A stretch of DNA of 64,000 nt from a virus, in IMG/VR virus record IMGVR_UViG_3300035670_000060, positions 49,654 through 113,653 of that record; one strand, written 5' to 3'. The notes under the pieces are model-generated. The model did not search any database. It had not been told where the DNA came from and saw only the letters and a list, made by a program, of their open reading frames with translations. This document shows positions 1 through 64,000 of the stretch, in pieces. How positions within the stretch are numbered: position 1 is the stretch's first letter; every line of letters begins with the position of its first letter. The translations under genes and the position numbers were made by a program.

Positions 1-548
1 GAACGACCTTCACATACGAAATAGTCTCCAACTCTCATTTCAGTGTTTGCTGCTGAACTTGTTCCTACAACTAAAGTGGATGCTGCTGTAGTGGCATAAG
101 TTCCAGAAAGGTCGCTTTGCCAAGCATTTGCTGATGAACATACGGAAACTTTAAGTGAATTGCCTAATGCGCCTGGATACTTAGCAATCCATAATCCATT
201 ATTAAATGATGTCGTATTATTATAATCGTCAATATTTTCAACAAGCGTGGCTGAGCCAGTAGACACTGCATTAAATGCTGTAGTGGTATTCGCTGCTCTA
301 ACTACATAGAGATTTCCAGTATAATTTAGAAAGTTACCGGCACAAAGAAAATCAACGATACAGTTTGAATTTGGCTTACCAAATTTTGTTGCCAATTCAT
401 TTTCACTTGTAATTTGAGTGACTTCGTTCACTGGACCCCAACGGAATTGTCCCGTAAAGGCACCAGCAACAGTACCAGTAGATGGCGCTACGGAAGTAAA
501 GTCTCTTTCAGTAACCTTTACTCCAGGTGAAACTAGACTGATTGCCAT
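1..548 (-). CDS. gp18: Tail sheath protein, N-terminal part (runs off window)
   Basis: Manual translation MAISLVSPGVKVTEKDFTSVAPSTGTVAGAFTGQFRWGPVNE is a typical gp18 start; SD AGGAG and late promoter upstream; follows gp17. Confidence 0.93.
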   Translation of the reverse strand, partial: MAISLVSPGVKVTERDFTSVAPSTGTVAGAFTGQFRWGPVNEVTQITSENELATKFGKPNSNCIVDFLCAGNFLNYTGNLYVVRAANTTTAFNAVSTGSATLVENIDDYNNTTSFNNGLWIAKYPGALGNSLKVSVCSSANAWQSDLSGTYATTAASTLVVGTSSAANTEMRVGDYFVCEGR

Positions 549-597
549 TTATATTCTCCTTGTTATAATGATATTCAATCTTGCGATTTGTTTATTT

Positions 598-605
598 TAT
601 TTATA
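598..605 (-). promoter_or_regulatory. T4-type late promoter for gp18
   Basis: TATAAATA on minus strand 50 nt upstream of gp18 start. Confidence 0.8.
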
Positions 606-617
606 AAAAACGCAATT

Positions 618-2261
618 TTATAATCTGAAGAAGTCTTTTTCTCGCCTTTCCAAGTCTCTATCTATTTCCCAAAGTTGACCGGAACCATCAACAATTCTAT
701 CTTCATCGTGGCCATCATTAATAATTCCAAATGGAGTGACTTCATCCTCGATTGCTTTCATTCTTTGTTCGTACAATTCTTTTCTTATATTGGTATTTGT
801 TAGTTCTTTAAAATATGGATTGGTTGTAAGCCAAGAAAAGAGCACCAGTGGCATGACTAAATCATCATGATAGCCTTCGTCTGCACTGTAACTATTTTTT
901 CGTTCAATAAATGTTGAAATTTCCGCAATGGTATCCGCATCTTGAATCAGCATTTTCTTGCCTTCAACAAGCGATTTAAAATTCATACAGCCAATCCGTT
1001 TGACTTTTTTATCTGTATTCACGCCCAATTGTGTCTTACCACCACCAAATCCACCCGAAACAACTTGACCCTGTGGTGTTCGATTGACGAATATAATGTT
1101 CTCATATTCATATTCACTATGTAGAATTTCTGCTACTTGCTCTGAAGTGTTGGTTTCAATGAGTACCCAAGCACTGTTATATTCTTTAGCAACTTTATAA
1201 ATCATAGAAGGGTATAATAGTGGACTGATTGTATTGTCTCTGAATTTACCAACTTGACGATAAGGCATTTCAGTTACATCAAGCACTGTAAATGCTGAAT
1301 AGTCTCCACCGACACCTTTTGCAACATCGGCAACCAACACATAAGAATGATCACGTTCTACTTTATCATAAACATCTAAACCATCTTTACTGTAAATTGG
1401 ACTACCTGCTGACATCTGTGCTATAGAATCTGCATCAATTAATGTCAGACTTGATCCTAAGAATGCACAAAGAATCTCTTGGTTAAACTTAAGATTACCC
1501 AACTGTCTACGCTGTTCTTCAGCCCATTTCTCATCACGCCCAGGTATCTTCCAGTATGGTATAAACAATGGTACAAAATCGTTTCTCTTCTTTTCAGCAT
1601 CGTTCCAGAATTTCCAGAAGTGGTTGTATCCAAGAGGTGTAGAAGATAGTAGAATTTTGGTTGTAGAACCAGCAGAAATGGTTGGTGAAACTGCTGTAAA
1701 GAATTCTTCTGCTATATTATTTGGTATAATTGCTGTTTCGTCAACATACAATAAATTAACAGACTTACCACGAATACCCTGGCGACTTGTTGCTGCTGTG
1801 AAAACAATCGATCCATTTTCAAGTGCAATGTCACCTTTGTTCCATGTCTTGACGCCTTGCTGCAACCATTGCGGAAGGTGTTCGTACATAAGTTGATAAC
1901 GTGATAAAACTTCTCTTGCTGCTGTTGCTTTGTTTGCAAGGATTGCTACAGTTTTGCTGCCCTGAAAAAGTGTGTACCAAAGAATATATGCAGCCGAAGT
2001 TGTAGTCTTTCCTTGCTGCCGTGGCTCCATCAGAATGACTTTCCGGTTGTTATGGATTATATCCAGTTTTTCTTTCTGACAATCGTAAAGATTGAACGGC
2101 TGCAAACCATAATCTAATGTTACAATTTTACAATATTTTTCAATAAAGTAAATGTAATCCTCTGAACACTTAATATATTCTTCGATGTTCTCTTTTGTAA
2201 ACGGTACTGAAACACCCGCTGCTTTGAGGAGCGGATTTCCTAAATAAATTTTCTTAGCCAT
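618..2261 (-). CDS. gp17: Terminase large subunit
   Basis: YLGNPLLK start, PRQQGKTT Walker A, LLYVDE Walker B, STPLGYNHF, DVAKGVGGDYS and HDDLVM nuclease motifs. Confidence 0.97.
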   Translation of the reverse strand: MAKKIYLGNPLLKAAGVSVPFTKENIEEYIKCSEDYIYFIEKYCKIVTLDYGLQPFNLYDCQKEKLDIIHNNRKVILMEPRQQGKTTTSAAYILWYTLFQGSKTVAILANKATAAREVLSRYQLMYEHLPQWLQQGVKTWNKGDIALENGSIVFTAATSRQGIRGKSVNLLYVDETAIIPNNIAEEFFTAVSPTISAGSTTKILLSSTPLGYNHFWKFWNDAEKKRNDFVPLFIPYWKIPGRDEKWAEEQRRQLGNLKFNQEILCAFLGSSLTLIDADSIAQMSAGSPIYSKDGLDVYDKVERDHSYVLVADVAKGVGGDYSAFTVLDVTEMPYRQVGKFRDNTISPLLYPSMIYKVAKEYNSAWVLIETNTSEQVAEILHSEYEYENIIFVNRTPQGQVVSGGFGGGKTQLGVNTDKKVKRIGCMNFKSLVEGKKMLIQDADTIAEISTFIERKNSYSADEGYHDDLVMPLVLFSWLTTNPYFKELTNTNIRKELYEQRMKAIEDEVTPFGIINDGHDEDRIVDGSGQLWEIDRDLERREKDFFRL

Positions 2262-2661
2262 TACCTTTGAGCAATTTCTGTAACTCTGCTGTACTACCTA
2301 CAAATAAAGCGTTGGTTACATGACTTGGTTGCTTGTCTTCTTCTTTGTGTTTGATTTCTTTGACTTTCTTAGAAAGTTCTAATAAATCTTTATTTGTTTC
2401 TGCTAATGTTTTGATAAGTTGACCGACAACTTCAAATGCTCTTGGAGATTCTACGTCTTTGGCCAAATAAAGAGCATCTTCCATAGCCTCTTTACCACGT
2501 TCAATAAAATGGCGAAGATTGTCCCGAGCATATTCAAAATCATCGTCAATAGAATCATTCTGTTTTTCCATAATAGATGCGACAGGATATTCTTTAGGGC
2601 TATTTTCAATATAAGGTATATCCAATGCATCGCTTAATTTTTTGTCTACGGGAGTTTTCAT
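2254..2661 (-). CDS. gp16: Terminase small subunit
   Basis: DFEYARDNL, SPRAFEVVGQLIK, NALFVGSTAELQKLLK motifs; adjacent to gp17. Confidence 0.93.
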   Translation of the reverse strand: MKTPVDKKLSDALDIPYIENSPKEYPVASIMEKQNDSIDDDFEYARDNLRHFIERGKEAMEDALYLAKDVESPRAFEVVGQLIKTLAETNKDLLELSKKVKEIKHKEEDKQPSHVTNALFVGSTAELQKLLKGNG

Positions 2662-3404
2662 GGTGTTGTCAATGTTGTTGAAAATCCAAAATCGGAGTTT
2701 GAAACTATGGATGTTGTACTTACGAGTGCTGGTTCTGTTACGCTTTTTGAATCATTCTTAATGTTAATTGTAGCATTACCGATATATCTATTTGTTGTAA
2801 CTGGTCCAAATAAGTATCCTTTTACGACAAATGATAAGTCCCAACTAATGATTCTGCGAGAATCAAAATCTCCTTCGTATGTATCTTCGGAAGAAATTGA
2901 TAAAAGTTCTATAGGAATGTCCATATTCAGCGACAGACTTGGCAAAACTTTCATCGTAACAGTGAAATCTGGTGCAAAAAATGGTATAATTTTTTCTATA
3001 ATTTGCGTTCCGTCTTCAGCATTTCTTACCAACGCACTCAGTGTAAAATTCATATCGTAAGGAACTGGAGAATATACGCTTGTAAAGTTTATTGCATCAG
3101 GATTTAAATTCTTTTTTATCTTAAATCCGGTGTTTAATTTTCTTGCTGGAGCATAAGTTATACCGTTCATTTCAAATCCTAATCGTGGAAGTTGTGTGCT
3201 AAATTGTTCTCTTCCGATTTGAGGATCAGTTGTAACTCTACGAATAAATTTTTGTTTTGGTCCATATTCTATAGGAACATTCACGTTTTGTATGACGCTC
3301 CCATTTGAATCATATCGCTCAACTTGAATTTCATTGAAGATATTTCCAAACATTATAATATATCGACGTAGCGTGCCGTGATAGAAATCATGACCGAATA
3401 TCAT
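2658..3404 (-). CDS. gp15: Tail sheath stabilizer / tail terminator
   Basis: FYHGTLRRYIIMFGNIFN, VPIEYGPKQKF, LPRLGFEM, PVPYDMNFTL motifs; gp13-14-15 synteny. Confidence 0.93.
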   Translation of the reverse strand: MIFGHDFYHGTLRRYIIMFGNIFNEIQVERYDSNGSVIQNVNVPIEYGPKQKFIRRVTTDPQIGREQFSTQLPRLGFEMNGITYAPARKLNTGFKIKKNLNPDAINFTSVYSPVPYDMNFTLSALVRNAEDGTQIIEKIIPFFAPDFTVTMKVLPSLSLNMDIPIELLSISSEDTYEGDFDSRRIISWDLSFVVKGYLFGPVTTNRYIGNATINIKNDSKSVTEPALVSTTSIVSNSDFGFSTTLTTP

Positions 3405-4250
3405 TTACCACTCCTTAGTTGAAGCAAATGGATTCGCTTCGCTAAAATCTAAAATGTCATCATCATTAATTTGTGATGTAATGAAATCATTATCTGCTGT
3501 ATTTGCTCTATTTTCAAAGAAATATCCTTCTAGTAGAATACTACTTAAATCTTGATGGACTAATTTATATCCATCTTCCATTAACAATTCATCAAGGACA
3601 TTTGTAGCGAGACTGTAGGAGTCTTCGATTTCGTCAATGTCTGAAACGTCAGTATCAATAACTTCTGCTGAGTAATCAAATCTATCACATCGTAATTCGT
3701 ATGTATATGTTTTACCTAATTGAAAAAAGTATTCATTATCTTCACAAAATTTAATTTCATACATTGATTTTACCAAAGGCAACCAAATTAAGTCACCCTC
3801 TCTTGGTCTGTAGATACCTGAATAATCGTAATCTGAGTTTTTTCTGCCATCTATCTGTGATAGTTCTTCATCTTGAAACAGCAATTCATTACCATCTTCA
3901 AGCAAAAGATTGTAATTATATTCCGTCATGAGGCATGGTTTCATTGCCTGTTGAAATCTTTTTTGCGGCAATGAAAATGTAATTTGTTCATCGACTTGCA
4001 AACCAAACTTTGATATGAAATCCAATTGACCTTGAAAGCCGTCAAATGTTTTAATATACATTTCAAGTTCTATAGCATCATCAAAATACATTGAACCATC
4101 TTCGCCATAAAGTTTGTCAAGATTGACATGTGTTCTTGGTAAATAATAAGCTGGTACACCATAAATCTTTATAGCTTCAATAATCAAATCTTCATAAACA
4201 TTTTGTTCAGTGGATGTTGAATATTGATTGAAGTGCCTATTTCGTGCCAT
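3405..4250 (-). CDS. gp14: Neck protein
   Basis: EQNVYEDLIIEAIKIYG..YYLPR, RPREGDLIWLP, FFQLGKTY, ILDFSEANPF. Confidence 0.93.
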   Translation of the reverse strand: MARNRHFNQYSTSTEQNVYEDLIIEAIKIYGVPAYYLPRTHVNLDKLYGEDGSMYFDDAIELEMYIKTFDGFQGQLDFISKFGLQVDEQITFSLPQKRFQQAMKPCLMTEYNYNLLLEDGNELLFQDEELSQIDGRKNSDYDYSGIYRPREGDLIWLPLVKSMYEIKFCEDNEYFFQLGKTYTYELRCDRFDYSAEVIDTDVSDIDEIEDSYSLATNVLDELLMEDGYKLVHQDLSSILLEGYFFENRANTADNDFITSQINDDDILDFSEANPFASTKEW

Positions 4251-4252
4251 GA

Positions 4253-4996
4253 TTATCCAATCATATCAGATACAGGTAATGAATATGAAGATATCATCTC
4301 AGCTTCTAATGCTGTTATTTCATCTGTTGCTTCATCCCAAATTTTTTGACCGTTGAATGTCAGACCACCCGGCATTTGGAGACCTTCAAACTTTTTTAAA
4401 TTTTCGCCCCACTGTTTTTTAATTTGTGCTGTTGCATATCGTTGAAGCCATCTGTCACCCCATACATCTGAGTATGTATCAGGATCCACTTTCTGGTATG
4501 CTTCAATAATAATATATTCGCCAGTCACAACTTTTGCTGACCAATCCATATCGATATAAAGTCTGTTTACATGGCGATTATATCTGAGACTTTGGCGCCC
4601 AACAAAAAGTTCTTCAGCAAGCGCAACATTCTGAAGTGCCATGTAGTATGGTGCGAAAGGTCCATAATTGAATGCAAACAGATCGTTCAGTGCGATTTGA
4701 TATCGAATGTTGAACAGATTGTTTGAAGAATAAGAGTCACCAATATCAAATATATTAATGATACCAATGACTGCTTCTGGAATGGTTATGTATTTGTTTG
4801 TCTTGTCTTCAGCAGTGACTGGATGTGCTAAATAAACTTTCTGTGTACCATCAAAATGATAATCGTGATAATACGCTAATGCTTCGTCAATTCTATCTTC
4901 AACTTGTTCATCCGCTACATTAATTTCAAGTACAGGTTTCCCTAACTTACGTAAGCAATATTCTTTAAATTCATCTCTACTGGTAGGTTTAGCCAT
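4253..4996 (-). CDS. gp13: Neck protein
   Basis: EYCLRKLGKPVLEINV, WLQRYATAQIKKQWGENLKKFEG..PGG. Confidence 0.95.
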   Translation of the reverse strand: MAKPTSRDEFKEYCLRKLGKPVLEINVADEQVEDRIDEALAYYHDYHFDGTQKVYLAHPVTAEDKTNKYITIPEAVIGIINIFDIGDSYSSNNLFNIRYQIALNDLFAFNYGPFAPYYMALQNVALAEELFVGRQSLRYNRHVNRLYIDMDWSAKVVTGEYIIIEAYQKVDPDTYSDVWGDRWLQRYATAQIKKQWGENLKKFEGLQMPGGLTFNGQKIWDEATDEITALEAEMISSYSLPVSDMIG

Positions 4997-5022
4997 GGCA
5001 TTTTCCTTTAATGCGACATGAC

Positions 5023-5030
5023 TATTTATA
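5023..5030 (-). promoter_or_regulatory. Late promoter for gp13-gp17 operon
   Basis: TATAAATA 27 nt upstream of gp13. Confidence 0.8.
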
Positions 5031-5032
5031 AT

Positions 5033-5245
5033 TTAACAGATTAGTGCTTTGCCATCAATCAATAGTAAATTGCCTTTGCATGCCAGATTCCATTTTTTTA
5101 CACCATGCTCGTAAGTACATTCGTCATACACGGGCACGTTGATTTCTAAACTTTTAGCTAAGACTTCTTCGCCATTTTCAAAAATTCTCCAGAAAAAATC
5201 AGTGTCGCCGTGCTGTGTATTAAATCGAATATGGTATTGCTTCAT
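5033..5245 (-). CDS. Hypothetical protein, last gene of sulfo/glyco operon
   Basis: 70-aa ORF coupled (ATGA) to upstream gene. Confidence 0.7.
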   Translation of the reverse strand: MKQYHIRFNTQHGDTDFFWRIFENGEEVLAKSLEINVPVYDECTYEHGVKKWNLACKGNLLLIDGKALIC

Positions 5246-6078
5246 TCAATTCCCATTTCTTTTCGAATTTTGGTTGCTGAAATAGCATGTATCGTATCAT
5301 CGAAAACTTCTTGTTCAATCTTGTAGCCGACATCTCTACCGTATGTGATGTTTACAATGTTTGGAACAATCAAAATTTCATACTGACCTTGATAGAGTGG
5401 ATCTAAGTCTCTTCGAATATAGTTTTTAACTTCTTCAATTGCAAATGGATTACTTCCATTCCAACCCTGACAATCACGAATCATGATACATACTTGACCA
5501 GTTTTTGCTAACGCTCTTTCAAATAACGCACGATGACCTTTGTGCCATGGTTGCCAACGACCTAACATCTGCACAGTTTCTTTGCGCCAATCAAAAGTTG
5601 GTCTTCTTTTACGACTTAAAATTGCTTCACCTACATACTGCACCCACTTTTCAGCATTCTTTTCGTTGATTCTAAAATCATAGATTTCTGGTGGCACAAA
5701 TGCTTTGTTCGTATCTTCATAACGACCAGCATCAATCGTATCCATCCAGATTGTCCAGTCTGCTTTAAAGTTGTGACGCATTTCAGCAAGTGGTGCTACA
5801 AAATCACAAATGACATATTCGCCAGTGCATCGCATTGCAAATTCTGCCATCCTCAACGACTGCCGAATGCGACCTTCTTTTGAAAAGTCCCAATCATTGA
5901 ATCGCTTTCGAATGTCATCAGCATTGAACCAATCAACTCGTGCGTTCATTCGAGGATATGGAGCGTCACTAAGTGTGTTTAAAGGACGCTCTCCGTGAAT
6001 CTCAAGATAAGTCTTTAATCGTTCTGCAAAATATGTTTTACCTGAGCCAGGCAAACCCATAATCAATATTTTTTCCAT
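5242..6078 (-). CDS. Adenylylsulfate-kinase-like domain fused to HIGH-family nucleotidyltransferase (putative minimal PAPS synthase)
   Basis: GLPGSGKT P-loop, NADDIRK, DFSKEGRIRQ, ICDFVAP (CysC-like); C-terminal GRWQPWHKGH and ISATKIR motifs; start may be 6078 or 6093. Confidence 0.75.
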   Translation of the reverse strand: MEKILIMGLPGSGKTYFAERLKTYLEIHGERPLNTLSDAPYPRMNARVDWFNADDIRKRFNDWDFSKEGRIRQSLRMAEFAMRCTGEYVICDFVAPLAEMRHNFKADWTIWMDTIDAGRYEDTNKAFVPPEIYDFRINEKNAEKWVQYVGEAILSRKRRPTFDWRKETVQMLGRWQPWHKGHRALFERALAKTGQVCIMIRDCQGWNGSNPFAIEEVKNYIRRDLDPLYQGQYEILIVPNIVNITYGRDVGYKIEQEVFDDTIHAISATKIRKEMGIE

Positions 6079-6095
6079 TATATAAAACTCCAAAA

Positions 6096-6341
6096 TTATT
6101 GAGCGATTGCTGCACTTCCCTGAGTGATTGCGTTATGCAAATCAGAAATGTCTTCGCCAGATCCGGACACATCTGGATTTCCAACTACTAGTTTAAGATG
6201 CTCAACATTTCGATCAATGTTTCCACGAAGTTCGTCAGAAAGTGTTGCGCCTGCTGCAATCTTTGCTAAAGAATCTTCAATGACCCAAACGCTATCTCTT
6301 GCTGCTCGAATTGTATATAGAACTTCTGGTGTTGCTGGCAT
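6096..6341 (-). CDS. Hypothetical protein (DSV..RNVEHL motif, possibly fibre-associated)
   Basis: 81-aa ORF with SD GGAGG. Confidence 0.7.
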   Translation of the reverse strand: MPATPEVLYTIRAARDSVWVIEDSLAKIAAGATLSDELRGNIDRNVEHLKLVVGNPDVSGSGEDISDLHNAITQGSAAIAQ

Positions 6342-6342
6342 A

Positions 6343-7293
6343 TTAGCCTCCTATGAGTTTAGTATCTTCGGTTTCTGTTGGTGCATCCGATTCGGATGTT
6401 GGTTCTTCAAAATTTGCGTCAATCTCTTGTAGATTTCTCCAAAATGCTGTATTTTCACATCGCTTTAAAATTTCTTCTGAAAGAACTTCTTTAGGATCGA
6501 CTGACGCTCTATTTATTGTACTACGAACTTCATGCATGTCTGCAAGCCCATAAACTTCAGCATCTTTTTCTTTATGTATGTTTTCAATTTTGCTAAAGTC
6601 ATGTGCGAAATATTCTTCACCAAGAAATTCATAAATCTTTCGCATTGTATCATCTGGATTCTCAAGCAAATCGTTATATTCAATGAAGTGAAGATTTTTC
6701 TGTCTACCTTCCATTAGTGCTTGTTGAATGCCAAAATAGCTTTGGCCAAGAATTCCATTTGGACTAGCTAAGAACGTACATCGATTATCATCGTTTAAAG
6801 GCGTGTTTGTTTTGATAAGCATTTCATCAATGAAATTAATCTTACCTTCACCGCCGTATGGATTTCTGCGTTGCATTGTAATAAATGATGTAAGAATTTC
6901 TTCAATGTCACGAACTGGGCATAAAACTTTTGGTTCAATTCCAAAATATCCAGGAATGTAATGTAGTCGATTCACCCATGACCGATTCTTGTCAATGATG
7001 ACAGGCTTATCTACGTCAGAATAATAATTATCCATGACACTAGAAATAATTTTTGCAGCTTGTGGTAACTTAGGAAAAGCCATAAAAAGTTCATCGTTTG
7101 AAAAAGAATTTTCAAGCGTGAGCATTGTAGGTACCACAGGAGAACTTGGACCAGAATAGACTCTTGGATTTTGATTTAGAATCGATGATAGAAGTGTACT
7201 TCCTGATCTTGGAAGCCCAGACATAAAGTAGTATGTCTTCATTGACGCTCTCATCATTTCTTCTCTTATAATTTCTTTAATCATTTCTTTCAT
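6343..7293 (-). CDS. Sulfotransferase family protein
   Basis: SGLPRSGSTLL PAPS-binding loop, IIDKNRSW, CPVRDIEEILTS, FIEYNDLLENP..MRKIYEFLG. Confidence 0.9.
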   Translation of the reverse strand: MKEMIKEIIREEMMRASMKTYYFMSGLPRSGSTLLSSILNQNPRVYSGPSSPVVPTMLTLENSFSNDELFMAFPKLPQAAKIISSVMDNYYSDVDKPVIIDKNRSWVNRLHYIPGYFGIEPKVLCPVRDIEEILTSFITMQRRNPYGGEGKINFIDEMLIKTNTPLNDDNRCTFLASPNGILGQSYFGIQQALMEGRQKNLHFIEYNDLLENPDDTMRKIYEFLGEEYFAHDFSKIENIHKEKDAEVYGLADMHEVRSTINRASVDPKEVLSEEILKRCENTAFWRNLQEIDANFEEPTSESDAPTETEDTKLIGG

Positions 7294-7304
7294 TGTTCAT
7301 CACC

Positions 7305-8207
7305 TCATTGTTGATTGTTTACAGATTCTATAATTTTATTTATATCAAATAATTTAACGTCATCTGTATAAGGATATTCAATTTCATTTCCGTTGAAGTC
7401 AAAGTCAAATAAGTAACTGCCAGGAAGTTTGAAGTTATATGGCACATCGGTACAAATATTATCATGCATATCATAACCAAAAACTTTAGGGCTTGTACCA
7501 TTCCATAAAACAGTGGATTTCTTTCTAAGTGCTGCTGCTGCATGTTGCAACGAAGAGTCTATAAGAATTCTCTTTTTGCTATGTAAAAGAATACTAAAAA
7601 ATTCCATTAGACTGAGTGCTTGTTGCTGCGTAGCAAAAACATGTTCAGCGCCTTCAAGTTTTGGTGAGTTCATCTTGGTAACTTGGTAAATATGATAGTC
7701 TTTTTTGTAATAGTCTATCAATTCTTGTGCTAATTCTGGCGGCATGTCTCTTGTCCATGAATAAGGCTTAGCATCTGTTGTCATTGGACCGCCACTTGTA
7801 TGTATAACCATGATAGGCTTTTTTCTCAACCAAAATTTTCTTGAAAGATCCCATTGAAGTTTATTAAACTTTACCTCTGGGCGCTCATTGTCGAATTTTA
7901 ATTGATGCATTTCGCACCAATTTTCAATCAGTCGTTTCCGTTTATGTATATGATTTGTCGTATAGTATGGTTCGTGATGAAAAATCAGAGAATCTTTATC
8001 TTGAATGTATTCTTGGTAGAAATATTGTGTGCCACCTAACAGAAAAACTCTGTCAACAAAAGAAAGATTAATAAAAATATCAGGATATGCACATACGACA
8101 ATGAGTTTTCTGTCAGGAAAATTGTTTTTAATTGCTTTTGCAACAGCGGTTGCTGCTACGTGTTTTCCAATACCGCCTTGAAGATGAAAAATACTATATT
8201 TCTTCAT
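7305..8207 (-). CDS. GT9-like (heptosyltransferase-fold) glycosyltransferase
   Basis: N-terminal GGIGKH..ATAVAKAIK..FPD and C-terminal IDSSLQHAAAALRKKSTVLW, matching the GT9 DSG.MH.AAA motif. Confidence 0.75.
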   Translation of the reverse strand: MKKYSIFHLQGGIGKHVAATAVAKAIKNNFPDRKLIVVCAYPDIFINLSFVDRVFLLGGTQYFYQEYIQDKDSLIFHHEPYYTTNHIHKRKRLIENWCEMHQLKFDNERPEVKFNKLQWDLSRKFWLRKKPIMVIHTSGGPMTTDAKPYSWTRDMPPELAQELIDYYKKDYHIYQVTKMNSPKLEGAEHVFATQQQALSLMEFFSILLHSKKRILIDSSLQHAAAALRKKSTVLWNGTSPKVFGYDMHDNICTDVPYNFKLPGSYLFDFDFNGNEIEYPYTDDVKLFDINKIIESVNNQQ

Positions 8208-8208
8208 A

Positions 8209-8937
8209 TTATAACCTTTCTTTTGTTGCTTTCACGATGTCCCACGTTCTCGCATTTTTGATATGATGAAAATGATATGCATTACTTGCGTCTAAAGCTA
8301 GTCTTTTAGTTATGTCATAATTTTTATGCTCTGAAACAAGCGTTTTTGATATCTCACCTTTGATCCTATTCGTCTTGAATATGTATATATGTTCGTTGTT
8401 CTGCGTCAGATATTCATCACCGAACCAGATTTGATATAGTCTTGGTATCACCTTATACGAAGTTCGCTTTATAAACATACATACACCAAATGCATATCCT
8501 TGACCACCTATAGGTTGAGTTTTATCATGTTTGAGTTTGAACAATTCATCTTCACCTTCATGAACACCAACTGTATAATTATCTGGTGTGTTTTTTAAAT
8601 GAACGCCTACAACATCAATCTCTTTAAAATCTACTGCTGAGAAATCACGAAATACACTCGATTCAACTTCTATGTCATCATTGATAATGGAAAGAACATT
8701 CGCTTTTGATCTATAGTAACCTTCATTCCACGAAGGATTTACGTAGTTGTTTTTACCATAACAAATGATATGCAACTTAGATGAATTCAATTCGTCAACT
8801 CTTTTTGGTCGATTTGCTTTGTCATTGTCAATCAAAAAGATATTTCCAATATACTCGCATTCAATGTAGGTGTCAAGTGCGGATAGAAAATTTTTAGACT
8901 TCCACATTGTAGGAATTACAACGTCAATTGTATTCAT
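8209..8937 (-). CDS. GT2-family glycosyltransferase
   Basis: IDVVIPTMW, FLIDND, NYVNPSWNEG, IINDDI, WFGDE. Confidence 0.8.
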   Translation of the reverse strand: MNTIDVVIPTMWKSKNFLSALDTYIECEYIGNIFLIDNDKANRPKRVDELNSSKLHIICYGKNNYVNPSWNEGYYRSKANVLSIINDDIEVESSVFRDFSAVDFKEIDVVGVHLKNTPDNYTVGVHEGEDELFKLKHDKTQPIGGQGYAFGVCMFIKRTSYKVIPRLYQIWFGDEYLTQNNEHIYIFKTNRIKGEISKTLVSEHKNYDITKRLALDASNAYHFHHIKNARTWDIVKATKERL

Positions 8938-9596
8938 AAATCTTCTATGTTATAATTTTTCATTGTCGATTCAAAATTACCTTTATACATCTTATTGCCT
9001 AAATGGTAAACTGTATGATTCGGTTTGATCCAGATTTTGTAACCGAGTTCTCGAATCTTATTTGAAAGTGTAATATCTTCACCAACAAAAGCTCCGTTTA
9101 TGTATGTAAATTCACATATGTTTTTTAATTTCTTACTACGAAAATCTAATTCAACATTAGAGATCCATAAATCTTTAATGACTTTTTTGGAAAGTTTTAG
9201 AAAGCCTGTTCCTACACGAGATGCTGTCAGATAACCATCTTTCGGATCTCTCTTGACCACACTGTTAAAATAAACGTTATACTGTATATTTGTATCACCT
9301 TTATTTACAACTGGTATAGCGATGACATCTTTTGGTGAAGAAAGAATTTCAATCAATGCTTTCTCATCCCACATTTCATCATCGTCAATGAATACCATTG
9401 CATCATAATTTTCTTTGTATGCTAAATTAAAGAGTTCATTTCTGGCCATTGGAAGAATACTTTCATTGGCCAGAAACACTACATTGATTGACAAATCGTG
9501 TTTCAATCCTAACTTAATAGATTCACATAAACTATGAACGAAATATGCGTCTACTTTTTGATCTAAACATGGTGTAGCAATTAATATACGTTTCAT
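8934..9596 (-). CDS. GT-A fold glycosyltransferase-like protein
   Basis: ILIATP, SILPMARNEL, MVFIDDD, VGTGFLKL, GEDITLS, VYHLG. Confidence 0.75.
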   Translation of the reverse strand: MKRILIATPCLDQKVDAYFVHSLCESIKLGLKHDLSINVVFLANESILPMARNELFNLAYKENYDAMVFIDDDEMWDEKALIEILSSPKDVIAIPVVNKGDTNIQYNVYFNSVVKRDPKDGYLTASRVGTGFLKLSKKVIKDLWISNVELDFRSKKLKNICEFTYINGAFVGEDITLSNKIRELGYKIWIKPNHTVYHLGNKMYKGNFESTMKNYNIEDL

Positions 9597-9631
9597 AACA
9601 TACCTTTTCTTTCATCATTGTTCACACAGCC

Positions 9632-9660
9632 ATTGTATATATTGTCACATAAAATGTCAA
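9632..9660 (-). promoter_or_regulatory. Sigma70 promoter of glyco/sulfo operon
   Basis: TTGACA-17 nt-TACAAT on minus strand; -35 overlaps the fibre gene stop codon. Confidence 0.8.
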
Positions 9661-12600
9661 GTAACTCTTTTCTCTAGTGCTTCAAGTCTACTCTTAAGTG
9701 CATCTATTTCATTCGACATCTCATTAATTGTATTGACAAGAACTGGTATCAAATGATCATTTGTCATTTGAAGTTTTTCCGGCATCTCTTTACTTACGAT
9801 GACAGGATTGTCACCTTCAGCCTCTAGAATGTTTTGTGCGCTGAAACCATATCGTTTTCTGGTATCCGTAATTTCACCAGTGTCTCGATTTTTAAATGAG
9901 AATTCAATTGGTGTAATCTTTCGAAGAAAATCTCTACCGTGTGGAACAGGTCCGAAGATTGTTTTGTCACGAACATCTGAAACAGTAGTCCAACCAATTT
10001 GAATTTGAGCGCAAGTATGTGCATTATTGCCCATGATGATGCGATTTGATTCAGTTGTGATATTAGCTAGACCAATTGTTCCAACAGCAGCATTGCATCC
10101 AAAGAAAAGATTGTTGCTGCCAGTGGTGTTACAGTAACCAGCACATTGACCAGCAAAGATGTTATTATTGCCAGTGGTGTTAGCAGCACCAGCAGCATTA
10201 CCAATGAAATTATTGTTAGAGCCAGTGGTGTTATTTAAACCAGCACTTTGACCAAAGAAATTATTACTACAGCCAGTGGTATTGCCATAACCAGCACTTG
10301 AACCAATGAAATTATTAAAACCGCCAGTGGTATTGTAGCGACCAGCACTTGCACCAAAGAAATTATTACTAGTGCCAGTGGTGTTGTTTAGACCAGCACT
10401 TGCACCAAAGAAATTATTACTAGTGCCAGTGGTGTTACTGCAACCAGCATTCACACCAATGAAATTATTGTAACTGCCAGTGGTGTTCTTGTAACCAGCA
10501 CGATTACCAATGAAATTGTTATGTCCGCCAGTTGTGTTATAGTAACCAGCACGATTACCAAAAAAATTATTTTGGCTGCCAGTGGTATTATAGTAGCCAG
10601 TTTGCCTACCAAAGAAATTATTATAATTGCCTGTGGTATTATAGAAACCTGCTAATGGACCAAAGAAATTGTTACAATTACCTGTTGTGTTACAGTAACC
10701 AGCACATGCACCAAAGAAATTATTAAAAAATCCAGTGGTATTATTGTTACCAGCCACGTAACCCATAAAATTATTATAAGCGCCTGTGGTGGTATTGCGA
10801 CCAGCACATAAACCAGCGAAGAAGTTGTAACAGGCATCGTTACAGTAACCAGCTGCTAAACCAATAAAAATATTACCAATGCCTGTGACGTTAAAGCGAC
10901 CTGCATCTTTTCCAAAGAAAGTATTATTGCTACCAGTTGTATTTTTACAACCAGCAAGATTACCAATGAAAGTGTTATAACTGCCATTAGTATTACAGAG
11001 ACCAGCACATTGACCAATGAAAGTATTGCCACTGCCAGTGGTATTGCCATAACCAGATACAAGACCAAAGAAATTATTATGACATCCAGTGGTGTTGCTG
11101 GAACCAGCTTGATTACCAAAGAAATTATTACAACTGCCAGTGGTATTAGTTATGCCAGCAGCATTACCAAAGAAATTATTATGACAGCCACTGCTATTGC
11201 CGCGACCAGCATATCGACCAAAGAAATTATTAAAACAGCCAGTAGTATTGTAGCGACCAGCACAACAACCAATGAAATTATTATAACTGCCAGTGGTATT
11301 GTAGCGACCAGCACAAAAACCAATAAAATTATTACTAGTGCCAGTGGTGTTAGAGAAACCAGCACATTGACCAAAGAAATTATTATTACAGCCAGTGGTA
11401 TTGGAGCGACCAGCACTTGGACCAAAGAAATTATTATTGCTGCCAGTGGTGTTACAGAAACCAGCCCATCTACCAAAGAAATTATTAAAACAGCCAGTGG
11501 TGTTATTGCGACCAGCACATAGACCAAAGAAATTATTATAGCTGCCTGTTGTGTTAACCAAACCAGCACTATTACCAATGAAATTATTATTGCTACCCGT
11601 CGTGTTACAGTAGCCAGCCGACTCACCAAAGAAATTATTATGACTGCCTGTTGTGTTAAAGCGTCCGGTATAATAACCAAAGAAATTATTATTGCTGCCT
11701 GTTGTGTTCAAACAACCAGCACTTCCACCAAAGAAATTATTCTTCCAGCCTGTTGTGTTACATAAACCAGCACAACGACCAAAGAAATTATTATAGCTGC
11801 CTGCTGTGTTAAAGTAACCAGCACTTAGACCAAAGAAATTATTACAGCCGCCTGTTGTGTTACAGAAACCAGCACTTTGACCAAAGAAATTATTATTACA
11901 GCCAGTGGTGTTACTGTAACCAGCAGCGCAACCAAAGAAATTATTGTGATTGCCAATTGTATTGGAAAAACCAGCACTTTGACCAAAAAAGTTATTCCAA
12001 GCACCACTGATATTACACATACCAGCACAAAGACCAGCAAAGAAGTTACAACCGCCAATGATATTGTAGCGACCAGCATTTAAACCGATAAAAGTATTAT
12101 GACAGCCTGTTGTATTACAGAAACCTGCACATCGATTAATAAAGGTATTATATTTGCCATTGGTATTAAAACGACCAGCATCACGACCAAGGAAAATATT
12201 ATCATTACCATCGATATTAGCGTAACCAGCACATTGACCAGCAAAGAAGTTATAACTGCCAGTGATGTTACAGTAACCAGCAGCGCAACCAAAGAAATTA
12301 TTATTACATCCAGTGGTATTATTAATACCAGCAAAATGACCAAAGAAATTATTAAATCTAGCAGTGGTGGTAGAACGACCTGCTTGATTACCAATGAAAG
12401 TATTACCAAATCCAGTGGTATTAGCGTAACCAGCATAGTAACCAATGAAATTATTAGAACCACCAGTGGTGTTACAGTAACCAGCACATGTACCAGCAAA
12501 GAAGTTATGACAGCCAGTGGTATTACTGTAACCAGCAAGATAACCAAAGAAATTATTCATACTGCCAGTGGTGTTACTGTAACCAGCACATAAACCTGCG

Positions 12601-14186
12601 AAAAAGTTATGACTACCAGTGGTGTTACATAAACCAGCACATGCACCAATAAAAGTATTATGACTGCCAGTGGTGTTAAAGCGACCAGCGCATAAACCTG
12701 CGAAAAAGTTATAGCTACCGTAGTTATTGGCTAAACCAGCACTGTTACCGAAGAAATTATTGTGACTGCCAGCATTCAAATAACCAGCAAAATGACCAAA
12801 GCTATTATTATTACAACCAGTAATGCTAAGAAAACCAGCATAGCGACCAAGGTAATTATTATGACTGCCAGTGGTATTGGAGCGACCAGCTTGATTACCA
12901 AAAAAGTTATTATAACAACCAGTGGTGTTAAGACGACCAGCAGCTAGACCAAAGAAATTATTAAAACTGCCAGTGGTGTTATTGCAACCAGCACTTTGAC
13001 CAAAGAAATTATTACCAGCGCCAGTGGTGTTACGAAAACCACTATTACATCCTAAAAAGTTATTAAAACTGCCAGTGGTGGTGGCAAAACCTGAAGAAAA
13101 ACCTGCGAAGAAGTTATGACATCCAGTGGTGTTACAGAAACCAGCACATTGACCGAAGAAAATATTACCAGCGCCAGTGGTGTTATTGTAACCAGCATAT
13201 TGACCAATGAAAATATTAAAACATCCTGTGGTGTTGTAGCGACCAGCACAGGAACCAGCAAAGAAGTTGTGACTACCAGTGCTATTGGCATAACCAGTAT
13301 AACAACCAAAGAAATTATTATGAGATCCTGTGGTGTTATTGAGACCAGCAGCAAGACCTAAAAAATTATTCCAACTACCTGTAGTGTTATTTCTACCTGA
13401 ATTATTACCAATGTAATTATTATTACAGCCTGTAGTATTGTTACGACCTGTATATTTTCCAATAAAATTATTGTTAGATGCTGTTTCATTATATAATCCA
13501 GCACCTTTACCAAAGAAATTATTGTAAGAACCTGTGCTATTATACTTACCAGCTTCATGACCAAAGAAATTGTTATAACATCCGCTACTATTACATCGTC
13601 CAGCATTTAAACCAAAAATATTATTAAAACATCCTGTAGTGTTAATACAACCAGCATTTTGACCTAAGAAAATGTTCCAACTACCAGCTAAGTTGCATCG
13701 GCCAGCAGATTCACCTAAAAAGATATTACTGACGCCAGTGGTGTTACAAAAACCAGCTCGTGATCCTGCAAAAAAGTTGCTGCTTCCTCCACCAAAATTA
13801 CATGACATGCCACTTATTATATTGCAATTACCTTTAGTTACAAATGCACTTGTAGTTTTTTCTGTATACCATGCACCACCTGATGCAAAAATTCGTGTGC
13901 CTTGTTCTCTATACAATATAATAGATGCTCTACCGTCATCGATAGTTTCAGCACCTTGCGGATCAATAGTTAAATTAAACGCTACGTTATTGAAAATTTT
14001 AAATGACATTCCCTCGGAACTTGCTGCTGGAGGTAAATTGATCGTCCCCGCTGCTGTTCCGTTATAAACAATGATGTCATTATTATCTTCAGGAGATACC
14101 GTATATGCACTCGCAGTGATATTTTTGGTAAGTTCTCTATAAGGAACTTGACTGTTGAGTGCCGATATCTGATAAGGTCTTGCCAT
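9657..14186 (-). CDS. Long fibre protein with ~90 14-aa beta-helix repeats and C-terminal Peptidase_S74 intramolecular chaperone
   Basis: NTTGxxNxFFGxxAGxx repeats; WTTVSDVRDK..YGFSAQ..LIPVLVNTINEM + coiled coil. Confidence 0.88.
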   Translation of the reverse strand: MARPYQISALNSQVPYRELTKNITASAYTVSPEDNNDIIVYNGTAAGTINLPPAASSEGMSFKIFNNVAFNLTIDPQGAETIDDGRASIILYREQGTRIFASGGAWYTEKTTSAFVTKGNCNIISGMSCNFGGGSSNFFAGSRAGFCNTTGVSNIFLGESAGRCNLAGSWNIFLGQNAGCINTTGCFNNIFGLNAGRCNSSGCYNNFFGHEAGKYNSTGSYNNFFGKGAGLYNETASNNNFIGKYTGRNNTTGCNNNYIGNNSGRNNTTGSWNNFLGLAAGLNNTTGSHNNFFGCYTGYANSTGSHNFFAGSCAGRYNTTGCFNIFIGQYAGYNNTTGAGNIFFGQCAGFCNTTGCHNFFAGFSSGFATTTGSFNNFLGCNSGFRNTTGAGNNFFGQSAGCNNTTGSFNNFFGLAAGRLNTTGCYNNFFGNQAGRSNTTGSHNNYLGRYAGFLSITGCNNNSFGHFAGYLNAGSHNNFFGNSAGLANNYGSYNFFAGLCAGRFNTTGSHNTFIGACAGLCNTTGSHNFFAGLCAGYSNTTGSMNNFFGYLAGYSNTTGCHNFFAGTCAGYCNTTGGSNNFIGYYAGYANTTGFGNTFIGNQAGRSTTTARFNNFFGHFAGINNTTGCNNNFFGCAAGYCNITGSYNFFAGQCAGYANIDGNDNIFLGRDAGRFNTNGKYNTFINRCAGFCNTTGCHNTFIGLNAGRYNIIGGCNFFAGLCAGMCNISGAWNNFFGQSAGFSNTIGNHNNFFGCAAGYSNTTGCNNNFFGQSAGFCNTTGGCNNFFGLSAGYFNTAGSYNNFFGRCAGLCNTTGWKNNFFGGSAGCLNTTGSNNNFFGYYTGRFNTTGSHNNFFGESAGYCNTTGSNNNFIGNSAGLVNTTGSYNNFFGLCAGRNNTTGCFNNFFGRWAGFCNTTGSNNNFFGPSAGRSNTTGCNNNFFGQCAGFSNTTGTSNNFIGFCAGRYNTTGSYNNFIGCCAGRYNTTGCFNNFFGRYAGRGNSSGCHNNFFGNAAGITNTTGSCNNFFGNQAGSSNTTGCHNNFFGLVSGYGNTTGSGNTFIGQCAGLCNTNGSYNTFIGNLAGCKNTTGSNNTFFGKDAGRFNVTGIGNIFIGLAAGYCNDACYNFFAGLCAGRNTTTGAYNNFMGYVAGNNNTTGFFNNFFGACAGYCNTTGNCNNFFGPLAGFYNTTGNYNNFFGRQTGYYNTTGSQNNFFGNRAGYYNTTGGHNNFIGNRAGYKNTTGSYNNFIGVNAGCSNTTGTSNNFFGASAGLNNTTGTSNNFFGASAGRYNTTGGFNNFIGSSAGYGNTTGCSNNFFGQSAGLNNTTGSNNNFIGNAAGAANTTGNNNIFAGQCAGYCNTTGSNNLFFGCNAAVGTIGLANITTESNRIIMGNNAHTCAQIQIGWTTVSDVRDKTIFGPVPHGRDFLRKITPIEFSFKNRDTGEITDTRKRYGFSAQNILEAEGDNPVIVSKEMPEKLQMTNDHLIPVLVNTINEMSNEIDALKSRLEALEKRVT
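10100..13800. repeat. 42-bp degenerate tandem repeat array (fibre 1)
   Basis: Recurrent ccaaagaaattatt...gccagtggtgtta...accagca units. Confidence 0.9.
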
Positions 14187-14188
14187 TT

Positions 14189-14671
14189 TTAGTAGTCTCC
14201 GCCTATTGCGTCTATTGCGATTGCGATATTTGTGCCGCCAGCAGCGACAGTAGTTCCCGCATAAATTCTATAAGTTGCAGGTAAATTCAATCCACCTAAT
14301 GGAAGTAACAATGGGTATGTAGTCATTCCTGCTGTCGCTAAAGCTGCAACTGCTGTTGCAGGAATTGTAACTTCACCAAAAAATATATTGTTTCCTGCTG
14401 TCGTATTTGCTGATCCATTATTTATCCAAAATCTTACAACGGTTGCACTTGATGTTCCTGATGCTGTTGCTCCGTTAGTAGATGCTAATCGACAAGTGAT
14501 TTGATCAACTCTCGAACCATTTGCACCAGCAGTATATATAAGTGCCATGGCCGTGCCTGTCGCTTGTGTACCGTCAAATGCTCCAGTGTTTGTCATTGCG
14601 GTTGATAGGCGAACATTTAAGGCACCTACGTTTGGCGTTTGTGCGAAGATTGGTGTTGCTGTTACTGGCAT
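14189..14671 (-). CDS. Small virion protein / fibre adaptor
   Basis: 160-aa A/T/G-rich beta protein ending GGDY, between two fibre genes. Confidence 0.6.
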   Translation of the reverse strand: MPVTATPIFAQTPNVGALNVRLSTAMTNTGAFDGTQATGTAMALIYTAGANGSRVDQITCRLASTNGATASGTSSATVVRFWINNGSANTTAGNNIFFGEVTIPATAVAALATAGMTTYPLLLPLGGLNLPATYRIYAGTTVAAGGTNIAIAIDAIGGDY

Positions 14672-14673
14672 GA

Positions 14674-17600
14674 TTAAAATCCTCCAAAATTAGTTGCTAA
14701 GTATAAATTGCTTCCCGGTGAAGATCCTGAAGATCCTATGGGAGATCCATTGACACACATACCTGTGCTGTCCACTCGAATTCGTTCTGTTGATCCTGCT
14801 GCAAGAATGATTGTACCCGACAAAGTTGATGTTCCTGATACACTACCTAAAATAATATTATTATTACCTGTTGTAATTGATGAACCTGCACTTTGACCTA
14901 TAAAAATATTATTGTTTGCTGTAGTATTGCCAGTGCCCGCACCAGATCCAATAAAGGTGTTATAAGATCCAGATGTATTATTCCATCCAGCAATAGATCC
15001 CATAAAGATATTATTGTTTCCGATCGTATTTTGAATGCCAGCACTTGGCCCCATAAAAATATTGTTAACACCTACTGTATTTCTGAAACCTGTTAAATGA
15101 CCAATAAAAGTGTTATAACTGCCAGTAGTATTGCAGCAACCTGCATTACGACCAAAGAAATTATTACTTGCACCTGAAACATTAAAGAAACCAGCACCAC
15201 AACCAAAGAAATTATTATGACTGCCACTGGTGTTACAGTAACCAGCACACAAACCAGCAAAGAAGTTATAACTGCCAGTATTATTATTGTAACCAGCACT
15301 GTTACCAATGAAATTATTATGACAGCCAGTGGTATTGGAGCGACCAGCAGTTAGACCAAAGAAATTATTATGACATCCAGTGGTATTATTTTGACCAGCA
15401 TACGAACCAAAGAAATTATTACAACTGCCAATGGTATTATTACGACCTACTAGATAACCAAAGAAATTATTATTAGAGCCGGTAGTACTAAAAAGACCAG
15501 CACAAAAACCAAAGAAATTATTACAAGTGCCAGTGGTGTTACTGTAACCAGCACATGCACCAATGAAATTATTATTACTGCCAGTGGTGTTACAGAAACC
15601 AGCACTTCGACCGAAGAAATTATTATAACTGCCAGTGGTGTTAGAGAAACCAGCACAGAAACCAAAGAAATTATTCTGACCGCCAGTGGTGTTAGAGCAA
15701 CCAGCATTTCTACCAAAGAAATTATTAGAACTGCCAGTGGTGTTAAAGATACCGGCACGATTACCAAAGAAATTATTCTGACCGCCAGTGGTGTTATATG
15801 AACCAGCAAAAACACCAAAGAAATTATTATAACTGCCAGTGGTGTTAGAGAAACCAGCACGATTACCAATGAAATTGTTATAAGCGCCAGTGGTGTTACA
15901 GCGACCAGCTAATTGACCAAAGAAATTATTAGAACTGCCAGTGGTGTTACTGCAACCAGCAAGATTACCAATGAAAACATTATGGCAGCCAGTGGTATTA
16001 CAGTAACCAGCACAATTACCAGCAAAGAAGTTAAAACAGCCAATGGTATTATAGCGACCAGCACTTGAACCAAAGAAATTATTGTGACTGCCAGTGGTGT
16101 TACAGTAACCGGCACTTGCACCGGCAAAGAAGTTATTTGTTCCTGTTGATGCTTGTGCTGGTGCTCCATAACCAGCATTTTCACCTAAAAATATGTTATT
16201 ACTACCAACGTGTCTGGTTCCAGCAGCCTGTCCTATGACAACATTACATGTTGGACCACCAAGGGCAAAACTGCCTGCTGCATGACCTATATAAACATTT
16301 CCCACTCCTGTAGTCATACATTGACCTACAAGAGTGCCCATTAGAACATTATTACTGCATGTGTTTTTTCGACCTGCGTTCCAACCTAAATATACGTTAT
16401 AAAACGCTTCAGCATTACAATGTCCTGCATAAGCGCCTAAAAATGTGTTCCCGGAACCACAAGTATTGTATCTACCTGTATTAGTTCCAATAAAAGTATT
16501 TAATTTTCCGTATATGCCGTCTGGTTGAATTGTTCTTTCACCAGAAAATCTACCTATAAAAATACTATCTGCGCCAGTAGTATTACAATAACCAGCACAT
16601 TGACCAGCAAAGAAGTTATAACTGCCAGTAGTGTTATTTTGACCGGCACTGTTACCAAAGAAATTATTACCTGCGCCAGTGGTATTGAAGCGACCAGCAT
16701 ACATACCAAAGAAATTATTATAACTTCCAGTGGTATTGCAATAACCAGTGCTTTGACCAATGAAATTATTATGCTTTCCAGTGGTATTGAAGGTACCAGC
16801 ACATGCACCAAAGAAATTATTGTAGGAACCTCCGTTAATTCTATATCCTGCAAATGCGCCAAATAAATTATTATGACTGCCGATGTTTAATTGAGTCGAA
16901 TTGAGACCATAACCAGCACTACAACCAAAGAAATTATTATTAGATCCTATTGAATTACAAAATCCAGCAAAAGATCCTATGTAATTATTATTGGTACCTG
17001 ATGTATTAAATCTACCAGCACATTGACCAGCAAAGAAATTGCGTTCACCGTGACCTAAACCTAAACATCCTCTTGAATTACAGAAGCCCGCTTCAAGACC
17101 AATAAAAGTATTATGACAACCTGTTGTGTTTTTGAAACCAGCACAACGACCAGCAAAGAAGTTATGACTGCCAGTAGTGTTATATGCACCAGCTTGAAAA
17201 CCAAAAAAGCTGTTATGTGCTCCAGTTGTATTACAAAAACCGGTTCCACATCCTATGAAAATATTACAACCGCCAGTTGTATTATAATTACCAGCACTTG
17301 ATCCAGCAAAGAAGTTAAAACTTCCAGTAGTGTTACATGCACCAGCTGCTGATCCTAAAAAAGTGTTATCTGATCCAGATGTGTTTTTATATCCTGCACT
17401 GTCACCTACAAAAATATTTCTTACACCAACTGTATTACAATAACCTGCGTTACATCCTAAAAAAGTATTCCAGCGACCTGATGTATTGCTAAAAGCAGTA
17501 CCACAACCAATGAAAATATTATGATTACCAGTGGTGTTACAGATACCAGCACATTGACCCGCAAAGAAGTTATCCGTTCCAGTGCCGCCAGTTCCGCTCA

Positions 17601-19011
17601 AACAGCTTGTAATATTTCTTGTACCACATACGGAAAATATGGAAGCTGGTATACTGATTCCTGTTAATGATCCACCATCACCAAAAAATTTTGTAGCGGT
17701 TATGTTATTAGCAGTAAAAGAACCTGAAGCATCTCTAGCAACAATTGTTGAAGCACCATTTGCTGACGCTGCTGTTGTTCTTGCGTTATCTAATGTTCCA
17801 GTTGCTACGTTAGATGCGTTTAAAAATGTGAGCCCAGAACCATTACCAGAAATAGATGTTGATGTTATAGCGTTAGCAGTAAAAGAGCCTGAAGCATCTC
17901 TAGCAACGATTGTTGAAGCACCGTTAGCGGATGCTGCTGTTGTTCTTGCGTTATCTAATGTTCCAGTTGCTACGTTAGATGCGTTTAGATTTGTTAAAGT
18001 ATTTCCACTTCCAACAAAATGAAGTGCAGATACGTTTCCTGATACAGATAGACTATCGCCAACTGTGTTTAGTGTAGCATCTCCAAGATATAATGTGGAT
18101 CCAGAAAGATACAAGTCTTTAAATCTGGATGAACTACTTCCTAAATCATACGTGACATCTACTGAAGGTATTACATTTCCTGATACAGTAAGATTTCCAA
18201 GAGATACGTTCGCAATTCTATACTGTGCATTTGATGTATCAATGTTTGTGTTTGTTCCAGGCTCAATAGGATAATTTTCAAAGAATTTCCATACGCCATC
18301 TGTAGCATCTCTGAACAAACCTGTGTGTACGTTAGCACTATCCGAAAGTCTTTGATAATGTCCAATAAAACCAATATCAACTGCATCGGTTACATTATTT
18401 TTTGCTAACTGAATAATATTATCTTCAACGATCAGATTGTTTGCTGTAACGGAAACTACATTACCTGTGAATGATACGTTTCCTGTTACAACAAGGTCCT
18501 GAAAAGTAACTGATGATGCTGTTCCTAAATCTTGGCCAATCGACGCTACATAGGAGCCACCATCTGTTGTTACAATTTGAAAGTTTGCATTACTGCTATG
18601 ATAATTATACGCTGATACTGACGCAACGTCTACGTTTGCTGCTGACGTTACACGACCCTGAGCATCAATAATAAGTTGAGGTATTTTTGTTGTTGATCCG
18701 TATGTTCCTGATGTTACCGTTGTATTATCTAAATTAATGATTAAATTATTAGAACTTGTAGCTATGCTTGTTGAAATTCCATTCGTGCCACCAATTGTAA
18801 AAACTTCTGATGAAATTGCTACATTATCTGTGCCAGTATTCGCTGAAACTTGAAGTATGCCTGCATTGCCAAGAATACTATTTGCCGTAACAACGTCTAC
18901 AACAAGCGTTCCTGTACCATCACTGAGTTTGTTAACTTCAGAAATGATATCATTGGTGCGAATTCTAAATTCATTGAATGTATTTGAAGTGACTACATTT
19001 GCAATTGCCAT
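14674..19011 (-). CDS. Long fibre protein with N-terminal virion anchor and ~60-65 14-aa repeats
   Basis: SNTFNEFRIRTN anchor, GTYGSTTKIP..DAQGRVTSA, YDLGSSSSRFKDLYLSG, NTTG repeats. Confidence 0.85.
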   Translation of the reverse strand: MAIANVVTSNTFNEFRIRTNDIISEVNKLSDGTGTLVVDVVTANSILGNAGILQVSANTGTDNVAISSEVFTIGGTNGISTSIATSSNNLIINLDNTTVTSGTYGSTTKIPQLIIDAQGRVTSAANVDVASVSAYNYHSSNANFQIVTTDGGSYVASIGQDLGTASSVTFQDLVVTGNVSFTGNVVSVTANNLIVEDNIIQLAKNNVTDAVDIGFIGHYQRLSDSANVHTGLFRDATDGVWKFFENYPIEPGTNTNIDTSNAQYRIANVSLGNLTVSGNVIPSVDVTYDLGSSSSRFKDLYLSGSTLYLGDATLNTVGDSLSVSGNVSALHFVGSGNTLTNLNASNVATGTLDNARTTAASANGASTIVARDASGSFTANAITSTSISGNGSGLTFLNASNVATGTLDNARTTAASANGASTIVARDASGSFTANNITATKFFGDGGSLTGISIPASIFSVCGTRNITSCLSGTGGTGTDNFFAGQCAGICNTTGNHNIFIGCGTAFSNTSGRWNTFLGCNAGYCNTVGVRNIFVGDSAGYKNTSGSDNTFLGSAAGACNTTGSFNFFAGSSAGNYNTTGGCNIFIGCGTGFCNTTGAHNSFFGFQAGAYNTTGSHNFFAGRCAGFKNTTGCHNTFIGLEAGFCNSRGCLGLGHGERNFFAGQCAGRFNTSGTNNNYIGSFAGFCNSIGSNNNFFGCSAGYGLNSTQLNIGSHNNLFGAFAGYRINGGSYNNFFGACAGTFNTTGKHNNFIGQSTGYCNTTGSYNNFFGMYAGRFNTTGAGNNFFGNSAGQNNTTGSYNFFAGQCAGYCNTTGADSIFIGRFSGERTIQPDGIYGKLNTFIGTNTGRYNTCGSGNTFLGAYAGHCNAEAFYNVYLGWNAGRKNTCSNNVLMGTLVGQCMTTGVGNVYIGHAAGSFALGGPTCNVVIGQAAGTRHVGSNNIFLGENAGYGAPAQASTGTNNFFAGASAGYCNTTGSHNNFFGSSAGRYNTIGCFNFFAGNCAGYCNTTGCHNVFIGNLAGCSNTTGSSNNFFGQLAGRCNTTGAYNNFIGNRAGFSNTTGSYNNFFGVFAGSYNTTGGQNNFFGNRAGIFNTTGSSNNFFGRNAGCSNTTGGQNNFFGFCAGFSNTTGSYNNFFGRSAGFCNTTGSNNNFIGACAGYSNTTGTCNNFFGFCAGLFSTTGSNNNFFGYLVGRNNTIGSCNNFFGSYAGQNNTTGCHNNFFGLTAGRSNTTGCHNNFIGNSAGYNNNTGSYNFFAGLCAGYCNTSGSHNNFFGCGAGFFNVSGASNNFFGRNAGCCNTTGSYNTFIGHLTGFRNTVGVNNIFMGPSAGIQNTIGNNNIFMGSIAGWNNTSGSYNTFIGSGAGTGNTTANNNIFIGQSAGSSITTGNNNIILGSVSGTSTLSGTIILAAGSTERIRVDSTGMCVNGSPIGSSGSSPGSNLYLATNFGGF
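14850..17590. repeat. 42-bp degenerate tandem repeat array (fibre 2), same unit as fibre 1
   Basis: Same repeat consensus as 10100-13800. Confidence 0.88.
17708..17987. repeat. Direct repeat, 2 x ~115 bp, period 165
   Basis: NASNVATGTLDNARTTAASANGASTIVARDASGSFTAN encoded twice. Confidence 0.9.
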
Positions 19012-19256
19012 TATTCTTTACTCTTTGTTATTGTTAGCAACAATTCCTTTATTTCTTGCAACTCAGATTTTAATTGTACAACTTCATTTCGAACTAACTC
19101 AATTTCGTTTCCTTGTTGAGAATTTCTTCTTCGTTGAATTCTGTATTTTAATAACGAATCATAGTCATTATTTAATAATGCTTTGGAATTTACATCACGT
19201 TCACCAAGACCAGAAACAACTTCTTTCATTTTTAATTTATCATGTTCATATCTCAT
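19011..19256 (-). CDS. Small coiled-coil protein downstream of VrlC-like gene
   Basis: GLGERDVNSKALLN..LKSELQEIKELL; coupled to both neighbours. Confidence 0.75.
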   Translation of the reverse strand: MRYEHDKLKMKEVVSGLGERDVNSKALLNNDYDSLLKYRIQRRRNSQQGNEIELVRNEVVQLKSELQEIKELLLTITKSKE

Positions 19257-22200
19257 GCTAATGCTATCGCCCTTAGATTTCGAATTCTTGGTGCATATGC
19301 TTTGTTATTCGATAAGAATACAACTTTTACAGCATAATATTTAAAGCCCTCAAACACTCTACCATCAGGTGTCTCGTACTGAACTTCATTATTCAAAACT
19401 TTAAAAATATCTTGTGTATTTGCTGTTGTTGTAAATGCACTCTCGACTGTCATGTATGTATTATTTACTACATTCGTCACGACTCGTTGAACTCTAGCTG
19501 TGCCAACTGCAACCGTATCTCCGATTCTTATATCTTCAGTGAATCGTGTAGAGGTGCCTTCTACAATATTGTTTGAAGTTGAAATCAAAACTGAACCATT
19601 GAGCAATCTACTTCCACCAATTTTTATTGTGGTCGGCACAACATATCTTTCTTCACTATATAGTGCTTCATTTTGCGATGTTGTTTTTGTTGTAACTAAA
19701 TCCATTTCTTGATAAAGTTTACTATCGAAAGAGTCAGCGTCGTTTTCATTCAAAATTTTGTAATAAACTTTAATGTCTGTTCCTGATGGTCGATTTACAT
19801 CAACATAAACAACCAAATCAGTGGCTTCAAATCCGTCATTTAGTGCAACTCTACGTGATATGTATCTTGAATCTGAAATGTATGGTCCTTCTGGATTCTC
19901 TTCGTTTTCAATTGATATAGTTTGACTTGCTGCATTATTTTCATTGAACGTTCCAACAATTGTCATGTGTGTAGCATTCACGACATCACCTGCAATTCGA
20001 TAATTGTCACCAAATTTTACATATTGTCCACCTTGTATTTCGCCGATAAAGTTTGTACCTGTTCCTATTACTGTATTACTTCCAGACGTATATGTTACTG
20101 TACCAGAAATGCTTGTGTTTGAAGTTAGATTATTTATTTCAAAATCTTCATAAATTGCATTACCTCTTGTCAGATCAATATACGGTGAAATATATCGACT
20201 TCTTGTTGACATTGTAGCCTTCAGAGACAATGATTTAATTGAATATGTTGTTTCATTTATTGTATTTGAAACTTGCTTTTGTGCAGGCAATTTAATGCGC
20301 TCAAGATTTTTAATTGGTATATAATTATCTAAAGTAAACGACGGTGTAGCAGTTCTAATTTCATAATTGATAGATGTTTGTGAAGGCACCAAGTCTTCCA
20401 TATTAGTCTGTACTGTGCTATATGTAAAGTTTGTACCAACTCCTATATTTTCAAAAGTTGCTAAAGCAGATGTTGTTGTAGAAAATACAGCAATCTTCAT
20501 ATTGAATTTAATATCGAGATTCTGTCTTGGTGTCCATGTAGAATCATTTGAACTTGTAAATAATACACCACCAATCAGTGCGTTGTTTTTATCAATTCGA
20601 GTATTCAAGTTTGCATTTGTGATATCTAATTGACCAAGTTCTGCTGTGAAAATTTCAAAGTCTGTTGAATTACCTTCGGGTTTAGCTACAAAGCAATATT
20701 CATTTCCAGGAAGTAAGAATATTGGATTTAAAAATGTAAACGTTGTAGGTGTTTGAGCAGTTGCATTTACAGTAATTCCACTTGACGGTTTACGTACAAT
20801 TTCACCGCCTATAGTCTTTCTTGTAGGTAATCCATTATCCATTTCACGAATTTCAACTGAAACTTTTAGATTTGGATTTGAAGATTTTTTCTTAAAATAT
20901 AAATCTATTGACGTTACAAAAACACCATCTGGATATGTAATCTCATCAACATAAAAACTTTGAGCAACAGGATCATATACTTGATTAGTTATTACCGTTG
21001 TTGTTGTTGTACTTTCTCTTTGTCTTGCAGTTTCAACCGTTGTTACACTATCAGTTCTTGTTTTTCCTGTCGCAGTTCTATTACCGAACGATATTGTTGA
21101 AGGTCTTGTGTTATATGTAATAGAACTTTTAACTTGTGTTAAACCTGATGCTTGAATTGATGTTCTAGCATAAGTAGTGGTATCTGATAATCTATTTGTT
21201 GGACTATCACTTATTTTAAATTCTCTTGTTCCAACGTAAAATGAATTTGCAGGAACTCTAAAAATTCCATAGATATCGTTTTGTTCAGAAACTATCAATG
21301 ATCCATCTGAAACAATCGTATAATAAACTCCGAGTGCGCTAGAAGGCAACAAACCGTCATTATCACACAAATCGGCTAACTGCTGAATTGTTGTAGATCC
21401 TAATAATCTAATTTGTTTACAGTGTTGTGTGACGAGTTCTTCATTGAAGAATGCGTACATTTTTGTGCCGGCTTTAACTCCTGCTGCATAAAATATAAAA
21501 TCTCTCGATCTCATAACTTGAGAAACCGAAACATCAACAACTCTGTCCACCGTTTGAGATGTTGCTTGACCAACTCTTACGTCTGCCGTATTGATGAATT
21601 CAGACGATCTATTTGTGGTGGTTTGTCTTGTTACTGCATCTACACCTGTTGTTGTTGTTTGAGTAAAATTCCACCATCCACCTCCACCCCATACCCAAGA
21701 CTGATTCGTTGTTCCTAAATTGACGTTTTCTCTTGTTGTTGATGATGTTACTTGAGCGGGTTGTCCAATCCAGTAAGCATTTTGTGGTGCAATTTCTGTG
21801 TTCCATGCATTCGCCAACGCTCTCCAATTATCAGCATCGGCTGAAGTGTCAATGACCAAATCTTGTTCTGGATTTCTTGTTGTTGATAACCATGTGTCTG
21901 ATGGTGGAAATATATCCATATCTCCAACCCAAGTAAATGTCAATTCTTGTGCAAGATTTATGAATGTTGAAGCGTAGGGCTGAGTAATAAAATTTTCAGT
22001 GGTATAGTTTAATATTAATTTTCTTCCTGGTAACAAAGTTAAACCTGAGGAAAGTGTACTATTATAAACAAATTTTGTTTGATTACTGTTTATAGAATAT
22101 GCAGTTGCATATCGGTCAGTTCTTTCTATTGCAGCATGATAATTACTAGATTTTACGTCTGCAACTGCTGATCCTGTGAATGGATCAACTAGAACACCAT

Positions 22201-25200
22201 TCTTAAACCTATCAATGCCAGTATCGTCAATAACAATTTTTTCCGATGCTTGGCGTTCAAGTAGATTAAGTGATGAGTAATATTCAAGTTTATTTACACG
22301 GCTATCTATTTTTCCAACATCAGCCATTGTATATCGTTTATTTTTAAGTAACTTAACAGGTACACCGATAGGTTTTGATGGATACGGAGGCACAAATATT
22401 TCAGCGATCTCCATTGTATCAGGTAATGGCGGAGGAGTTTGTTGAATTGGATATCCAGGCGATCCGTTATTAAACCCAAGTTCACCTCGTGAATTGATAT
22501 AGAGTTTAGCTATACGACCTTTATAGAATATTAAGTCTGCATCGAAGTCTGATCCAGCTAATGGTGTATGCAAACCTCCAGGAGGTATTTGATATACGCC
22601 TGTGTCGACAGGATTTAAAGATGTGTTTGCTGTTTTGATTGGTCTAAAATCTATACAGTTTCTTAAATCGTATACTATAGAAGTTTTTGGACTTATATAA
22701 ACTGGAATGTTTGAAGTTGTAATCGTTGTGTTAGATATAACAGAATCGTTAATAGGATAAGAATCTACTGAAAGATATCCAACACCCTGTGTAACGTCAT
22801 GTGTAAAGTGATCATAAACAACATGTAAACGACCTGTGGGTTTATATCCAACTCGTGGTGTAATTGTCGCATGTTCATAGCTATTGTCACGCTGACCATT
22901 ATCAAAAATGTAATTTGATGTGACTATAGTATTAAAACTTGTATTCGTATTTGCTGCTGTTACAAATGTTGTATCATTAGATTGGTAGATTGCGTGAAGT
23001 TGATAAACATCAGCACGACCAAGACTATATGGTCCAGTAAATAATGTTGAATGTGTATTTGGATTGATATTAGTGTTTGCTTGATAATTTAAAATCTTAC
23101 GCATTTCTTTTGCGTTTGATCTATCCATTGTAGTAAATACTTTTGCACTAAATGTTGTTGCGTGTGCTTCTTGAATATCAATCGTTACAGAGTCTGGTGC
23201 TGTTACATTAACGCTTCTTGTTGTACCACTACCGCCGTATCCTGACAAATCTATAATTGATCCTGTAGGAAGAATTTTTGTAATATTAGAACCAGCTGCT
23301 CCTGTAGAATGCGTAGATGTTAAAATGATATGATTGGCATTAGGTAAACTTGCAATCGTTTTATTTTCACCATTTATTTGAATAATTTCACCAACATTAA
23401 ATCTTGTTCGTGGATCAACTGAGACTCCTGATATGGTGTTTGCACCAATTAATATAGTTCCTGTTGCAATTGTTGATGTTTGTACGTTTGCACCACCGTT
23501 TGTTATTACAACAAAATAGTATTCATCTTTTTGTGCTGAAGAAAGTGCACCAGTTCCTACAAATGTTTCCGATGAGTCTGTTGAAGAAATGACAGCTTGA
23601 CCGCTTGAAAAGTTTACATTGTAAACTTTTCTAAATCTAAAACCGGTCTCAAGTTGACCCTGCTCATCCCTCAAAGTTTTAATTGCAGAATATGGTAAAT
23701 TAAAAATTAATTTACCAAAAGATTGTTCTTGAAGAACTGCATTACCATTTGAGTCTAATACGATATCTGCGATTCTATTTGGTGTGGAATCACTATATAA
23801 TGATCTAACTTGTGAAAATGTATTTCCAGAATTAACGATAACATCTGTTAGATACAAATAGTATGATGCTGTGTTTTGACCAGGATTTCCGCTTACGTAA
23901 TCGATACCTTTAACTCTAGCTGTGCCAATTTTTGTACCTGACAAAACTGACGCTGTGTTTTGACCTAACGTGATAGTTTGTTGAGGTGCGTTATAAAGAT
24001 CAACAGAGGTTGCTTCCATTATATCCCAATCACCCATGACTTCATTGACTTCAACATAATTACCAGAGTTGATTTGAGTTCTAACTTGTTCAACATACTG
24101 AGTAGCAAGACCTTTTTCTAAAGTTACCTCTTGCTTTATAATAAATTCATTTCTAAATCCTGAAACATATGACGTAAATGGATCTACTTCAACCAAAAGA
24201 AGATTCGTATTTCCACCGTCAACTGACTCATATCTACCTCCGTTGTTATTCAAAAGCAAATGTTCACGTATATTTAATTTTGGATCTGATAATGTGTAAT
24301 TGCCAGATTCTTCGAATGTTCTTTTTGCTACAACTTGACCAAGTTTACTTTCAAGTCCAACATCTTTTCTTTTCTTTACAACTCCATTTTCAACTTCAAG
24401 TAAACTTATAAATTCGTTTTCATCAGTAGATGTTCCAAAAGGAACTTTGGTAAGAACTGTATCAATTTTTAATCGGTCTGCACCCGGTGCCTGAAAGTTT
24501 GGTGTGCCCGCTGCATTATCCAATAAACTTGTATCATCCAAATAGTCAACAAAAGATTTTTCAGGAACAAGACCTATTTTATATGAGGGTTCATTTGAAT
24601 ACTTGTCAAGAATTAAAGTTTGTCTGCTATTTTTAATAAAGTGATCTGAAATATAGACAATACCGTCACCAATATTGACTTTTGAACCTCGATTAAAAAT
24701 TCTTTCATTTTCTGTGCCTGGATTTTCAACATATCTTGTTGCATCTGAAGTGGCTGTTAATGCATAAAATCTGGATGTTGCATTTGATGTGAAAATTAAT
24801 TCATTATTTTCAAACTCAATAGAAGTTCTTTTATCTGTAACTAATGTTACATCAACAGTATTTGATGAACCATTATTTAATATTGTGTTCGCTGTTGTTG
24901 CCGTCAAATTGCCAACTGCATCACCAACATGAATATAACTATTTTCTGTAATAGGATCTGTATAAAATGCTCGAATAACCGCTGTGTTTCCTGTAGAAAA
25001 TGTTATTGTATTTCCTATTGTTAGAAGGGTTGATACAGCATTAACGGAAAGAATGTATGCACCCGAAGACGTATAGTTAATAAATAACGTCTTCGGATCA
25101 TTATTTTCAAGATCGCTTACGATGCCAACATATGCTTTTACGCCTGTATTTGCGGAAATAATTTCTTCATGTAAAAAATTTGTAACGTTTGCTTCAGTCT

Positions 25201-25465
25201 CATCGTATTCTTGTTGAAGTTTTACATATGATACTGAATAGTCTAAATTTTGTTCACAGCCATCTAAAATATAACCCGGCTTGAAAAAATAATTTGCAAA
25301 TCTTTCAATTTGTTTTTGCTGAAGTGATTGTGCTTGAGTTAATTCTCTGGCCTGAACAGCACGTCCAGGCACAAAGAGAACCCTTGCAAATTTTTTATCT
25401 TCATCAAAATCATCATAATACGGACTGTTGTTTAAATCCAGTCCGCCAGGATTCGTATTAGCCAT
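19253..25465 (-). CDS. Large VrlC-like (DUF4815-type) virion structural protein
   Basis: PYYDDFDEDK..VLFVPGRAVQARELTQ, APGADRLKI, RTFEESGNY, DPVAQSF, PRIRNLRAIALA. Confidence 0.88.
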   Translation of the reverse strand: MANTNPGGLDLNNSPYYDDFDEDKKFARVLFVPGRAVQARELTQAQSLQQKQIERFANYFFKPGYILDGCEQNLDYSVSYVKLQQEYDETEANVTNFLHEEIISANTGVKAYVGIVSDLENNDPKTLFINYTSSGAYILSVNAVSTLLTIGNTITFSTGNTAVIRAFYTDPITENSYIHVGDAVGNLTATTANTILNNGSSNTVDVTLVTDKRTSIEFENNELIFTSNATSRFYALTATSDATRYVENPGTENERIFNRGSKVNIGDGIVYISDHFIKNSRQTLILDKYSNEPSYKIGLVPEKSFVDYLDDTSLLDNAAGTPNFQAPGADRLKIDTVLTKVPFGTSTDENEFISLLEVENGVVKKRKDVGLESKLGQVVAKRTFEESGNYTLSDPKLNIREHLLLNNNGGRYESVDGGNTNLLLVEVDPFTSYVSGFRNEFIIKQEVTLEKGLATQYVEQVRTQINSGNYVEVNEVMGDWDIMEATSVDLYNAPQQTITLGQNTASVLSGTKIGTARVKGIDYVSGNPGQNTASYYLYLTDVIVNSGNTFSQVRSLYSDSTPNRIADIVLDSNGNAVLQEQSFGKLIFNLPYSAIKTLRDEQGQLETGFRFRKVYNVNFSSGQAVISSTDSSETFVGTGALSSAQKDEYYFVVITNGGANVQTSTIATGTILIGANTISGVSVDPRTRFNVGEIIQINGENKTIASLPNANHIILTSTHSTGAAGSNITKILPTGSIIDLSGYGGSGTTRSVNVTAPDSVTIDIQEAHATTFSAKVFTTMDRSNAKEMRKILNYQANTNINPNTHSTLFTGPYSLGRADVYQLHAIYQSNDTTFVTAANTNTSFNTIVTSNYIFDNGQRDNSYEHATITPRVGYKPTGRLHVVYDHFTHDVTQGVGYLSVDSYPINDSVISNTTITTSNIPVYISPKTSIVYDLRNCIDFRPIKTANTSLNPVDTGVYQIPPGGLHTPLAGSDFDADLIFYKGRIAKLYINSRGELGFNNGSPGYPIQQTPPPLPDTMEIAEIFVPPYPSKPIGVPVKLLKNKRYTMADVGKIDSRVNKLEYYSSLNLLERQASEKIVIDDTGIDRFKNGVLVDPFTGSAVADVKSSNYHAAIERTDRYATAYSINSNQTKFVYNSTLSSGLTLLPGRKLILNYTTENFITQPYASTFINLAQELTFTWVGDMDIFPPSDTWLSTTRNPEQDLVIDTSADADNWRALANAWNTEIAPQNAYWIGQPAQVTSSTTRENVNLGTTNQSWVWGGGGWWNFTQTTTTGVDAVTRQTTTNRSSEFINTADVRVGQATSQTVDRVVDVSVSQVMRSRDFIFYAAGVKAGTKMYAFFNEELVTQHCKQIRLLGSTTIQQLADLCDNDGLLPSSALGVYYTIVSDGSLIVSEQNDIYGIFRVPANSFYVGTREFKISDSPTNRLSDTTTYARTSIQASGLTQVKSSITYNTRPSTISFGNRTATGKTRTDSVTTVETARQRESTTTTTVITNQVYDPVAQSFYVDEITYPDGVFVTSIDLYFKKKSSNPNLKVSVEIREMDNGLPTRKTIGGEIVRKPSSGITVNATAQTPTTFTFLNPIFLLPGNEYCFVAKPEGNSTDFEIFTAELGQLDITNANLNTRIDKNNALIGGVLFTSSNDSTWTPRQNLDIKFNMKIAVFSTTTSALATFENIGVGTNFTYSTVQTNMEDLVPSQTSINYEIRTATPSFTLDNYIPIKNLERIKLPAQKQVSNTINETTYSIKSLSLKATMSTRSRYISPYIDLTRGNAIYEDFEINNLTSNTSISGTVTYTSGSNTVIGTGTNFIGEIQGGQYVKFGDNYRIAGDVVNATHMTIVGTFNENNAASQTISIENEENPEGPYISDSRYISRRVALNDGFEATDLVVYVDVNRPSGTDIKVYYKILNENDADSFDSKLYQEMDLVTTKTTSQNEALYSEERYVVPTTIKIGGSRLLNGSVLISTSNNIVEGTSTRFTEDIRIGDTVAVGTARVQRVVTNVVNNTYMTVESAFTTTANTQDIFKVLNNEVQYETPDGRVFEGFKYYAVKVVFLSNNKAYAPRIRNLRAIALA

Positions 25466-25485
25466 GTTTTATTATTCCGATTGAA

Positions 25486-26814
25486 TTAGAACTCAACAAT
25501 TAACTTTACATCCTCAATCTGATCATCTGCTCTAGAAATTGGACTTCTATATTCAGTATACAATACATCACCGCTATAAGGCTGTAGACCTGGTGTATTG
25601 TTTGCACTAATGTTACCAGAACCACCAGATGAAGTTGTAAATGATGTATTCAAAAAGTTCATTGGATATGGTTTTGTTGTGTAAACATAGCTGTTAACAG
25701 TATCAACTTCAACAACTTTTGCTGTGTTAGAACCAACAGTCATTGTAGAATCAACTGTAATATCTGTTGTACTGCTTACAGTGTATCTAAATGTTTGACG
25801 ATAATTTGTTGCAAGTGCTCTTGTTGTTGTACCGTATGTATATGGATCACGAATCAATCCCACTTTTCTAAAGTCGTTTGCAGTAGAAATTGTACCACCT
25901 TCGGTACCATCTAAACGAACATTAACCATAGCATATTTGCCACCAAGTTCTTCTACTGGATCTGCACCATGTCCACCTTTTGGACTAATTACTGCTGTCG
26001 CTGCACCACTAGATCCTGTGCCACCAATCGAAACAGTTGCATTATTATAACCAGTGCCTTTGTTTGTAACCGTAATACTTCTAATAATACCAGAAGTAAC
26101 GTTAGCCGTTGCAGTTGCGCCTGATCCATCACCAGTAATTGTAACTATAGCTTGTGCACCACCGTCTGTATAGCCTGATCCACCATTAGTTACCTTGATA
26201 ACATAAATTCCACCATCTTCCGATGCAGCCGCACTTTGAACATCCCATTGATCAGAGCCGTCATCACTTGTTAGAAGTTTTACTGGAATGTAATCATTAG
26301 TTAGAAACTTCAGTGCGTCTGAAGTTGTAACTTTATACATAAACTTCCACACATAGTTATCAGCCGTTTCAAAAATATCAGTTGAAACACCTGTTGGTTT
26401 TACTGATGAAGGAACCGCTGTAACGCCATTTGCAGAATTACGAAGACACTTATACACATTGTATTCATCTGTCATAACATAAAAATCATCACTCTCAATT
26501 AAGTTAGTGTCAACATCATCGTACATTTTATATGTTGTGCCTGATGTCCAATTGTATCGTGGAATCGCTAATGAAACGTCCGCTGCTGTAGCACGTTTTG
26601 CAGCAACCATATCATTCCATGGTAGATATTCGACGTTAGCTGTTGATGTTGTTGGTGTAGGTGGACTAGAATCAGATCCACCATCATTTGATGCGCCAAA
26701 TGCTGATGGTCCGCCTATGTAAAGATACACAACGGTATTTGCTGCTTCACTGAAACCTTCAGCGAATTGTTGTGCGTTATGAATTCTAAATTTGTGACTT
26801 ACTGTTGCAGGCAT
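25486..26814 (-). CDS. gp8: Baseplate wedge protein
   Basis: FRIHNAQQF, IPRYNWTSGT.Y, FYVMTDEYNVYKCL, YVWKFMY, PISRADDQIEDVKLIVEF. Confidence 0.92.
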   Translation of the reverse strand: MPATVSHKFRIHNAQQFAEGFSEAANTVVYLYIGGPSAFGASNDGGSDSSPPTPTTSTANVEYLPWNDMVAAKRATAADVSLAIPRYNWTSGTTYKMYDDVDTNLIESDDFYVMTDEYNVYKCLRNSANGVTAVPSSVKPTGVSTDIFETADNYVWKFMYKVTTSDALKFLTNDYIPVKLLTSDDGSDQWDVQSAAASEDGGIYVIKVTNGGSGYTDGGAQAIVTITGDGSGATATANVTSGIIRSITVTNKGTGYNNATVSIGGTGSSGAATAVISPKGGHGADPVEELGGKYAMVNVRLDGTEGGTISTANDFRKVGLIRDPYTYGTTTRALATNYRQTFRYTVSSTTDITVDSTMTVGSNTAKVVEVDTVNSYVYTTKPYPMNFLNTSFTTSSGGSGNISANNTPGLQPYSGDVLYTEYRSPISRADDQIEDVKLIVEF

Positions 26815-26838
26815 AATAATCTCCTTAAATAACTAGTT

Positions 26839-26846
26839 TATTTATA
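26839..26846 (-). promoter_or_regulatory. Late promoter for gp8/fibre operon
   Basis: TATAAATA upstream of gp8 SD AAGGAG. Confidence 0.8.
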
Positions 26847-26854
26847 TGTTTTGT

Positions 26855-29800
26855 TTAACGGTATGCATAAACATCCGTATAACTGCTTTGAGATGGAACA
26901 TTTAGTTCCATGTATACATTATTGGCAACGCTTTTAACTACAAATTTTTCTGTGTTGTCAATAACAATTGGTGTATCTTCTATAAAATCTGACAAGAATG
27001 TTGTACCAGTTCCAAAAACAACATTTGAACTTACATTGACTGTGCCTGTTATTTTTGACCACACATCGACTGTTGTTAAATATTCGGTGTCAAATGTTAT
27101 ATCTTGTAATGATGAGATTGGTGATAGCGCAAAAACTATAATTTGCTGCTCACCGTATGTAGAAGTGATTGGTCCAGCTGGTGCACCAACGGCTGCATTT
27201 GCACCATCTAATTCTTGTTGTACTATATATTCTGTTATATTATCAGGTACAACATCAACTAATAGATGATATTCTTTTTCTATACTTTCAGATATACCAA
27301 CTGAATTGTCGAATTTCGTTCCAATAGATGGTATTTCTTTTTCAATCTTTTGTGGATCAGAATTAATAGCTGTATTTGCTTCAGTCTGATAATATATCAA
27401 ATACTCTTTATTTGATGTGATATGAACATCAATTGGTAATTCATATTCTTTTTCGACCTTTTGACTATGTGGTGCTAAATCACCAGCAAAACCCTCAATA
27501 GCAAATTTAATAATGTATTCTTTATCGTTTAATGTGCTTACGTCAACATCTCTTTCTAAGATGATTTCATATTCTTTATTTGATGTAATATGCACATCAA
27601 TTGGTAATTCATATTCTTTTTCAATCTTTTGACTATGTTCATCACCAGTTAAATCAATATGTTTTTCAATGATAACTACAGGATCTATATTGGTATCGTT
27701 TGTTAATGGTGCTGGATTTAATGCCTCAAGAGGTATTTCTTTTTCAATTTTTTGTGGATCAGAATCAATGTGTATATCAATAGGTCTTTCTATGTTTACG
27801 ATATATTCCGTATGTTCATCACCAGTTAAATCAATAGGTTTTTCAATGATAACTACAGGATCTATATTGGTATTATTAGTTTCAAAGAAATATCCTTCTA
27901 GTAGAATACTACTTAAATCTTGATGGACTAATTTATATCCATCTTCCATTAACAATTCATCAAGGACATTTGTAGCGAGAGGTATTTCTTTTTCAATTTT
28001 TTGTGGATCAGAATCGATATGAACGTCAGCAAGTGAACGGATGTATATGAAGTAATTTTGAATTGCGCCAACAACATCAACAATACCGGTAAATGTTGGT
28101 GTAACATTGATTTCGTTGTAAATAAGAATTTCGCCGAAGAATACGGTACCGGCTGGATGTAAAATTTCTTTTACGATACTCGCATATCTTTCAATAACAA
28201 GACCGCTTCGTATAACGTATGAAAAATCTTGCCAATACTCAGAATCTTGAATAACTTTATAATCTATTTTTCCGTCATCATTTTTCCAAAAACCTCTAGA
28301 CGTTCCAGATCCAACAATAATTGGTATTAAATTAGCATTGCCGTCACCTGATCCTGTCATGTCAACAGTTGCAGTTGAGTAATCTAATCCAAAATCAATA
28401 ATTTCAACGTCTCGTATAGAACCTACACCATATCTTGACTCTACGTTCGCTGTATCAACTTCTATGTCAGCACTTCTACCTTGAATACCTGTAACCGTAA
28501 GTGATGCATCAGCACCACCAGAACTTGTAATCGTAACTGTTGGAAGATTTAGATAGTCATATCCTCTACCATAATCAGTTAATTCTATTCTTAAAATTGC
28601 ACCAGTCGATAAAGTTCCTTCTTCTTTTAATATATCTTGTTCATTTTCATAAAAAATTAACGTTTCATTTTCTATACTTTCAAAACCATAAAGAATTCTA
28701 TCTAGTGCATTGTCGAATATAATATTTGTAGCATCTTCTAAAAGAATATTATTTGAGCCGGCTACAGATGCTACACTGCCAATAGCCGTTGCAGTATTAG
28801 ATCCAATAAAATTTAATCCGTCACCGATAGAATAACCACTACCGCCATCATCAATTACAATTAATCTTTGATGTAACATTCCTAGTGGTTCTATGATGGG
28901 ATCAATAAGAGTGATTACAGGTTTCTTTGCGTAATTTCTACCTCTGTTTAAAATTGAAATTTTATCAATCTGACCTACTTCATAGTATGTTCCAGCAGGC
29001 TCTTCAATAACATATGTGTTCGCTATAGATTCTACAGCAACAATCAAACCATCTCCACCAGTTCCTGTATTGTTTATTGATGCGAATAAGTTATTTCTGT
29101 ATCCATAACCTATGTCATTAATTTTAAGTTTATAAATCGGAGATTTTCTTATGCTAGAAACTTTTGCCGATGCTGCTGAACCATCTCCAGTTAAAACTAT
29201 ATTATCACCAACATCATATCCAGATCCGCCATCATGAATTGTAAATCCACTAATTATACCATATAAATTTGCTGACAATGATGAGTCGGCAACATCGTAA
29301 ATTTGTTCTCCAGCTGCAAATGTACCTACGACAAGACCAAGTTCCATTTGTGCAACTTCTGTTTCTGATATAATAATTTTACGTATTTCTACGACTGTAC
29401 CTAATGCTCCGCTTGTTGCACCAGCTATAGTTTTGTTTAAAAACGAAAATATATTTTCAGTTACTTCTACTCTAAGAGTATTTGTTTGTTCAAATTTACC
29501 ATCAGAAATTCGTAAAAGATCTTCACCAGGATACTTAAGTTCAATCTCCTCTCCAAATAACATTCTAAAGAGAAACCTATACGACTCGTCATTACCTTTT
29601 GATTTATAAAAGTCTCTAAGTCTTCTTGCTATAGTTCTTTCGTCGGCAACTGAACCTTTAGGAAAAGTATCATAAAGTTCTTGTTTCAAAAAATTTACAT
29701 ATTTGTCAATGGTCTTTTCAGGATCACGATATTCTAAAAGTCTACCAGACTTTCTTATAACATTATCGGAAATGTCTTTAATAATGCCACGTTTTGTAGT

Positions 29801-30370
29801 GACATCAACGATACTCGAAACATTGACGTATGGTCCAAGTTTTACGATGTGTGCAGTTCTCGCTCCAGCTACATGATCACTTTCTATAATGATGGCTGTA
29901 GAATTTATATTGTCTACAATATGATTTTCACCACCAATTCTAATTTCATCGCCAATGCTTATTGAACTTATAACGGTATTAGCATATATTTCAGAATAGC
30001 TGATAACGTTACTTGAAGCAGTTATATCAAATCGAACTTCTGGTATAGATTGTGCAAAAATTTCTTCATTATTAAATTGCTTATTGGTCAACATTGTAAC
30101 AATAAGCTGATTATTTGCCGTATCTAATTGATCAATTTTGGCTTGCGCTAATGTAGAAGTTCCTACAATAATTTCATCTTTATTAAAAGTTTTTTCAGTT
30201 ACATTTGAAGGAAAACTTTCATTTTGAAATTCATAAGTTATATTTGTTGTCTGTAACCATTCATAATATGCAGTTAAAAATTGAAGGAAATTCTGCGAAT
30301 CCTCTCTCAAGTCCTCACTTAAGAGTTCTTCAATTATAATTGAAGGTTTAAAATATCCTAAATTTGACAT
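26855..30370 (-). CDS. gp7: Baseplate wedge initiator (gp7-like) with acidic internal repeats
   Basis: FLTAYYEWL, FYKSKGNDESYRFLFRMLFGE, IQDSEYWQDFSYVI, LHPAGTVFFGE; between gp6 and gp8. Confidence 0.8.
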   Translation of the reverse strand: MSNLGYFKPSIIIEELLSEDLREDSQNFLQFLTAYYEWLQTTNITYEFQNESFPSNVTEKTFNKDEIIVGTSTLAQAKIDQLDTANNQLIVTMLTNKQFNNEEIFAQSIPEVRFDITASSNVISYSEIYANTVISSISIGDEIRIGGENHIVDNINSTAIIIESDHVAGARTAHIVKLGPYVNVSSIVDVTTKRGIIKDISDNVIRKSGRLLEYRDPEKTIDKYVNFLKQELYDTFPKGSVADERTIARRLRDFYKSKGNDESYRFLFRMLFGEEIELKYPGEDLLRISDGKFEQTNTLRVEVTENIFSFLNKTIAGATSGALGTVVEIRKIIISETEVAQMELGLVVGTFAAGEQIYDVADSSLSANLYGIISGFTIHDGGSGYDVGDNIVLTGDGSAASAKVSSIRKSPIYKLKINDIGYGYRNNLFASINNTGTGGDGLIVAVESIANTYVIEEPAGTYYEVGQIDKISILNRGRNYAKKPVITLIDPIIEPLGMLHQRLIVIDDGGSGYSIGDGLNFIGSNTATAIGSVASVAGSNNILLEDATNIIFDNALDRILYGFESIENETLIFYENEQDILKEEGTLSTGAILRIELTDYGRGYDYLNLPTVTITSSGGADASLTVTGIQGRSADIEVDTANVESRYGVGSIRDVEIIDFGLDYSTATVDMTGSGDGNANLIPIIVGSGTSRGFWKNDDGKIDYKVIQDSEYWQDFSYVIRSGLVIERYASIVKEILHPAGTVFFGEILIYNEINVTPTFTGIVDVVGAIQNYFIYIRSLADVHIDSDPQKIEKEIPLATNVLDELLMEDGYKLVHQDLSSILLEGYFFETNNTNIDPVVIIEKPIDLTGDEHTEYIVNIERPIDIHIDSDPQKIEKEIPLEALNPAPLTNDTNIDPVVIIEKHIDLTGDEHSQKIEKEYELPIDVHITSNKEYEIILERDVDVSTLNDKEYIIKFAIEGFAGDLAPHSQKVEKEYELPIDVHITSNKEYLIYYQTEANTAINSDPQKIEKEIPSIGTKFDNSVGISESIEKEYHLLVDVVPDNITEYIVQQELDGANAAVGAPAGPITSTYGEQQIIVFALSPISSLQDITFDTEYLTTVDVWSKITGTVNVSSNVVFGTGTTFLSDFIEDTPIVIDNTEKFVVKSVANNVYMELNVPSQSSYTDVYAYR
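27880..27980. repeat. Exact 101-bp copy of 3512-3612 (gp14)
   Basis: Base-by-base identity tttcaaagaaatatcc...tttgtagcgaga at both loci, same orientation. Confidence 0.95.
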
Positions 30371-32187
30371 TATCGATTAACTAAACTAATTGTTCTATCA
30401 TCCACAACTTCAACATTAATATCAGCATCACGAATAGAAACTATTTGATTTCTTAAAGGCAAAATGTCCAAAGAACTAGGATTAGCAGTAAGTTTCAAAG
30501 TTACACCGCCATCAGAAAATGCTGTAGGAAGAAAACTGTTTAGTGTAATTTTTCCTGTATTGTAGTCAATTGTTCCTGTATTATTATTAACACCGACTTT
30601 ACTTGATCCTGAAATTCTATACACACGTATAATGCCATTATTATCTTCTAGATAACACTGATTAAATCCTGCATAACTAAATTCATTTGATGTAAGTTGA
30701 TTTCCTGCACCGTAAGGGTGAGATGATGGTCTGCCCTCTGTAGTCTTATTAATTGGATTTGAGAAAGATACATCATATTTTTTTGATTGTCCAACTTGAA
30801 CTTCAAATTCTTTTCGTAATGAAATTGTGGTTGTATTGTTTATAATTGATCTATCCGAAATATCAATTAATCTGGAAAGTTTTGAAAATCTGAAGTATTT
30901 TGAAAATTCATTAATATCATCATCGTTGTATTTTTTAATCGTTTCAATAATTTTTGATGTTAAAGAACTTTCAGTAATTAATAAATTTCTAGAATCATAT
31001 TTTACAATACAATTTATAATAACATAAATGTATTCAGGATCAACGATTGTGTTTCTAACTGTTAAAATTTTCTTAGCTTTTAATACGTTATTAGTTAAAG
31101 TGTCTTTTTCAGAAGACGTTAAAAATTCACCGGTAATTGGTTTAACTGCAATATAAACTGTGCCGTATGTGGGTGGATCATTATCTTCACCGCCCCAAAT
31201 TGAAACACTCTGAACATTAGGCTGTCTTAATACAATTGATTTATAGTCTTCAACGGTAACGGCTCTGTTTTGAGCCTCATAAGATTTTGGTGCATTAAAT
31301 TTAATTTTGTTTGTCGTTTCAGCTTCAGCACCGCCGTTTGAGCCAATATTTTCTATAAAATTGATATCTGTAACATTAGTAACTGAACCGGTGTAATCAA
31401 GTTCCTTTACATCATTTCCATCTGGGCCACTTGAAACCAAATAATCAGCAATAATCACATTGCCGTCATCCAAAGAAACTCCAAAAGTTCCGTCACCGAA
31501 AATTATTTCATAATATCCATCCTCAACTTCTTCAATAAAAAAGATTTGAGAGTCTTCTTTAACTTCTACTAGATTGTCTGGCTTTGTAAAAATTCTTGTT
31601 GTAGCGTCAACCGAAGAATTTTGCACACGAATAGATAGTGTTGTTGTGTCTAAATTTTTGTTAGAAATTATAAATCTTTGATCTGGATCAGATTTGTTTA
31701 CGGTAATTCTTTCGTTTCTATATCTACCCTCAGTCAATGTAATTTCTTTAGAATATACACCAGAAATCGGAACTACAGTTATCGATTCGGTTGTATTAAA
31801 TGTATATACTGTACCATCAACTTCGCCATCAAATGATGTATAAGCCGGCAATGTTACGAATGATGGGCTTCCGACTACTGATAAAACGGCAAGACCTGTG
31901 ATCTTGGCCGAAGATATTGATCTTGGAGTATAATTTAAGGATCTTGCAAGATTAATTACAGAATTTCTTTTTTGAGCGGTGGCAAGAAACGCTTCATTAG
32001 CTATCATATTAAGATAAAAAGAATTGTAATATGTGTTATAAGCAAGTAAATCAAGGAGAACTTGCAGACCTGAAGCATCAAAATTATAGTCTCTAAATTG
32101 ATCTTGACTTTTCAAATAATTAATAAAATTAGATTTAATCGCTTCAAAATCTAAACCATCTACTCGTAAATCCTTGACTAGTGCCAT
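30370..32187 (-). CDS. gp6: Baseplate wedge subunit
   Basis: LDFEAIKSNF..DLLAYNTYYNSFY, QNRAVTVEDY, WGGEDNDPP.YG. Confidence 0.95.
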   Translation of the reverse strand: MALVKDLRVDGLDFEAIKSNFINYLKSQDQFRDYNFDASGLQVLLDLLAYNTYYNSFYLNMIANEAFLATAQKRNSVINLARSLNYTPRSISSAKITGLAVLSVVGSPSFVTLPAYTSFDGEVDGTVYTFNTTESITVVPISGVYSKEITLTEGRYRNERITVNKSDPDQRFIISNKNLDTTTLSIRVQNSSVDATTRIFTKPDNLVEVKEDSQIFFIEEVEDGYYEIIFGDGTFGVSLDDGNVIIADYLVSSGPDGNDVKELDYTGSVTNVTDINFIENIGSNGGAEAETTNKIKFNAPKSYEAQNRAVTVEDYKSIVLRQPNVQSVSIWGGEDNDPPTYGTVYIAVKPITGEFLTSSEKDTLTNNVLKAKKILTVRNTIVDPEYIYVIINCIVKYDSRNLLITESSLTSKIIETIKKYNDDDINEFSKYFRFSKLSRLIDISDRSIINNTTTISLRKEFEVQVGQSKKYDVSFSNPINKTTEGRPSSHPYGAGNQLTSNEFSYAGFNQCYLEDNNGIIRVYRISGSSKVGVNNNTGTIDYNTGKITLNSFLPTAFSDGGVTLKLTANPSSLDILPLRNQIVSIRDADINVEVVDDRTISLVNR

Positions 32188-32567
32188 TATGAGGCCCTTC
32201 TTATAGTTGTTTGTATATTTCCTGGAAAATTAATATTTTTTATAATATAGTCAATTTTTATATCAATTCCATTACCGTCAATTTTAGAATTTATTTCTGT
32301 AACAGCCACCCTAGGTTCATTTTTAATGATCGTATCATATAAACTTCTATTCAATTCATCCTCTGCAAAAACACCTGAGTCAAACAAATAGTTATAAATG
32401 TTTGAGCCATAATCAGGTCTAAACGGTCTTGTGCCTTTTCTTGTTTTGATTAGATTTGACAATGATCTTCTAATGGCAGTTTCGTCCGTAATAGGCCTAA
32501 TATCACCGGATATTGGATGTGGTGTAAAATCTAACGGTAAATCTTTATAAAAAATTGTTTTAGCCAT
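32187..32567 (-). CDS. gp25: Baseplate wedge subunit
   Basis: YKDLPLDF..AIRRSLSNLIKT.KG.RPF.PDYGS..NEPRV. Confidence 0.93.
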   Translation of the reverse strand: MAKTIFYKDLPLDFTPHPISGDIRPITDETAIRRSLSNLIKTRKGTRPFRPDYGSNIYNYLFDSGVFAEDELNRSLYDTIIKNEPRVAVTEINSKIDGNGIDIKIDYIIKNINFPGNIQTTIRRAS

Positions 32568-32574
32568 ATACTAT

Positions 32575-32754
32575 TTATGATGCTGTTTTGGTATCCTGAA
32601 TCTCTTTTCTACGTTCTTTAATAACTTTTGATATTTCTGATAACGCTTTTCTTGCCCTGGTTCCAGCAGATTTGTTACCTTTTTCTTCAAATTTTGCATT
32701 TTCTGCAATATATGTGTCAAAAAGATTTACTAAATTTTCATGGTGTGTCATCAT
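32575..32754 (-). CDS. Small basic protein, histone H1/Hc1-like motif
   Basis: KGNKSAGTRARKAL..KERRKEI; SD GGGAG before ATG at 32754. Confidence 0.7.
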   Translation of the reverse strand: MMTHHENLVNLFDTYIAENAKFEEKGNKSAGTRARKALSEISKVIKERRKEIQDTKTAS

Positions 32755-32764
32755 ATTCTCCCTA

Positions 32765-33076
32765 TTATGAACAAAAAACTGTAGTTGCTCCAGATGATAT
32801 AGCACCAAAATCAACAGGATCTCCAATTCTACCTATTGGTATGCCATTTGCTCGAACAGTTGCAGATCCACCGCTGTACACGACGGGATGATATGCTCCA
32901 CAAGGATTTTTGCCTGCTGGACCAAATGGATGTGCTCCTGAAATTGTCGCACCGCTCAAAAGAACTGGTGTGCCCTGAACAAAAACAGTTGTGACTGTTG
33001 TATTAATCAATGAATCAACTGGTGTACACGGATGACCAGTTGTAAATGTTGAACCATTGAGTGCTACAAGTGCCAT
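32765..33076 (-). CDS. PAAR-like spike tip protein (gp5.4-like)
   Basis: TGHPC, HP, GSATVRANGIPIGRIGDPV..ISSGATTVF; downstream of gp5. Confidence 0.88.
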   Translation of the reverse strand: MALVALNGSTFTTGHPCTPVDSLINTTVTTVFVQGTPVLLSGATISGAHPFGPAGKNPCGAYHPVVYSGGSATVRANGIPIGRIGDPVDFGAISSGATTVFCS

Positions 33077-33085
33077 ATTTTTCTC

Positions 33086-34228
33086 CTAATTTAGATTGAT
33101 CAATGCGCCATTAATATTAACAAGTGCAGTTGCATTAATACCAACATTTCCACCTAAAGAATTAACGTTTACTCCTACGCCACCATTGACATTAACATTT
33201 CCAGCAGAATTCAAATTAATACCGCCTAAGAGTGTAGAGATTGTAGTTGTTCCGCCCGATGTAATTGTTGTAATTCCACCTGATGTGATGCTTGTTAAAC
33301 CACCTGCGGACATTGTTGTTGCGCCAATCGATGTTACAGAAAGTGCTGCACCTGATGTAATGCTTGTTAGTCCGAGTGATGTTAATTTTGTAATAGTGGA
33401 ATCTATGTTTACGGTATTTCCAGAAATATTTATTTCGTTGCCTGAAAGATTTAAATCTTTTCCTTCGGCTGGAGATATGGTAATATTTCCATCCTTATCA
33501 ATTTCTATAACTGCACCGGTTTTGTGCTCAACGGAAGTTGTTCCTAATGTATCATTAATAGTAAGTGATGTGCCATCTGAACTTGATACTTTGATAAAGT
33601 TATCATTTTTTACATCACTCAGTGTTATTGTATGATTATTTGATGAAGTTACAAAAAATTTTTCATTGTTTTTAGAATCAATCATTCGAATCATATGATT
33701 GTTCGACGAAGATAAGAAAAGTTGTTCATTATCTTTTTCATCATAGAACATTAAGAAATGGCCATGGTTGTTTTGTGACTTAATGTCTGACTTAGATTCC
33801 CATATAATAGTGTTTGCTAACTTAAAATTAGGATCTAAATTTTCAACATAGTTTACAATAGATGAAAAAGATCGTACAAGTTTTTTTGAATCTATGAATC
33901 TTCTTGGTTCTGCACCAAAGTATTCAGTCGATTCTGTTGGTATACCTGGTATAATGCCCATGATAGCCGGTTCTTGTGCATTTTCAGCATCTAAAAAGAA
34001 TCCAAATACCCAATCACCAATTTCAGGTGCACTATACATGCCCCACGTATTAGGCGAATGAATAACTAAAGCCCATGGTAAATCTGTCGTCTTAACAGCA
34101 GTATCTTTAATTGGTGGATGATATCCGAAACATCTAACACGGCATCGACCAAGTTTCAACGGATCGTCATTGTCTTCGACAATTCCTAACCACCAAATAA
34201 ATCCGTCTTGACCTAAAAAGTTTTTCAT
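33086..34228 (-). CDS. gp5: Baseplate hub / spike without lysozyme domain
   Basis: FIWWLGIVEDNDDPLKLGRCRVR..LPWA..VFGFFLD OB fold, then beta-helix repeats. Confidence 0.92.
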   Translation of the reverse strand: MKNFLGQDGFIWWLGIVEDNDDPLKLGRCRVRCFGYHPPIKDTAVKTTDLPWALVIHSPNTWGMYSAPEIGDWVFGFFLDAENAQEPAIMGIIPGIPTESTEYFGAEPRRFIDSKKLVRSFSSIVNYVENLDPNFKLANTIIWESKSDIKSQNNHGHFLMFYDEKDNEQLFLSSSNNHMIRMIDSKNNEKFFVTSSNNHTITLSDVKNDNFIKVSSSDGTSLTINDTLGTTSVEHKTGAVIEIDKDGNITISPAEGKDLNLSGNEINISGNTVNIDSTITKLTSLGLTSITSGAALSVTSIGATTMSAGGLTSITSGGITTITSGGTTTISTLLGGINLNSAGNVNVNGGVGVNVNSLGGNVGINATALVNINGALINLN

Positions 34229-34458
34229 TTCATATGTTTAAAAAATTGAATTCTGCGTTCTTGTTTTGCTACCCATTCGTCAGATGGTTTACCTTCTCCA
34301 TCATAATACGCTAAAGGTTTGCCAGTTTTCTTTGATACTAATGCCCATTTACCATCCACTTGTTTGAGCACCTCTGAAATTTCTACACCAAATACTGCTT
34401 CTTCCCACTCTTCTTGAGATAATGGTGCAGCATGAATATAATCTTTAAACCGTTTCAT
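34225..34458 (-). CDS. Hypothetical protein, probable internal head protein
   Basis: MKRFKDYI leader resembles T4 capsid-targeting sequence. Confidence 0.6.
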   Translation of the reverse strand: MKRFKDYIHAAPLSQEEWEEAVFGVEISEVLKQVDGKWALVSKKTGKPLAYYDGEGKPSDEWVAKQERRIQFFKHMK

Positions 34459-35414
34459 AGTTTGTCTAATTCTGAGGTGTCTAATGAATTTGGTGGAACA
34501 TTGTCTTTAATCCATGCAAACAACTCTTTCTTTACATTTACATCTGGTTCCATCGTTTTGCCTGGTCTCTTTAATGTAATATACTTAAAATCTTTTACAA
34601 TCAAATCATTCTTCTCATACTTACCCATGCTCTTATATGGCTTGTTTGTTTTTGGATCAAGCCATATAACAGTGTTCTCACGATTGTTTAGGACTACATA
34701 GAAACCACCATCAATTTCCTTTGGCAATCCAGTCTTAACTAACTCAAATACTGTTCTTGCTGCACCTTGATGTGTCTGAAGGAGAATGTCAGCAGGAACA
34801 ACTCGTGATCTTTCTGAATTGTTTTTAATTGCTACTTGATAATTTGTAAGCACCCAAGTGATATGTATACTCTTTGGATCATAGCCCATCCGCATAAGTT
34901 TTGGCACGTATGTATTCAAATCATCCATATCTTTGAATGTTGTATCAAATATAATGTTAGGCAGTTTACCTTCTTTAGCACCATTCAACATCAAATCAAT
35001 GAGTTTATCTTTTGCACCAGTTGCTCTGACTAATACATGAAGTGCAAAGACATGCTCAGGCGTTCTTAAATTTAGATTCTTCATGCTATAATCACGATCC
35101 AGGACTTGTTTCTGAACAATTTCCATTTCATGTGGCTTAATCTTGCTGCCATATTTGTCTAGCAGTTGCTTCATGGTAAACTTATTGAGATAGTCCAATT
35201 TCTGGAATGCCATCTTTAATTCGTCAACGTCAATGACTTTGAACTTAGGACCTTCCATAAAGTTGCTGATAGCAAATCCTTTACCGCTACCAGCACCACC
35301 TGCTAAGAAAACAACTTGACCATATGCTTTACCACCGTTATAGACAATTTGTTTTTCATGTAGATGTTCTAAGTATTCATATTCTTTTTTATGAAAAAAC
35401 TCTGTAAATTTCAT
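34455..35414 (-). CDS. P-loop kinase (zeta-toxin/AAA_33-like), probable internal protein
   Basis: VFLAGGAGSGKG, IDVDELK, IIFDTT, NSERSRVVP; MKFTEF leader. Confidence 0.7.
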   Translation of the reverse strand: MKFTEFFHKKEYEYLEHLHEKQIVYNGGKAYGQVVFLAGGAGSGKGFAISNFMEGPKFKVIDVDELKMAFQKLDYLNKFTMKQLLDKYGSKIKPHEMEIVQKQVLDRDYSMKNLNLRTPEHVFALHVLVRATGAKDKLIDLMLNGAKEGKLPNIIFDTTFKDMDDLNTYVPKLMRMGYDPKSIHITWVLTNYQVAIKNNSERSRVVPADILLQTHQGAARTVFELVKTGLPKEIDGGFYVVLNNRENTVIWLDPKTNKPYKSMGKYEKNDLIVKDFKYITLKRPGKTMEPDVNVKKELFAWIKDNVPPNSLDTSELDKL

Positions 35415-37141
35415 AGGTTTTCCTGTATCTTGGATCTAATTATTGCTGCGTCTGTACCAGACAATCTTCTAATGTTTCCTGGATATGTTACATATATCGC
35501 ATCATTTAAGTTAACAAACTCACCATTTTTAATCGCTTGAGCTAAAACTTTGTATGATCGCTCGGTCAATAAGCTGCCAGACAATTCAATTCCTAATGCA
35601 TTTACAATTGCGATTGAATTAGAGTTTAAAACACCATCAGCATTTCTCGTAATACTAACAGGTGTTTGTGAAATTTTAACATCAACTGTTCTATTTAATA
35701 AATTTGAAAATCTTCTTCTTGAAAAAATTGTAAATGGTTTTATAATTCTATTTACAGCCGTAACTATAGTTTTTGATGATTTTTTGGCAAGAGTGGTTGC
35801 TCCTAAATTCACTGGTGATGAACCTCTACTTAATTCTAGAGTTTTGATATAATTTTCGAGAGTGATTTCATGTTTTACAGCAGTTACAAGATATTTTCCT
35901 GAATAAAATATATCATTGGTAATTTGAGGATTTTCAGGATTCGCTAATTTTCCGTAGTGTGAAGGCACGTTTAAATTTATTACTGTGCCAGTTCCTATAT
36001 TATTTGTTCCACCTTCTATGATAGTTTCAACTTTAAATATGTTTTTACTTAAATATCCATACATGTAGTTTGTAAGCCATTTGTTTTTAGAATACTTTGC
36101 TGATTTTGTTGTTGTAAGAAGTCTTTCTCCTGGAAATTCATACTTTGTATCATCATATTTCGAAAATAAAACACTTCCTGCTATGACTGGATTTGAGTAG
36201 AAATCTCCAATCACATTTTTTGTTATATAAGAGTTTTTAACAATGTCCCATGTTTTTTGAATAGGATCAATCGTGGTGACTTTACTATTGTATGCACCAC
36301 TTAACATTGCTTCTATGTGATTAAAGTTTGCAAGCCTAGAAAACGATGACGTTCTAATTATATTTGATCCTAAATCTGGTTCAATTAGACCAGTAGTTTT
36401 TTCACGATATGTAATAGTATACACATCATTTCCTGGAGATCCAATCAAATTTTCTACACTACCAAAATAATGCGATGCAGCATCTCTAACATTGTCGGCG
36501 CCATTAAATGTAAATGGTGATGCACGTTCAAAAAATACATAAAATTTATTTTTAGAACATGACATCTTAGCCATGTAATCAATGGCTGAGTGTGGATTTA
36601 ATCCTGGACAAACGTAAGGTTCATCAAAACTTAATCCAGGATTATCAATTAGTATACCATTTGGACTAGTTTCTGAATATAAATTTTGTATTGCATTATA
36701 AAATGTGATATTTTTAAATGATTTAAAAACTCTTTTTTTAGATGCGTTGATAAATGCTTTTGTTGTAAAGTATATAATAAAAGAAGAACTCAAATCATCT
36801 TTCATCGTAGCTTTTGAAATTTTGTGGACAATTAAATCTTTTCTCCATAATATAAGTTGGTTTGTTTTAGGCTTTAAAATTTTAAATTCAATTTCTTCGC
36901 CGCCAGAAAACAGATGCTTTTCAAGCATACCAGACTTATCTAAAATTGAAATTGTACCATATATTGAAGATGAAAACATGTTTTCAAAAATTAATAACTC
37001 CCTAAATGATCCTAGTAAAGTTACAATTTCACCATAAACAGTTTTGATATCTAAAATGTCAATCTTGACTTTACCGCCGACATGTGCACCAATGTTAGCA
37101 TCGATATTTTCACCTACAACTGGACCGACTGTGACTGACAT
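35411..37141 (-). CDS. Baseplate hub protein (gp27-like)
   Basis: IFENMFSSSIYGTISILD, YVFFE, YSGKYLVTAVKH; position between gp53 and gp5. Confidence 0.7.
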   Translation of the reverse strand: MSVTVGPVVGENIDANIGAHVGGKVKIDILDIKTVYGEIVTLLGSFRELLIFENMFSSSIYGTISILDKSGMLEKHLFSGGEEIEFKILKPKTNQLILWRKDLIVHKISKATMKDDLSSSFIIYFTTKAFINASKKRVFKSFKNITFYNAIQNLYSETSPNGILIDNPGLSFDEPYVCPGLNPHSAIDYMAKMSCSKNKFYVFFERASPFTFNGADNVRDAASHYFGSVENLIGSPGNDVYTITYREKTTGLIEPDLGSNIIRTSSFSRLANFNHIEAMLSGAYNSKVTTIDPIQKTWDIVKNSYITKNVIGDFYSNPVIAGSVLFSKYDDTKYEFPGERLLTTTKSAKYSKNKWLTNYMYGYLSKNIFKVETIIEGGTNNIGTGTVINLNVPSHYGKLANPENPQITNDIFYSGKYLVTAVKHEITLENYIKTLELSRGSSPVNLGATTLAKKSSKTIVTAVNRIIKPFTIFSRRRFSNLLNRTVDVKISQTPVSITRNADGVLNSNSIAIVNALGIELSGSLLTERSYKVLAQAIKNGEFVNLNDAIYVTYPGNIRRLSGTDAAIIRSKIQENL

Positions 37142-37142
37142 T

Positions 37143-37679
37143 TTATTCTATTGCAAGTTGAATCGTTGAACTCAAATCAGATTCAATCCTTTTAACTGCA
37201 TCTGAACGTATTAACTTTATTTTTGATTTGTTGATATTCATTCTTAGTTCAAATTCATATGCATTTTCAATCTTTGATAGATTTTTTTCATGTTGAGAGA
37301 GAAGATTGTATTCATAAAAAGCAATCGAATCACCGTATTTATTATAATAATTTACAATGCTTTCAGCTTTAGCAATGCTACCATATTTACGAATAATGTA
37401 TTGTTCTAAAGATTTTGAACTTTTTGGCCAGTCATCGTAAATGCTATACATATCATTCGTCATTAGTATAATCCAATCATAATATGGATTTCCATAAAAT
37501 ACAGTTGAAACTTGATCTGGTCTTTCACCATCAGAAACTACATAAGGTACAAAAGCTATACTAGTATAACTTTTAATTGCCGATTTAATACGGACCGACG
37601 TTGATATATCAATTGAACGAATTGTGCTATAATCTGAAATAGCATAGTCTATTTTTGGATAAAAATTAAATATTGACAT
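37143..37679 (-). CDS. gp53: Baseplate wedge protein
   Basis: YVVSDGERPDQVS..FYG..YDWIILMTN..DWP. Confidence 0.92.
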   Translation of the reverse strand: MSIFNFYPKIDYAISDYSTIRSIDISTSVRIKSAIKSYTSIAFVPYVVSDGERPDQVSTVFYGNPYYDWIILMTNDMYSIYDDWPKSSKSLEQYIIRKYGSIAKAESIVNYYNKYGDSIAFYEYNLLSQHEKNLSKIENAYEFELRMNINKSKIKLIRSDAVKRIESDLSSTIQLAIE

Positions 37680-37682
37680 TTT

Positions 37683-38690
37683 TTATACGATTGTATGTTC
37701 GGCTTTTTGATAATCTTGAAAGGCATCACTGTGTGTATGATATACAGTTTCTTTAAGAGTAATTTGGAGATTCACATCGCTTGGATAATAATTTACTCCT
37801 CCAACATTATCAAAAAATGTAAGTTTATTTTGAGATCCATATGTAACATTCACACCTTCTATAACACATAACTTAGATTCAAATAATACTTGAAGTTCTG
37901 CACCATAATAAAGTAAAACTCTAAAACTACATGTATTTGGATAACCGAATGTAAAATTTGTTTCATTTGACAGTGCGTTTGTCAAATCTACTCTTAAAGA
38001 ATTTCCTCCCTGCAATACCTCATATCCTTGTTGACCATTACCAATGTCTCCTATTTTATTCGCATCAACTACTTTCAATTCTGCTCCGTTGGAATCTTTT
38101 AATGCGCTGTTTAAAATACTAGAATAAGGACTAGATAATCCGGCTCTCGCACTTGAAGCCATTTTAAATGTGCTTATGATATCTCTCATGGATTTTGCTT
38201 CCGATCCGCTTGTCGGTCTCATAGTAAAAGGAAGTTGATACGATCTGAATTGTGGTCCTCTATATATTAACTGCTGAAAGGTATTCATTACATTTCTAGT
38301 CAAAAATTCAAGTTGACTTTTTCCGGATGCTCCAGCTGAAGCTAAAAATCCTGCTGCTGCACCACTTGCATTAATCGCTTGTCTTGTTAATGCTTCAAGT
38401 CCACTAGATCCTAATGCGCCAAGAGCACCCGTAATAGTTTTTATATCTCCTCCGGGTTGACCAAAAATTCCGTCAGTTTCTTGAAAGGGACTTCTTGTTG
38501 ACGTTTCGAAGGAGCTGGTCATTCGAATATATATATTCTGAGACGGATTATCTCCTTTAGCATCATAGAAAGTAAACGCTATGACAGGCATAACATATTC
38601 CGAGTGAGCATCCTTTGTGCCGAATTCAAGTCTTTGAAATCCTGTAGAGTCTAATGAACCTGATGAAAAATTTGGTCTAAATGATGCCAT
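37683..38690 (-). CDS. gp48: Baseplate tail-tube cap
   Basis: QLIYRGPQFRSYQLPFTMRP..EAKSMRDIISTFK, CVIEGVNVTY, LQITLKET. Confidence 0.75.
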   Translation of the reverse strand: MASFRPNFSSGSLDSTGFQRLEFGTKDAHSEYVMPVIAFTFYDAKGDNPSQNIYIRMTSSFETSTRSPFQETDGIFGQPGGDIKTITGALGALGSSGLEALTRQAINASGAAAGFLASAGASGKSQLEFLTRNVMNTFQQLIYRGPQFRSYQLPFTMRPTSGSEAKSMRDIISTFKMASSARAGLSSPYSSILNSALKDSNGAELKVVDANKIGDIGNGQQGYEVLQGGNSLRVDLTNALSNETNFTFGYPNTCSFRVLLYYGAELQVLFESKLCVIEGVNVTYGSQNKLTFFDNVGGVNYYPSDVNLQITLKETVYHTHSDAFQDYQKAEHTIV

Positions 38691-38716
38691 CTCTATTCCT
38701 ATAACTTAATGTGAAT

Positions 38717-38724
38717 TATTTATA
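38717..38724 (-). promoter_or_regulatory. Late promoter for gp48-gp53-hub operon
   Basis: TATAAATA in the divergent gp48/gp4 gap. Confidence 0.75.
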
Positions 38725-39167
38725 TGTCTTATAAAGGTCGATTTGTACCAAAAAACTATAAAAAATATAAGGGAGATCCTACAAATGTGATCTTTCGAAG
38801 TTTGCTTGAACGTAAGTTTATGATTTACTGTGATACGAACGATTACATTCTGCAATGGAGTTCAGAAGAAATCATTGTACCTTATTATTCTCCAGTGGAT
38901 AAAAAGTGGCATCGATATTTTCCAGATTTTTATATTAAATATCGTGATAAATCTGGACAAATTTGTGAAAGTTTAATAGAAATTAAACCTAAAATACAGA
39001 CTTCAGCACCACAAGTAAAAACAACACCAAAGGGGCGTCCAACATCTCGATTTCTTCGTGAAGCTATTACATGGGAAGTCAATCAAGCAAAATGGAAAGC
39101 AGCACAAGAATATTGTCTAGATCGAAAATGGGAATTTAAAATCATTACCGAGAAAGAATTGAGATAA
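38724..39167 (+). CDS. gp4: Head completion protein (TnsA-like nuclease fold)
   Basis: YKGRFVPKN..KYKGDP, WSSEEI.VPY, HRYFPDF, EIKP, NQAKWKAA. Confidence 0.94.
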   Translation: MSYKGRFVPKNYKKYKGDPTNVIFRSLLERKFMIYCDTNDYILQWSSEEIIVPYYSPVDKKWHRYFPDFYIKYRDKSGQICESLIEIKPKIQTSAPQVKTTPKGRPTSRFLREAITWEVNQAKWKAAQEYCLDRKWEFKIITEKELR

Positions 39168-39174
39168 ATAGAGT

Positions 39175-39765
39175 ATGGCTATATTCGATAACGTACTTCA
39201 ACAAGGCATTAGGCAAGGCATAGTTCCTGCGAGAACCAAATTCGCTCGGGAATGGTATCGTTCAGCCGCTGAAAATTTGTACAGTAGAAAAGTTACATCT
39301 GCAACGCTTTTAAAAGATGAAACAAGACTTGTAGATAACATTACATACGGATATATGTATGGATTTGTTTACGATCCAAAATGGAAAAAAGAGTTGCCAT
39401 ATTACGATAGATTTCCACTTATCTTTCCTGTTGAATTTGATAAGGATGGATTTTTAGGAATTAACTTTCATTATTTGCCACACATTCTTAGGGCTAAATT
39501 AATGGACGCTTTGTATACAACTGTAAATAACAGAATATATGACGCTACAACTAAAGTTAGAATTTCTTATGATCTTTTAAAAGGTGTATCAAAATTTAAA
39601 GCATTTAAGCCAACACTTAAAAAATACTTACGCAATCACATACAATCTAATTTTCTTCAAATCTCATCTAAAGAATGGGACATTGCTTTATTTCTACCAA
39701 CAGAAAATTTCAAGAAAGCAAGTGTAGATCAAGTATGGTCAGACTCAAGAAAAAGGATAAAATGA
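39175..39765 (+). CDS. gp2: DNA end protector protein
   Basis: YDPKWKKELPYYDRFPLIF, GINFHYLP, WDIALFLPTE. Confidence 0.94.
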   Translation: MAIFDNVLQQGIRQGIVPARTKFAREWYRSAAENLYSRKVTSATLLKDETRLVDNITYGYMYGFVYDPKWKKELPYYDRFPLIFPVEFDKDGFLGINFHYLPHILRAKLMDALYTTVNNRIYDATTKVRISYDLLKGVSKFKAFKPTLKKYLRNHIQSNFLQISSKEWDIALFLPTENFKKASVDQVWSDSRKRIK

Positions 39766-39768
39766 TCT

Positions 39769-40314
39769 ATGGTCTTTAAAATTTCAGAATTTAGATCGGC
39801 ATTCCCTGAAGGGCTTGCAAGACCAAATTTATGGTATGCAGAAATATATGTTACACCATCTGTATCATCAGAAACTATTGCAAATTTTAAATTTAGATGT
39901 GAAAAAGCAGATTTGCCTGGAAGATCAGTTGCAACAGTTGATGATGTTGGTTCAGGACCTGCATTAAAAATTCCTTACGACATAAATTATAATGATGCTG
40001 AAATCACGATTATATGTGGAAACGATTTTTCAGAAAGAAAATATTTTGAAGATTGGATAAACAAAATTGTCACTCCAGCAGGAGATCGAGGTGCCAAAAA
40101 CTCAGGTCTTATAAATTATTACAGTAACTACGCTAAAGGAAATACGTTAGCATTACGTCAAATTAATGATGAAGGCAAAACGACAATACAATACACACTT
40201 CATGATATATATCCAATTTCAATTAGTCCAATGAATTTATCATGGGAAGAATCAAACACCTATCAACGATTTAGTGTAACATTTAATTACAGACACTACA
40301 GTTTGAATAAGTAA
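39769..40314 (+). CDS. Tail tube initiator / tube paralog (gp54-like)
   Basis: GLARPNL, CEKADLPGR, FEDW, DIYPISISPMNLSW, FSVTFNY. Confidence 0.75.
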   Translation: MVFKISEFRSAFPEGLARPNLWYAEIYVTPSVSSETIANFKFRCEKADLPGRSVATVDDVGSGPALKIPYDINYNDAEITIICGNDFSERKYFEDWINKIVTPAGDRGAKNSGLINYYSNYAKGNTLALRQINDEGKTTIQYTLHDIYPISISPMNLSWEESNTYQRFSVTFNYRHYSLNK

Positions 40315-40349
40315 GTATACAACATAAGTTTTATTTTTGGAGAATTATT

Positions 40350-41084
40350 ATGCCTTTACCTAAAATTAATGCACCTATTTTTGAATTGATTTTGCCATCT
40401 ACAGGTAAACCTGTCAAATATAGGCCCTTCCTAGTCAAAGAACAAAAGATTTTAATGATGGCCCTTGAGGGTGAAGACAATAAAGATATGACTACTGCAA
40501 TGAAACAAGTTATCAATAACTGTGCAGTAGACGATGTTGACGTTGAAAAAATGCCAACTTTCGATTTGGAATACTTTTTTACTCGGTTACGAGCAAAGTC
40601 CATAGGTGAAAACGTAGAACTCATCATGAGACATGAAGGTACTAAAAATAAATCTGGTCAAGAATGTGATGGCGAAACTAAAGTTAATGTTAATCTTATG
40701 GACATTGAAGTAATAAAATCCGAAGATCATACAGATAAAATTATATTGGATGACGTAACAGGTATTGGAATTAAAATGCGTTATCCAACCATGAATTCTT
40801 TCGATACTTCAGAAGCAAAAACAGATTTAGACCTCGCTGCAATATCAATATTAAATAGTATAGATTATATTTTTGATAAAGAAGAAATCTATAAAAAAGA
40901 AGATCAGACTAAAGAAGACTTGTCGGAATTTATTGACAGTCTTTCACAAGATCAATTTGAAAAACTTGCAAAGTTTTTTGAAACTATGCCGAAACTAAAA
41001 CATACAATTAAATGGACTTGTAGCAAATGTGGTGAAAAAGACTCGATTGATTTGGAGGGAATGTCAAATTTTTTCGCCTTCTGA
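40350..41084 (+). CDS. gp26: Baseplate hub assembly chaperone
   Basis: MPLPKI..LPSTGK.VKYRPFLVKEQK, FDLEY.F..LRAKSIGE, FFETMPKL, EGMSNFF. Confidence 0.93.
   Translation: MPLPKINAPIFELILPSTGKPVKYRPFLVKEQKILMMALEGEDNKDMTTAMKQVINNCAVDDVDVEKMPTFDLEYFFTRLRAKSIGENVELIMRHEGTKNKSGQECDGETKVNVNLMDIEVIKSEDHTDKIILDDVTGIGIKMRYPTMNSFDTSEAKTDLDLAAISILNSIDYIFDKEEIYKKEDQTKEDLSEFIDSLSQDQFEKLAKFFETMPKLKHTIKWTCSKCGEKDSIDLEGMSNFFAF
41069..41075 (+). other. Candidate -1 ribosomal frameshift site T TTT TTC linking gp26 to gp51
   Basis: X XXY YYZ heptamer in gp26 frame; -1 frame open into gp51; internal GGAGGG 9 nt upstream. Confidence 0.6.
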
Positions 41085-41290
41085 TGGGGCATGAGAAGTT
41101 AGTCAATTATTATAAAACTAATTTCTCCTTAATGCAACATCATAAATATAGCATACACGAATTGGAAGATATGATACCATTTGAACGTGATGTTTATATC
41201 ATGCTACTTTCTCAATTCATACAAGAAGAAAATAAAAGAATAGAGCAAGATCAACAAGCATTTAAACAACAAATGAGGAGTAGGCGATAA
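41084..41290 (+). CDS. gp51: Baseplate hub assembly catalyst
   Basis: NYYKTNFSLMQHHKYSIHELEDMIPFERDVY. Confidence 0.9.
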   Translation: MGHEKLVNYYKTNFSLMQHHKYSIHELEDMIPFERDVYIMLLSQFIQEENKRIEQDQQAFKQQMRSRR

Positions 41291-41844
41291 TGGCATTTCA
41301 ATTCGGCACAAAAAAAGAAGAGTCTAAAAAAGAAGAAGAATCAAAAGATTCTTCACCAGAAACTGCAAGTAAAGAAGATTGGATGACAAAGAAGTGGCGT
41401 CCAATGATGGCAATTATGTACATGATTTGCTGTCTTGCAGATTTCGCTATATTTCCTATTATGTTTACCATCGTTCAGTTTTGGGAAACTCAAGCAGCCA
41501 ATGACGCATTTCGTCAGTGGGTGCCTATTACACTTCAGGGTGGTGGTCTATTTCATGTAGCAATGGGCGCAGTCTTAGGTGTAACGGCATTTGGTCGTAC
41601 ACAAGAAAAAATTGCTGGTGCTACCAGTGGCACACCGACACCAACGCTAAGTTCTACGCCACCTTCGATGGCAAATCAACCTCAAATGAGTGGATATGCT
41701 CCACAGCCATCGACAATGCAGAGAAGTGTGCCATCATATAATTCTGATCCCTATGTAAGTAATGCAAATCCATCACCGACTGGCGCACCAAACTTAGCAA
41801 GAATTCGCCAACTTGATCCAGACAATGTATTTGAACGTGGATAA
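41290..41844 (+). CDS. Membrane protein, holin-like (3TM/GTA-holin type motif)
   Basis: WMTKKWRPMMA + hydrophobic helix, GAVLGVTAFGRTQEK. Confidence 0.6.
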   Translation: MAFQFGTKKEESKKEEESKDSSPETASKEDWMTKKWRPMMAIMYMICCLADFAIFPIMFTIVQFWETQAANDAFRQWVPITLQGGGLFHVAMGAVLGVTAFGRTQEKIAGATSGTPTPTLSSTPPSMANQPQMSGYAPQPSTMQRSVPSYNSDPYVSNANPSPTGAPNLARIRQLDPDNVFERG

Positions 41845-41849
41845 ATTGA

Positions 41850-44800
41850 ATGGCTAACTATGCAGCAGCATTAGGTAAAATGGCGGCCGAAAAATCGGTA
41901 GAAACTGTCAAGGGATTTGTTAGAGGTGTTAAAGGTGCTGCTATGGCAGAAATGCCTGCGTTTGCAGCCGCATCAGGATTTGCTTCGTCGATAAGAAAGT
42001 ATGCAAATCAAAAAGAATCACAAACTCAAAATCAATCTGAAGTTGTAAAAGAGCAGCGAGCGAATAATGTAATAAGTCTTGAAATGGTCAGACAACTACG
42101 ATCAATGAATGCTGCTATCACAGTACAAACAAGACTTGCAGCAAATGCAGATAAACGTGCAACTGCGGCAGCACAATTTGCGGAAGAAGTTGAAAGAGAA
42201 AAAGCACTTCGTGATAAAGAGTTGGTCGATGCAATTAAGAAAATTAATGCTGGAAATGGAATCGTTGAAAAAGGTGAAAGAGGATCTGGATTTTCTTTTG
42301 ATGGTTTAAAAGATATACTTAAAGATGCATTTAAAAAATTTCTTTATGGATATATGGGTAAGCAAGTTTTAGATAAAATACCACTTCCTGGATCTATGGG
42401 TGGATCTGGCGGTGGTCGACAACCACCGCCAGCTGGTGGTGGTCAACAACCACCAAGAACACCTCCAGGAGGTGGACCACTTCCTGAATCTACGGGTGGA
42501 TCTGGAGGTGGTCGACAACCACCAAGAACACCTCCAGGAGGTGGCGTAGCCGGAGCATTCGCTAACATTGGAAGATATGTTTTACAAGCATTAAGAGCCG
42601 TTATGGCTGCTATTACAAGCCCCGCTGGTTTAGCAATTATAGCGGGTTCTGCGATTGCATACGGCATAGCAAAAATATTGGGCAAACTTGGTGGCGGTGG
42701 TCCAGAAACAGGTCCAGAAAAAGGTGGTCCATATGACTATGGATCGGAAGGCAATGATCCCAATCAACCAACTCGACCTGCACCAAATGCTGCTGGAGGA
42801 GCTGGTTCAGGATCAAACTCAACAGGTCAATCAAGCAGCAGTCAAGGTGGAACGCCAGGTACGAGAGCCACCTCAAGCGAATTGAAATGGACAGTTCCTA
42901 TAACAGGTAAATTTGTTGTAACAAGCCCCTTTGGAGTACAAAGAAATACAGGTACACATAAAGGCGTCGATTTAGCACCGGCTGTTAAAGGTACAGCATC
43001 AATGGCCCTTGCAGCCGCTAATGGAACTATCACCGAAGTTCGTTCAAGTGGTTCTTATGGTAATTATGTACAGATTTCTCATGGTGACGGAGTTACATCG
43101 GTTTACGCCCATTTAAACGATTTCACAAGAGGAGTTTATAAGGGCCGTAGAGTTACCGCAGGATTTCCATTAGGTAGGGTTGGAAATACTGGCAGGTCAA
43201 GAGGCATACATCTTCACTTTGAAATTGCTGTAAAAGGCAATCAACAAGATCCAGCAAATTACATACCATCACTTCGTGCAGGAAAAGAAAACGAACCAGC
43301 CATAACTGGTGCAAGTGGTGACGTTCCTGCTCCTGGTGCTAAAGCTGGTGGCGGTGGTCCAAGTGTGGGTGTTGCGCCAAACACAGCTGGAGGTACAACG
43401 CCAGCAGTCATAACACCGTCCGTATCAGCAGCAGCACAGGCTGCACAGGGTGATCCTAATCTTGAAAGAAAACAAGATCAATTATTGAAAGATAGGGATC
43501 TGATTCGTGCAGCAGAAAATAAAATGTCGTATGGTACAGAAATAAAAGCAAAAGAATCAACTGTACCAAAAGATATAGAAGGAATAAGAAAAAATACTGG
43601 TACCACAAATACAGTTCTGAATCAAATAAAAAAAGATCAGAAGTTTTCTGCGCTTAAATTAGATGGAATTGATAAAAATTTAAAACCTATTCCTGGTTCT
43701 GGAATGGGCACTGGAATGGGCAGTCAAGCGAGAGGTCAAATAGATCCTGTCCAGAGATATTATGAAGATAAAATGAGATCTTTGAGTCAACAGTTTGAAC
43801 AAACTACGAATAGACTCATTAATACGACATTGACAAAAGCATTATTCCCTGATGGTAAAATTACGGGAGTTTCGAGAGAGCAAGCAAGTCGCCCAGGATA
43901 CATCGGCGATATGGTTCTAAGCAACGTAAATCTACAAAAGAAACTGACGCCGGCAATGAATAGAGTTTTCGGCAAACAATTTGGTGGGCAGTATGCATCA
44001 ATGTTATCTCAAGCAGGTGGATTATTAGCAGACAAAGCAATAAATGCACTTGGTAGTTCTTTACCTTTCCAAAATGATGCTTTCTCATATCAGCAAATTG
44101 CAGGAAATCTTTTGACAAAAGGTAAAGAAGGTAAAGCAGCAAGAAAAACTGGCCGTGAACAACTCATTTATGCAATGACTGGAATTCCTACTGGTGCACA
44201 ATCTGGATTAGCAGCAATGCAGAGTTTTTTTTCCCAAGCCTTTTTTGGTGGTCAAACTGGTCCGATGACACCACAAAAACAAATTGGTTCTATAACAGAT
44301 ACTATTATGGGCAAATTTGGACTTAAAGCTGGATCTAATATGATGAGCAGTAATAGTCTTCTTGGTGGTATGATGAATATGATTCCTGGTAGAAAAGTTC
44401 CGCAGTCCCGTGACGGTTCAATTCCTGTAAAAGTTACAAATTTAACAGGCAGTGGCAGTTGGTCTGAAAAATTAGATGAAACACTTGGTGACGGATTTGG
44501 TGATTTTTCTAAAAAAGCTGAAGAGACTGTTGGCGGATTCTCAGGAATTGCTAAAACAGGCCTTGAAGGAATGTTTAACGGTATTAAAACTTTTGGTAGT
44601 GCAGTAGGTTCGACTATGCAGAATCTCTTCGGCGGCGTAGGAAAAACAATGTCGGGACTTTTTGATGGAATGGAAACAAAAAATGATGGTTTCATTGGAT
44701 CATTGGTTAAATCTACGGGCAATTTTATGTCAGGTCTTGGATCATTATTCAGTACAGGTTTGAGTGCATTGTTAAAAGGTTTGATAAGTATATTAAGTGG

Positions 44801-45917
44801 TTTAGGTGGTGGCAGAGGTGGTGGTGGTGGATTCTTTGATAATATCATGAACATGTTTACAGGAGGAAACACCGGCAGTGGCGGTATCTTTGAAACTGTC
44901 GTTAATATGTTTCGTGGCAATAGCCCGGGTGCTGGTGGTAGTGTAGCTGGCAGTATACTAAGTACGGGTTTAAATGCTATAACTGGAGGTGGATTTGGTG
45001 CCCATGCGGGTGCTTTGGCTGGAGGTCTTGATTTTCCTGTACCTGGAATGGATATGGCAGGCGCACTGGCACCAGGTGGATTTGGTGGTGTCGTGTCAAG
45101 TTTAGGATCTTATTTAACATCAAGTGGTATGTCAACACTGGGCAGTCTAGCATCTAGTCTTGGTGGTGGCATAAGTGCAGTATCGGGTGCAATCAGTGGT
45201 GCTATGAGTGGTGTCGGTAGCGCACTTGCAAGTGCATTTCCTGGAATTGCAAGTGCAGTGGGTCCGCTAGCGGCTATACCTGGCATTGGTCCTATTCTTG
45301 CAATCGCAGCATCATTTGCTAAACCACATACTGTCGTAGGTAAAATTGTTGGCGGTATTGGTAAAGCTGTTAGTAAAGTTACTAGTGGTGTTAAAAAAGT
45401 ATTTAAAAAAATATTTTCCGACGAACGTCTAAAAAAGAATATAAAACCTATAGCTGAACTTCCTAATGGTCTTACACTTTATGAATACGAATGGAAAGAT
45501 AGTATACAATCCGTATTGGGTGATGCAAAACAAACAGGATTTATAGCGCAAGAGGTTCAAAAAGTTTTTCCTGATGTGGTTTCGCAATCGAAAAGCGGAT
45601 TTAAGATGATTGATATTGAGAAGTTGCATAACAATATGGTTTCAACTACACCGACATTAGATATAACACCTAATGCGTCTTCAACTTCATCTGTATATGG
45701 TCAAGTTCAAAGTCAGGCAAATGCACTGCGAGGCACAACAGTTAGCAGTAGCATGATGAGTTCGCAATCTGGTGCACAACCAAATGCTACAGTAGTTACA
45801 AATAGTGGAAATGATAACAGTTCACAAACAACAGTTGTAAATCAAGTTGTTGATAACGACTTTGTTCGATATGGCGCATTTAGAACTTCAGAAATGGGTA
45901 GACTTTCTTTTGGATAA
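41850..45917 (+). CDS. Tape-measure/gp29-like protein with M23 peptidase and S74-like domain
   Basis: HKGVD, YAHL, HLHFE M23 motifs; long helical G/A-rich region; FSDERLKKNI..GFIAQEVQKVFPD; follows gp26/51. Confidence 0.7.
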   Translation: MANYAAALGKMAAEKSVETVKGFVRGVKGAAMAEMPAFAAASGFASSIRKYANQKESQTQNQSEVVKEQRANNVISLEMVRQLRSMNAAITVQTRLAANADKRATAAAQFAEEVEREKALRDKELVDAIKKINAGNGIVEKGERGSGFSFDGLKDILKDAFKKFLYGYMGKQVLDKIPLPGSMGGSGGGRQPPPAGGGQQPPRTPPGGGPLPESTGGSGGGRQPPRTPPGGGVAGAFANIGRYVLQALRAVMAAITSPAGLAIIAGSAIAYGIAKILGKLGGGGPETGPEKGGPYDYGSEGNDPNQPTRPAPNAAGGAGSGSNSTGQSSSSQGGTPGTRATSSELKWTVPITGKFVVTSPFGVQRNTGTHKGVDLAPAVKGTASMALAAANGTITEVRSSGSYGNYVQISHGDGVTSVYAHLNDFTRGVYKGRRVTAGFPLGRVGNTGRSRGIHLHFEIAVKGNQQDPANYIPSLRAGKENEPAITGASGDVPAPGAKAGGGGPSVGVAPNTAGGTTPAVITPSVSAAAQAAQGDPNLERKQDQLLKDRDLIRAAENKMSYGTEIKAKESTVPKDIEGIRKNTGTTNTVLNQIKKDQKFSALKLDGIDKNLKPIPGSGMGTGMGSQARGQIDPVQRYYEDKMRSLSQQFEQTTNRLINTTLTKALFPDGKITGVSREQASRPGYIGDMVLSNVNLQKKLTPAMNRVFGKQFGGQYASMLSQAGGLLADKAINALGSSLPFQNDAFSYQQIAGNLLTKGKEGKAARKTGREQLIYAMTGIPTGAQSGLAAMQSFFSQAFFGGQTGPMTPQKQIGSITDTIMGKFGLKAGSNMMSSNSLLGGMMNMIPGRKVPQSRDGSIPVKVTNLTGSGSWSEKLDETLGDGFGDFSKKAEETVGGFSGIAKTGLEGMFNGIKTFGSAVGSTMQNLFGGVGKTMSGLFDGMETKNDGFIGSLVKSTGNFMSGLGSLFSTGLSALLKGLISILSGLGGGRGGGGGFFDNIMNMFTGGNTGSGGIFETVVNMFRGNSPGAGGSVAGSILSTGLNAITGGGFGAHAGALAGGLDFPVPGMDMAGALAPGGFGGVVSSLGSYLTSSGMSTLGSLASSLGGGISAVSGAISGAMSGVGSALASAFPGIASAVGPLAAIPGIGPILAIAASFAKPHTVVGKIVGGIGKAVSKVTSGVKKVFKKIFSDERLKKNIKPIAELPNGLTLYEYEWKDSIQSVLGDAKQTGFIAQEVQKVFPDVVSQSKSGFKMIDIEKLHNNMVSTTPTLDITPNASSTSSVYGQVQSQANALRGTTVSSSMMSSQSGAQPNATVVTNSGNDNSSQTTVVNQVVDNDFVRYGAFRTSEMGRLSFG

Positions 45918-45946
45918 AAAAAGGTGGCATTTCTGCCACCTAAAAA
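45916..45946 (-). terminator. Rho-independent terminator between convergent genes
   Basis: AGGTGGCA-TTTC-TGCCACCT hairpin with T-run on minus strand. Confidence 0.85.
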
Positions 45947-45982
45947 TCAACCAAGGAGAAACTAAATCAAATCAACCATCAA

Positions 45983-46879
45983 TCAATCCTCTTCTGCTAA
46001 CTTTTCAAAATAACTCAAGTCTTCATCATCACCATCGTCAGCAGCAGTCTTTGTAACAGGTGCAACCTTTTGTTGTGCAACTCTTTCAACAGCTGGAGAT
46101 CCACCAGTAATTGCACCAACAGCACTAGCAATTCCTAGAACAACATTCAAACGCTCTTTAATTTGGTCATAAGACTTAAAGTTAGTCTTATCCAAGAATT
46201 CTGCAAGTTTATATTCAGACTTCCAAATACGTTCTAAATCATCGTCATCTTTAGACAATGGGCTTGGCTTATCAAATTCTGATTTGTCATAGTTTTGATA
46301 ACCTTCAACTTTGCGAATCTTCAGTTTGAAGTTAGCACCTTCCCACAAATCAAATGGATTGACAGGTGACTCATCTTCAAATTCAGGATTCATCAAATCA
46401 TTTAGTTTGTCAAAGATTTTCTTACCAAACTTGAATAGACGGACTGTACCATCATTCTCAGGATTAGCAGGATCTTTAACGATATAAATGTTTGCGATGT
46501 ACTGAAGTTTACGCTTTTGTTTACGTACTACTTCTTTGTTTGCTTCAATGCCAGAGTTCCATAGAACAGTGTTATGTTCACACACTGGGCACTTTTGATT
46601 GATGGTTGTCAAACAATTATCAATCAACCATTGACCAGTAGGACCTTGGATTGAATGTGAAAAGATTTGAACCCAGGGCATGTCTTCACCTTCGGGTGAA
46701 GGTAGAAAGCGAATTGTTGCCATACCGTTGCCTGCTTTGTCAACCGTAGGTTTCCAGAAGCGGTCATCTTCGTATGACTTTTTGCCTTCTTCTTTATTGC
46801 TGAGTTTTGAGAGTTCGCCCGTTAGTTTTTCTAGGGCTTGGGAACGTGACTTCTTTAGATCGGCGAATGAATTTGCCAT
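45983..46879 (-). CDS. gp32: Single-stranded DNA-binding protein
   Basis: DDRFWKP, IRFLP, NCLTT..CPVCE, FKFGKKIFDK, GANFKLKI, acidic tail YFEKLAEED. Confidence 0.97.
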   Translation of the reverse strand: MANSFADLKKSRSQALEKLTGELSKLSNKEEGKKSYEDDRFWKPTVDKAGNGMATIRFLPSPEGEDMPWVQIFSHSIQGPTGQWLIDNCLTTINQKCPVCEHNTVLWNSGIEANKEVVRKQKRKLQYIANIYIVKDPANPENDGTVRLFKFGKKIFDKLNDLMNPEFEDESPVNPFDLWEGANFKLKIRKVEGYQNYDKSEFDKPSPLSKDDDDLERIWKSEYKLAEFLDKTNFKSYDQIKERLNVVLGIASAVGAITGGSPAVERVAQQKVAPVTKTAADDGDDEDLSYFEKLAEED

Positions 46880-47018
46880 ATGTATTACCTCGTATTAAAA
46901 ATTGTATTAGTCGTATAAAACTCTTGTCCACATATATCATTATCACCTACATGAGTATATATGCGTTTTTGTTCTTTAGGAATCAATAAAGCACAAATTT
47001 TTCTTTTAACCTCCTTTC

Positions 47019-47615
47019 TTATTTCAACACCAATCGCTTTAGGGCTGACTTCATTTTCATTTCGTCGAACCTTAAGAATGGCCGGTATTTCTTGCATAAC
47101 TTACTCACCTCACGGTATATTGGATCATTGATTGATTTGTCTGATTTTAGCATAAACTTTAGTATGGTGTCAAGTATCACTAAAGTTTCAAGACTAATTT
47201 CTTTTCTGAAGTACATTCGAATAATCTTAGGGTGATTGCCATGTACTGAGTAAAATAACTCATTGAACTCATTTACTGACAATTCACTTACAAAATTTAC
47301 ATCGTTTGTAAAATGATACGTTAAAGATTCTTGTCTTCGTTTCCAGTCTCTATATCTTTCTTCGCATTCGTCAGATAATAATTCACCAATCCATGTGTTC
47401 GTTTGGTGAATGAAATTAGCGACAAGAAAATCTTCAAGGTAATCTTTTTTTCGATTACCAAGTTTAGCAAAAAATATTTTATCTTTTCGTTTCAAAAAAC
47501 TGTCATAAGATATGTTAGTTTTTTTATTGTACTTGAAATAATCGTATGTGTCAAGTGTGAAATGATTTTTTAATGCAACATAAATTTTATATGCATCAAT
47601 CGCTTCCATTTTCAA
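47019..47615 (-). CDS. gp59: Helicase loader
   Basis: YVALKNHFT..YDYFKYN, KRKDK.FF.KL, ISLETLVIL, KYRPFL. Confidence 0.93.
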   Translation of the reverse strand: MKMEAIDAYKIYVALKNHFTLDTYDYFKYNKKTNISYDSFLKRKDKIFFAKLGNRKKDYLEDFLVANFIHQTNTWIGELLSDECEERYRDWKRRQESLTYHFTNDVNFVSELSVNEFNELFYSVHGNHPKIIRMYFRKEISLETLVILDTILKFMLKSDKSINDPIYREVSKLCKKYRPFLRFDEMKMKSALKRLVLK

Positions 47616-48009
47616 TTTCTTCTATGATTAATGGACCAGTAAGAATTGTATCTGAGTACGTACAAACCCAACCATTACCTTCTAAATCATACATACTGCT
47701 ACCTTCCAGAAATTCAAGCATCGCTTTGATTTCATTCTCATCCATACCATAAAATTCATAATCATTATACCAACCATCCCATTCACTAAAGTCATGGACT
47801 TCAAATTCACTATGAACATCCAGACCCTCATCTTCGTCATAACTTTCTAACCATTCTTCAATGGTAGTATTTTCTGGTGCTTCAACGAAATACTCACCCC
47901 ATCGCCAACATAATGTATGAGTTACCTTTTGACCAGTCTCCAAATTTTTCCAATATTCTGTTTGTTCAACTGATTTTTTATGTTCAGTTGTAATTTTCCA
48001 TGTAGTCAT
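47596..48009 (-). CDS. Acidic hypothetical protein
   Basis: 137-aa ORF coupled to gp33. Confidence 0.7.
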   Translation of the reverse strand: MTTWKITTEHKKSVEQTEYWKNLETGQKVTHTLCWRWGEYFVEAPENTTIEEWLESYDEDEGLDVHSEFEVHDFSEWDGWYNDYEFYGMDENEIKAMLEFLEGSSMYDLEGNGWVCTYSDTILTGPLIIEEIENGSD

Positions 48010-48248
48010 AGTTCATCATCCTCTAATGGCAGTCTCGCTTTTTTGGTAATCATGTTTGAGTCCATTGCTTCAGTTTCAATTCGACTTTTCATTCGTGGTG
48101 AAACTAATGCAGCAGCAGTTTCAATTTCTATATTCTTTTCTTCACAATATAGAACAATTGCATCTATCATCGTGATTGGTTGCTTCTCACGCATAATGCT
48201 AGTTATGTGACGCTCAAATTCTTTACTTGTTAATATATTCAAATTCAT
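48006..48248 (-). CDS. gp33: Late transcription coactivator
   Basis: IDAIVLYCEEKNIEIETAA..KSRIETEA..ARLPL; upstream of gp59. Confidence 0.9.
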   Translation of the reverse strand: MNLNILTSKEFERHITSIMREKQPITMIDAIVLYCEEKNIEIETAAALVSPRMKSRIETEAMDSNMITKKARLPLEDDEL

Positions 48249-48252
48249 ATCT

Positions 48253-48777
48253 TTAGATTCGCATTTTTGTTTTTTGGACATCCTTTCCCCAACGATAGAA
48301 AATGTGATCGCCGATTTGTACGACTTTCGTCGCAGTCTTTGCCCAAGATGGTTTCACGTAAGTTGCATGAAAGTGCGTAGCACCTTCTACAACATCTATC
48401 ATAATGCCTTTTTTGTATCCAGTCAAGAGAAATTCTGCAACTTTATAAGATTGTTTCCAGATGTTCATGTCTCTAGGTTTATGATCCTTTACGATACAAT
48501 ACCAAGAGAATTGGCAATCTTGTGTTACAATATCTTTAATTGTCTTAGGAAACCGATTCTGTTTATCGGCTAAACGATTGAGTACAACCATACCAACTGC
48601 TATCTTACCAATTGAAGGCTGATTGCCTGCTTCATGGTAGATGTTAAGTGCCATCCAGTACAAGTCAATTTTGCTTGTATCTTTGCTCTTCAGTAATGAT
48701 TGTGGATCTAATGAGTATGCTACAGATGCAAAAAGCAAAGAAAAGAGTAACACTACAACCTTTGAAAAGGTTTTCAT
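48253..48777 (-). CDS. SleB/Hydrolase_2 cell-wall hydrolase with signal peptide
   Basis: ALNIYHEAG, AVGMVVLNR, CQFSWYC, GATHFHATYV.P.W, IGDHIFY; start at 48777 after SD CAAGGAG. Confidence 0.9.
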   Translation of the reverse strand: MKTFSKVVVLLFSLLFASVAYSLDPQSLLKSKDTSKIDLYWMALNIYHEAGNQPSIGKIAVGMVVLNRLADKQNRFPKTIKDIVTQDCQFSWYCIVKDHKPRDMNIWKQSYKVAEFLLTGYKKGIMIDVVEGATHFHATYVKPSWAKTATKVVQIGDHIFYRWGKDVQKTKMRI

Positions 48778-48814
48778 ATCTGCTCCTTGTGAAATGCGGA
48801 AACAATTCCCTATA

Positions 48815-48822
48815 TATTTATA
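48815..48822 (-). promoter_or_regulatory. Late promoter upstream of SleB-like gene
   Basis: TATAAATA 38 nt upstream of start. Confidence 0.65.
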
Positions 48823-49495
48823 AAAGAAAAATTTCTTTTGGTACCTGTATGTTTCTTTCTTTAATGTCATTTGCGACATTTTGATCGACCAGATTCATAT
48901 CAACCCACCAATCTTCAAATGGTCCTTCACCACCTGGACCAGGAGAAATCACATCACCAACAATAAGTGTATATCCTAAATCATTAAGAATACTTCTACT
49001 TTCTTTTTGTGACGCTTGGTTGCCTAAGTATACATCTGTTTCATATGTTATGATACCAAATCTATATTTGTCCATTGGCAACCTTTTAAGTGCTTTTAGA
49101 GTTACTTCGCTTGGATCTATATCAAGCTGAAGATAGTCTATGATACGATTTTCACCATATCTTTCTTGCATGATTTTATCATAATCTACAGTCAAAGCAT
49201 TACAGCACAAAAAGTAATCATCAGGTCTAAGCGTAGACCATGCATATGCTAAATCTGGTAACATATCAATACTTAAACCGCTCCAATTATATTTTTGAGA
49301 TATTAGATATGTATTATTGGTATAATCAGGAACATTACAACCAATTTCGAGATATGTACCATTTCTTTTACCTTTCGTTAAAGATAAAATGAACAAGTCT
49401 TGCATTGCTTGAGAGTAGCTAAAGTGAATTTTTTCGCTACCATCAAATTCATATCTTAATTTTTTGTCGCTATTCCATTTAGTGTGATATCTCAT
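48818..49495 (-). CDS. FkbM-like SAM-dependent methyltransferase
   Basis: YSQAMQDLF, GTYLEIG, NNTYL, IDYLQLDID, ITYE, FEDWWV. Confidence 0.8.
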   Translation of the reverse strand: MRYHTKWNSDKKLRYEFDGSEKIHFSYSQAMQDLFILSLTKGKRNGTYLEIGCNVPDYTNNTYLISQKYNWSGLSIDMLPDLAYAWSTLRPDDYFLCCNALTVDYDKIMQERYGENRIIDYLQLDIDPSEVTLKALKRLPMDKYRFGIITYETDVYLGNQASQKESRSILNDLGYTLIVGDVISPGPGGEGPFEDWWVDMNLVDQNVANDIKERNIQVPKEIFLL

Positions 49496-50426
49496 TTCCG
49501 TTTACCAATCCGTCGTATTGTTTTAAAAGTGTGTTTATATTCCACATTGTATAATATTTTTCAATAGGTGTCAAGCCTTTTGCTACGATTTCTTTTATTG
49601 GTGTTTTTTCAATATTAATGTCATCACTAATAATATGCCTAAAAAAATTTGATGTGTTTACACCGATAGGTTTTCTTGCTGACAAGGCTCTATCTGTTGA
49701 TCCACTGACACCAACGGCGTCAAAATGCTCATAAAAGTAAATGTTTATATCGTTACCATTTAACCACTTGATTAAATCATACTCAGAAAATTTTTCAATT
49801 GTGTATATAATTTCGACGTTTTTTTTCGCTAACTTTTTACACTGTTCTATAAGATTGATGATACCTTGATCCTTAAGAGGAGTATAAAATCCTGGAGAAA
49901 AATGGACATTTAATTTCACATATTCGTCAAATTGTTGGTTTATAATTTTTATAATTGTTGGTAAATTTTTATTATGTTGTCCGATACCGCTTGTTCCTAT
50001 CGTCAATATATCACTCGGAGGAAAATATTGAATGTCGTCATATATAACAACTGGTCTAACTCCTGGATGAACTTTTTCGGTGTCTGGTGCAGTCACATCA
50101 ATCGTTATATAATGTTCTAGATTATAAAAATGTCGAGTTTCAAATCTACCTTCGTGTCCAATAATCATAAACTGTCTAATCGAAGTGTTATCAATTGTTG
50201 ATTGAGTTAACCATCGCATAGTTGATGGATGCCAATTGTAAATGACTAAATCAAGATTGTATTCTTGAATCAGTTTTTTCATTTCGATTTCGCTATCACA
50301 TGTAAGTAATATGTATCGATTTTGGTTCGACTGTTTCAACATATTATGCAAATTTCTTGCATAATAATATATGCCACAATCTTGCTTTGATCCTGTAAGT
50401 ATGCCAACAATTTTCATTTTTTCCAT
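49479..50426 (-). CDS. Glycosyltransferase-like (GT-B) protein
   Basis: CGIYYYA, IGTSG...KN, GVSGSTDRALSARKPI. Confidence 0.65.
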   Translation of the reverse strand: MEKMKIVGILTGSKQDCGIYYYARNLHNMLKQSNQNRYILLTCDSEIEMKKLIQEYNLDLVIYNWHPSTMRWLTQSTIDNTSIRQFMIIGHEGRFETRHFYNLEHYITIDVTAPDTEKVHPGVRPVVIYDDIQYFPPSDILTIGTSGIGQHNKNLPTIIKIINQQFDEYVKLNVHFSPGFYTPLKDQGIINLIEQCKKLAKKNVEIIYTIEKFSEYDLIKWLNGNDINIYFYEHFDAVGVSGSTDRALSARKPIGVNTSNFFRHIISDDINIEKTPIKEIVAKGLTPIEKYYTMWNINTLLKQYDGLVNGNEISH

Positions 50427-51049
50427 CTACCTGGTTCTAAGTAATTAAACAATACAAATAATTGTGGTACGTAAGTTGTAGGATATCTATTCACGATATC
50501 AGATATCATCATACCATCACCATAGATATGAATGGGCAGTCTATTTTCAGATAAAACTTTACCAGAAATAAAAATCTGTTCAACGCCAACACCACCAACA
50601 TGCATTGATCTCGGATGTGCAATTAATGTATACGTAGGATGTCTTCTCTCTGGAGTTAAACCATCTGGTATGGCATGACCTCTTTCCATAGAGCATATAA
50701 TAACTTCAGATGGTTGATCGGTTCTTTTACACTCTTCAACAACATAGTACATTCTTTTAAAGAACTGAGGATAATATCCATCATCATCGTTCATAAAACA
50801 GTACATATCGTCAGGAATAATCTCAGTGTTTTCTATGAACCAATTTATAGAATAGTTACATCTTTTCCAGAATTCCATTCCACTATTAGGACAAACATGA
50901 TGCATTATCCATGGATGAGTCGGAGTAAAAGTTTCTTTTGAATCATCGTCAGTAATTACATGCCATACAACATTTTGATTCTCTAACATCGATATGATAT
51001 CTGGTACATTACCATATCTTGCTAAAGGTGTAATCACATGAAATTTCAT
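50414..51049 (-). CDS. Glycosyltransferase-like (GT-A) protein
   Basis: HVITP..R, CFMNDDD, YGDG; in sugar cluster. Confidence 0.6.
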   Translation of the reverse strand: MKFHVITPLARYGNVPDIISMLENQNVVWHVITDDDSKETFTPTHPWIMHHVCPNSGMEFWKRCNYSINWFIENTEIIPDDMYCFMNDDDGYYPQFFKRMYYVVEECKRTDQPSEVIICSMERGHAIPDGLTPERRHPTYTLIAHPRSMHVGGVGVEQIFISGKVLSENRLPIHIYGDGMMISDIVNRYPTTYVPQLFVLFNYLEPGRWKK

Positions 51050-52374
51050 GCTGAATAAATTTTCACATTAGGGCAAGGCACAATCATTTTACCACCAGCT
51101 TTCAGATAGTCTCGCTCACGCAACAAAAACTCATCAATAAAATGCCAAGGTAAAATAAGAAGATAGTCAGGCTTTGCTGCTCGCATTTCTTCCTCACTTA
51201 CAATAGGAATATGTGTACCGATTGTCTGTAAACCAAACTTGTATGGACTTCGTTCAGCAATTGCGGTAATATGACTTGCATTCAAACCAAAATATTGTAA
51301 CAATGTATTACCCTTTGTACTTGCACCATAACCATAGATTGTTTTGCCCTCTGCTTTCACACTATGAATAATATCTAATAAATCTTTCTTCATTTTTTTC
51401 AGCCGAAGTTCAAAATTATCCCATGTGCTAAACTTTCGAATGTTGACAACGTTCTGTTCGTATGCAAGAATGCTTGCAACTCTAACTTCGCATACATCAC
51501 GAAGAGGTGCTGATCCAAACTTTGCAGGATTTGCATCACGCTTTCTGAAATAGATTCTAAAACTACCGCCATTGGTATCATTCAAAGAACAGTCTACGCA
51601 ATTAAATCCAATGCGAGAAAAGAGTCCTATTAATGATGTTAAATCATAATAATAAACATGCTCGTGGCAAATATTATCAAATGCCATTTGTTTAATCATG
51701 AGTGGTGTATAACTCATTTGAAGAACAACAACACCGTCATCATCAAGAATATCATACATGCTCTGTACAAATGGCCGTGGATCATCTAAATCATAGAACA
51801 TTGCAATACATGTAATGACTTTTACTTTTTTGTTGGCTACGGTTGTTTTGTTCCATGCATCTTTAGAGAAATAATCTTGAATGATTTCACCGTGCTTGGA
51901 TGATTCTGCTAAGTAAGTGTTATCGCAAGGATCAATACCAACACGATGCATATAAGGCGGCACATAACTCAATAATGTTCCATCATTACATGCAATATCT
52001 AACCAGATATCGTCTTTTTCTGGTTGAACTCTTGGTAAAATTTCACCAACAATTCTATTCAACTCAGCCCTCATGCTTGTATTAATACCACTTCGATACC
52101 AATACTGACCCCACATCGTATCGGATGGCGCTAGACCATGAAGTCTTGCAGCACCCAATTCATCATCTGACCATACATCTAAACTATACTTTTTACGATT
52201 CAATGTTTCATGTTCACCCTTTACAAAATCACTTACATAGTGATCACCTAAACTCACAAGTTTCATGTTGCTTCTCCGCTCGTTAATTTGAATTCTTTTC
52301 GTTTCACCAAAATTTCTCTTGTATACAGTTTTACCGCCATCTGGAGATTCGAAAATATATGTCATGGTACTCAT
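51046..52374 (-). CDS. NDP-hexose C-methyltransferase (with N-terminal 36-aa fused peptide)
   Basis: YWYRSG, LDIACNDGTLL, FDNICHEH..YY, GGSFR, GYGASTKGNTLL, PDYLLILPWHF. Confidence 0.88.
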   Translation of the reverse strand: MSTMTYIFESPDGGKTVYKRNFGETKRIQINERRSNMKLVSLGDHYVSDFVKGEHETLNRKKYSLDVWSDDELGAARLHGLAPSDTMWGQYWYRSGINTSMRAELNRIVGEILPRVQPEKDDIWLDIACNDGTLLSYVPPYMHRVGIDPCDNTYLAESSKHGEIIQDYFSKDAWNKTTVANKKVKVITCIAMFYDLDDPRPFVQSMYDILDDDGVVVLQMSYTPLMIKQMAFDNICHEHVYYYDLTSLIGLFSRIGFNCVDCSLNDTNGGSFRIYFRKRDANPAKFGSAPLRDVCEVRVASILAYEQNVVNIRKFSTWDNFELRLKKMKKDLLDIIHSVKAEGKTIYGYGASTKGNTLLQYFGLNASHITAIAERSPYKFGLQTIGTHIPIVSEEEMRAAKPDYLLILPWHFIDEFLLRERDYLKAGGKMIVPCPNVKIYSA

Positions 52375-53390
52375 TTTAATTTCTCCATTTCAATTTTACA
52401 CATTTCGTGAACTAAATCTTTAAATGTATACTCTGGCTTCCAGCCTAACTTCTTTCTTGCTTTTCTGCAATCACCAAAGATAGTAGGTACTTCAGCGGGC
52501 CTATAAAATTTTTCATTTACACGAATGATTGTTTTATCTGTTGACTTATTTACACCAATTTCGTTAAGCCCCGTACCAATCCATTCAATCTCAAAGTTTA
52601 AGTATTCTGCTACACGCTCACAAAAATCACGAACCGAATGTTCTTCACCGCTTGATACAACATAGTCATCGGGTTTGTCTTGTTGAAGCATAAGCCACAT
52701 AGCATTTACATAATCCTTAGCATGACCCCAATCTCGCCTTGCGTCTAAATTACCTAATTCGAGAATCTCTTGATTACCTAAGAAAACATTAATAAGCCCT
52801 TGTACAATCTTTCTCGTCACAAATTCAGGACCTCTTCGTGGACTTTCATGATTGAAAAGTATACCATTGCATGTATACAAACCATAACTTTCACGATAGT
52901 TCACTGTGATCCAATAGCCGTAGAGTTTTGCTACGGCATATGGACTTCTTGGATAGAATGGAGTGGTTTCTGTTTGAGGTGTTTCTCTGACTTTACCGTA
53001 TAGTTCGCTTGTAGACGCTTGATAAAATCTAACGTTTTTTTCTTTTGATAGAAGGCGAGTAGCTTCAAGTAATTTGAGAACACCGATACCATTTACATCA
53101 CCAGTGTATGTGGGAGTTTCAAAACTTACACTCACATGGCTTTGTGCTGCTAAGTTATAAATTTCATCGGGCTTAATTTTCATTATAATATTACGAACAT
53201 TTGCACAGTCCGTTAAATCACTATAATGAAAATGAATTTGATTTTTGATTGATTCAATATTTGAAAAATTTAAACCCGTACTTGCTCTTCGTACAAGTCC
53301 ATGAACTTCATAATTTTTTTCGATTAGAAGTTCTGCTAAGTAACTTCCATCTTGTCCAGTAATACCAGTAATCAATGCTATTTTTTTCAT
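52371..53390 (-). CDS. gmd: GDP-mannose 4,6-dehydratase
   Basis: ALITGITGQDGSYLAE, NLAAQSHV, QASTSELYG, PRSPYAVAK, NHESPRRG, RDWGHA. Confidence 0.97.
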   Translation of the reverse strand: MKKIALITGITGQDGSYLAELLIEKNYEVHGLVRRASTGLNFSNIESIKNQIHFHYSDLTDCANVRNIIMKIKPDEIYNLAAQSHVSVSFETPTYTGDVNGIGVLKLLEATRLLSKEKNVRFYQASTSELYGKVRETPQTETTPFYPRSPYAVAKLYGYWITVNYRESYGLYTCNGILFNHESPRRGPEFVTRKIVQGLINVFLGNQEILELGNLDARRDWGHAKDYVNAMWLMLQQDKPDDYVVSSGEEHSVRDFCERVAEYLNFEIEWIGTGLNEIGVNKSTDKTIIRVNEKFYRPAEVPTIFGDCRKARKKLGWKPEYTFKDLVHEMCKIEMEKLK

Positions 53391-53417
53391 AATACATATC
53401 ACCTTGAAATAATAGTA

Positions 53418-53439
53418 CCAGTTGATGAAGTTCAACTGG
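53418..53439. terminator. Hairpin between OMP gene and gmd
   Basis: CCAGTTGA-TGAAGT-TCAACTGG; no strong T-run. Confidence 0.5.
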
Positions 53440-53454
53440 CAAAACTATATAGCA

Positions 53455-54000
53455 TCAATATGCTAAACGTGCACCTACACCAAAAGCCTTTTCTTCAATG
53501 TCTTGAAATGATCGACTGGCCGAAACACTTACACTTAGTGCTTTTGTAACTGGCATACTTATACCAAGAAATGTTACAGTCTGTTTAGGATTACTGTCAT
53601 CCCAATTGATACGTGTTTTAGCACCTGCAAATCCCCATGCAGGTCCTAATGGCATTCCTGTAGATAGACCGACAAGCCCGTAAGTAAAGTTTCCATCCAC
53701 TTTACCATTGAATCCGTTATCGTAACCGACTCCAAAATATGTATTGACTCCTTTGATCAAGTCCTTACCCACAGTTCCTTCTACACTGTTCAACATACCA
53801 CCTTTATCAAATACAGCAGTGCGAACCTGTAGACCTAGATTCAAACCAGCCATATCTTTACCAGCCCTAAAATATTGTGCAGTGCTTTCTGCTTTGTTCC
53901 GAGTATCTTTAACTTGGTCAACGTCGAAACTTACAAAGTTTGCTGCTTTTGCGGAACCAAATGCTAAAGCCAAACATGCTGCAATTAGAGTTTTCTTCAT
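53455..54000 (-). CDS. Outer-membrane beta-barrel protein
   Basis: Signal peptide MKKTLIAACLALAFGSAKA, alternating beta strands, terminal aromatic beta-signal GVGARLAY. Confidence 0.75.
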   Translation of the reverse strand: MKKTLIAACLALAFGSAKAANFVSFDVDQVKDTRNKAESTAQYFRAGKDMAGLNLGLQVRTAVFDKGGMLNSVEGTVGKDLIKGVNTYFGVGYDNGFNGKVDGNFTYGLVGLSTGMPLGPAWGFAGAKTRINWDDSNPKQTVTFLGISMPVTKALSVSVSASRSFQDIEEKAFGVGARLAY

Positions 54001-54019
54001 ATCATCTCCTATGTTAATA

Positions 54020-54194
54020 AAAGTCGGTTGATTCTGTTGCTAAGTTCAACCGACAAAACTCCGCACTAGAGTTTAGGCTGCTAGTGCAAAACGCTCATCA
54101 TTTGCTGCGTTTATTTTGGTGCTTGATTTACGGTCATCGCCTACCGAATTGTCCACTCTCATACTCTTTGCCCCGTCGAAACCTGTACAGGCCC
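54020..54194 (-). ncRNA. ssrA: Permuted tmRNA, coding piece
   Basis: 5' GGGCCTG TACAGGTTTCGACGGGG, pk1-like CGGT..ACCG, tag (A)ANDERFALAA* at 54108/54105-54073, terminal hairpin + T-run. Confidence 0.92.
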
Positions 54195-54362
54195 TTCAGA
54201 AAGAATCTTTTTCCTATTTTTCTTATACTCACTAAATGTCATTCTATATTGAGCATTAGGATGCTTTAAATATTCTTCATACAGTCTTCCAGATTTTAAA
54301 GCGTTAATTAACCCAGCCTTCTTTCTTTTACTGGTAAACTCTTTTGAAGTTTCGTTGTGCAT
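54159..54362 (-). CDS. Basic 67-aa ORF in tmRNA intervening segment, reading into tmRNA 5' end
   Basis: SD AAGGA 6 nt before ATG, immediately after CCA; ORF fills the spacer. Confidence 0.55.
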   Translation of the reverse strand: MHNETSKEFTSKRKKAGLINALKSGRLYEEYLKHPNAQYRMTFSEYKKNRKKILSEGPVQVSTGQRV

Positions 54363-54375
54363 TTAAAATCCTTTT

Positions 54376-54436
54376 TGGTGGACCTGGGCGGAATCGAACC
54401 GCCGTCCGAAACATGTTTCTGTTCGCTTCATACAAT
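54376..54436 (-). ncRNA. ssrA: Permuted tmRNA, acceptor piece
   Basis: TGTTTC GGAC GGCGG TTCGATT CCGCC CAGGTCC ACCA; pairs with GGGCCTG giving G3.U70; TATAAT at 54443-54448; 5' end approximate. Confidence 0.92.
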
Positions 54437-54453
54437 CATAGGATTATATAGTA

Positions 54454-54804
54454 TCACACTTCCACAAATTGTTCAAGTGCTGGTGCTTTCCAATTCTTAG
54501 GTTTCATCACTTTGCCATCAGCATTCTTTAGAACGTATCCTGTGTCAGGATCAATCTTATCCAAATTGCTTCTTGCAACTTCTTCCCATGCTCGTTCTAT
54601 ATTCCAACCTTTCATATGGCAATAACCAATAATTACCCAAATCATATCCATGCAAGCGTCCAATTTCTCAGCATCATTTTTTGCGTCTATGTACTCACCG
54701 AACTCCTCATGAATTAATTTATCATACAATGAAATATTTGATGGTGAGCGGACTTGCTCACACGCTTGAATAAACCTAACTACATCGTGCACCATTTTAC
54801 TCAT
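54454..54804 (-). CDS. MazG-like/PRA-PH nucleotide pyrophosphohydrolase
   Basis: LIHEEFGE..LDACMD.IWV..G, EVARSNLDK, DGKVMKP.NW. Confidence 0.85.
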   Translation of the reverse strand: MSKMVHDVVRFIQACEQVRSPSNISLYDKLIHEEFGEYIDAKNDAEKLDACMDMIWVIIGYCHMKGWNIERAWEEVARSNLDKIDPDTGYVLKNADGKVMKPKNWKAPALEQFVEV

Positions 54805-55475
54805 GCATTCTCCCTATCGAATTGCCTACGGTATTCACGGAATAATTCTATGTAATCGTTCCGCTTCTTAATAAAGACTTGTGGCATGTCATCCTCTACT
54901 GCAATGACAATAGCAAGTCTTGAAACTGGTATTCTTGTGCGTTCTTCATACATTACAGCGTATGCAGCACATTGCATAAAGTAGTTGGTAATCCATTCTT
55001 CTTGCTTCGGTTTACTTGATGTTTTAAAATCTATAATTGATAACTTTCCGTCAAATTCTCCAATGCAGTCTACACGACCTGCAACTCGGAGATGGTGTGA
55101 GTAGAGTGGTATCTCAATTGCATGGATGTTATTAATGCGTTCATCAAGAATTGGTTGGACAGTCTTGAACATTGCTACCGAAGTTGGCATATGCCCTTCA
55201 GCCCAATTCACTTGATTGTTTAGATAGTTCTCACAAAGCGTATGGATTCTCGTACCACGCCTTGCTGCTTTCGTTGAAATGCGGTTTGCTTCTTCTTCAC
55301 CAACACGCCTACGCCATTCAAGAATACCTTCTTTACCATGCATTCCTGTAATGGTTGTAACCGACGGATACGCTTCTCCGTCTGGTGTCAGATAGAATCG
55401 TTTACCATTGATTGTTTTAGTTTGTAGATCATAATCAATATCAACGCCTACATGATTAAAGGTAACTTGTCTCAT
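54801..55475 (-). CDS. PD-(D/E)XK exonuclease (T4-like exonuclease A / Cas4-like)
   Basis: YPSVTT, RGT.IH..CE, AGRVDCI, IIDFKTS, YFMQCAAY. Confidence 0.9.
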   Translation of the reverse strand: MRQVTFNHVGVDIDYDLQTKTINGKRFYLTPDGEAYPSVTTITGMHGKEGILEWRRRVGEEEANRISTKAARRGTRIHTLCENYLNNQVNWAEGHMPTSVAMFKTVQPILDERINNIHAIEIPLYSHHLRVAGRVDCIGEFDGKLSIIDFKTSSKPKQEEWITNYFMQCAAYAVMYEERTRIPVSRLAIVIAVEDDMPQVFIKKRNDYIELFREYRRQFDRENA

Positions 55476-55708
55476 TAGAAGGTGTTGATGTTACCTCTTG
55501 GATGTGCAGCCTTTGCTTTCTGTAAGACTTCACGAAAGCCTGCGTCTGGCTTCCTCAACCCTAGGCGAACTGGATCGCCTAGAGTCATACCCAAGTGTGT
55601 GATTTCATAATCAGGATTAGCGTCAAGCCATTCCTTCTGTTCGGAGATTTTCATCATTCGTTCGATGGTCTCTCCCGTGGTTTTGTTCCGAAAGTTGTAT
55701 GTTGGCAT
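55475..55708 (-). CDS. FmdB-like small protein
   Basis: MPTYNFRN..TGE..E, GDPVRLG..KPD.GFREVL. Confidence 0.75.
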   Translation of the reverse strand: MPTYNFRNKTTGETIERMMKISEQKEWLDANPDYEITHLGMTLGDPVRLGLRKPDAGFREVLQKAKAAHPRGNINTF

Positions 55709-56303
55709 TCTCATATAGCCCTAATGATTCATTGATCTCAACCATTCGCTGGAGACAACCTTCAGTAAACCATGAAGGAATCTGTCGTTTTGTCCATCTA
55801 GCAAATCGCACCTTATGTTCTATATAGTAGCGCCGATAGGAATCAATTGTCTGGCCAGAAATTTTACAATCATCAGGCATTGCAAGTGGTGGCTCCGAGA
55901 ATTCCACGTTCTTCGGTATGTTCATAGGATTAAAAAATAACGCATCTTTCAATCCCGAAGACTCAATCAAGTGTATTTTTTCATAACGAAATGTATACTC
56001 ATCAAGAGTGCAACTAAGCAAATCATGTAACCAACGATAATTCCATACAGATTTCCGAACCCAAACCGCTGAAGGATGATTGATATGTGATGCTTTATAG
56101 AGCATAGATTCTCTATCATCATTTAACCTCCATCGTTTTATTTTACGGTTGTTGCTGGTAACATCTATATATTCGTGCCCGTCTAGCATCCGATGTGCTG
56201 TCGATAACAATTGTGCATACTCAATAACCATTTTTACAACATGTTTATCGCAATGCTGCCTTGCACACGATTCTGGATTTGATGATAGAAAAAAGATGTT
56301 CAT
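55623..56303 (-). CDS. Pyrimidine-dimer DNA glycosylase-like protein
   Basis: MNIFFL..DKHVVKM..EYAQLLSTAH, HINHPSAVWVR, YRRYY..K. Confidence 0.8.
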   Translation of the reverse strand: MNIFFLSSNPESCARQHCDKHVVKMVIEYAQLLSTAHRMLDGHEYIDVTSNNRKIKRWRLNDDRESMLYKASHINHPSAVWVRKSVWNYRWLHDLLSCTLDEYTFRYEKIHLIESSGLKDALFFNPMNIPKNVEFSEPPLAMPDDCKISGQTIDSYRRYYIEHKVRFARWTKRQIPSWFTEGCLQRMVEINESLGLYENANIQLSEQNHGRDHRTNDENLRTEGMA

Positions 56304-56614
56304 GCTGTCGCTTTTTGGATCTCATTTACAGTATGATTCCATGGTGTTATCAGTTTACCAGCTTGTGATGCTTTCGATTCTTCTTCGTGAGATTCTTCTC
56401 GAATTGCATCAAACAAATCATAAAATTGGTCTTTAATTTCTTCGGTGTTTGTTCGCATCAATTCTACCAGTCGCCATAGACTCAAGCCGAGCGGTGTTTG
56501 TGATATATCAAACTCGTTCATATGTGCTTCCATGACGGAATCAAATAGTGCAAAGTTCTCACGAAGATGGTGCACCTGTGTTTCTAATTCGTTCAGTCTA
56601 GTATAATGTTTCAT
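56300..56614 (-). CDS. Hypothetical protein
   Basis: 104-aa ORF, coupled. Confidence 0.65.
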   Translation of the reverse strand: MKHYTRLNELETQVHHLRENFALFDSVMEAHMNEFDISQTPLGLSLWRLVELMRTNTEEIKDQFYDLFDAIREESHEEESKASQAGKLITPWNHTVNEIQKATA

Positions 56615-56778
56615 TCGGACATTTCCTTAATTAGGTTGCGGACTGTTCTTTCAATTTCAGCCCTGGTTAGAGTGCTACAAAAGCCGGACCGGGCGCAAAC
56701 GTAATTAATTACGCTGTCGCCAGTCAATCCTAAACCCCATGCCTCTAGAATCAGTGGTGTAAGGGTTGAAGTATCCAT
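56611..56778 (-). CDS. Hypothetical 55-aa protein (below ORF-track cutoff)
   Basis: MDTSTLTPLILEAWGLGLTGDSVINYVCARSG..EMSE*, fills the gap, ATGA coupling. Confidence 0.6.
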   Translation of the reverse strand: MDTSTLTPLILEAWGLGLTGDSVINYVCARSGFCSTLTRAEIERTVRNLIKEMSE

Positions 56779-56782
56779 GATG

Positions 56783-57307
56783 TCACAAAGCCTTTACATA
56801 ACTTTCGGCAAACGACTTGTCTTCATAAGTCACTAAGTCGGTGTCAATTTCATCCAGGATGTCCACTGGCTTGCTGGAAACCGTCGGAATGGAGTCGAAT
56901 TCCACCGCTACCGGCTTCACAGCCTTGACTCGCAAAGGCTTAGTCTTGATTGCCTTCGGCGTTGCCGGTGCAGGCGTTGGTGCCGCCGCTGGTGCAGCAA
57001 CCGGAACCAGGCCAGCTTTAGCATTTTTCTTAGCCTTAGGTGTCTTCACGGCACCAGTATTGAAGCTGGCCAATGCAGCCAACATCTCTGGTCCGTTCAC
57101 CAATTCGTATCCAAGCACGGTCCGACCGTTCTTGTGTGGTACAATGTCAGCACCAAATTGCTTTGCTCTCCAGAGGTCTGGTGCAATCACATAGGTGTAG
57201 GTGTAGTTTAGACCAGCGGTAATTTCTGGTAGTGTTTTCATGCCAGGATTGTCGGCCAGAAAACGGACCAGACGGTGAAACATGCGAGTGGAAGCGGTAC
57301 GTGCCAT
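56783..57307 (-). CDS. Hypothetical protein with A/K/P-rich linker, possible DNA binding
   Basis: SD AGGAG, own sigma70 promoter. Confidence 0.7.
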   Translation of the reverse strand: MARTASTRMFHRLVRFLADNPGMKTLPEITAGLNYTYTYVIAPDLWRAKQFGADIVPHKNGRTVLGYELVNGPEMLAALASFNTGAVKTPKAKKNAKAGLVPVAAPAAAPTPAPATPKAIKTKPLRVKAVKPVAVEFDSIPTVSSKPVDILDEIDTDLVTYEDKSFAESYVKAL

Positions 57308-57330
57308 ATGTATCTCCTATTCAAAATTAA

Positions 57331-57359
57331 AGTATATCATCACCAAATCATGCTGTCAA
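57331..57359 (-). promoter_or_regulatory. Sigma70 promoter without upstream box
   Basis: TTGACA-17-TATACT. Confidence 0.8.
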
Positions 57360-57776
57360 CATGTACGGCTTATCCCACTTGCCGATGTTAATGTCAACAT
57401 AGTAAGCCGTATCAAAGTAATCAACCTGAACGTCCGAACGGTCATACCAACCAGCGCCTTTGAGGGCTTTCATAGCGTCAGTAAGGAAAGCCTTTGCTTT
57501 GCCAGTGAAATGCTCATGGTACCAGTAAGGATTGACATCCAGGTGTTTCTGCTTCAGAATCGTTCCTATTTGATACTCGGAAAGATGGCGACCATGAGGC
57601 TGGTTTGCATCAGTCTGGAGGTAGTTTTCAATGAAGTCAATTTTACCAGCCTTCACCGTCAGGACGATGGTGGAATGGTTGCGAACCGAAAGCGTACCTT
57701 TGATACCATATTTTTTGAGAATTGGTGCAAGGCGCTTGTTGATTTCCGCTTTTTTCTCTTGGTTCATATAAGCCAT
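57348..57776 (-). CDS. Conserved phage early protein (LPD25/29-like C-terminal motif)
   Basis: WYDRSDVQVDYFDTAYYVDINIGKW. Confidence 0.6.
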   Translation of the reverse strand: MAYMNQEKKAEINKRLAPILKKYGIKGTLSVRNHSTIVLTVKAGKIDFIENYLQTDANQPHGRHLSEYQIGTILKQKHLDVNPYWYHEHFTGKAKAFLTDAMKALKGAGWYDRSDVQVDYFDTAYYVDINIGKWDKPYMLTA

Positions 57777-57946
57777 TATACATTCTCCATTTCAAGTTCA
57801 ATTGCGTCGGCCTCTGCTGCTGTCAAGGCCCATTCATTAATCAGATCCATGCCCTCGTCGGTCTCTCTCAGCCAGTGCTGGTAGAGGAAATCACCAGCCT
57901 CATTCCACCGATCATATTCATCCAACATCAAGTCATAGTCATCCAT
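57776..57946 (-). CDS. Small acidic protein
   Basis: MDDYDLMLDEY.. after SD AAGGA, downstream of boxed promoter. Confidence 0.6.
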   Translation of the reverse strand: MDDYDLMLDEYDRWNEAGDFLYQHWLRETDEGMDLINEWALTAAEADAIELEMENV

Positions 57947-58016
57947 GATTATTTCCTTTTCTGTCACCACAGAATCTATTGTATCAGAAGGCGGACCATT
58001 GTCAATCATGTTGTTT

Positions 58017-58220
58017 TTATGCAACACGTTGAAGTTTACCGACCAGCTCCCAGTCCGATTTTCCTCGGAATGTTACCAGCTTGCCGTTCTGCCTGGCTCG
58101 CCGGTAGTCCCGTTCCATCGTCTGGCCAGTCATGGATTCCAGATACGTAATGGCTTCCTGTTCAGTCTCAAAGGTCCGAGCGTTGGTGTCGTTTAGTGCG
58201 TTTGGTCTAGCCTTCCACAT
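58017..58220 (-). CDS. Hypothetical early protein
   Basis: 67 aa, ends in promoter box. Confidence 0.6.
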   Translation of the reverse strand: MWKARPNALNDTNARTFETEQEAITYLESMTGQTMERDYRRARQNGKLVTFRGKSDWELVGKLQRVA

Positions 58221-58503
58221 TATATATCTCCAGAAAATTGTAAAAGTTGATCACCCGGTCCACACTGTTAGCCCACCGGTCAAATTCAGCCTTGGAGCAA
58301 CTAATGTCTACAAAAAAGTCTGGCCAACCCCACCAGCGAAACCGGTAGAGTCGGTTACCCTTTTCTGCTATGCAGCCATACTTAAAAAAGTCTCGGCTCA
58401 CCTTGAAGCCACGGCGCTTTAGGAGCGTCTTGAATTGACTAGGGCTCATGCCCCAAAGCCGATCCCGGCTTGGCTTAGAGCCACGATACTTAAACCTGCT
58501 CAT
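58207..58503 (-). CDS. Basic hypothetical early protein
   Basis: MSRFKYRG start after SD GGAG. Confidence 0.6.
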   Translation of the reverse strand: MSRFKYRGSKPSRDRLWGMSPSQFKTLLKRRGFKVSRDFFKYGCIAEKGNRLYRFRWWGWPDFFVDISCSKAEFDRWANSVDRVINFYNFLEIYNVEG

Positions 58504-58798
58504 ATAAATCTCCGTAATCGATGGTTGGTTCTGGGAACGTAATGGCACCATCAAATTCAAGCTGGCTCCGCTCAAAGGATGACATCCAATCGTCGGATTC
58601 CACATGCCATGTGATTACGTATTCCTCCGCAAAGGAATTACTATAGGCGACACCGGATGCTTCCACCACAGCATTGAAGTCCACATTGAGTGGCACATTG
58701 GTAACTTTGTAGGAAGTACCACCCTTAGCCTTCCAGTGAGGCTTATCCTCGGTACCGTAGTTTTCAAGGTATTGTGTTTCAATAACGAGGATTGCCAT
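58490..58798 (-). CDS. Conserved phage hypothetical protein
   Basis: LVIETQYLENYG..HWKAKGG; SD AAGGAG. Confidence 0.7.
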   Translation of the reverse strand: MAILVIETQYLENYGTEDKPHWKAKGGTSYKVTNVPLNVDFNAVVEASGVAYSNSFAEEYVITWHVESDDWMSSFERSQLEFDGAITFPEPTIDYGDLYEQV

Positions 58799-58808
58799 AA
58801 CTTACTCC

Positions 58809-58976
58809 TTAGTATGGTTTAACAGTCCGGACCATTTCGGAATCTTTGCCGGGCACATTCACGAAGATTGCACACTCAAAGCCAAGGTCCATTGCGTGGG
58901 CTACCGCAGCATCAAGGTTGTCAAAAGTACCCTTGTAGATACCGAAATTAATCATCAGGACGGAGTAGGTTGTCAT
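58809..58976 (-). CDS. Hypothetical early protein
   Basis: MTTYSVLM after SD AAGGAA. Confidence 0.6.
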   Translation of the reverse strand: MTTYSVLMINFGIYKGTFDNLDAAVAHAMDLGFECAIFVNVPGKDSEMVRTVKPY

Positions 58977-59050
58977 GCTCAAAGTTCCTTTCAAAATCAC
59001 CATAACTCTATTATACGCTCACGGCTGAGAATGTCAACCGTGTTGCGAAA

Positions 59051-59329
59051 TTACAACAGGTCAACCTGAACATCAATTTCCATCCGCTTGTTGTCAGGAC
59101 CGTATACAGTCTGGCGACCAGCCAGCCCAGTAGGAATCGGCGTACCACGAGCCGTCGCACCACGGATCGAGACTGCTAAGCCAGTCAGGATGCCAGTCAC
59201 GGCAATGCGCTGGTGAGTGTATACCATATCAAAAACACCAGCGACGGTAGTCACGAAGCCAACGCCATCGCAAATTACACGGACTTTCTGAGTATTTTTG
59301 AGACCGGTTACAAAGTTCTTGGTACGCAT
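59051..59329 (-). CDS. Hypothetical early protein (cassette)
   Basis: Own boxed promoter and SD. Confidence 0.7.
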   Translation of the reverse strand: MRTKNFVTGLKNTQKVRVICDGVGFVTTVAGVFDMVYTHQRIAVTGILTGLAVSIRGATARGTPIPTGLAGRQTVYGPDNKRMEIDVQVDLL

Positions 59330-59403
59330 TTCAAATTTCCTTTAAGAATCAATCAACAAAATCTATTGTACTCGGATCCTGGTATATGTCAACCATGTTG
59401 TTT

Positions 59404-59643
59404 TTAGGCAACGGTCTCAGTCCACACCAGCATACCTTTTCCTTTTTTGCGAGTGATAAGTCTAATTCCACGGGCTAAAAGGGCTTTTCTCGGCAAGTCA
59501 CAGCGGCCTTTTGGAAACAATATAGGATAATCAGGACCAAGAGTATAATGGTGGAGCATCAAATCAATTGCAAGTGGACCCATATTACCTGCAATTTCAG
59601 CAGGAAGTTTAGTGAATTCTGGTTTAATGTAGAATCGAGCCAT
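59404..59643 (-). CDS. Hypothetical early protein (cassette)
   Basis: Flanked by near-identical ~86-bp promoter repeats. Confidence 0.7.
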   Translation of the reverse strand: MARFYIKPEFTKLPAEIAGNMGPLAIDLMLHHYTLGPDYPILFPKGRCDLPRKALLARGIRLITRKKGKGMLVWTETVA

Positions 59644-59717
59644 TTCAAATTTCCTTTAAGAATCAATCAACAAAATCTATTGTACTCGGATACTGGTAAA
59701 TGTCAATCATGTTGTTT

Positions 59718-59948
59718 TTAGGCAACAATTTCCTTACAAAACCAACCTTCACGCTCAATCTTGCGTTTAGCGTTAAGCATGGTTTGGCGAAGTTTCAAAA
59801 CTTCTTTAGTATGTGGAGCATTTATACCACCAAAATCTTTCAAGGCAAGTAATGCGCCATCACGCTTTTTATAAGTTTTTACAGCATCGGTTGGGATCAA
59901 GAATACTTTGTTAAAGATTGGGCTAGTGTAAAGAACTTTTTCCATCAT
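59718..59948 (-). CDS. Hypothetical early protein (cassette)
   Basis: MMEKVLY start after SD GGAG. Confidence 0.65.
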   Translation of the reverse strand: MMEKVLYTSPIFNKVFLIPTDAVKTYKKRDGALLALKDFGGINAPHTKEVLKLRQTMLNAKRKIEREGWFCKEIVA

Positions 59949-60014
59949 TTGCTCCGTTATCAATCAACAAAATCTATTGTACTCGGATTCTGGTATATGT
60001 CAACCATGTTGTTT

Positions 60015-60185
60015 TTATGCAACAAGGTACTCCAATTCTTTCCTTGCTTCATCTTCGGTGTCAAAGCCACTGGCATCATAACTGCCATCATAGAGTTTAA
60101 CATAGTAGCCGCCAACTCCTGGGCTGTGATCCACGTCCAAGCCATACTCACCAACACCTTCTATAACGTAGATTGCTTGATCCAT
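60015..60185 (-). CDS. Acidic 56-aa early protein (below ORF-track cutoff)
   Basis: MDQAIYVIEGVGEYGLDVD..ELEYLVA*, SD AAGGAG, own promoter. Confidence 0.65.
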   Translation of the reverse strand: MDQAIYVIEGVGEYGLDVDHSPGVGGYYVKLYDGSYDASGFDTEDEARKELEYLVA

Positions 60186-60249
60186 TTAGTGCTCCTTGTT
60201 ATCTACCATAACTACATGGTATCACCAAACCAATACCGAGTCAACCATG

Positions 60250-60642
60250 TTACGCTAAAGCAACAGCTTCATCAATCATACGGATCTTTTTGGCAATGCC
60301 AGCCAGTTCATCAGCATGGTCCGAGTTGGTTTCATCAAGGGAATCGTAGATTTCGGTGAGGACCATACGCTCCTCCATCATGTTGCCAACATCAGCACCA
60401 ATGTAAGGATTGTCTGGTTTTGCTTTGGGTGCAAAGGAAGCGGCTGGCTTCCATGTGATTTTGTTGAAGAACCAATCAGGGACCGTCACCTTTACTTTGT
60501 AGTCGGTGCCGATAAACTTAACTGAAGCAACCGAGAGTGGGATCCACGCCATACGGTCGGTAGTGGTTTCATGGAGAAGGACTGCCTTTGCAGTCTTGGC
60601 CTTGGAGACACCGAAGATATTGTAGAGGGCTACTGTACGCAT
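60250..60642 (-). CDS. Hypothetical early protein (cassette)
   Basis: KTAKAVLL..AWIPLS motif; own boxed promoter. Confidence 0.7.
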   Translation of the reverse strand: MRTVALYNIFGVSKAKTAKAVLLHETTTDRMAWIPLSVASVKFIGTDYKVKVTVPDWFFNKITWKPAASFAPKAKPDNPYIGADVGNMMEERMVLTEIYDSLDETNSDHADELAGIAKKIRMIDEAVALA

Positions 60643-60728
60643 TTCGAATTCCTTTCATCAATCAACAAAAGTAATTCTACTCTGATCCTGGTAAATGTCA
60701 ACGATGTTGCAAAAAAACAACAGCAGGT

Positions 60729-60932
60729 TTATTCGCTCTTGTAATTTACCAATACTTGTAGGCACTCCCACTGACCCCAAGTGTATGATACAACTCGGTT
60801 GTCTACTGTAACATCAAATCCTTCACCGTTGTGCCATTCGCAAACTTCCATAAAGTCATCTTCCTTGGCAAAGTGGTCATATGGTTTTAGTGTAGCAAAT
60901 CGGGATTTACGGTTATAAGTTTCAATAGTCAT
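60729..60932 (-). CDS. Hypothetical protein, paralog of 62969-63169
   Basis: MEVCEW.NGEGFDVT..TWGQWECLQVLVNYK shared. Confidence 0.7.
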   Translation of the reverse strand: MTIETYNRKSRFATLKPYDHFAKEDDFMEVCEWHNGEGFDVTVDNRVVSYTWGQWECLQVLVNYKSE

Positions 60933-61315
60933 TATATTCTCCAAAATGTTCTTTTATTTTAGTCTGAAGCAGATGCACCGAATCTTCACAGCATGGTTGG
61001 TCAAGGTAATGGAGACTGATTAGTTCATCACCAAAAAGATTCATTACATCTTGTAGAATAAGGCCAGCAAACTTTTCAATTTTTATATTGATCCCATCTG
61101 ATTTGTATCTCATCAAATCAGCCTGTAGGGCTAGTTCTAGTATTCGATTGTTCATGGACGATACTCCAATTTGATACACTTCCAGCCATTACGTTTACAC
61201 CACCATAGATTATATAACGCCTTAAGTAAACTCTCGCCTCGGTAAATCTCCAACCAGTAAAAGTGGTCACTGCCCACTGCTGATTCCCATACTTTAACTT
61301 CGTAGGTATTTCCCA

Positions 61316-61528
61316 TTACCAGTCCCTGTGGTCAGTTATGGTGACAACAAAATCACCATCGGTGTCTTTGTGAGTGATTTGGAAGGTGGCTCTAAGTTCA
61401 TAACCAATACCTGAGTCTTCATCATGTTGAGTAAGAGTAACAAATCCTACATCACCGGTTTGATGTATGGTATCAAAGAGTTCTTTAATTCTCTCTATTT
61501 CTCGCTTACATAATCTAATGATGTTCAT
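61316..61528 (-). CDS. Hypothetical protein, paralog of 62773-62964
   Basis: Shared I..I.E, GIG, terminal DW. Confidence 0.65.
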   Translation of the reverse strand: MNIIRLCKREIERIKELFDTIHQTGDVGFVTLTQHDEDSGIGYELRATFQITHKDTDGDFVVTITDHRDW

Positions 61529-62772
61529 GGTTTAAATCCAAAAAATCTTCGCACTTTGTAAATCCAAGAATTGTTTTTTCGTTCTTGTTGCAATTTCATT
61601 TGATAATCTATAACCTCAATCGCTTCGCTAAAGTCAATAGGTACACCCATGCGAACCTTATCACTTAGCATTTCTAAGCGTTCATCTTTCATTCTTCAAC
61701 TCCGAAATGTTGTTTAATCTTCTCGCTGGCATTGTGTAAAACCCAAACAAATAGGTCGCTATCTTCTTCAGGGTCGGCCATGTCATCCACAACTTGGATA
61801 CTTTCCCTAACAATCAACTCGGCGAACTTTTCTGTATCAAAATATGTAAATCGTTCCAAGCCCATTATTCCTGGAGTGAACCCAGCCTCTTTAGCAAGTT
61901 CTCTAATTCGTTCGTTCATCGATGATATACTCCCTTCAATAGATCAGGTCTGTATTCCCATTGCCAAAAATCGGCTAGGCCACACATATGGTTGGTAGGA
62001 AAGTACCAGACTTTTCTATATCCAATATGCTGCATAAACTTATCCCAGTACCACCTAATCATCCTTCAACTCCGAAATGTTTTAGTAAATCATCAGAATG
62101 TTCGCCCTGTCTTGATTCCCAATAGTCTATTCTGTTAGCACATTCCCGAACAATCAACAGGGCGAACTTTTCAAATACCCATTCACAATCTTTGAAGTCA
62201 CCATGTGGATTAGATTGAATCATAAGTTCTCTAATTCGTTCGTTCATTCTCCAACTCCGAAATGTTGTTGGATTCCTCTGGCAATCTGCTCTTGGCTAGG
62301 AGGCACAACCCATCTTGTTTCTTTAGCCACATCAGCACATTCCCGAATAATCAACTCGGCGAACTTTTCTAGGTGCTTTTCATCCTCGCCAACGCCTTCG
62401 TTGATCTCATAGTATTCCCAAGTGCCAGACTGCTTGGCAAGTTCTCGAATTCGTTCGTTCATTCCTTGTCCCCATATAGAGCACTATGTAATCTTTCCAT
62501 TCTTTCAGCAGCCATAATCAATAACATCTTCAATGCTATATTATCTTGGCTTTCACTAGCCTTACGTAGGGTATTAATTAGTTCTTGATTGGTCATCATC
62601 AACTCCGAAATGTTTTAAGATACCCAAGCCAATCTCTGGTTGTCCGAGTTCTGCTGATCGCTTGGCACATTGCCGAACAATCAACTCAGCGAACATCTCT
62701 TTATCAAAATGAAGCCCGTCTAATCGTTGATCCACGCACTGTTCAGCGAGGTCTTTCCATCGGTTATTCATG

Positions 62773-62964
62773 TTACCAATCCTCTACACTATTAATATCA
62801 ATAGTAAATTTCCCTTGTGTTCCTTCAATTTGTGTATGTATTGTCATAGTAATGATACTACCAATACCAGTCTGTTCACTTTCATGAATTTCAAAAAATA
62901 GAATGTCAGGAAATTTATCTAACACTTCTTGTATCTTAGCAATATCTTTTCTTCGGAAAATCAT
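62773..62964 (-). CDS. Hypothetical protein, paralog of 61316-61528
   Basis: GIGSII..DINSVEDW. Confidence 0.6.
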   Translation of the reverse strand: MIFRRKDIAKIQEVLDKFPDILFFEIHESEQTGIGSIITMTIHTQIEGTQGKFTIDINSVEDW

Positions 62965-62968
62965 CTGT

Positions 62969-63169
62969 CTAATCCTTATAATTTACCAATACTTGTAGGC
63001 ATTCCCATTGACCCCAAGTAAAACTGAAATGTCGGTTGTCTATTGTCACATCAAATCCTTCACCATTTTTCCACTCACATACTTCCATATAACTATTCTT
63101 ATCACCAAATGGATCGTACGGTTTGAGTTCCGAGAATTTAGCCTTTCGGTCATAAGTTTCAATTGTCAT
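62969..63169 (-). CDS. Hypothetical protein, paralog of 60729-60932
   Basis: MTIETYDRK.. near-duplicate. Confidence 0.7.
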   Translation of the reverse strand: MTIETYDRKAKFSELKPYDPFGDKNSYMEVCEWKNGEGFDVTIDNRHFSFTWGQWECLQVLVNYKD

Positions 63170-64000
63170 TTTTAACTCCAAAATGGTCCATAATTTTAGA
63201 TTGAAGGAGGGTCACTGCGTCCTCGCAGCATGGTTGTTCAAGATAATGTAGACTAATTCGTTCGTCGCCAAATAGGTTTAATACATCCTGCACAATTAGG
63301 TTGGCAAATTTTTCTAATTCTGCTCCATCCGACACTACATACATCTTATCAAATTTTGGAAAACCAGCCTCTAATATCAGGTATTTTATTCGGTCGTTCA
63401 TTTTCTATACACCAAACTTTTTGTAGGTTGGTTAGTAATGGGGCAAGTGTAATACATAACATCACGCCCTTGTATATCTTCCTCAACGTTAAGAAATTCT
63501 ACCTCAGTGGTCGAATGGTTCTCGCCACATTCAGTACAAATTACAATAAATCGTTCGTTCATCATACTTTCCTATTAAGTATAAATCCAACAAAATATAT
63601 AAAGAAAGCCTTTCCAACCCTCTTCATTTCCTTGTAATAATATTTACGGTATGTCATGTCACTTCAAAATGTTCTTTTATTTCCATGGCTACTTCGACCA
63701 TGCCATCATTTTCTAACTTCTGACAACATTCTCTCACAATCAACTCGGCGAACTTTTGTAAATCAATCGCCGCATACAATTTATCACCAAGTTGCGGATA
63801 AACATTATCTTTCCATTCAACTCTACCCCAATTACCGATTGTTGCAATAGGACCTAATTTATTAGCAAGTTTCTGAATTCGTTCGTTCATTCTTCAACTC
63901 CGAAATGTGATTCTAAATCATATACAAGGAGATCAAATGCCTGCGTGACATTTTGCTGATCTTCCCCAGCAAACTGCTGCCGTGATCTTACTCGGTAAAT

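Follow-up and report, generated by a model that had tools for sequence, protein, structure and literature searches.

The window, by which we mean the whole 64,000-nucleotide stretch of DNA that was analysed, comes from an uncultured T4-like aquatic phage. Seven minus-strand ORFs (g1 to g7), co-oriented and densely packed, span positions 5033-9596 in the ORF list, and neighbouring genes either overlap by 4 nt or are 1-17 nt apart. The cassette is flanked upstream by the gene of a 1509-aa repeat fibre (fibre A, 9657-14186, minus strand) and downstream by gp13, gp14 and gp15, identified by PF11649, PF16724 and phrog_211. All seven co-oriented genes that the preliminary description had placed between fibre and neck genes were found, and the order fibre, g1 to g6, gp13 is kept in at least 17 related contigs.

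The two boundary signals claimed for the cassette were also located. A sigma-70-type promoter-like site, TTGACA-17-TACAAT (9660-9632, minus strand, 11/12 matches), overlaps the fibre A stop codon 36 nt before g1, and the late promoter of gp13, TATAAATA, lies at 5030-5023 on the minus strand, 27 nt before that gene. The site upstream of g1 is conserved in some relatives only; L004 and L005/L006 have a perfect TTGACA-17-TATAAT in the corresponding place, in spacers that are otherwise unalignable. Across the region, sigma-70-like sites are no more frequent than chance predicts (18 against an expected 20.8). The sequence TATAAATA has only six copies in the 64 kb, all on the coding strand and five of them 25-51 nt before a gene start. 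One of these T4-type late-promoter motifs, an addition to what had been described before, lies inside the 3′ end of g3 (7337-7344, minus strand), 44 nt before the start of the sulfotransferase gene g4. The motif (T/C)ATAAATA is found at about -50 of this gene in 11 of 17 distinct relatives, while adjacent synonymous sites vary. The host-type promoter is present as claimed but gives a partial picture of control, because a conserved late-promoter motif stands before g4.

Glycosyltransferase-like proteins and the sulfotransferase

The first three genes are predicted to encode glycosyltransferases. g1 (220 aa, 8934-9596, minus strand) is GT-A-like, and its residues 71-73 form a DDD motif. It has no Pfam match but belongs to phrog_1574 (1.9e-15), and a profile of 16 homologues matches the GT-A glycosyltransferase A197 of STIV (2c0n) across the DxD region (E 1.8e-4). 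g2 (242 aa, 8209-8937, minus strand) carries an invariant N86-D87-D88. The window protein has no Pfam match, and its GT2-like assignment was made via an orthologue (L004:2350-3699) that is fused to Methyltransf_24 and scores 24.9 bits for PF00535 (cut-off 23.3); the g2 profile also gives weak matches to the PDB glycosyltransferases 9omm and ArnC.

For g3 (300 aa, 7305-8207, minus strand), the evidence is weaker and points only to a GT9-like (heptosyltransferase-like) GT-B candidate. PF01075 is matched below the cut-off (E 0.026), and hhalign gives probabilities of 45% and 38% against E. coli WaaC and WaaF, on the donor motif D-S-x-x-x-H-x-A-A-A, and of 76.6% (E 2e-5) against a PF01075-positive protein (L180:104-955). 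Its ESM neighbour cluster is 45% PF01075, and some homologues carry the JGI name ADP-heptose:LPS heptosyltransferase, whereas the profile found no PDB sequence. Of the glycosyltransferase calls made earlier, those for g1 and, through the orthologue, g2 can be kept, but the one for g3 is weak.

By sequence, g4 (316 aa, 6343-7293, minus strand) is certainly a PAPS-dependent sulfotransferase of the Sulfotransfer_3 family, as first proposed (PF13469, 8e-15; PF00685, 1.5e-11; phrog_27463, 1.5e-79). The 5′-PSB loop P28-R-S-G-S-T33 and the 3′-PB pair R128...S136 are invariant in the family alignment. Among solved structures, the family profile ranks TPST1/2 first (E 3e-17, 209/274 positions), followed by CurM ST (4e-11) and the cytosolic SULTs (1e-6), the TPST match being 10^6 better than that of the next family. 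NoeE is matched weakly over the PAPS loop.

The two small proteins have no family match. g5 (81 aa, 6096-6341, minus strand) travels with the g4-type sulfotransferase, its orthologues (38-57% identity) lying directly after it in at least 17 loci. g7 (70 aa, 5033-5245, minus strand) follows g6 in some lineages; its orthologues (45-55% identical) are immediately 3′ of g6 in 14 of 80 loci. No membrane segments were found in the seven cassette proteins, nor any sugar-nucleotide, flippase, polymerase, ligase or export genes in the cassette. The operon had been called self-contained, which fits its PAPS supply but not these absences.

A fused APS kinase that accompanies sulfotransferases

g6 (5242-6078, minus strand) joins a true APS-kinase domain to a NadM/PPAT-like adenylyltransferase, in line with the fusion first described; the kinase is recognised by both sequence and fold. 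We set its start at ATG 6078, where homologues begin, in place of the TTG at 6093 in the ORF list. The N-terminal domain (residues 1-158, 5605-6078) retrieves APS kinases as 17 of the best 18 PDB matches in a profile search, and the best Foldseek matches are almost all APS kinases. Residues aligned to the APS-binding motifs are conserved and the lid region is shortened. The C-terminal domain (residues 167-278, 5245-5580), a minimal HxGH adenylyltransferase of 110 aa and a candidate sulfate adenylyltransferase, retains the catalytic set R174, H179, H182, ISAT and R272 but lacks about 50 residues of the NMNAT fold, unalignable part included.

In phages, g6 is linked to sulfotransferases. Indeed, 48 of 80 g6-seeded phage loci have one within 10 kb, upstream and on the same strand in all but L071, which has a downstream one as well, and the two genes overlap at stop and start in L090 and L094. 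The sulfotransferases concerned fall into different subfamilies and share only 26-34% identity with g4. As a positional control, we used the 42 gp13-seeded loci whose upstream sequence extends for 6 kb or more: both genes are present in 8, neither in 34 and one alone in none (Fisher's test, 8.5e-9; 1.7e-6 once collapsed to 5 lineages).

Similarly, in cellular genomes the genes most often found right beside g6 homologues are those of sulfotransferase families, for example in the SAR11 order DegT - g6 - Sulfotransfer_1 and in SAR86, where a sulfotransferase lies directly upstream. Among 61 SAR86 genomes, Sulfotransfer_3 is found in 59 and the g6 pair in 57, while Sat is found in none and CysD in one (G038), in which a CysNC is the only match and the g6 pair is missing. 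Because it tracks sulfotransferases in phages, in bacteria and in SAR86 without Sat, the likeliest role of g6 is that of a non-canonical PAPS synthase, a sulfurylase activity being suggested by this context. The closest known counterparts are bifunctional PAPS synthases and sulfate-activation pairs: human PAPSS1/2 (1x6v), the Aquifex Sat-APS kinase (2gks), CysDN-CysC, NodPQ and RaxPQ. With about 110 residues, the second domain of g6 is shorter than Sat (about 390) and, unlike Sat or CysD, derives from NadM-type NMNAT/PPAT-like enzymes. This very small enzyme has apparently not been described in the literature so far, and we found no published description of the system as a whole.

The neighbouring fibres as candidate acceptors

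Fibre A is built of 14-residue NTTG..FFG..AG repeats and carries a C-terminal S-D-x-R-x-K motif, as is typically found in self-cleaving chaperone domains of fibres. Most relatives with the cassette have fibres like it upstream of g1. Fibre B (1445 aa, 14674-19011, minus strand) is a second NTTG-repeat fibre and a possible substrate; its N-terminal part is common to shorter fibres of relatives that lack both repeats and cassette. The suggested co-occurrence of the cluster with NTTG-repeat fibres was borne out as co-variation, the closest gp13 relatives having neither.

The N-x-T/S richness taken earlier as a sign of glycosylation did not hold up, which weakens the case for a fibre target. Fibre A has 77 such sequons against 46 +/- 5 expected, but this excess is a by-product of the NTTG structural repeat, and fibre B has no excess. 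Adjacency to fibres could also reflect in part a shared hot spot for accessory genes. In many related phages, a sulfotransferase and g6 adjoin giant fibre-like genes without any glycosyltransferase. Moreover, sulfotransferases of other lineages lie directly after or between giant RCC1-repeat genes, and these RCC1-type-fibre lineages have one or two sulfotransferases and g6 but zero glycosyltransferases. Cassette relatives add NodU/NolO-type carbamoyltransferases and methyltransferases.

Based on the kept synteny, the RCC1-interleaved sulfotransferases, the joint loss of fibres and cassette, the late motif before g4 and the lack of membrane and export genes, the acceptors are probably the neighbouring fibres, and the sulfate may go on protein rather than glycan. 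We give a probability of about one half to the reading that the cassette is a cytoplasmic kit decorating virion fibres, with g6 as its PAPS source. Of the earlier proposal that the operon builds and sulfates a glycan, what stands is a sulfation function that brings its own PAPS source, together with three glycosyltransferase-like enzymes that are soluble; a glycan is a possible acceptor. Direct protein sulfation is as likely, since the sulfotransferase family is closest to TPST and many phages with a sulfotransferase and g6 have no glycosyltransferase.

Alternative readings and known systems

Direct O-sulfation of fibre Tyr (or Ser/Thr), as by TPST and RaxST, with the glycosyltransferases as a separate lineage-specific add-on, is a variant of the fibre reading with a different acceptor atom, and we hold it tentatively. 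TPST sites are as a rule acidic, but of the 65 Tyr of fibre A, a protein very poor in Asp and Glu, only 12 lie within 5 positions of an acidic residue. Nor is there conservation in the phage family over the stretch that holds the catalytic Glu in TPST, and this lineage always has the sulfotransferase in a single operon, closely packed with g1-g3. In its favour, besides the TPST-like profile and the RCC1-type lineages, Iyer, Aravind et al. 2010 (PMC2938197) predicted that tail-collar and collagen-like proteins are sulfated in bacterial operons that encode 2OG hydroxylases, sulfotransferases and PAPS synthetases. A fibre-like protein modified with sulfate from a co-encoded PAPS source is common to both, as are 2OG-Fe(II) oxygenases, which occur in cassette relatives; the window's cassette has none, the sole one lying far off on the contig. 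Those operons are bacterial with canonical PAPS synthetases, whereas here glycosyltransferases accompany the sulfotransferase in a phage.

A serious though less probable alternative is that the sugars and sulfate go instead onto host LPS core or capsule precursors at the inner membrane face, perhaps early in infection as first suggested, with export by host machinery. This would mask receptors and could cause superinfection exclusion or keep new phage particles from attaching again to lysed cells. The LPS core is the classical substrate of GT9 enzymes, and g3 has their donor motif. Homologues of g6, the sulfotransferase, GT2 and GT1 occur in surface-glycan regions of SAR11 and SAR86, and a preprint describes the Pelagibacter hypervariable region as containing many glycosyltransferases and sulfotransferases, which build phage receptors. 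These homologues and the host-type promoter, perfect in some relatives, fit host-surface modification equally well and count against the fibre target. Arguing the other way are the joint gain and loss of cassette and fibre genes at the fibre/neck junction, the interleaving with RCC1-repeat structural-type genes, the conserved late motif ahead of g4, the absence of membrane and lipid-carrier enzymes, and the many lineages that have a sulfotransferase and g6 but no glycosyltransferase.

The g6 nucleotidyltransferase domain might also make NAD, dephospho-CoA or an ADP-sugar, with the kinase phosphorylating the product and g4 using host PAPS/APS. HldE, a kinase and adenylyltransferase that feeds GT9 enzymes, is a precedent. 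Two phage genomes rated complete separate the genes: G004 (383 kb, CheckV 100%) has g6 without a recognisable sulfotransferase or PAPS reductase, and G006 (236 kb, 100%) has g1-g5 without g6. Other g6 contexts (FolE - g6 - QueD, clamp loader, RNR) and the distant homologues among early genes of Xylella and Stenotrophomonas phages also count against the fibre-decoration reading, and relatives insert a cytidylyltransferase-cupin gene beside g6. We nevertheless consider this unlikely, given the specific APS-kinase match with its conserved substrate-binding motifs, the missing NMNAT-fold residues, the perfect co-occurrence at the gp13 island, the SAR86 pattern and the presence of g6 beside sulfotransferases even without GT9.

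To our knowledge, no sulfated DNA base is known. It is very improbable that modified bases of the phage DNA are the target of the glycosyltransferases, and perhaps of the sulfotransferase, on the model of T4 and other phages whose DNA is glycosylated: the phage is T4-like and phage glycosyltransferases often act on DNA (a review passage citing Pyle et al. 2024), but a search of the 113.6-kb contig (63% complete) gave no gene of the thymidylate-synthase or dCMP-hydroxymethylase families, the cassette sits among late structural genes and varies together with the fibres, and its sulfotransferase is TPST-like.

For the fibre reading there are partial precedents. NodH/NoeE with NodPQ and RaxST with RaxPQ likewise combine a dedicated PAPS supply and a Sulfotransfer_3-type enzyme in one locus for one secreted or surface product; unlike them, the cassette lies beside fibre genes of a lytic T4-like phage, has no export or secretion genes and has a putative acceptor. 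The GT9-like autotransporter heptosyltransferases AAH and TibC O-heptosylate repeat adhesins in the cytoplasm with ADP-heptose. They resemble g3 by family and context, since in both cases a soluble GT9-like enzyme is encoded beside an adhesin or fibre made of a long beta-solenoid repeat; no sequence match of g3 to either was found. In mycobacteriophages (Freeman et al. 2023, as presented in texts citing it) and in STIV, whose A197 is a detectable relative of g1, soluble virus-encoded glycosyltransferases beside structural genes modify virion proteins in the cytoplasm; the cassette is known from its genes, hosts and glycosyltransferase families differ, and sulfation is not known there. As the preliminary description had stated for sulfated virion glycans of tailed phages, no sulfated phage virion was found in the published literature.

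For fibre decoration by the cassette, we propose the following presumed order of reactions. g6 would convert sulfate and ATP to PAPS, its small HxGH domain adenylylating sulfate to APS and its APS-kinase domain then phosphorylating the 3′-OH. g4 would hand the sulfate to the acceptor, while g1, g2 and g3 would add sugars from host sugar nucleotides; the sulfate may end on these sugars or directly on Tyr, Ser or Thr. Expression would probably start at the host-type promoter before g1 and receive a late boost from the TATAAATA before g4. The likeliest acceptors would be the giant NTTG-repeat fibres whose genes lie immediately upstream, with modification taking place before assembly or in the course of it.

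Layout of the cassette and its promoters

The source IMG/VR contig is 113.6 kb long and 63% complete by CheckV, and the window is its right-hand 64 kb. It comes from a T4-like myovirus in which the cassette is followed by gp13, gp14 and gp15. The gp15 protein is only ~40% identical to those of the best cultured relatives, Pelagibacter phage HTVC008M and the Methylophilales phages Melnitz, and DNA searches of the phage collection with the cassette and its flanks gave no match.

Seven minus-strand ORFs (g1 to g7) fill positions 5033-9596 and are joined by 4-nt overlaps or gaps of 1-17 nt. A TTGACA-17-TACAAT site is found at 9660-9632, and the end of the 1509-aa gene of fibre A (9657) falls within it. 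Across the region, sigma-70-like sites are not enriched overall; a perfect sigma-70 consensus stands at the identical spot in three relatives, with spacers that otherwise differ. At the other end, the T4-type late-promoter octamer TATAAATA is located at 5030-5023, ahead of gp13. The ORFs and these two sites thus bear out the preliminary description of a seven-gene cassette with its own promoter boundaries.

The octamer TATAAATA occurs six times in the window (598-605, 5023-5030, 7337-7344, 26839-26846, 38717-38724 and 48815-48822), a count that is not above chance since eight copies are expected. All six copies are on the coding (minus) strand, and five of the six are placed 25-51 nt before a start codon. 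This restriction to the coding strand and to the approach of start codons, at a chance-level count, suggests that the octamer is avoided elsewhere and can be used as a marker of late genes in this phage. The copy at 7344-7337 precedes the sulfotransferase gene g4 by 44 nt, and there (T/C)ATAAATA is kept in 11 of 17 distinct relatives despite variable neighbouring synonymous positions. For the cassette, the position and conservation of this copy indicate that g4-g7, which make up its distal half, are probably also transcribed late, alongside the structural genes.

The sulfotransferase and the glycosyltransferase-like genes

The g4 product belongs to PF13469 (Sulfotransfer_3), with 56.1 bits against a cut-off of 27. 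Its PAPS-binding motifs, the 5'-PSB P28-R29-x-G31-x-T33 and the 3'-PB R128...S136, are invariant among 25 diverse phage members, and by its sequence g4 is a clear Sulfotransfer_3 enzyme. When the phage-family profile was compared with PDB sequences, the protein-tyrosine sulfotransferases TPST1/2 were the best matches (E 3e-17), followed by CurM-type enzymes and cytosolic SULTs; no resemblance to carbohydrate sulfotransferases of known structure was found with this profile. The segment that we take to hold the catalytic Glu of TPST aligns with a non-conserved stretch of the g4 family. Because the closest match is TPST and there is no likeness to carbohydrate sulfotransferases, the assumption of a glycan acceptor is weakened, the acceptor not being fixed by sequence. 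The earlier proposal that the cassette makes a sulfated glycan therefore keeps its sulfation function, with the glycan as acceptor now less secure.

The three genes g1-g3 resemble glycosyltransferases to different degrees. For g1, the Pfam search was without a match; its profile matches A197, a GT-A glycosyltransferase encoded by the archaeal virus STIV (over 114 positions at E 1.8e-4, across the DxD region), and residues D71 and D73 are conserved. The window's g2 protein was likewise without a Pfam match. A methyltransferase-fused orthologue, 45% identical, scores 24.9 bits with PF00535 against a cut-off of 23.3, and N86-D87-D88 is invariant, so that g2 is GT2-like by way of this orthologue. 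The g3 protein reaches 14.3 bits with PF01075 (GT9), under the cut-off of 22, and its profile found no match among PDB sequences. Aligned by hhalign, g3 gives probabilities of 45% with WaaC and 38% with WaaF, on the donor motif D217-S-x-x-x-H222-A-A-A, and 76.6% with a PF01075-positive protein that adjoins a homologue of g6. The residue presumed to be the N-terminal catalytic Asp of WaaC has no evident counterpart in g3. No membrane segment was found in any of the g1-g7 proteins.

The g6 protein as a probable PAPS synthase

The g6 gene occupies 5242-6078 and its product is a fusion of two domains; the AlphaFold model built from an alignment of 53 homologues (A1) is confident for both (pLDDT 93.8). 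The N-terminal domain belongs to PF01583 (APS kinase; 28.7 bits, cut-off 21.1). In the profile search APS kinases made up 17 of the 18 best PDB matches (E 1.5e-15 to 3e-12), and the fold is nearer to APS kinase than to other P-loop kinases. Residues D54, R57, F65, R70, Q73 and P96, which align to the substrate motifs DGDxxR, GFS..R..N and FISP, are invariant or nearly so. As deviations, two motif residues are substituted, namely the first Asp of DGD and the Ser of FISP, and the lid segment is shortened.

Residues 167-278 form a cut-down HxGH adenylyltransferase in which the catalytic Arg, His-x-Gly-His and ISAT..R are invariant and to which a conserved Y-G-R-D-V-G-Y loop is added. The NadM-type motifs GRxQPxHxGH and ISxTxxR are both recognisable, with G173, R174, Q176, H179, H182, S267 and R272 conserved, and the profile matches NMNAT with E 3e-11. 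The likeness is partial: the domain has only ~110 residues and lacks the full-length NadM fold (~165-180 aa, with an NMN-binding middle segment). It aligns with 110 of the 164 residues of 1f9a, the sequence alignment with NMNAT ends after ~55 residues, and every NCBIfam NMNAT model scores g6 far under its cut-off. A search of the phage contig with PF01747 gave no match and hence no Sat. The comparison of the C-terminal domain with the Sat part of 2gks gave only insignificant local matches, at HxxH and ISGT. Judged on these comparisons the domain is outside the Sat family, and the claim made here is that it works like Sat, not that it belongs to it. The putative reaction, ATP + sulfate to APS + PPi, is read from genomic context, namely the sulfotransferase linkage and the pattern in SAR86.

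Three independent tests, on g6-seeded phage loci, gp13-seeded loci and cellular genomes, bear on whether g6 serves a sulfotransferase. Among the g6-seeded phage loci, 48 of 80 have a sulfotransferase within 10 kb. The partner is upstream on the strand of g6 (L071 has an additional one downstream), is often of a different subfamily, and in some loci overlaps g6 stop to start. The gp13-seeded loci, which sample the same island whatever its content, served as the positional control: in the 42 with at least 6 kb upstream, neither gene was present in 34, both in eight and a single gene in none. Finally, the g6 fusion or a split pair is present in SAR11, SAR86 and many soil Alphaproteobacteria, and the commonest immediate neighbours of these cellular homologues are sulfotransferase families.

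In SAR86 two overlapping genes stand in place of the g6 fusion, one for a kinase of ~140 aa and the other for a transferase of ~130 aa (loci L242, L248 and 55 others; for example, G009:C1:1170249-1171011). The pair is close to core in this abundant marine clade, with 57 of 61 sampled genomes carrying it and 59 carrying a strong Sulfotransfer_3 match, while Sat was detected in none of the 61. The sole genome with CysD, beside a CysNC fusion, is among the four without the g6 pair. One genome titled as a complete chromosome has two sulfotransferases and the g6 pair, and neither Sat nor PAPS_reduct-family genes were found in it. Sulfotransferases and g6 in genomes without Sat, together with CysD in a genome lacking the g6 pair, are the signature of non-orthologous displacement.

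From these three tests, the SAR86 signature included, we consider it roughly 75-80% probable that g6 acts as a PAPS synthase, with APS produced by its mini-domain. Readings of g6 as an HldE-like sugar kinase/adenylyltransferase, a NadR-like NR kinase/NMNAT or a CoA-synthase analogue are less likely, given a kinase domain that is specifically of the APS-kinase type, the linkage to sulfotransferases and the SAR86 pattern.

Several observations weigh against a PAPS synthase. A 383-kb phage rated 100% complete has g6 and no recognisable sulfotransferase. Five g6-bearing phage records without a nearby sulfotransferase yielded none with PF13469, PF00685 or our own profile, and no PAPS reductase. Conversely, a 236-kb phage rated 100% complete has g1-g5 without g6. 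Some g6 genes sit amid replication genes, and the distant homologues in Xylella and Stenotrophomonas phages are among early genes. In five loci (L034, L050, L058, L060 and L080), g6 lies between GTP cyclohydrolase I (FolE) and a QueD/PTPS-like gene, with an IMPDH/GMP-reductase-like gene, an FAD oxidoreductase, an epimerase and a GT1 nearby and no sulfotransferase within 10 kb. The PAPS reading offers no account of this setting.

Other arrangements were also observed. Just upstream of gp13 in three IMG/VR loci (L035, L041 and L047), tandem g6 paralogues of ~316-327 aa and 282 aa follow one or two sulfotransferases. In the single-cell-derived Marine virus AG-345-L05 (L003; MH319754.1; Kyanoviridae), the Kelch- and laminin-G-type structural genes at 114609-139493 are accompanied by two sulfotransferases, a g3-like gene, a phrog_1574 GT-A and a GT4, and also by a 2OG oxygenase, DUF7936 and a NodU-type carbamoyltransferase. 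This virus lacks g6, which would fit a cyanobacterial host making its own PAPS. A 2.3-kb contig of a Melainabacteria MAG (L180) has a PF01075-positive GT9 gene directly upstream of a g6 homologue that is 58% identical to the phage protein; the contig probably derives from a phage and was wrongly binned with the bacterial genome.

Giant fibres and the probable target of modification

At least 17 contigs share the gene order fibre, g1-g6, gp13-gp15, at 60-80% protein identity. The island accepts further genes, among them methyltransferases, a cytidylyltransferase-cupin protein, 2OG oxygenases, carbamoyltransferases and radical-SAM enzymes, and in one lineage also epimerases and a protein with a fucosyltransferase-like motif. 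In the cassette-bearing locus L008:563-5155 (IMG/VR 3300013126_004080), the upstream fibre is replaced by sugar-nucleotide genes: an epimerase-family protein (clustered with a Pfam Epimerase match), 392-aa and 326-aa proteins and a cytidylyltransferase-cupin protein. A further protein of this set contains S-S-F-S-W-W-G-A-W-L, which we take to be a motif of GT11 fucosyltransferases. The island is evidently able to expand, as in L008, into a fuller glycan pathway. In lineages without g1-g3, giant RCC1-repeat proteins or families of 300-400-aa paralogues precede, or alternate with, one or two sulfotransferases and g6. In the nearest gp13 relatives, at 88-90% identity, the fibre is short and shares the N-terminus of fibre B (14674-19011 in the window), and both the NTTG repeats and the cassette are absent.

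Fibre A (9657-14186) is a genuine fibre, judged by its 14-residue repeats and by the chaperone-type motif S-D-x-R-x-K at its C-terminus. Its end (window 9657-9900) contains the stretch T-V-S-D-V-R-D-K followed by a short coiled-coil-like tail. We take this stretch to be the motif of the self-cleaving intramolecular chaperone domains of phage fibres and endosialidases, and mature fibre A probably loses its final ~100 residues.

Synteny, co-variation with the fibres, the late-promoter motif and the lack of export genes make cytoplasmic modification of the phage's own fibres the favoured reading, on evidence of position and co-variation. A role at the host surface is possible; it agrees with the host-type promoter before g1 and with homologous genes in bacterial surface-glycan islands. 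The case for virion fibres as the target does not draw on the richness of fibre A in N-x-S/T, which was considered as a sign of N-glycosylation: this enrichment is a product of the fibre repeat itself. The interpretation in the preliminary description is thus supported in part, its sequon argument failing and its glycan acceptor weakened.

Virion glycosylation is known in mycobacteriophages (Freeman et al., 2023). Iyer et al. (2010; PMC2938197) predicted bacterial operons in which tail-collar/collagen-like proteins are hydroxylated and sulfated, with a PAPS synthetase co-encoded. A limited literature search found no publication on sulfated phage particles, on sulfation of phage fibres or on a mini PAPS synthase. 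Of the new points, the strongest is that g6 is probably a non-canonical PAPS synthase. The larger picture, in which all parts hold jointly, is tentative and to our minds somewhat short of an even chance. The 110-residue NadM-derived domain would be a new class of sulfate adenylyltransferase, and no PAPS synthase smaller than g6 would be known; g6 would supply the missing sulfate-activation step in SAR86, many SAR11 and other sulfotransferase-bearing bacteria without Sat or CysDN; and T4-like and jumbo phages, abundant in aquatic habitats, would use it to sulfate the giant fibres that they encode, either on sugar residues or on the protein itself. The key steps are testable by ordinary cloning, complementation and mass spectrometry, phage culture being unnecessary.

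If true, the union of an APS kinase with a tiny NMNAT-like domain would add a third route of sulfate activation to Sat and CysDN, and would explain how sulfotransferases are supplied in streamlined marine bacteria without assimilatory sulfate reduction. The function of phage sulfotransferases was said in a 2023 paper on OM43 phages to remain "unclear" (PMC10580990). Here, thousands of environmental sequences show them in a compact module that includes a putative PAPS source and adjoins giant fibres, and this module points to sulfated virion appendages. Such appendages would be polyanionic and host-glycan-like, a virion chemistry undescribed for any phage, and could influence adsorption, sticking to marine gels and host recognition.

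Follow-up and report, generated by a model that had tools for sequence, protein, structure and literature searches.

A 278-residue kinase-nucleotidyltransferase fusion of a T4-like aquatic phage is a candidate minimal PAPS synthase with a NadM-like second domain

Introduction

How might a phage obtain PAPS for a sulfotransferase that it encodes? The question is raised by a window of 64,000 nucleotides from the viral record IMGVR_UViG_3300035670_000060, in which the gene of a small two-domain protein lies close to a sulfotransferase gene. The virus is a T4-like aquatic myophage, and its TerL is only ~50% identical to the TerL of pelagimyophages, Melnitz phages and cyanomyophages. An earlier sequence-only reading of the window proposed that the small protein joins a CysC-like kinase to a stripped ATP sulfurylase and feeds PAPS to the neighbouring sulfotransferase. 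In the analysis described here the functional part of this proposal, PAPS supply by a kinase and a small HxGH domain, is favoured by genomic evidence (fusions, linkage to sulfotransferase and aprMBA genes, and complementarity with CysD and Sat), but the proposed descent from Sat is not. We consider it probable, judging from sequence and genomic context, that the fusion is a minimal PAPS synthase whose ATP sulfurylase is of a new type, derived from NadM.

The locus and its gene model

The features of the locus are collected in Table 1. The ORF was first called as 5242-6093(-), opening at TTG 6093. This TTG falls within the ribosome-binding region, as a GGAG read directly in the sequence is located 9 nt 5' of ATG 6078. 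Homologues of the fusion protein are 278 aa in length and align with 100% coverage beginning at MEKIL. Because of the GGAG and these full-coverage homologues, ATG 6078 rather than TTG 6093 is most likely the start of the gene, which then encodes 278 aa plus stop. More than 8000 cluster representatives match the fusion protein, and its AF2 model has two domains with a pLDDT of 92.6; the gene is therefore regarded as genuine and not as a chance ORF. The reading frame and the motifs that the sequence-only reading had quoted from it are real, and its start has been corrected.

Table 1. Features of the fusion gene and its surroundings, with positions counted in the window
Feature	Position	Strand	Basis
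Kinase-nucleotidyltransferase fusion, candidate minimal PAPS synthase	5242..6078	-	ORF, homologues, AF2 model
Ribosome-binding site GGAG	6088..6091	-	read directly
N-terminal domain, residues 1-157, divergent APS kinase without canonical lid	5608..6078	-	PF01583, Foldseek, alignment
Walker A P-loop GLPGSGKT, residues 8-15	6034..6057	-	translation, alignment
NADDIR, residues 52-57, counterpart of APS-kinase DGDN(V/I)R	5908..5925	-	alignment; PMC8528679
C-terminal domain, residues ~165-278, NadM-like minimal HIGH-superfamily nucleotidyltransferase, proposed sulfate adenylyltransferase	5245..5586	-	
GRWQPWHKGH, residues 173-182, HxGH nucleotide-binding motif, family-invariant	5533..5562	-	alignments
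YGRDVGY, residues 246-252, family-specific invariant Y-G-R-(D/G)-V-G-Y loop past the fourth strand position	5323..5343	-	
ISATKIR, residues 266-272, ISxTxxR phosphate-binding motif of HIGH nucleotidyltransferases	5263..5283	-	translation, alignments
PAPS-dependent sulfotransferase, presumed product consumer	6343..7293	-	Pfam, PHROG 27463, S-SKS1 relatives
81-aa conserved ORF between sulfotransferase and fusion gene	6096..6341	-	syntenic in many related loci
Three co-oriented function-unassigned genes upstream	7305..9596	-	sub-threshold GT9 match; synteny

The neighbouring sulfotransferase that had been noted earlier is also real. Its product matches Pfam Sulfotransfer_3 (8e-15), Sulfotransfer_1 (1.5e-11) and PHROG 27463, and its relatives in S-SKS1 carry sulfotransferase annotation. 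The gene lies upstream of the fusion gene, two genes away, and the 81-aa ORF between them had no family match in Pfam and PHROG scans. This ORF and the upstream genes are syntenic in related phage loci. The name 'glycosyltransferases' was considered for the upstream genes and rejected, as the only Pfam match among the three is a sub-threshold one to GT9 (E 0.026) at 7305-8207. The same strand carries, at 618-4996, the genes for both terminase subunits (large and small) and for gp15, gp14 and gp13, and at 9657-14186 a fibre gene that encodes 1509 aa with an S74 chaperone domain. Canonical Sat, CysD and CysH were not found in the 113-kb phage record, which is 63% complete.

Among 80 related IMG/VR loci, 47 have one or two sulfotransferases on the same strand within 6 kb. 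The sulfotransferases of related phage loci are diverse in sequence, with 25-71% identity. Phage loci without a sulfotransferase have heterogeneous neighbours (GT2, GTP cyclohydrolase I, clamp loader and others), and no sulfotransferase was detectable in a fusion-bearing record of 383 kb (100% complete by CheckV), in Stenotrophomonas phage Bhz60 or in DLP_6. A sulfotransferase is located within 8 kb in 1 of the top 80 cellular loci of the domain.

The N-terminal kinase domain

The N-terminal domain matches Pfam APS_kinase (PF01583) with 28.7 bits (gathering cut-off 21.1, E 1.6e-6), and the match covers only profile positions 5-93 of 152, the first ~60%. When the whole model was compared with the PDB by Foldseek, nearly all of the top ~40 matches were APS kinases or PAPSS1 (E 1e-6 to 3e-5), with a TM(target) of 0.55-0.74 for single-domain APS-kinase chains. 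The CysC-like kinase recognised earlier at the front of the protein is borne out by both comparisons, and by Pfam score and predicted fold this domain is a divergent APS kinase.

A family alignment of 41 members includes two proteins with canonical APS kinase domains, the kinase-nucleotidyltransferase (APSK-NT) fusions P0243 and P0266. The Walker A motif is nearly invariant in it. Residues D54, R57, F65, R70 and Q73 fall in the columns that hold DGDN-R...F...R...N in the two fusions; D54 is nearly invariant, R57 is conserved and Q73 is a conservative change from Asn to Gln. The positions of R57, F65, R70 and Q73 are presumably the APS-binding sites in APS kinase structures. A DGDN motif with both Asp residues is absent, and the domain reads N52-A-D54-D with the first Asp replaced by Asn. 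NADx is found in 75 of 80 viral and 64 of 68 cellular sequences, and the replacement runs throughout the clade of phage, SAR11 and SAR86 members. In human PAPSS1, Ala in place of either Asp of DGDN abolishes activity (PMC8528679). The lid segment (R-D-x-K-G-L-Y region) is missing as well, ~25 residues of P0266 being deleted in the window protein and in most of the family. Because the lid is deleted and the first Asp of DGDN is replaced, the APS kinase activity predicted for this domain from sequence and model is likely but not certain.

Descent of the C-terminal domain

From which adenylyltransferases does the C-terminal domain descend? RWQPWHKGH (residues 174-182) and ISATKIR, both pointed out in the sequence-only reading, are present. 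The first had been likened to the RNP.H.GH motif of ATP sulfurylase; the full motif, GRWQPWHKGH, is instead the signature of NadM and archaeal NMNATs (GRFQPFHxGH type). As a single sequence the domain matches Francisella NadM (2qjt, 4.8e-4) and MJ0541. Searched against the PDB, the family profile finds NMNATs at 6.5e-13 to 1e-9 (1f9a 6.5e-13, 2qjt 1.2e-12); its matches to PPATs are no better than 2e-3, and ATP sulfurylases do not appear up to E<=10. A Pfam scan gave no match of the window protein to PF01747 (Sat) at E<=1, and hhalign of the family with six Sat sequences drawn from SAR11-family genomes gave 20% probability over 39 columns around the HxGH only. One relative, P0123, has a weak PF01747 match (1.1e-3), which was discounted because that protein carries an internal duplication of the domain. 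The 'stripped ATP sulfurylase' ancestry is unsupported, since no similarity to Sat extends past the shared HxGH superfamily motif.

The similarity to NMNATs covers part of the domain. Its ~115 aa compare with 168-181 aa for NMNATs and only the first ~75 residues align; the profile alignment to 1f9a halts at chain residue 76 and picks up again at 110. From strand 3 to the ISxT helix, where NMNATs have a longer stretch, the domain keeps only ~25 residues, which carry a new invariant Y-G-R-(D/G)-V-G-Y; at the end of strand 2, where NMNATs have the Gly of 'GIGS', it has an invariant R201. Against NCBIfam NF002243, TIGR01527 and NF003786 the domain scores 26-30 bits, under their cut-offs of 127-397; the E-value for NF003786 is 2.8e-7, with the score far below its cut-off.

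The sulfate-binding motifs of Sat are likewise missing. The Sat loop has the form QxRNxxHxxH (PMC3779200); at this 'RNP' loop the C-terminal domain reads L-G-R-W-Q-P-W-H-K-G-H, which has the HxGH and not the Q-x-R-N. Neither the GxxKxxD mobile loop nor the N-terminal PUA-like domain of Sat is found in the domain, which starts directly after the kinase. The Y-G-R-(D/G)-V-G-Y is located at a place topologically matching the GRD loop of Sat, and its Asp is Gly in SAR11 and SAR86 members. A comparison of 67 sequences, comprising phage, apr-linked and APSK-fused members, gave the invariant set G173, R174, Q176, P177, H179, G181, H182, R201, N210, P211, P239, N240, Y246, G247, R248, V250, G251, Y252, I266, S267, T269 and R272. 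Because the same residues are invariant in all three kinds of member, one shared activity is the simplest reading. What the data show, as far as sequence comparison can tell, is a pared-down NadM-like adenylyltransferase with a remodelled acceptor site and not a homologue of Sat.

The predicted fold adds little to this assignment. In a VIA-wide comparison the C-terminal domain scored Z 9.7 with PPAT, 9.7 with NadM, 9.1 with MjNMNAT, 8.4 with T. thermophilus Sat (1v47_B; rmsd 3.5, 116 aligned) and 5.7-6.3 with other Sats. The best Sat is within about 1 Z of NMNAT and PPAT, and fold scores of this kind, computed on the model, cannot separate the three. Foldseek with the C-terminal domain alone gave no match at E<=1e-3; its weaker rows were NMNAT, PPAT and PanC. 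DSSP on the AF2 model assigned only three regular strands to the domain. The Foldseek comparison with PAPSS and Sat that had been suggested earlier gave PAPSS1 as the top match of the whole model and no ATP sulfurylase among the top 50 of the C-terminal domain.

The domain family in phages and marine bacteria

A library-wide search found 1208 relatives of the C-terminal domain, here called the nucleotidyltransferase (NT) domain. They include phage-type fusions and stand-alone forms of ~115-130 aa. In public sequence data a single SAR11 cluster at 90% identity has 11,617 member sequences. In three members the domain is fused to a full-length canonical APS kinase, and both orders occur: P0266 (PF01583 5.9e-48) and P0243 (4.9e-37) are APSK-NT, and P0148 (5.7e-63) has the reversed order, NT-APSK. 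In a quick tree the phage clade (99% support) is nested in a 97% clade with SAR11 and SAR86 genes. The public names of the relatives are 'cytidyltransferase', 'phosphopantetheine adenylyltransferase' (IMG), 'AAA family ATPase', 'adenylylsulfate kinase' and 'hypothetical', and Atlas clusters are labelled 'cytidyltransferase' only. No description of this nucleotidyltransferase family turned up in literature searches.

The NT is a common chromosomal gene in Pelagibacteraceae and is usually split into separate kinase (135-141 aa) and NT (124-135 aa) genes. Of 151 SAR11-family genomes with a completeness of at least 80%, counted raw with kinship between genomes ignored, 95 have the NT domain and 81 have AprA; all but two of the AprA-positive genomes (79 of 81) also have the NT. 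Leaving out the unpublished genome G159, which has both, the figures are 94/150, 80/150 and 78/80. In at least 30 SAR11 genomes the NT gene is co-oriented with aprA and precedes it by 1.4-4 kb. Locus L156 reads CADD, an NT of 126 aa that has no kinase beside it, aprM, aprB, aprA, a 116-aa ORF and a TauE-like gene. In A. vinosum, sat is co-transcribed with aprMBA as a sat-aprMBA operon (PMC3779200). The NT of L156, like that of the other apr-linked genomes, occupies the slot of sat in that operon. Canonical Sat was found in 6 of the 151 genomes. This scarcity accords with the literature, according to which 'most SAR11 lack ATP sulfurylase' (PMC10356861). The genome-wide association of the NT with sulfotransferases in SAR11 is modest, the NT being present in 40/51 genomes with a sulfotransferase vs 55/100 without.

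The 75 SAR86-family genomes (completeness at least 80%, raw counts, kinship ignored) have a sulfotransferase in 73, the NT in 68, CysD in 1 and canonical Sat in none. One complete SAR86 chromosome has two strong sulfotransferases and a kinase/NT gene pair, and no Sat, CysD, AprA or canonical CysC. The sole CysD-positive SAR86 genome, G170, is NT-negative. When both groups are considered, all 8 CysD-positive genomes (7 SAR11, 1 SAR86) are without the NT, which is otherwise found in 163/226 (kinship ignored). CysD is present in 5 of the 11 SAR11 genomes that have a sulfotransferase and no NT, and in SAR11 genome G098 it directly adjoins a sulfotransferase match. From these patterns we infer that the stand-alone or split domain is a non-orthologous replacement of Sat and CysDN in SAR11 and SAR86.

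Proposed reaction and alternative explanations

What reaction would account for these associations? Four independent kinds of genomic evidence tie the C-terminal domain to making or using APS. They are the fusions, the phage neighbourhoods, the apr linkage in SAR11, and SAR86 together with the complementarity to CysD. From the domain identities, folds, motifs, fusions, neighbourhoods and phyletic patterns observed, we infer both catalytic activities of the fusion, the use of sulfate as substrate and the way the flux runs. ATP would be bound by the HxGH and ISxTxxR motifs, as in all HIGH nucleotidyltransferases, and the C-terminal domain would catalyse ATP + sulfate <-> APS + PPi. The small sulfate anion would occupy the place of the bulky NMN acceptor, and it is proposed that the acceptor-binding segment was lost because sulfate is far smaller than NMN. 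The new invariant Arg residues R201 and R248 are candidates for the anion site. APS would pass to the fused kinase and be phosphorylated at once to PAPS; because the kinase consumes APS, the unfavourable equilibrium of the sulfurylase may be pulled forward. The PAPS would then be used by the phage sulfotransferase. The apr-linked SAR11 genes would carry out the same chemistry in reverse, APS + PPi -> ATP + sulfate.

Several observations count against the reading of the fusion as a PAPS synthase. Both sequence and structure place the C-terminal domain closest to NMNAT and PPAT; it has none of the Sat elements QxRN, GxxKxxD and PUA-like domain, and its hhalign result with Sat is weak. The Asp of the 'GRD' is Gly in SAR11 and SAR86, and the AF2 model has three regular strands. 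The kinase has Asn for the first Asp of DGDN and no lid. Some fusion phages have no sulfotransferase, and only 1 of 80 cellular loci is near one.

The alternative that survives best is another nucleotidyl transfer in sulfur metabolism, such as APS + Pi -> ADP + sulfate, the activation of another oxyanion, or the use of a nucleotide other than ATP. The context of APS kinase, AprBA and sulfotransferase ties the domain to APS and does not fix the exact reaction. However, the established chemistry of the HIGH superfamily is characteristically the release or consumption of PPi at the alpha-phosphate. APS kinase and AprBA both need the adenine nucleotide APS, and the complementary distributions of the domain and CysD suggest that the two share one net reaction. 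We regard this alternative as unlikely.

It could also be that only the kinase is catalytic, phosphorylating APS made by the host, and that the C-terminal domain is a nucleotide-binding module for regulation or oligomerisation. The APSK-like domain of fungal ATP sulfurylase is a precedent of this type. The unusually small size of the domain, its three regular strands in the model and the missing Sat motifs would fit such a role. The catalytic HxGH and ISxTxxR motifs and further Arg residues are, however, invariant in all 67 sequences, and the domain also stands immediately upstream of aprMBA with no kinase; for these reasons a role in regulation alone is unlikely. Moreover, SAR86 has sulfotransferases yet neither Sat nor CysD (CysD in 1/75) to provide APS. 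The chance that the kinase acts alone appears slight.

Could the fusion rebuild NAD+ during infection? The C-terminal domain would then be an NMN/NaMN adenylyltransferase paired with a P-loop nicotinamide-riboside kinase (RNK), as in a reversed NadR. Its best sequence matches are indeed to NadM and NMNATs (2qjt, 1f9a and NF003786, above), GRWQPWHKGH is the NadM signature, and a search for NadD at 1e-10 gave no match in 3 of 5 genomes. Nevertheless, the similarity is confined to the initial ~75 residues, the domain has lost the segment that links strand 3 to the ISxT helix in NMNATs, and its NCBIfam scores are far under the cut-offs. The kinase resembles APS kinases and not the RNK of NadR. The NT-less SAR86 genome G170 likewise has no NadD match, and SAR86 has another CTP_transf_like protein of ~370 aa, with or without the NT. 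NAD salvage would also leave unexplained why the domain is fused to canonical APS kinases, why it is linked to aprMBA and to sulfotransferases and why it and CysD exclude each other, and it is given slightly less credence than catalysis by the kinase alone. A phosphopantetheine or FMN adenylyltransferase is the least credible reading, as it has the IMG label and the tied top VIA score of PPAT (Z 9.7) in its favour but profile E-values to PPATs of 0.002 or worse and no rationale for APS kinase fusions or apr linkage against it, and a housekeeping PPAT role is excluded because canonical CoaD is found above cut-off elsewhere in the genome in 5/5 genomes tested.

Comparison with known systems

The fusion resembles animal PAPSS1 and PAPSS2 in having an N-terminal APS kinase followed by an HxGH-type adenylyltransferase in one chain. 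The Foldseek alignment with PAPSS1 has 286 columns, more than the 278 residues of the model, and the domain arrangement differs from PAPSS1 as the rmsd is high (16.7). PAPSS proteins have ~620 aa and a sulfurylase that is homologous to Sat and has a PUA-like domain and HNGH and GRD loops, whereas the second domain of the phage fusion is NadM-like and has ~115 aa. The Sat-CysC fusion of Aquifex aeolicus (2gks) also joins sulfate activation to APS kinase, in an order similar to that of P0148, but its sulfurylase is a canonical Sat of ~380 aa.

With Sat (PF01747) itself the phage domain has in common the HIGH superfamily fold, as judged from the model, an HxxH motif and an Arg in the last helix; its G-R-(D) may correspond to the loop that follows the fourth strand in Sat, and its relatives hold the gene position upstream of aprMBA. 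It has no significant sequence similarity to Sat and is about one third as large. Four parts of Sat have no counterpart in it: QxRN, the mobile loop GxxKxxD, domain I (PUA-like) and the C-terminal domain. The phage domain would carry out the same net reaction as CysDN, and in the SAR11 and SAR86 genomes searched the distributions of CysD and the NT are mutually exclusive. The fold of CysD is unrelated; CysD is a PP-loop ATP pyrophosphatase coupled to the GTPase CysN, and the phage fusion has no GTPase. NadM and archaeal NMNATs are closest in sequence and fold and share GR(F/W)QP(F/W)HxGH, the NP loop and ISxTxIR. They differ from the phage domain in that only the first ~75 residues align, the YGR(D/G)VGY is absent and a Gly stands in place of R201; the genomic context of the phage domain is sulfur metabolism and not NAD.

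Significance

As far as genomics can tell, the domain would represent a new enzyme family for a known reaction. We lean towards the broader view that the ~115-aa NadM-derived domain is a third, previously unrecognised solution to ATP sulfurylase, that its fusion with a lid-less kinase is the smallest known PAPS synthase (278 aa), and that its stand-alone and split forms are the 'missing Sat' of SAR11 and the only PAPS source of SAR86. If this is true, ATP sulfurylase would gain a new family by non-orthologous displacement, and biocatalysis would have, in a single chain of 278 aa, an attractive PAPS synthase for regenerating PAPS. T4-like aquatic phages would carry a self-sufficient sulfation module beside their fibre and neck genes. 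The supply of PAPS to the near-universal sulfotransferases of SAR86 would be explained without Sat or CysDN. SAR11 would gain the missing step that completes AprBA-dependent sulfite oxidation, which is a known gap in marine sulfur cycling.

Genes flanking the fusion gene

The 70-aa ORF whose start overlaps the fusion-gene stop matched nothing in a family search, and a relative of it was found at one of 80 related loci (L025). Directly upstream of the sulfation gene run lies the gene for a 1509-aa fibre protein, a candidate target of the modification that the run would carry out.

Features in the window, related loci (L), and SAR11 and SAR86 genomes (G)
Feature	Location	Strand	Remark
70-aa ORF	window 5033-5245	-	ATG overlaps fusion-gene stop (ATGA)
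1509-aa fibre protein	window 9657-14186	-	C-terminal Peptidase_S74 intramolecular chaperone domain
Fusion homologue locus, Stenotrophomonas phage Bhz60	L001:1187-6385		
Sulfotransferase-containing ORFs (~570-590 aa), related phage loci	L004:1-1803; L053:921-2693; L058:3669-5384; L065:1480-3252; L075/L078:3843-5612		
SAR11 apr cluster	L156:2095-7887; L153, L155 likewise		
Canonical APS kinase domain, Pelagibacter HIMB1495	G006:C2:22609-23049		Second contig
CTP_transf_like domain, SAR86	G007:C1:1163771-1164007		N-terminus of ~260-aa protein

Relatives in other phages

The Sano-like siphophages encode fusion homologues with 35-40% identity, each following a NADAR-domain gene and preceding a DNA methyltransferase gene; genes for a MazG-like pyrophosphatase and a 'cysteine dioxygenase' lie upstream. 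The 56-kb genome of Bhz60 gave no sulfotransferase hit. The long phage sulfotransferase ORFs are apparently fusions with a second domain, and SAR11 and SAR86 likewise have long sulfotransferase ORFs, of 500-700 aa. In two library proteins (P0145 and P0150) the nucleotidyltransferase (NT) domain is fused to part of a chorismate synthase or a 3-dehydroquinate synthase; they are probably gene-calling or assembly chimeras, and it is possible that they reflect NT genes adjoining shikimate genes.

Cellular forms in SAR11 and SAR86

Most SAR11-family genomes with an NT match and no AprA match (G011, G023, G051, G056, G066, G082, G092, G102, G132 and G158) carry the fused form of 257-289 aa rather than the split pair. 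Such genes may have come from phages, or may sit on phage contigs that were binned together with the cells. The canonical APS kinase domain of Pelagibacter HIMB1495 (4.1e-35, in a 369-aa ORF) is additional to the short kinase gene adjoining NT. The SAR86 CTP_transf_like protein gene lies ~6 kb from the kinase/NT pair. In the SAR11 apr cluster, a CADD-family protein is followed by a stand-alone NT, AprM (QmoC-like), AprB, AprA, a 116-aa ORF and a TauE-like membrane protein, an order that may represent a complete module running from sulfite to sulfate export.

Follow-up and report, generated by a model that had tools for sequence, protein, structure and literature searches.

The intervening sequences of two-piece tmRNA genes are usually regarded as throw-away RNA, and the locus described here raises the question of whether such a spacer can also be, as this one appears to be, a selected messenger. 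The window (the whole stretch of DNA that was analysed, 64,000 nucleotides in length) makes up the 3'-terminal 64 kb of a 113.6-kb IMG/VR virus record that derives from a large uncultured phage and has an estimated completeness of ~63%. On the minus strand of the window, ARAGORN called its single gene, a permuted tmRNA at 53982-54468, and two Rfam models aligned there over their full length on the same strand, namely RF04321 tmRNA_permuted (118.7 bits, cut-off 47; 54073-54437) and RF01850 beta_tmRNA (103 bits, cut-off 84; 54038-54490). The gene order is that of a permuted two-piece tmRNA, i.e. acceptor piece, then spacer, then coding piece. The acceptor piece finishes with CCA at 54376 (...CAGGTCCACCA, also read as ...GGTTCGATTCCGCCCAGGTCCACCA) and the coding piece opens at 54194 with GGGCCTGTACAGGTTTCGAC (GGGCCTG), and together they form a tRNA-Ala-like acceptor stem in which GGGCCUG pairs with CAGGUCC-A-CCA and which includes G3-U70. 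Relatives carry compensatory acceptor-strand pairs (CAGGTCC/GGGCCTG in the window, CATCTCC/GGGGATG in L005 and CTGGTCC/GGGCCAG in L004), and because these strands covary, the position of G1 at 54194 is supported by more than pattern matching.

The tag reading frame ends in a hydrophobic ..LAA degron followed by a TAA stop, as in other tmRNAs, and it opens with two GCA codons, so that the tag is either AANDERFALAA or ANDERFALAA; the tags of relatives are ANDERFALAA or ANDEKFALAA, and the longer tag called by ARAGORN is merely an upstream open frame. Compared with its closest tag relatives, the window frame has an extra GCA codon (within 54101-54108, minus strand), which leaves the resume codon ambiguous. 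The original prediction, of a permuted tmRNA on the minus strand with its acceptor end at 54376 and GGGCCTG from 54194, was thus borne out by both programs; the frame for the tag that it named, ANDERFALAA, is present, although the start of that tag is ambiguous and AANDERFALAA is possible. A consensus promoter scan did not call the promoter-like box of the tmRNA unit, which was read by eye alone, and TGnTATAAT-like boxes were found at the same site in relatives. Similarly, the terminal hairpin was read by eye alone and was not called by a terminator scan, its 14-nt loop being over the limit of that tool. No SmpB turned up in the 113.6-kb phage record, which is only ~63% complete. It is established for the maturation of tmRNA and tRNA that RNase P cleaves at G1 and that the acceptor piece is cut back to CCA. 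That permuted two-piece tmRNA is processed by tRNA enzymes is stated in the passage of the 2025 tmRNA database paper (PMC11915505) that cites Keiler 2000. The features of the locus are collected in Table 1.

Table 1. Features of the two-piece tmRNA unit and its neighbours in the window
Feature	Position	Strand	Basis
Spacer (intervening sequence), 181 nt, removed on maturation	54195..54375	-	boundaries of the pieces
Spacer-borne part of the ORF: 56 codons, MHNETSKE...KKNRKKILSE, no stop codon	54195..54362	-	reading; dN/dS; family profile 129.6 bits
Read-through part of the ORF in the tmRNA 5' end: GPVQVSTGQRV plus TGA (54161-54159)	54159..54194	-	would be translated from the uncut precursor only
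Closing stem, 5' strand AAAGGAUUUU, contains SD AAGGA (54373-54369)	54365..54374	-	MFE and centroid folds pair it with 54209-54200
Closing stem, 3' strand AAGAUUCUUU, encodes K-I-L of the protein tail, then CUGAA before G1	54200..54209	-	MFE and centroid folds; relatives
Acceptor piece (T-arm, 3' acceptor strand CAGGTCC, discriminator A, CCA)	54376..54437	-	Rfam alignment; ARAGORN; acceptor-stem covariation
Coding piece (G1 at 54194, 5' acceptor strand GGGCCUG, tag frame, terminal hairpin 54054-54023, then U-run)	54023..54194	-	reading; ARAGORN; Rfam
Tag reading frame GCA GCA AAT GAT GAG CGT TTT GCA CTA GCA GCC TAA	54073..54108	-	reading; ARAGORN; Rfam
Promoter-like region of the tmRNA unit (TTGAAC ... 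TGATACTAT / TATAAT), overlaps the end of the MazG-like gene	54438..54490	-	read by eye; predicted
MazG/PRA-PH-like pyrophosphohydrolase, upstream of the tmRNA unit	54454-54804	-	
PD-(D/E)XK nuclease, upstream of the tmRNA unit	54801-55475	-	
181-residue signal-peptide protein, outer-membrane beta-barrel-like, no Pfam match, downstream of the tmRNA unit	53455-54000	-	

In the Rfam alignment the spacer appears as a 169-nt insertion at a point where the beta_tmRNA alignment skips 16 consensus positions. It starts with AAAAGGATTTTAA-ATG, i.e. AAAAGGA-TTTTAA-ATG, and holds an ORF of 67 codons (54362-54159, minus strand), of which codon 56 (GAA) ends at 54195, adjoining G1, and whose TGA lies 11 codons inside the tmRNA. 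An earlier start is excluded, because an in-frame TAA directly precedes the ATG. Both the spacer layout originally described (181 nt, CCA-AAAAGGA-TTTTAA-ATG, Lys/Arg-rich ORF) and the placing of the end of codon 56 at the tmRNA 5' nucleotide with a stop 11 codons further on were found as claimed. On its sequence, the ORF is expressible solely from the tmRNA precursor. One practical consequence concerns annotation: gene callers either skip the spacer ORF or give a protein of 67 residues, the final 11 of which derive from tmRNA sequence.

Whether this ORF is a gene was assessed by counting substitutions in its frame by the Nei-Gojobori method. Compared with L085, whose protein is 100% identical, the window ORF differs by six synonymous and no non-synonymous substitutions (dN/dS 0); the comparison with L004 (94% identity) gave 11 synonymous and three non-synonymous (dN/dS 0.04) and that with L086 (75% identity) 17.3 and 34.7 (dN/dS 0.32), whereas L086 and L088 differ by 24.5 and 36.5 respectively (dN/dS 0.12). 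Between the window and L088 (=L096; 64-65% identity, as for L098) the synonymous sites are saturated, with a pS of 0.94 and a pN of 0.24. Further relatives are P0001/P0002 (96-98% identity), P0003 (83%) and L095/L097 (65-67%), and an SD sequence lies 4-7 nt before the ATG in all spacer-borne copies. Because the substitutions are mostly synonymous, the SD sequence and ATG are kept and the interior of the spacer is weakly structured, we read the ORF as a coding sequence, and these patterns indicate that it is a genuine gene under purifying selection. The original prediction had proposed checking for a dN/dS below 1, and the values against L085, L004 and L086 run from 0 to 0.3; it had also proposed checking for conservation in related loci, where ORF, SD and ATG are indeed kept in the spacer-borne relatives, but the stop inside the tmRNA is found in six of the eight spacer lineages.

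Those six are the window group, P0003, L086, L095, L088 and, as judged by its protein tail, P0064, and in all of them no stop codon precedes G1. Among the copies in beta-type tmRNAs, the final codon runs right up to G1 (...AAG ATT CTT TCT GAx, then GGG); in L088, G1 occupies the third position of a codon. The stops then fall 3, 8, 9, 11 or 22 codons inside the tmRNA, which would give read-through extensions of these lengths that are dictated by the tmRNA sequence; the tails vary across the family, and the stop positions, being set by the tmRNA, look incidental. In L004 one extra A in an A-run puts a conserved UGAU box in frame, with a TGA at -4, and L098 has a TAA inside the spacer at -16. As read from these sequences, the non-stop frame has been kept through saturated synonymous divergence and in two tmRNA classes, yet it is not obligatory. 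By sequence, a stop-less message after processing is predicted for six of the eight spacer lineages, the window group among them, where the frame is open to G1, but not for L004, L098 or the members that lie upstream of or away from a tmRNA; since those two copies stop in the spacer, and three upstream and ~8 unlinked lineages stop normally, a non-stop message is no defining property of the family.

The reading that we favour, and which we consider reasonably likely, is that the spacer is the messenger for a 56-residue basic protein of a tmRNA-linked family, an exchangeable cargo of its slot that is stop-less at the RNase P site and coupled to the tmRNA. The 181-nt spacer of the phage two-piece tmRNA unit would thereby double as a messenger, in a slot bounded by a closing stem whose 5' strand would supply the SD sequence and ending in a ...UGAU box before G1; no stop would precede the RNase P site because the frame of the window lineage skips the slot UGA. 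On the uncut precursor, ribosomes would terminate 11 codons inside the tmRNA and release a 67-residue product. On the RNase P-cut RNA they would reach the 3' end right after codon 56 and need rescue by trans-translation, which would add (A)ANDERFALAA and direct the protein to proteolysis. Through this non-stop and tagging fate on the cut RNA, expression would be mechanically coupled to both the maturation and the activity of the tmRNA. Textbook processing by RNase P yields the non-stop consequence; what we infer beyond the sequence itself is that the RNA is cut at G1, that the cut RNA is translated, that its product is tagged, and what the protein does. In the predicted fold the closing stem of the spacer sequesters the SD sequence, and this may hold down translation of the spacer RNA once it has been cut out. 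To a phage making tmRNA in great excess, a message without a stop costs little.

We then consider where members of the family lie relative to tmRNA genes. Eleven lineages, a count that is inflated by shared descent, show a link between the family and the two-piece tmRNA genes of phages: in eight the gene is within the spacer and in three it is directly upstream. Beta-type spacers carry it in the window group (including L085), L004, L086, L095/L097 and P0003, the context and beta type of the last being taken from its protein tail alone (for P0004, the context was taken from the protein sequence or from relatives). Alpha-type spacers carry it in L088 (RF01849, 100 bits) and L098, and P0064, judged from the protein alone, has a tail (..SD-GGVLDSTGN) that reads like a spacer copy. 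Copies with their own stop are found directly upstream of alpha-type permuted tmRNAs in L238-L242, L243/L244 and L250-L252 (ORF 1201 to ~1377/1470), and the tmRNA spacers of these lineages are 59-108 nt long and hold no ORF. Between the family gene and the tmRNA there is a TTGACA-17-TATACT promoter in L243 and a TATAAATA box in L250/L252, and in L238 the acceptor piece begins within ~15 nt of the stop of the family gene.

About eight further lineages lie away from tmRNA: L089, L099-L105 and L107-L116 have none within 1.2-1.5 kb, and L092 also has none (ARAGORN only). These unlinked members look like any other gene of an operon, with a normal stop that in many cases overlaps the start of the following gene (ATGA), and their neighbours (clamp loader, Mre11-like phosphoesterase, cytidylyltransferase, DenV-like) offered no clue to function. 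The possibility that all members of the family end in tRNAs, hairpins or terminators, in the manner of ArfA, was checked on them and is rejected for this family. In one of them (L103:1620-1686) a strong hairpin (CCACCGAC...GTCGGTGG, then UUUCU) lies in the last codons, before the stop, and may be a terminator-in-ORF layout as in BrfA or ArfA; it was seen in this lineage only.

The members closest to the window protein are all tmRNA-linked. As only ~2% of phage genomes carry a tmRNA (PMC9004378), finding the gene next to a tmRNA in 11 lineages, with three layouts and two tmRNA classes represented, is not what is expected of a randomly placed small gene. Nevertheless, because ~8 lineages lie far from any tmRNA, the link may be one of a subfamily only, or may reflect shared descent together with a hotspot for small genes. 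Since the recurrent linkage includes copies with normal stops, it is the function of the protein, more than the stop-less message, that seems tied to the tmRNA, and the genomic pattern suggests that the spacer protein probably works with the phage tmRNA in ribosome rescue or on the ribosome. A more specific proposal can be held only tentatively: the protein might be a partner of trans-translation, e.g. a tmRNA- or ribosome-binding protein or a back-up rescue factor, whose synthesis would be gated by the RNA from which it is cut, such that cleavage at G1 would make its message non-stop and the new tmRNA would tag and remove the protein as soon as there is enough rescue capacity, closing a feedback loop in one transcript. 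On this view a ribosome stalled on the 3' trailer could also delay or, via recruitment of RNase R, promote the 3' maturation of the acceptor piece.

The surroundings of the spacer gene were examined by means of an acceptor-arm pattern, with which 34 beta-type tmRNAs of phages were retrieved and surveyed. Their spacers are 14-194 nt long, nearly all start with AAAGCAUA.. and end with ..UAUGCUUUUGAU, and the ends form a closing stem that covaries between loci; equivalents of the window stem, with covarying sequences, are present in 30+ related spacers. Seven of the 34 hold other ATG-initiated small genes, e.g. for membrane peptides or for a 50-residue family, and their stops lie 12-15 nt before G1 in three cases, at the built-in UGA (-4) in two and inside the tmRNA in the remaining two. 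These small proteins are encoded in the spacers of L157, L171, L206 and L229 (95-107 nt), L202 and L190 (175-177 nt) and L203 (194 nt), the products being 28-30-residue hydrophobic peptides, a 50-residue family (MKYKIVVK.../MYKIVIDD...) and a 63-residue acidic protein; the two genes that read into the tmRNA are those of L229 and L203. A frame without a stop is thus found in 6/8 lineages of the window family versus 2/7 of the other slot genes, a difference that is not significant and is phylogenetically confounded.

The slot consists of a closing stem directly after CCA, a ..UGAU-G1 box and, between them, an SD-ATG ORF, with contents that are exchangeable among near-identical tmRNA bodies. The clearest example is L005, in which the tmRNA body is near-identical to that of the window and the MazG-like neighbour is 95% identical, but the spacer is unrelated, 82 nt long and without an ORF; conversely, L004 carries the same gene as the window with a more diverged tmRNA. 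From these two loci it follows that the spacer gene is cargo that can be exchanged, rather than a built-in component of the tmRNA. An ORF-less spacer in relatives had originally been named as evidence against the proposal, and the closest tmRNA relative has exactly that, which makes the gene an accessory one. The L005 spacer (L005:1475-1556) also contains, in a long closing hairpin, a GGTTCGAATCC T-loop-like motif that may be left over from a tRNA-like element, and upstream of it the motif ATTGTATG occurs four times. Among 80 related loci fetched with the MazG-like protein, MazG-tmRNA synteny was seen in 12, and in the window the region 51046-53435 (minus strand) holds sugar-modification genes, a GDP-mannose 4,6-dehydratase and a C-methyltransferase (Methyltransf_14/23).

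Such exchange could also mean that the gene is a hitch-hiker that borrows the strong tmRNA promoter and the slot SD, in which case the 67-residue precursor product would be functional, the missing stop a tolerated accident and any tie to ribosome rescue absent. The unrelated small genes in the spacers of related tmRNAs would fit this, as would the swapping of the spacer independently of the tmRNA body, the A-run indels that switch the stop on and off (L004; L098 versus L088) and a C-terminal extension that varies freely in a family whose tails are variable anyway. Random cargo, however, is not expected to recur in three positions, i.e. in the beta spacer, in the alpha spacer and upstream of alpha tmRNA, and we regard this explanation as unlikely.

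The protein itself gave a further basis for judging what the messenger might encode. A profile search of 1.84 billion representative proteins returned 66 clusters at E<=1e-3, so that the family comprises at least 66 clusters, and its members are mostly 41-117 residues long, frequently start with MGG[MYH]DNxTS and share a core, Y-x-[ED]-Y-L-x-H-P-x-A-Q-Y-x-M-T-F-x-E-[YFW]-K, that is followed by a Lys/Arg-rich tail. AlphaFold2 run on the alignment predicted two helices (residues 4-33 and 43-55) with the HPxAQY turn between them, at a mean pLDDT of 72. In L089:1216-1842, P0006 and P0016 the family motif forms the N-terminus of a 208-215-residue protein with a helical, unannotated C-terminal domain. 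The family is uncatalogued, having no model in Pfam, NCBIfam or PHROGs: the spacer protein matched none of their models (including that of ArfA, PF03889) at E<=10, and 45 family members had no Pfam match at E<=0.1. A PDB profile search at E<=10 returned only Beclin-1 coiled coils, with no ArfA or BrfA chain; Foldseek against PDB and the ESM Atlas gave no match, and among the INPHARED phages neither tblastn nor blastn turned up anything closely related to the spacer gene.

The tails of ArfA, ArfB, SmpB and BrfA probe the empty mRNA channel, and the 56 residues of the spacer protein with their basic C-terminal tail resemble the tails of these factors. It is conceivable on this ground that the protein is an ArfA/BrfA-like back-up rescue factor or sensor made from an RNase P-generated non-stop message, which would normally be tagged and destroyed and would accumulate and free ribosomes when trans-translation fails. 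The non-stop layout of six of the eight spacer-borne lineages and the linkage to tmRNA in 11 would be in keeping with such a role. The original prediction had itself noted no similarity to ArfA, and this still stands after the profile, PDB and Foldseek searches, which argue against the idea together with the ordinary stops of the upstream and unlinked members, often overlapping the next start, and the stops in two spacer copies; we consider it improbable. Finally, that the ORF is untranslated, its open frame and conservation stemming from spacer RNA structure (the spacer ends are constrained as RNA by the closing stem) or from an assembly error (the L004 contig differs by one A in a homopolymer run), is extremely unlikely given the overwhelmingly synonymous substitutions in the ORF frame, the weak structure of the spacer interior (z = -1.75), the homologues that exist as ordinary genes and the presence of the same frame in at least eight independent assemblies.

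If the spacer is indeed a messenger for a tmRNA-linked protein, as we favour, its stop-less 3' end would be set by RNase P, right beside the RNA that handles exactly such messages. A family that follows phage tmRNA genes in three layouts also provides a concrete candidate for a phage factor acting on ribosome rescue, and with it a testable handle on the question of why phages carry tmRNA.

Circularly permuted tmRNAs (RF04321, RF01850/RF01849) are known from Caulobacter, some Betaproteobacteria and cyanobacteria, and from marine phages, e.g. Melnitz (PMC9004378). The window gene resembles them in its order of acceptor, intervening and coding sequences, its tRNA-Ala-like stem with G3-U70, its encoded CCA and its ..ALAA tag, but differs in its intervening sequence, which at ~10 times the consensus length is a protein-coding gene under selection. 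The tmRNA database paper of 2025 (PMC11915505) mentions that intervening sequences can hold a tRNA gene or a repetitive element. For a phage two-piece tmRNA, a riboswitch has been described in the 3' domain (PMC9004378), and in the literature on two-piece tmRNA that we searched we found no protein gene in intervening sequences. Two-piece tmRNA as such was already known; what is new is that the spacer of such a gene serves as a selected and mostly stop-less message encoding proteins of a family tied to tmRNA. With ArfA (PF03889) and BrfA the window gene shares a small basic protein, a message expected to lose its stop via RNA processing and a protein level that would depend on trans-translation. 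Here, however, the cut would be made by RNase P at the tmRNA 5' end, whereas theirs is made by RNase III or at a terminator, and the spacer family is without sequence or fold similarity to them and has many members with normal stops. Closer in its arrangement is an mRNA embedded in or freed from the precursor of a stable RNA, as in mitochondrial tRNA punctuation (PMC9674279) and the ORF-bearing intervening sequence of Coxiella 23S rRNA (PMC4990558), and processing in such systems can leave stop-less messages, as in the window spacer. Unlike in either of these, the flanking stable RNA of this phage system is the non-stop rescue RNA itself.
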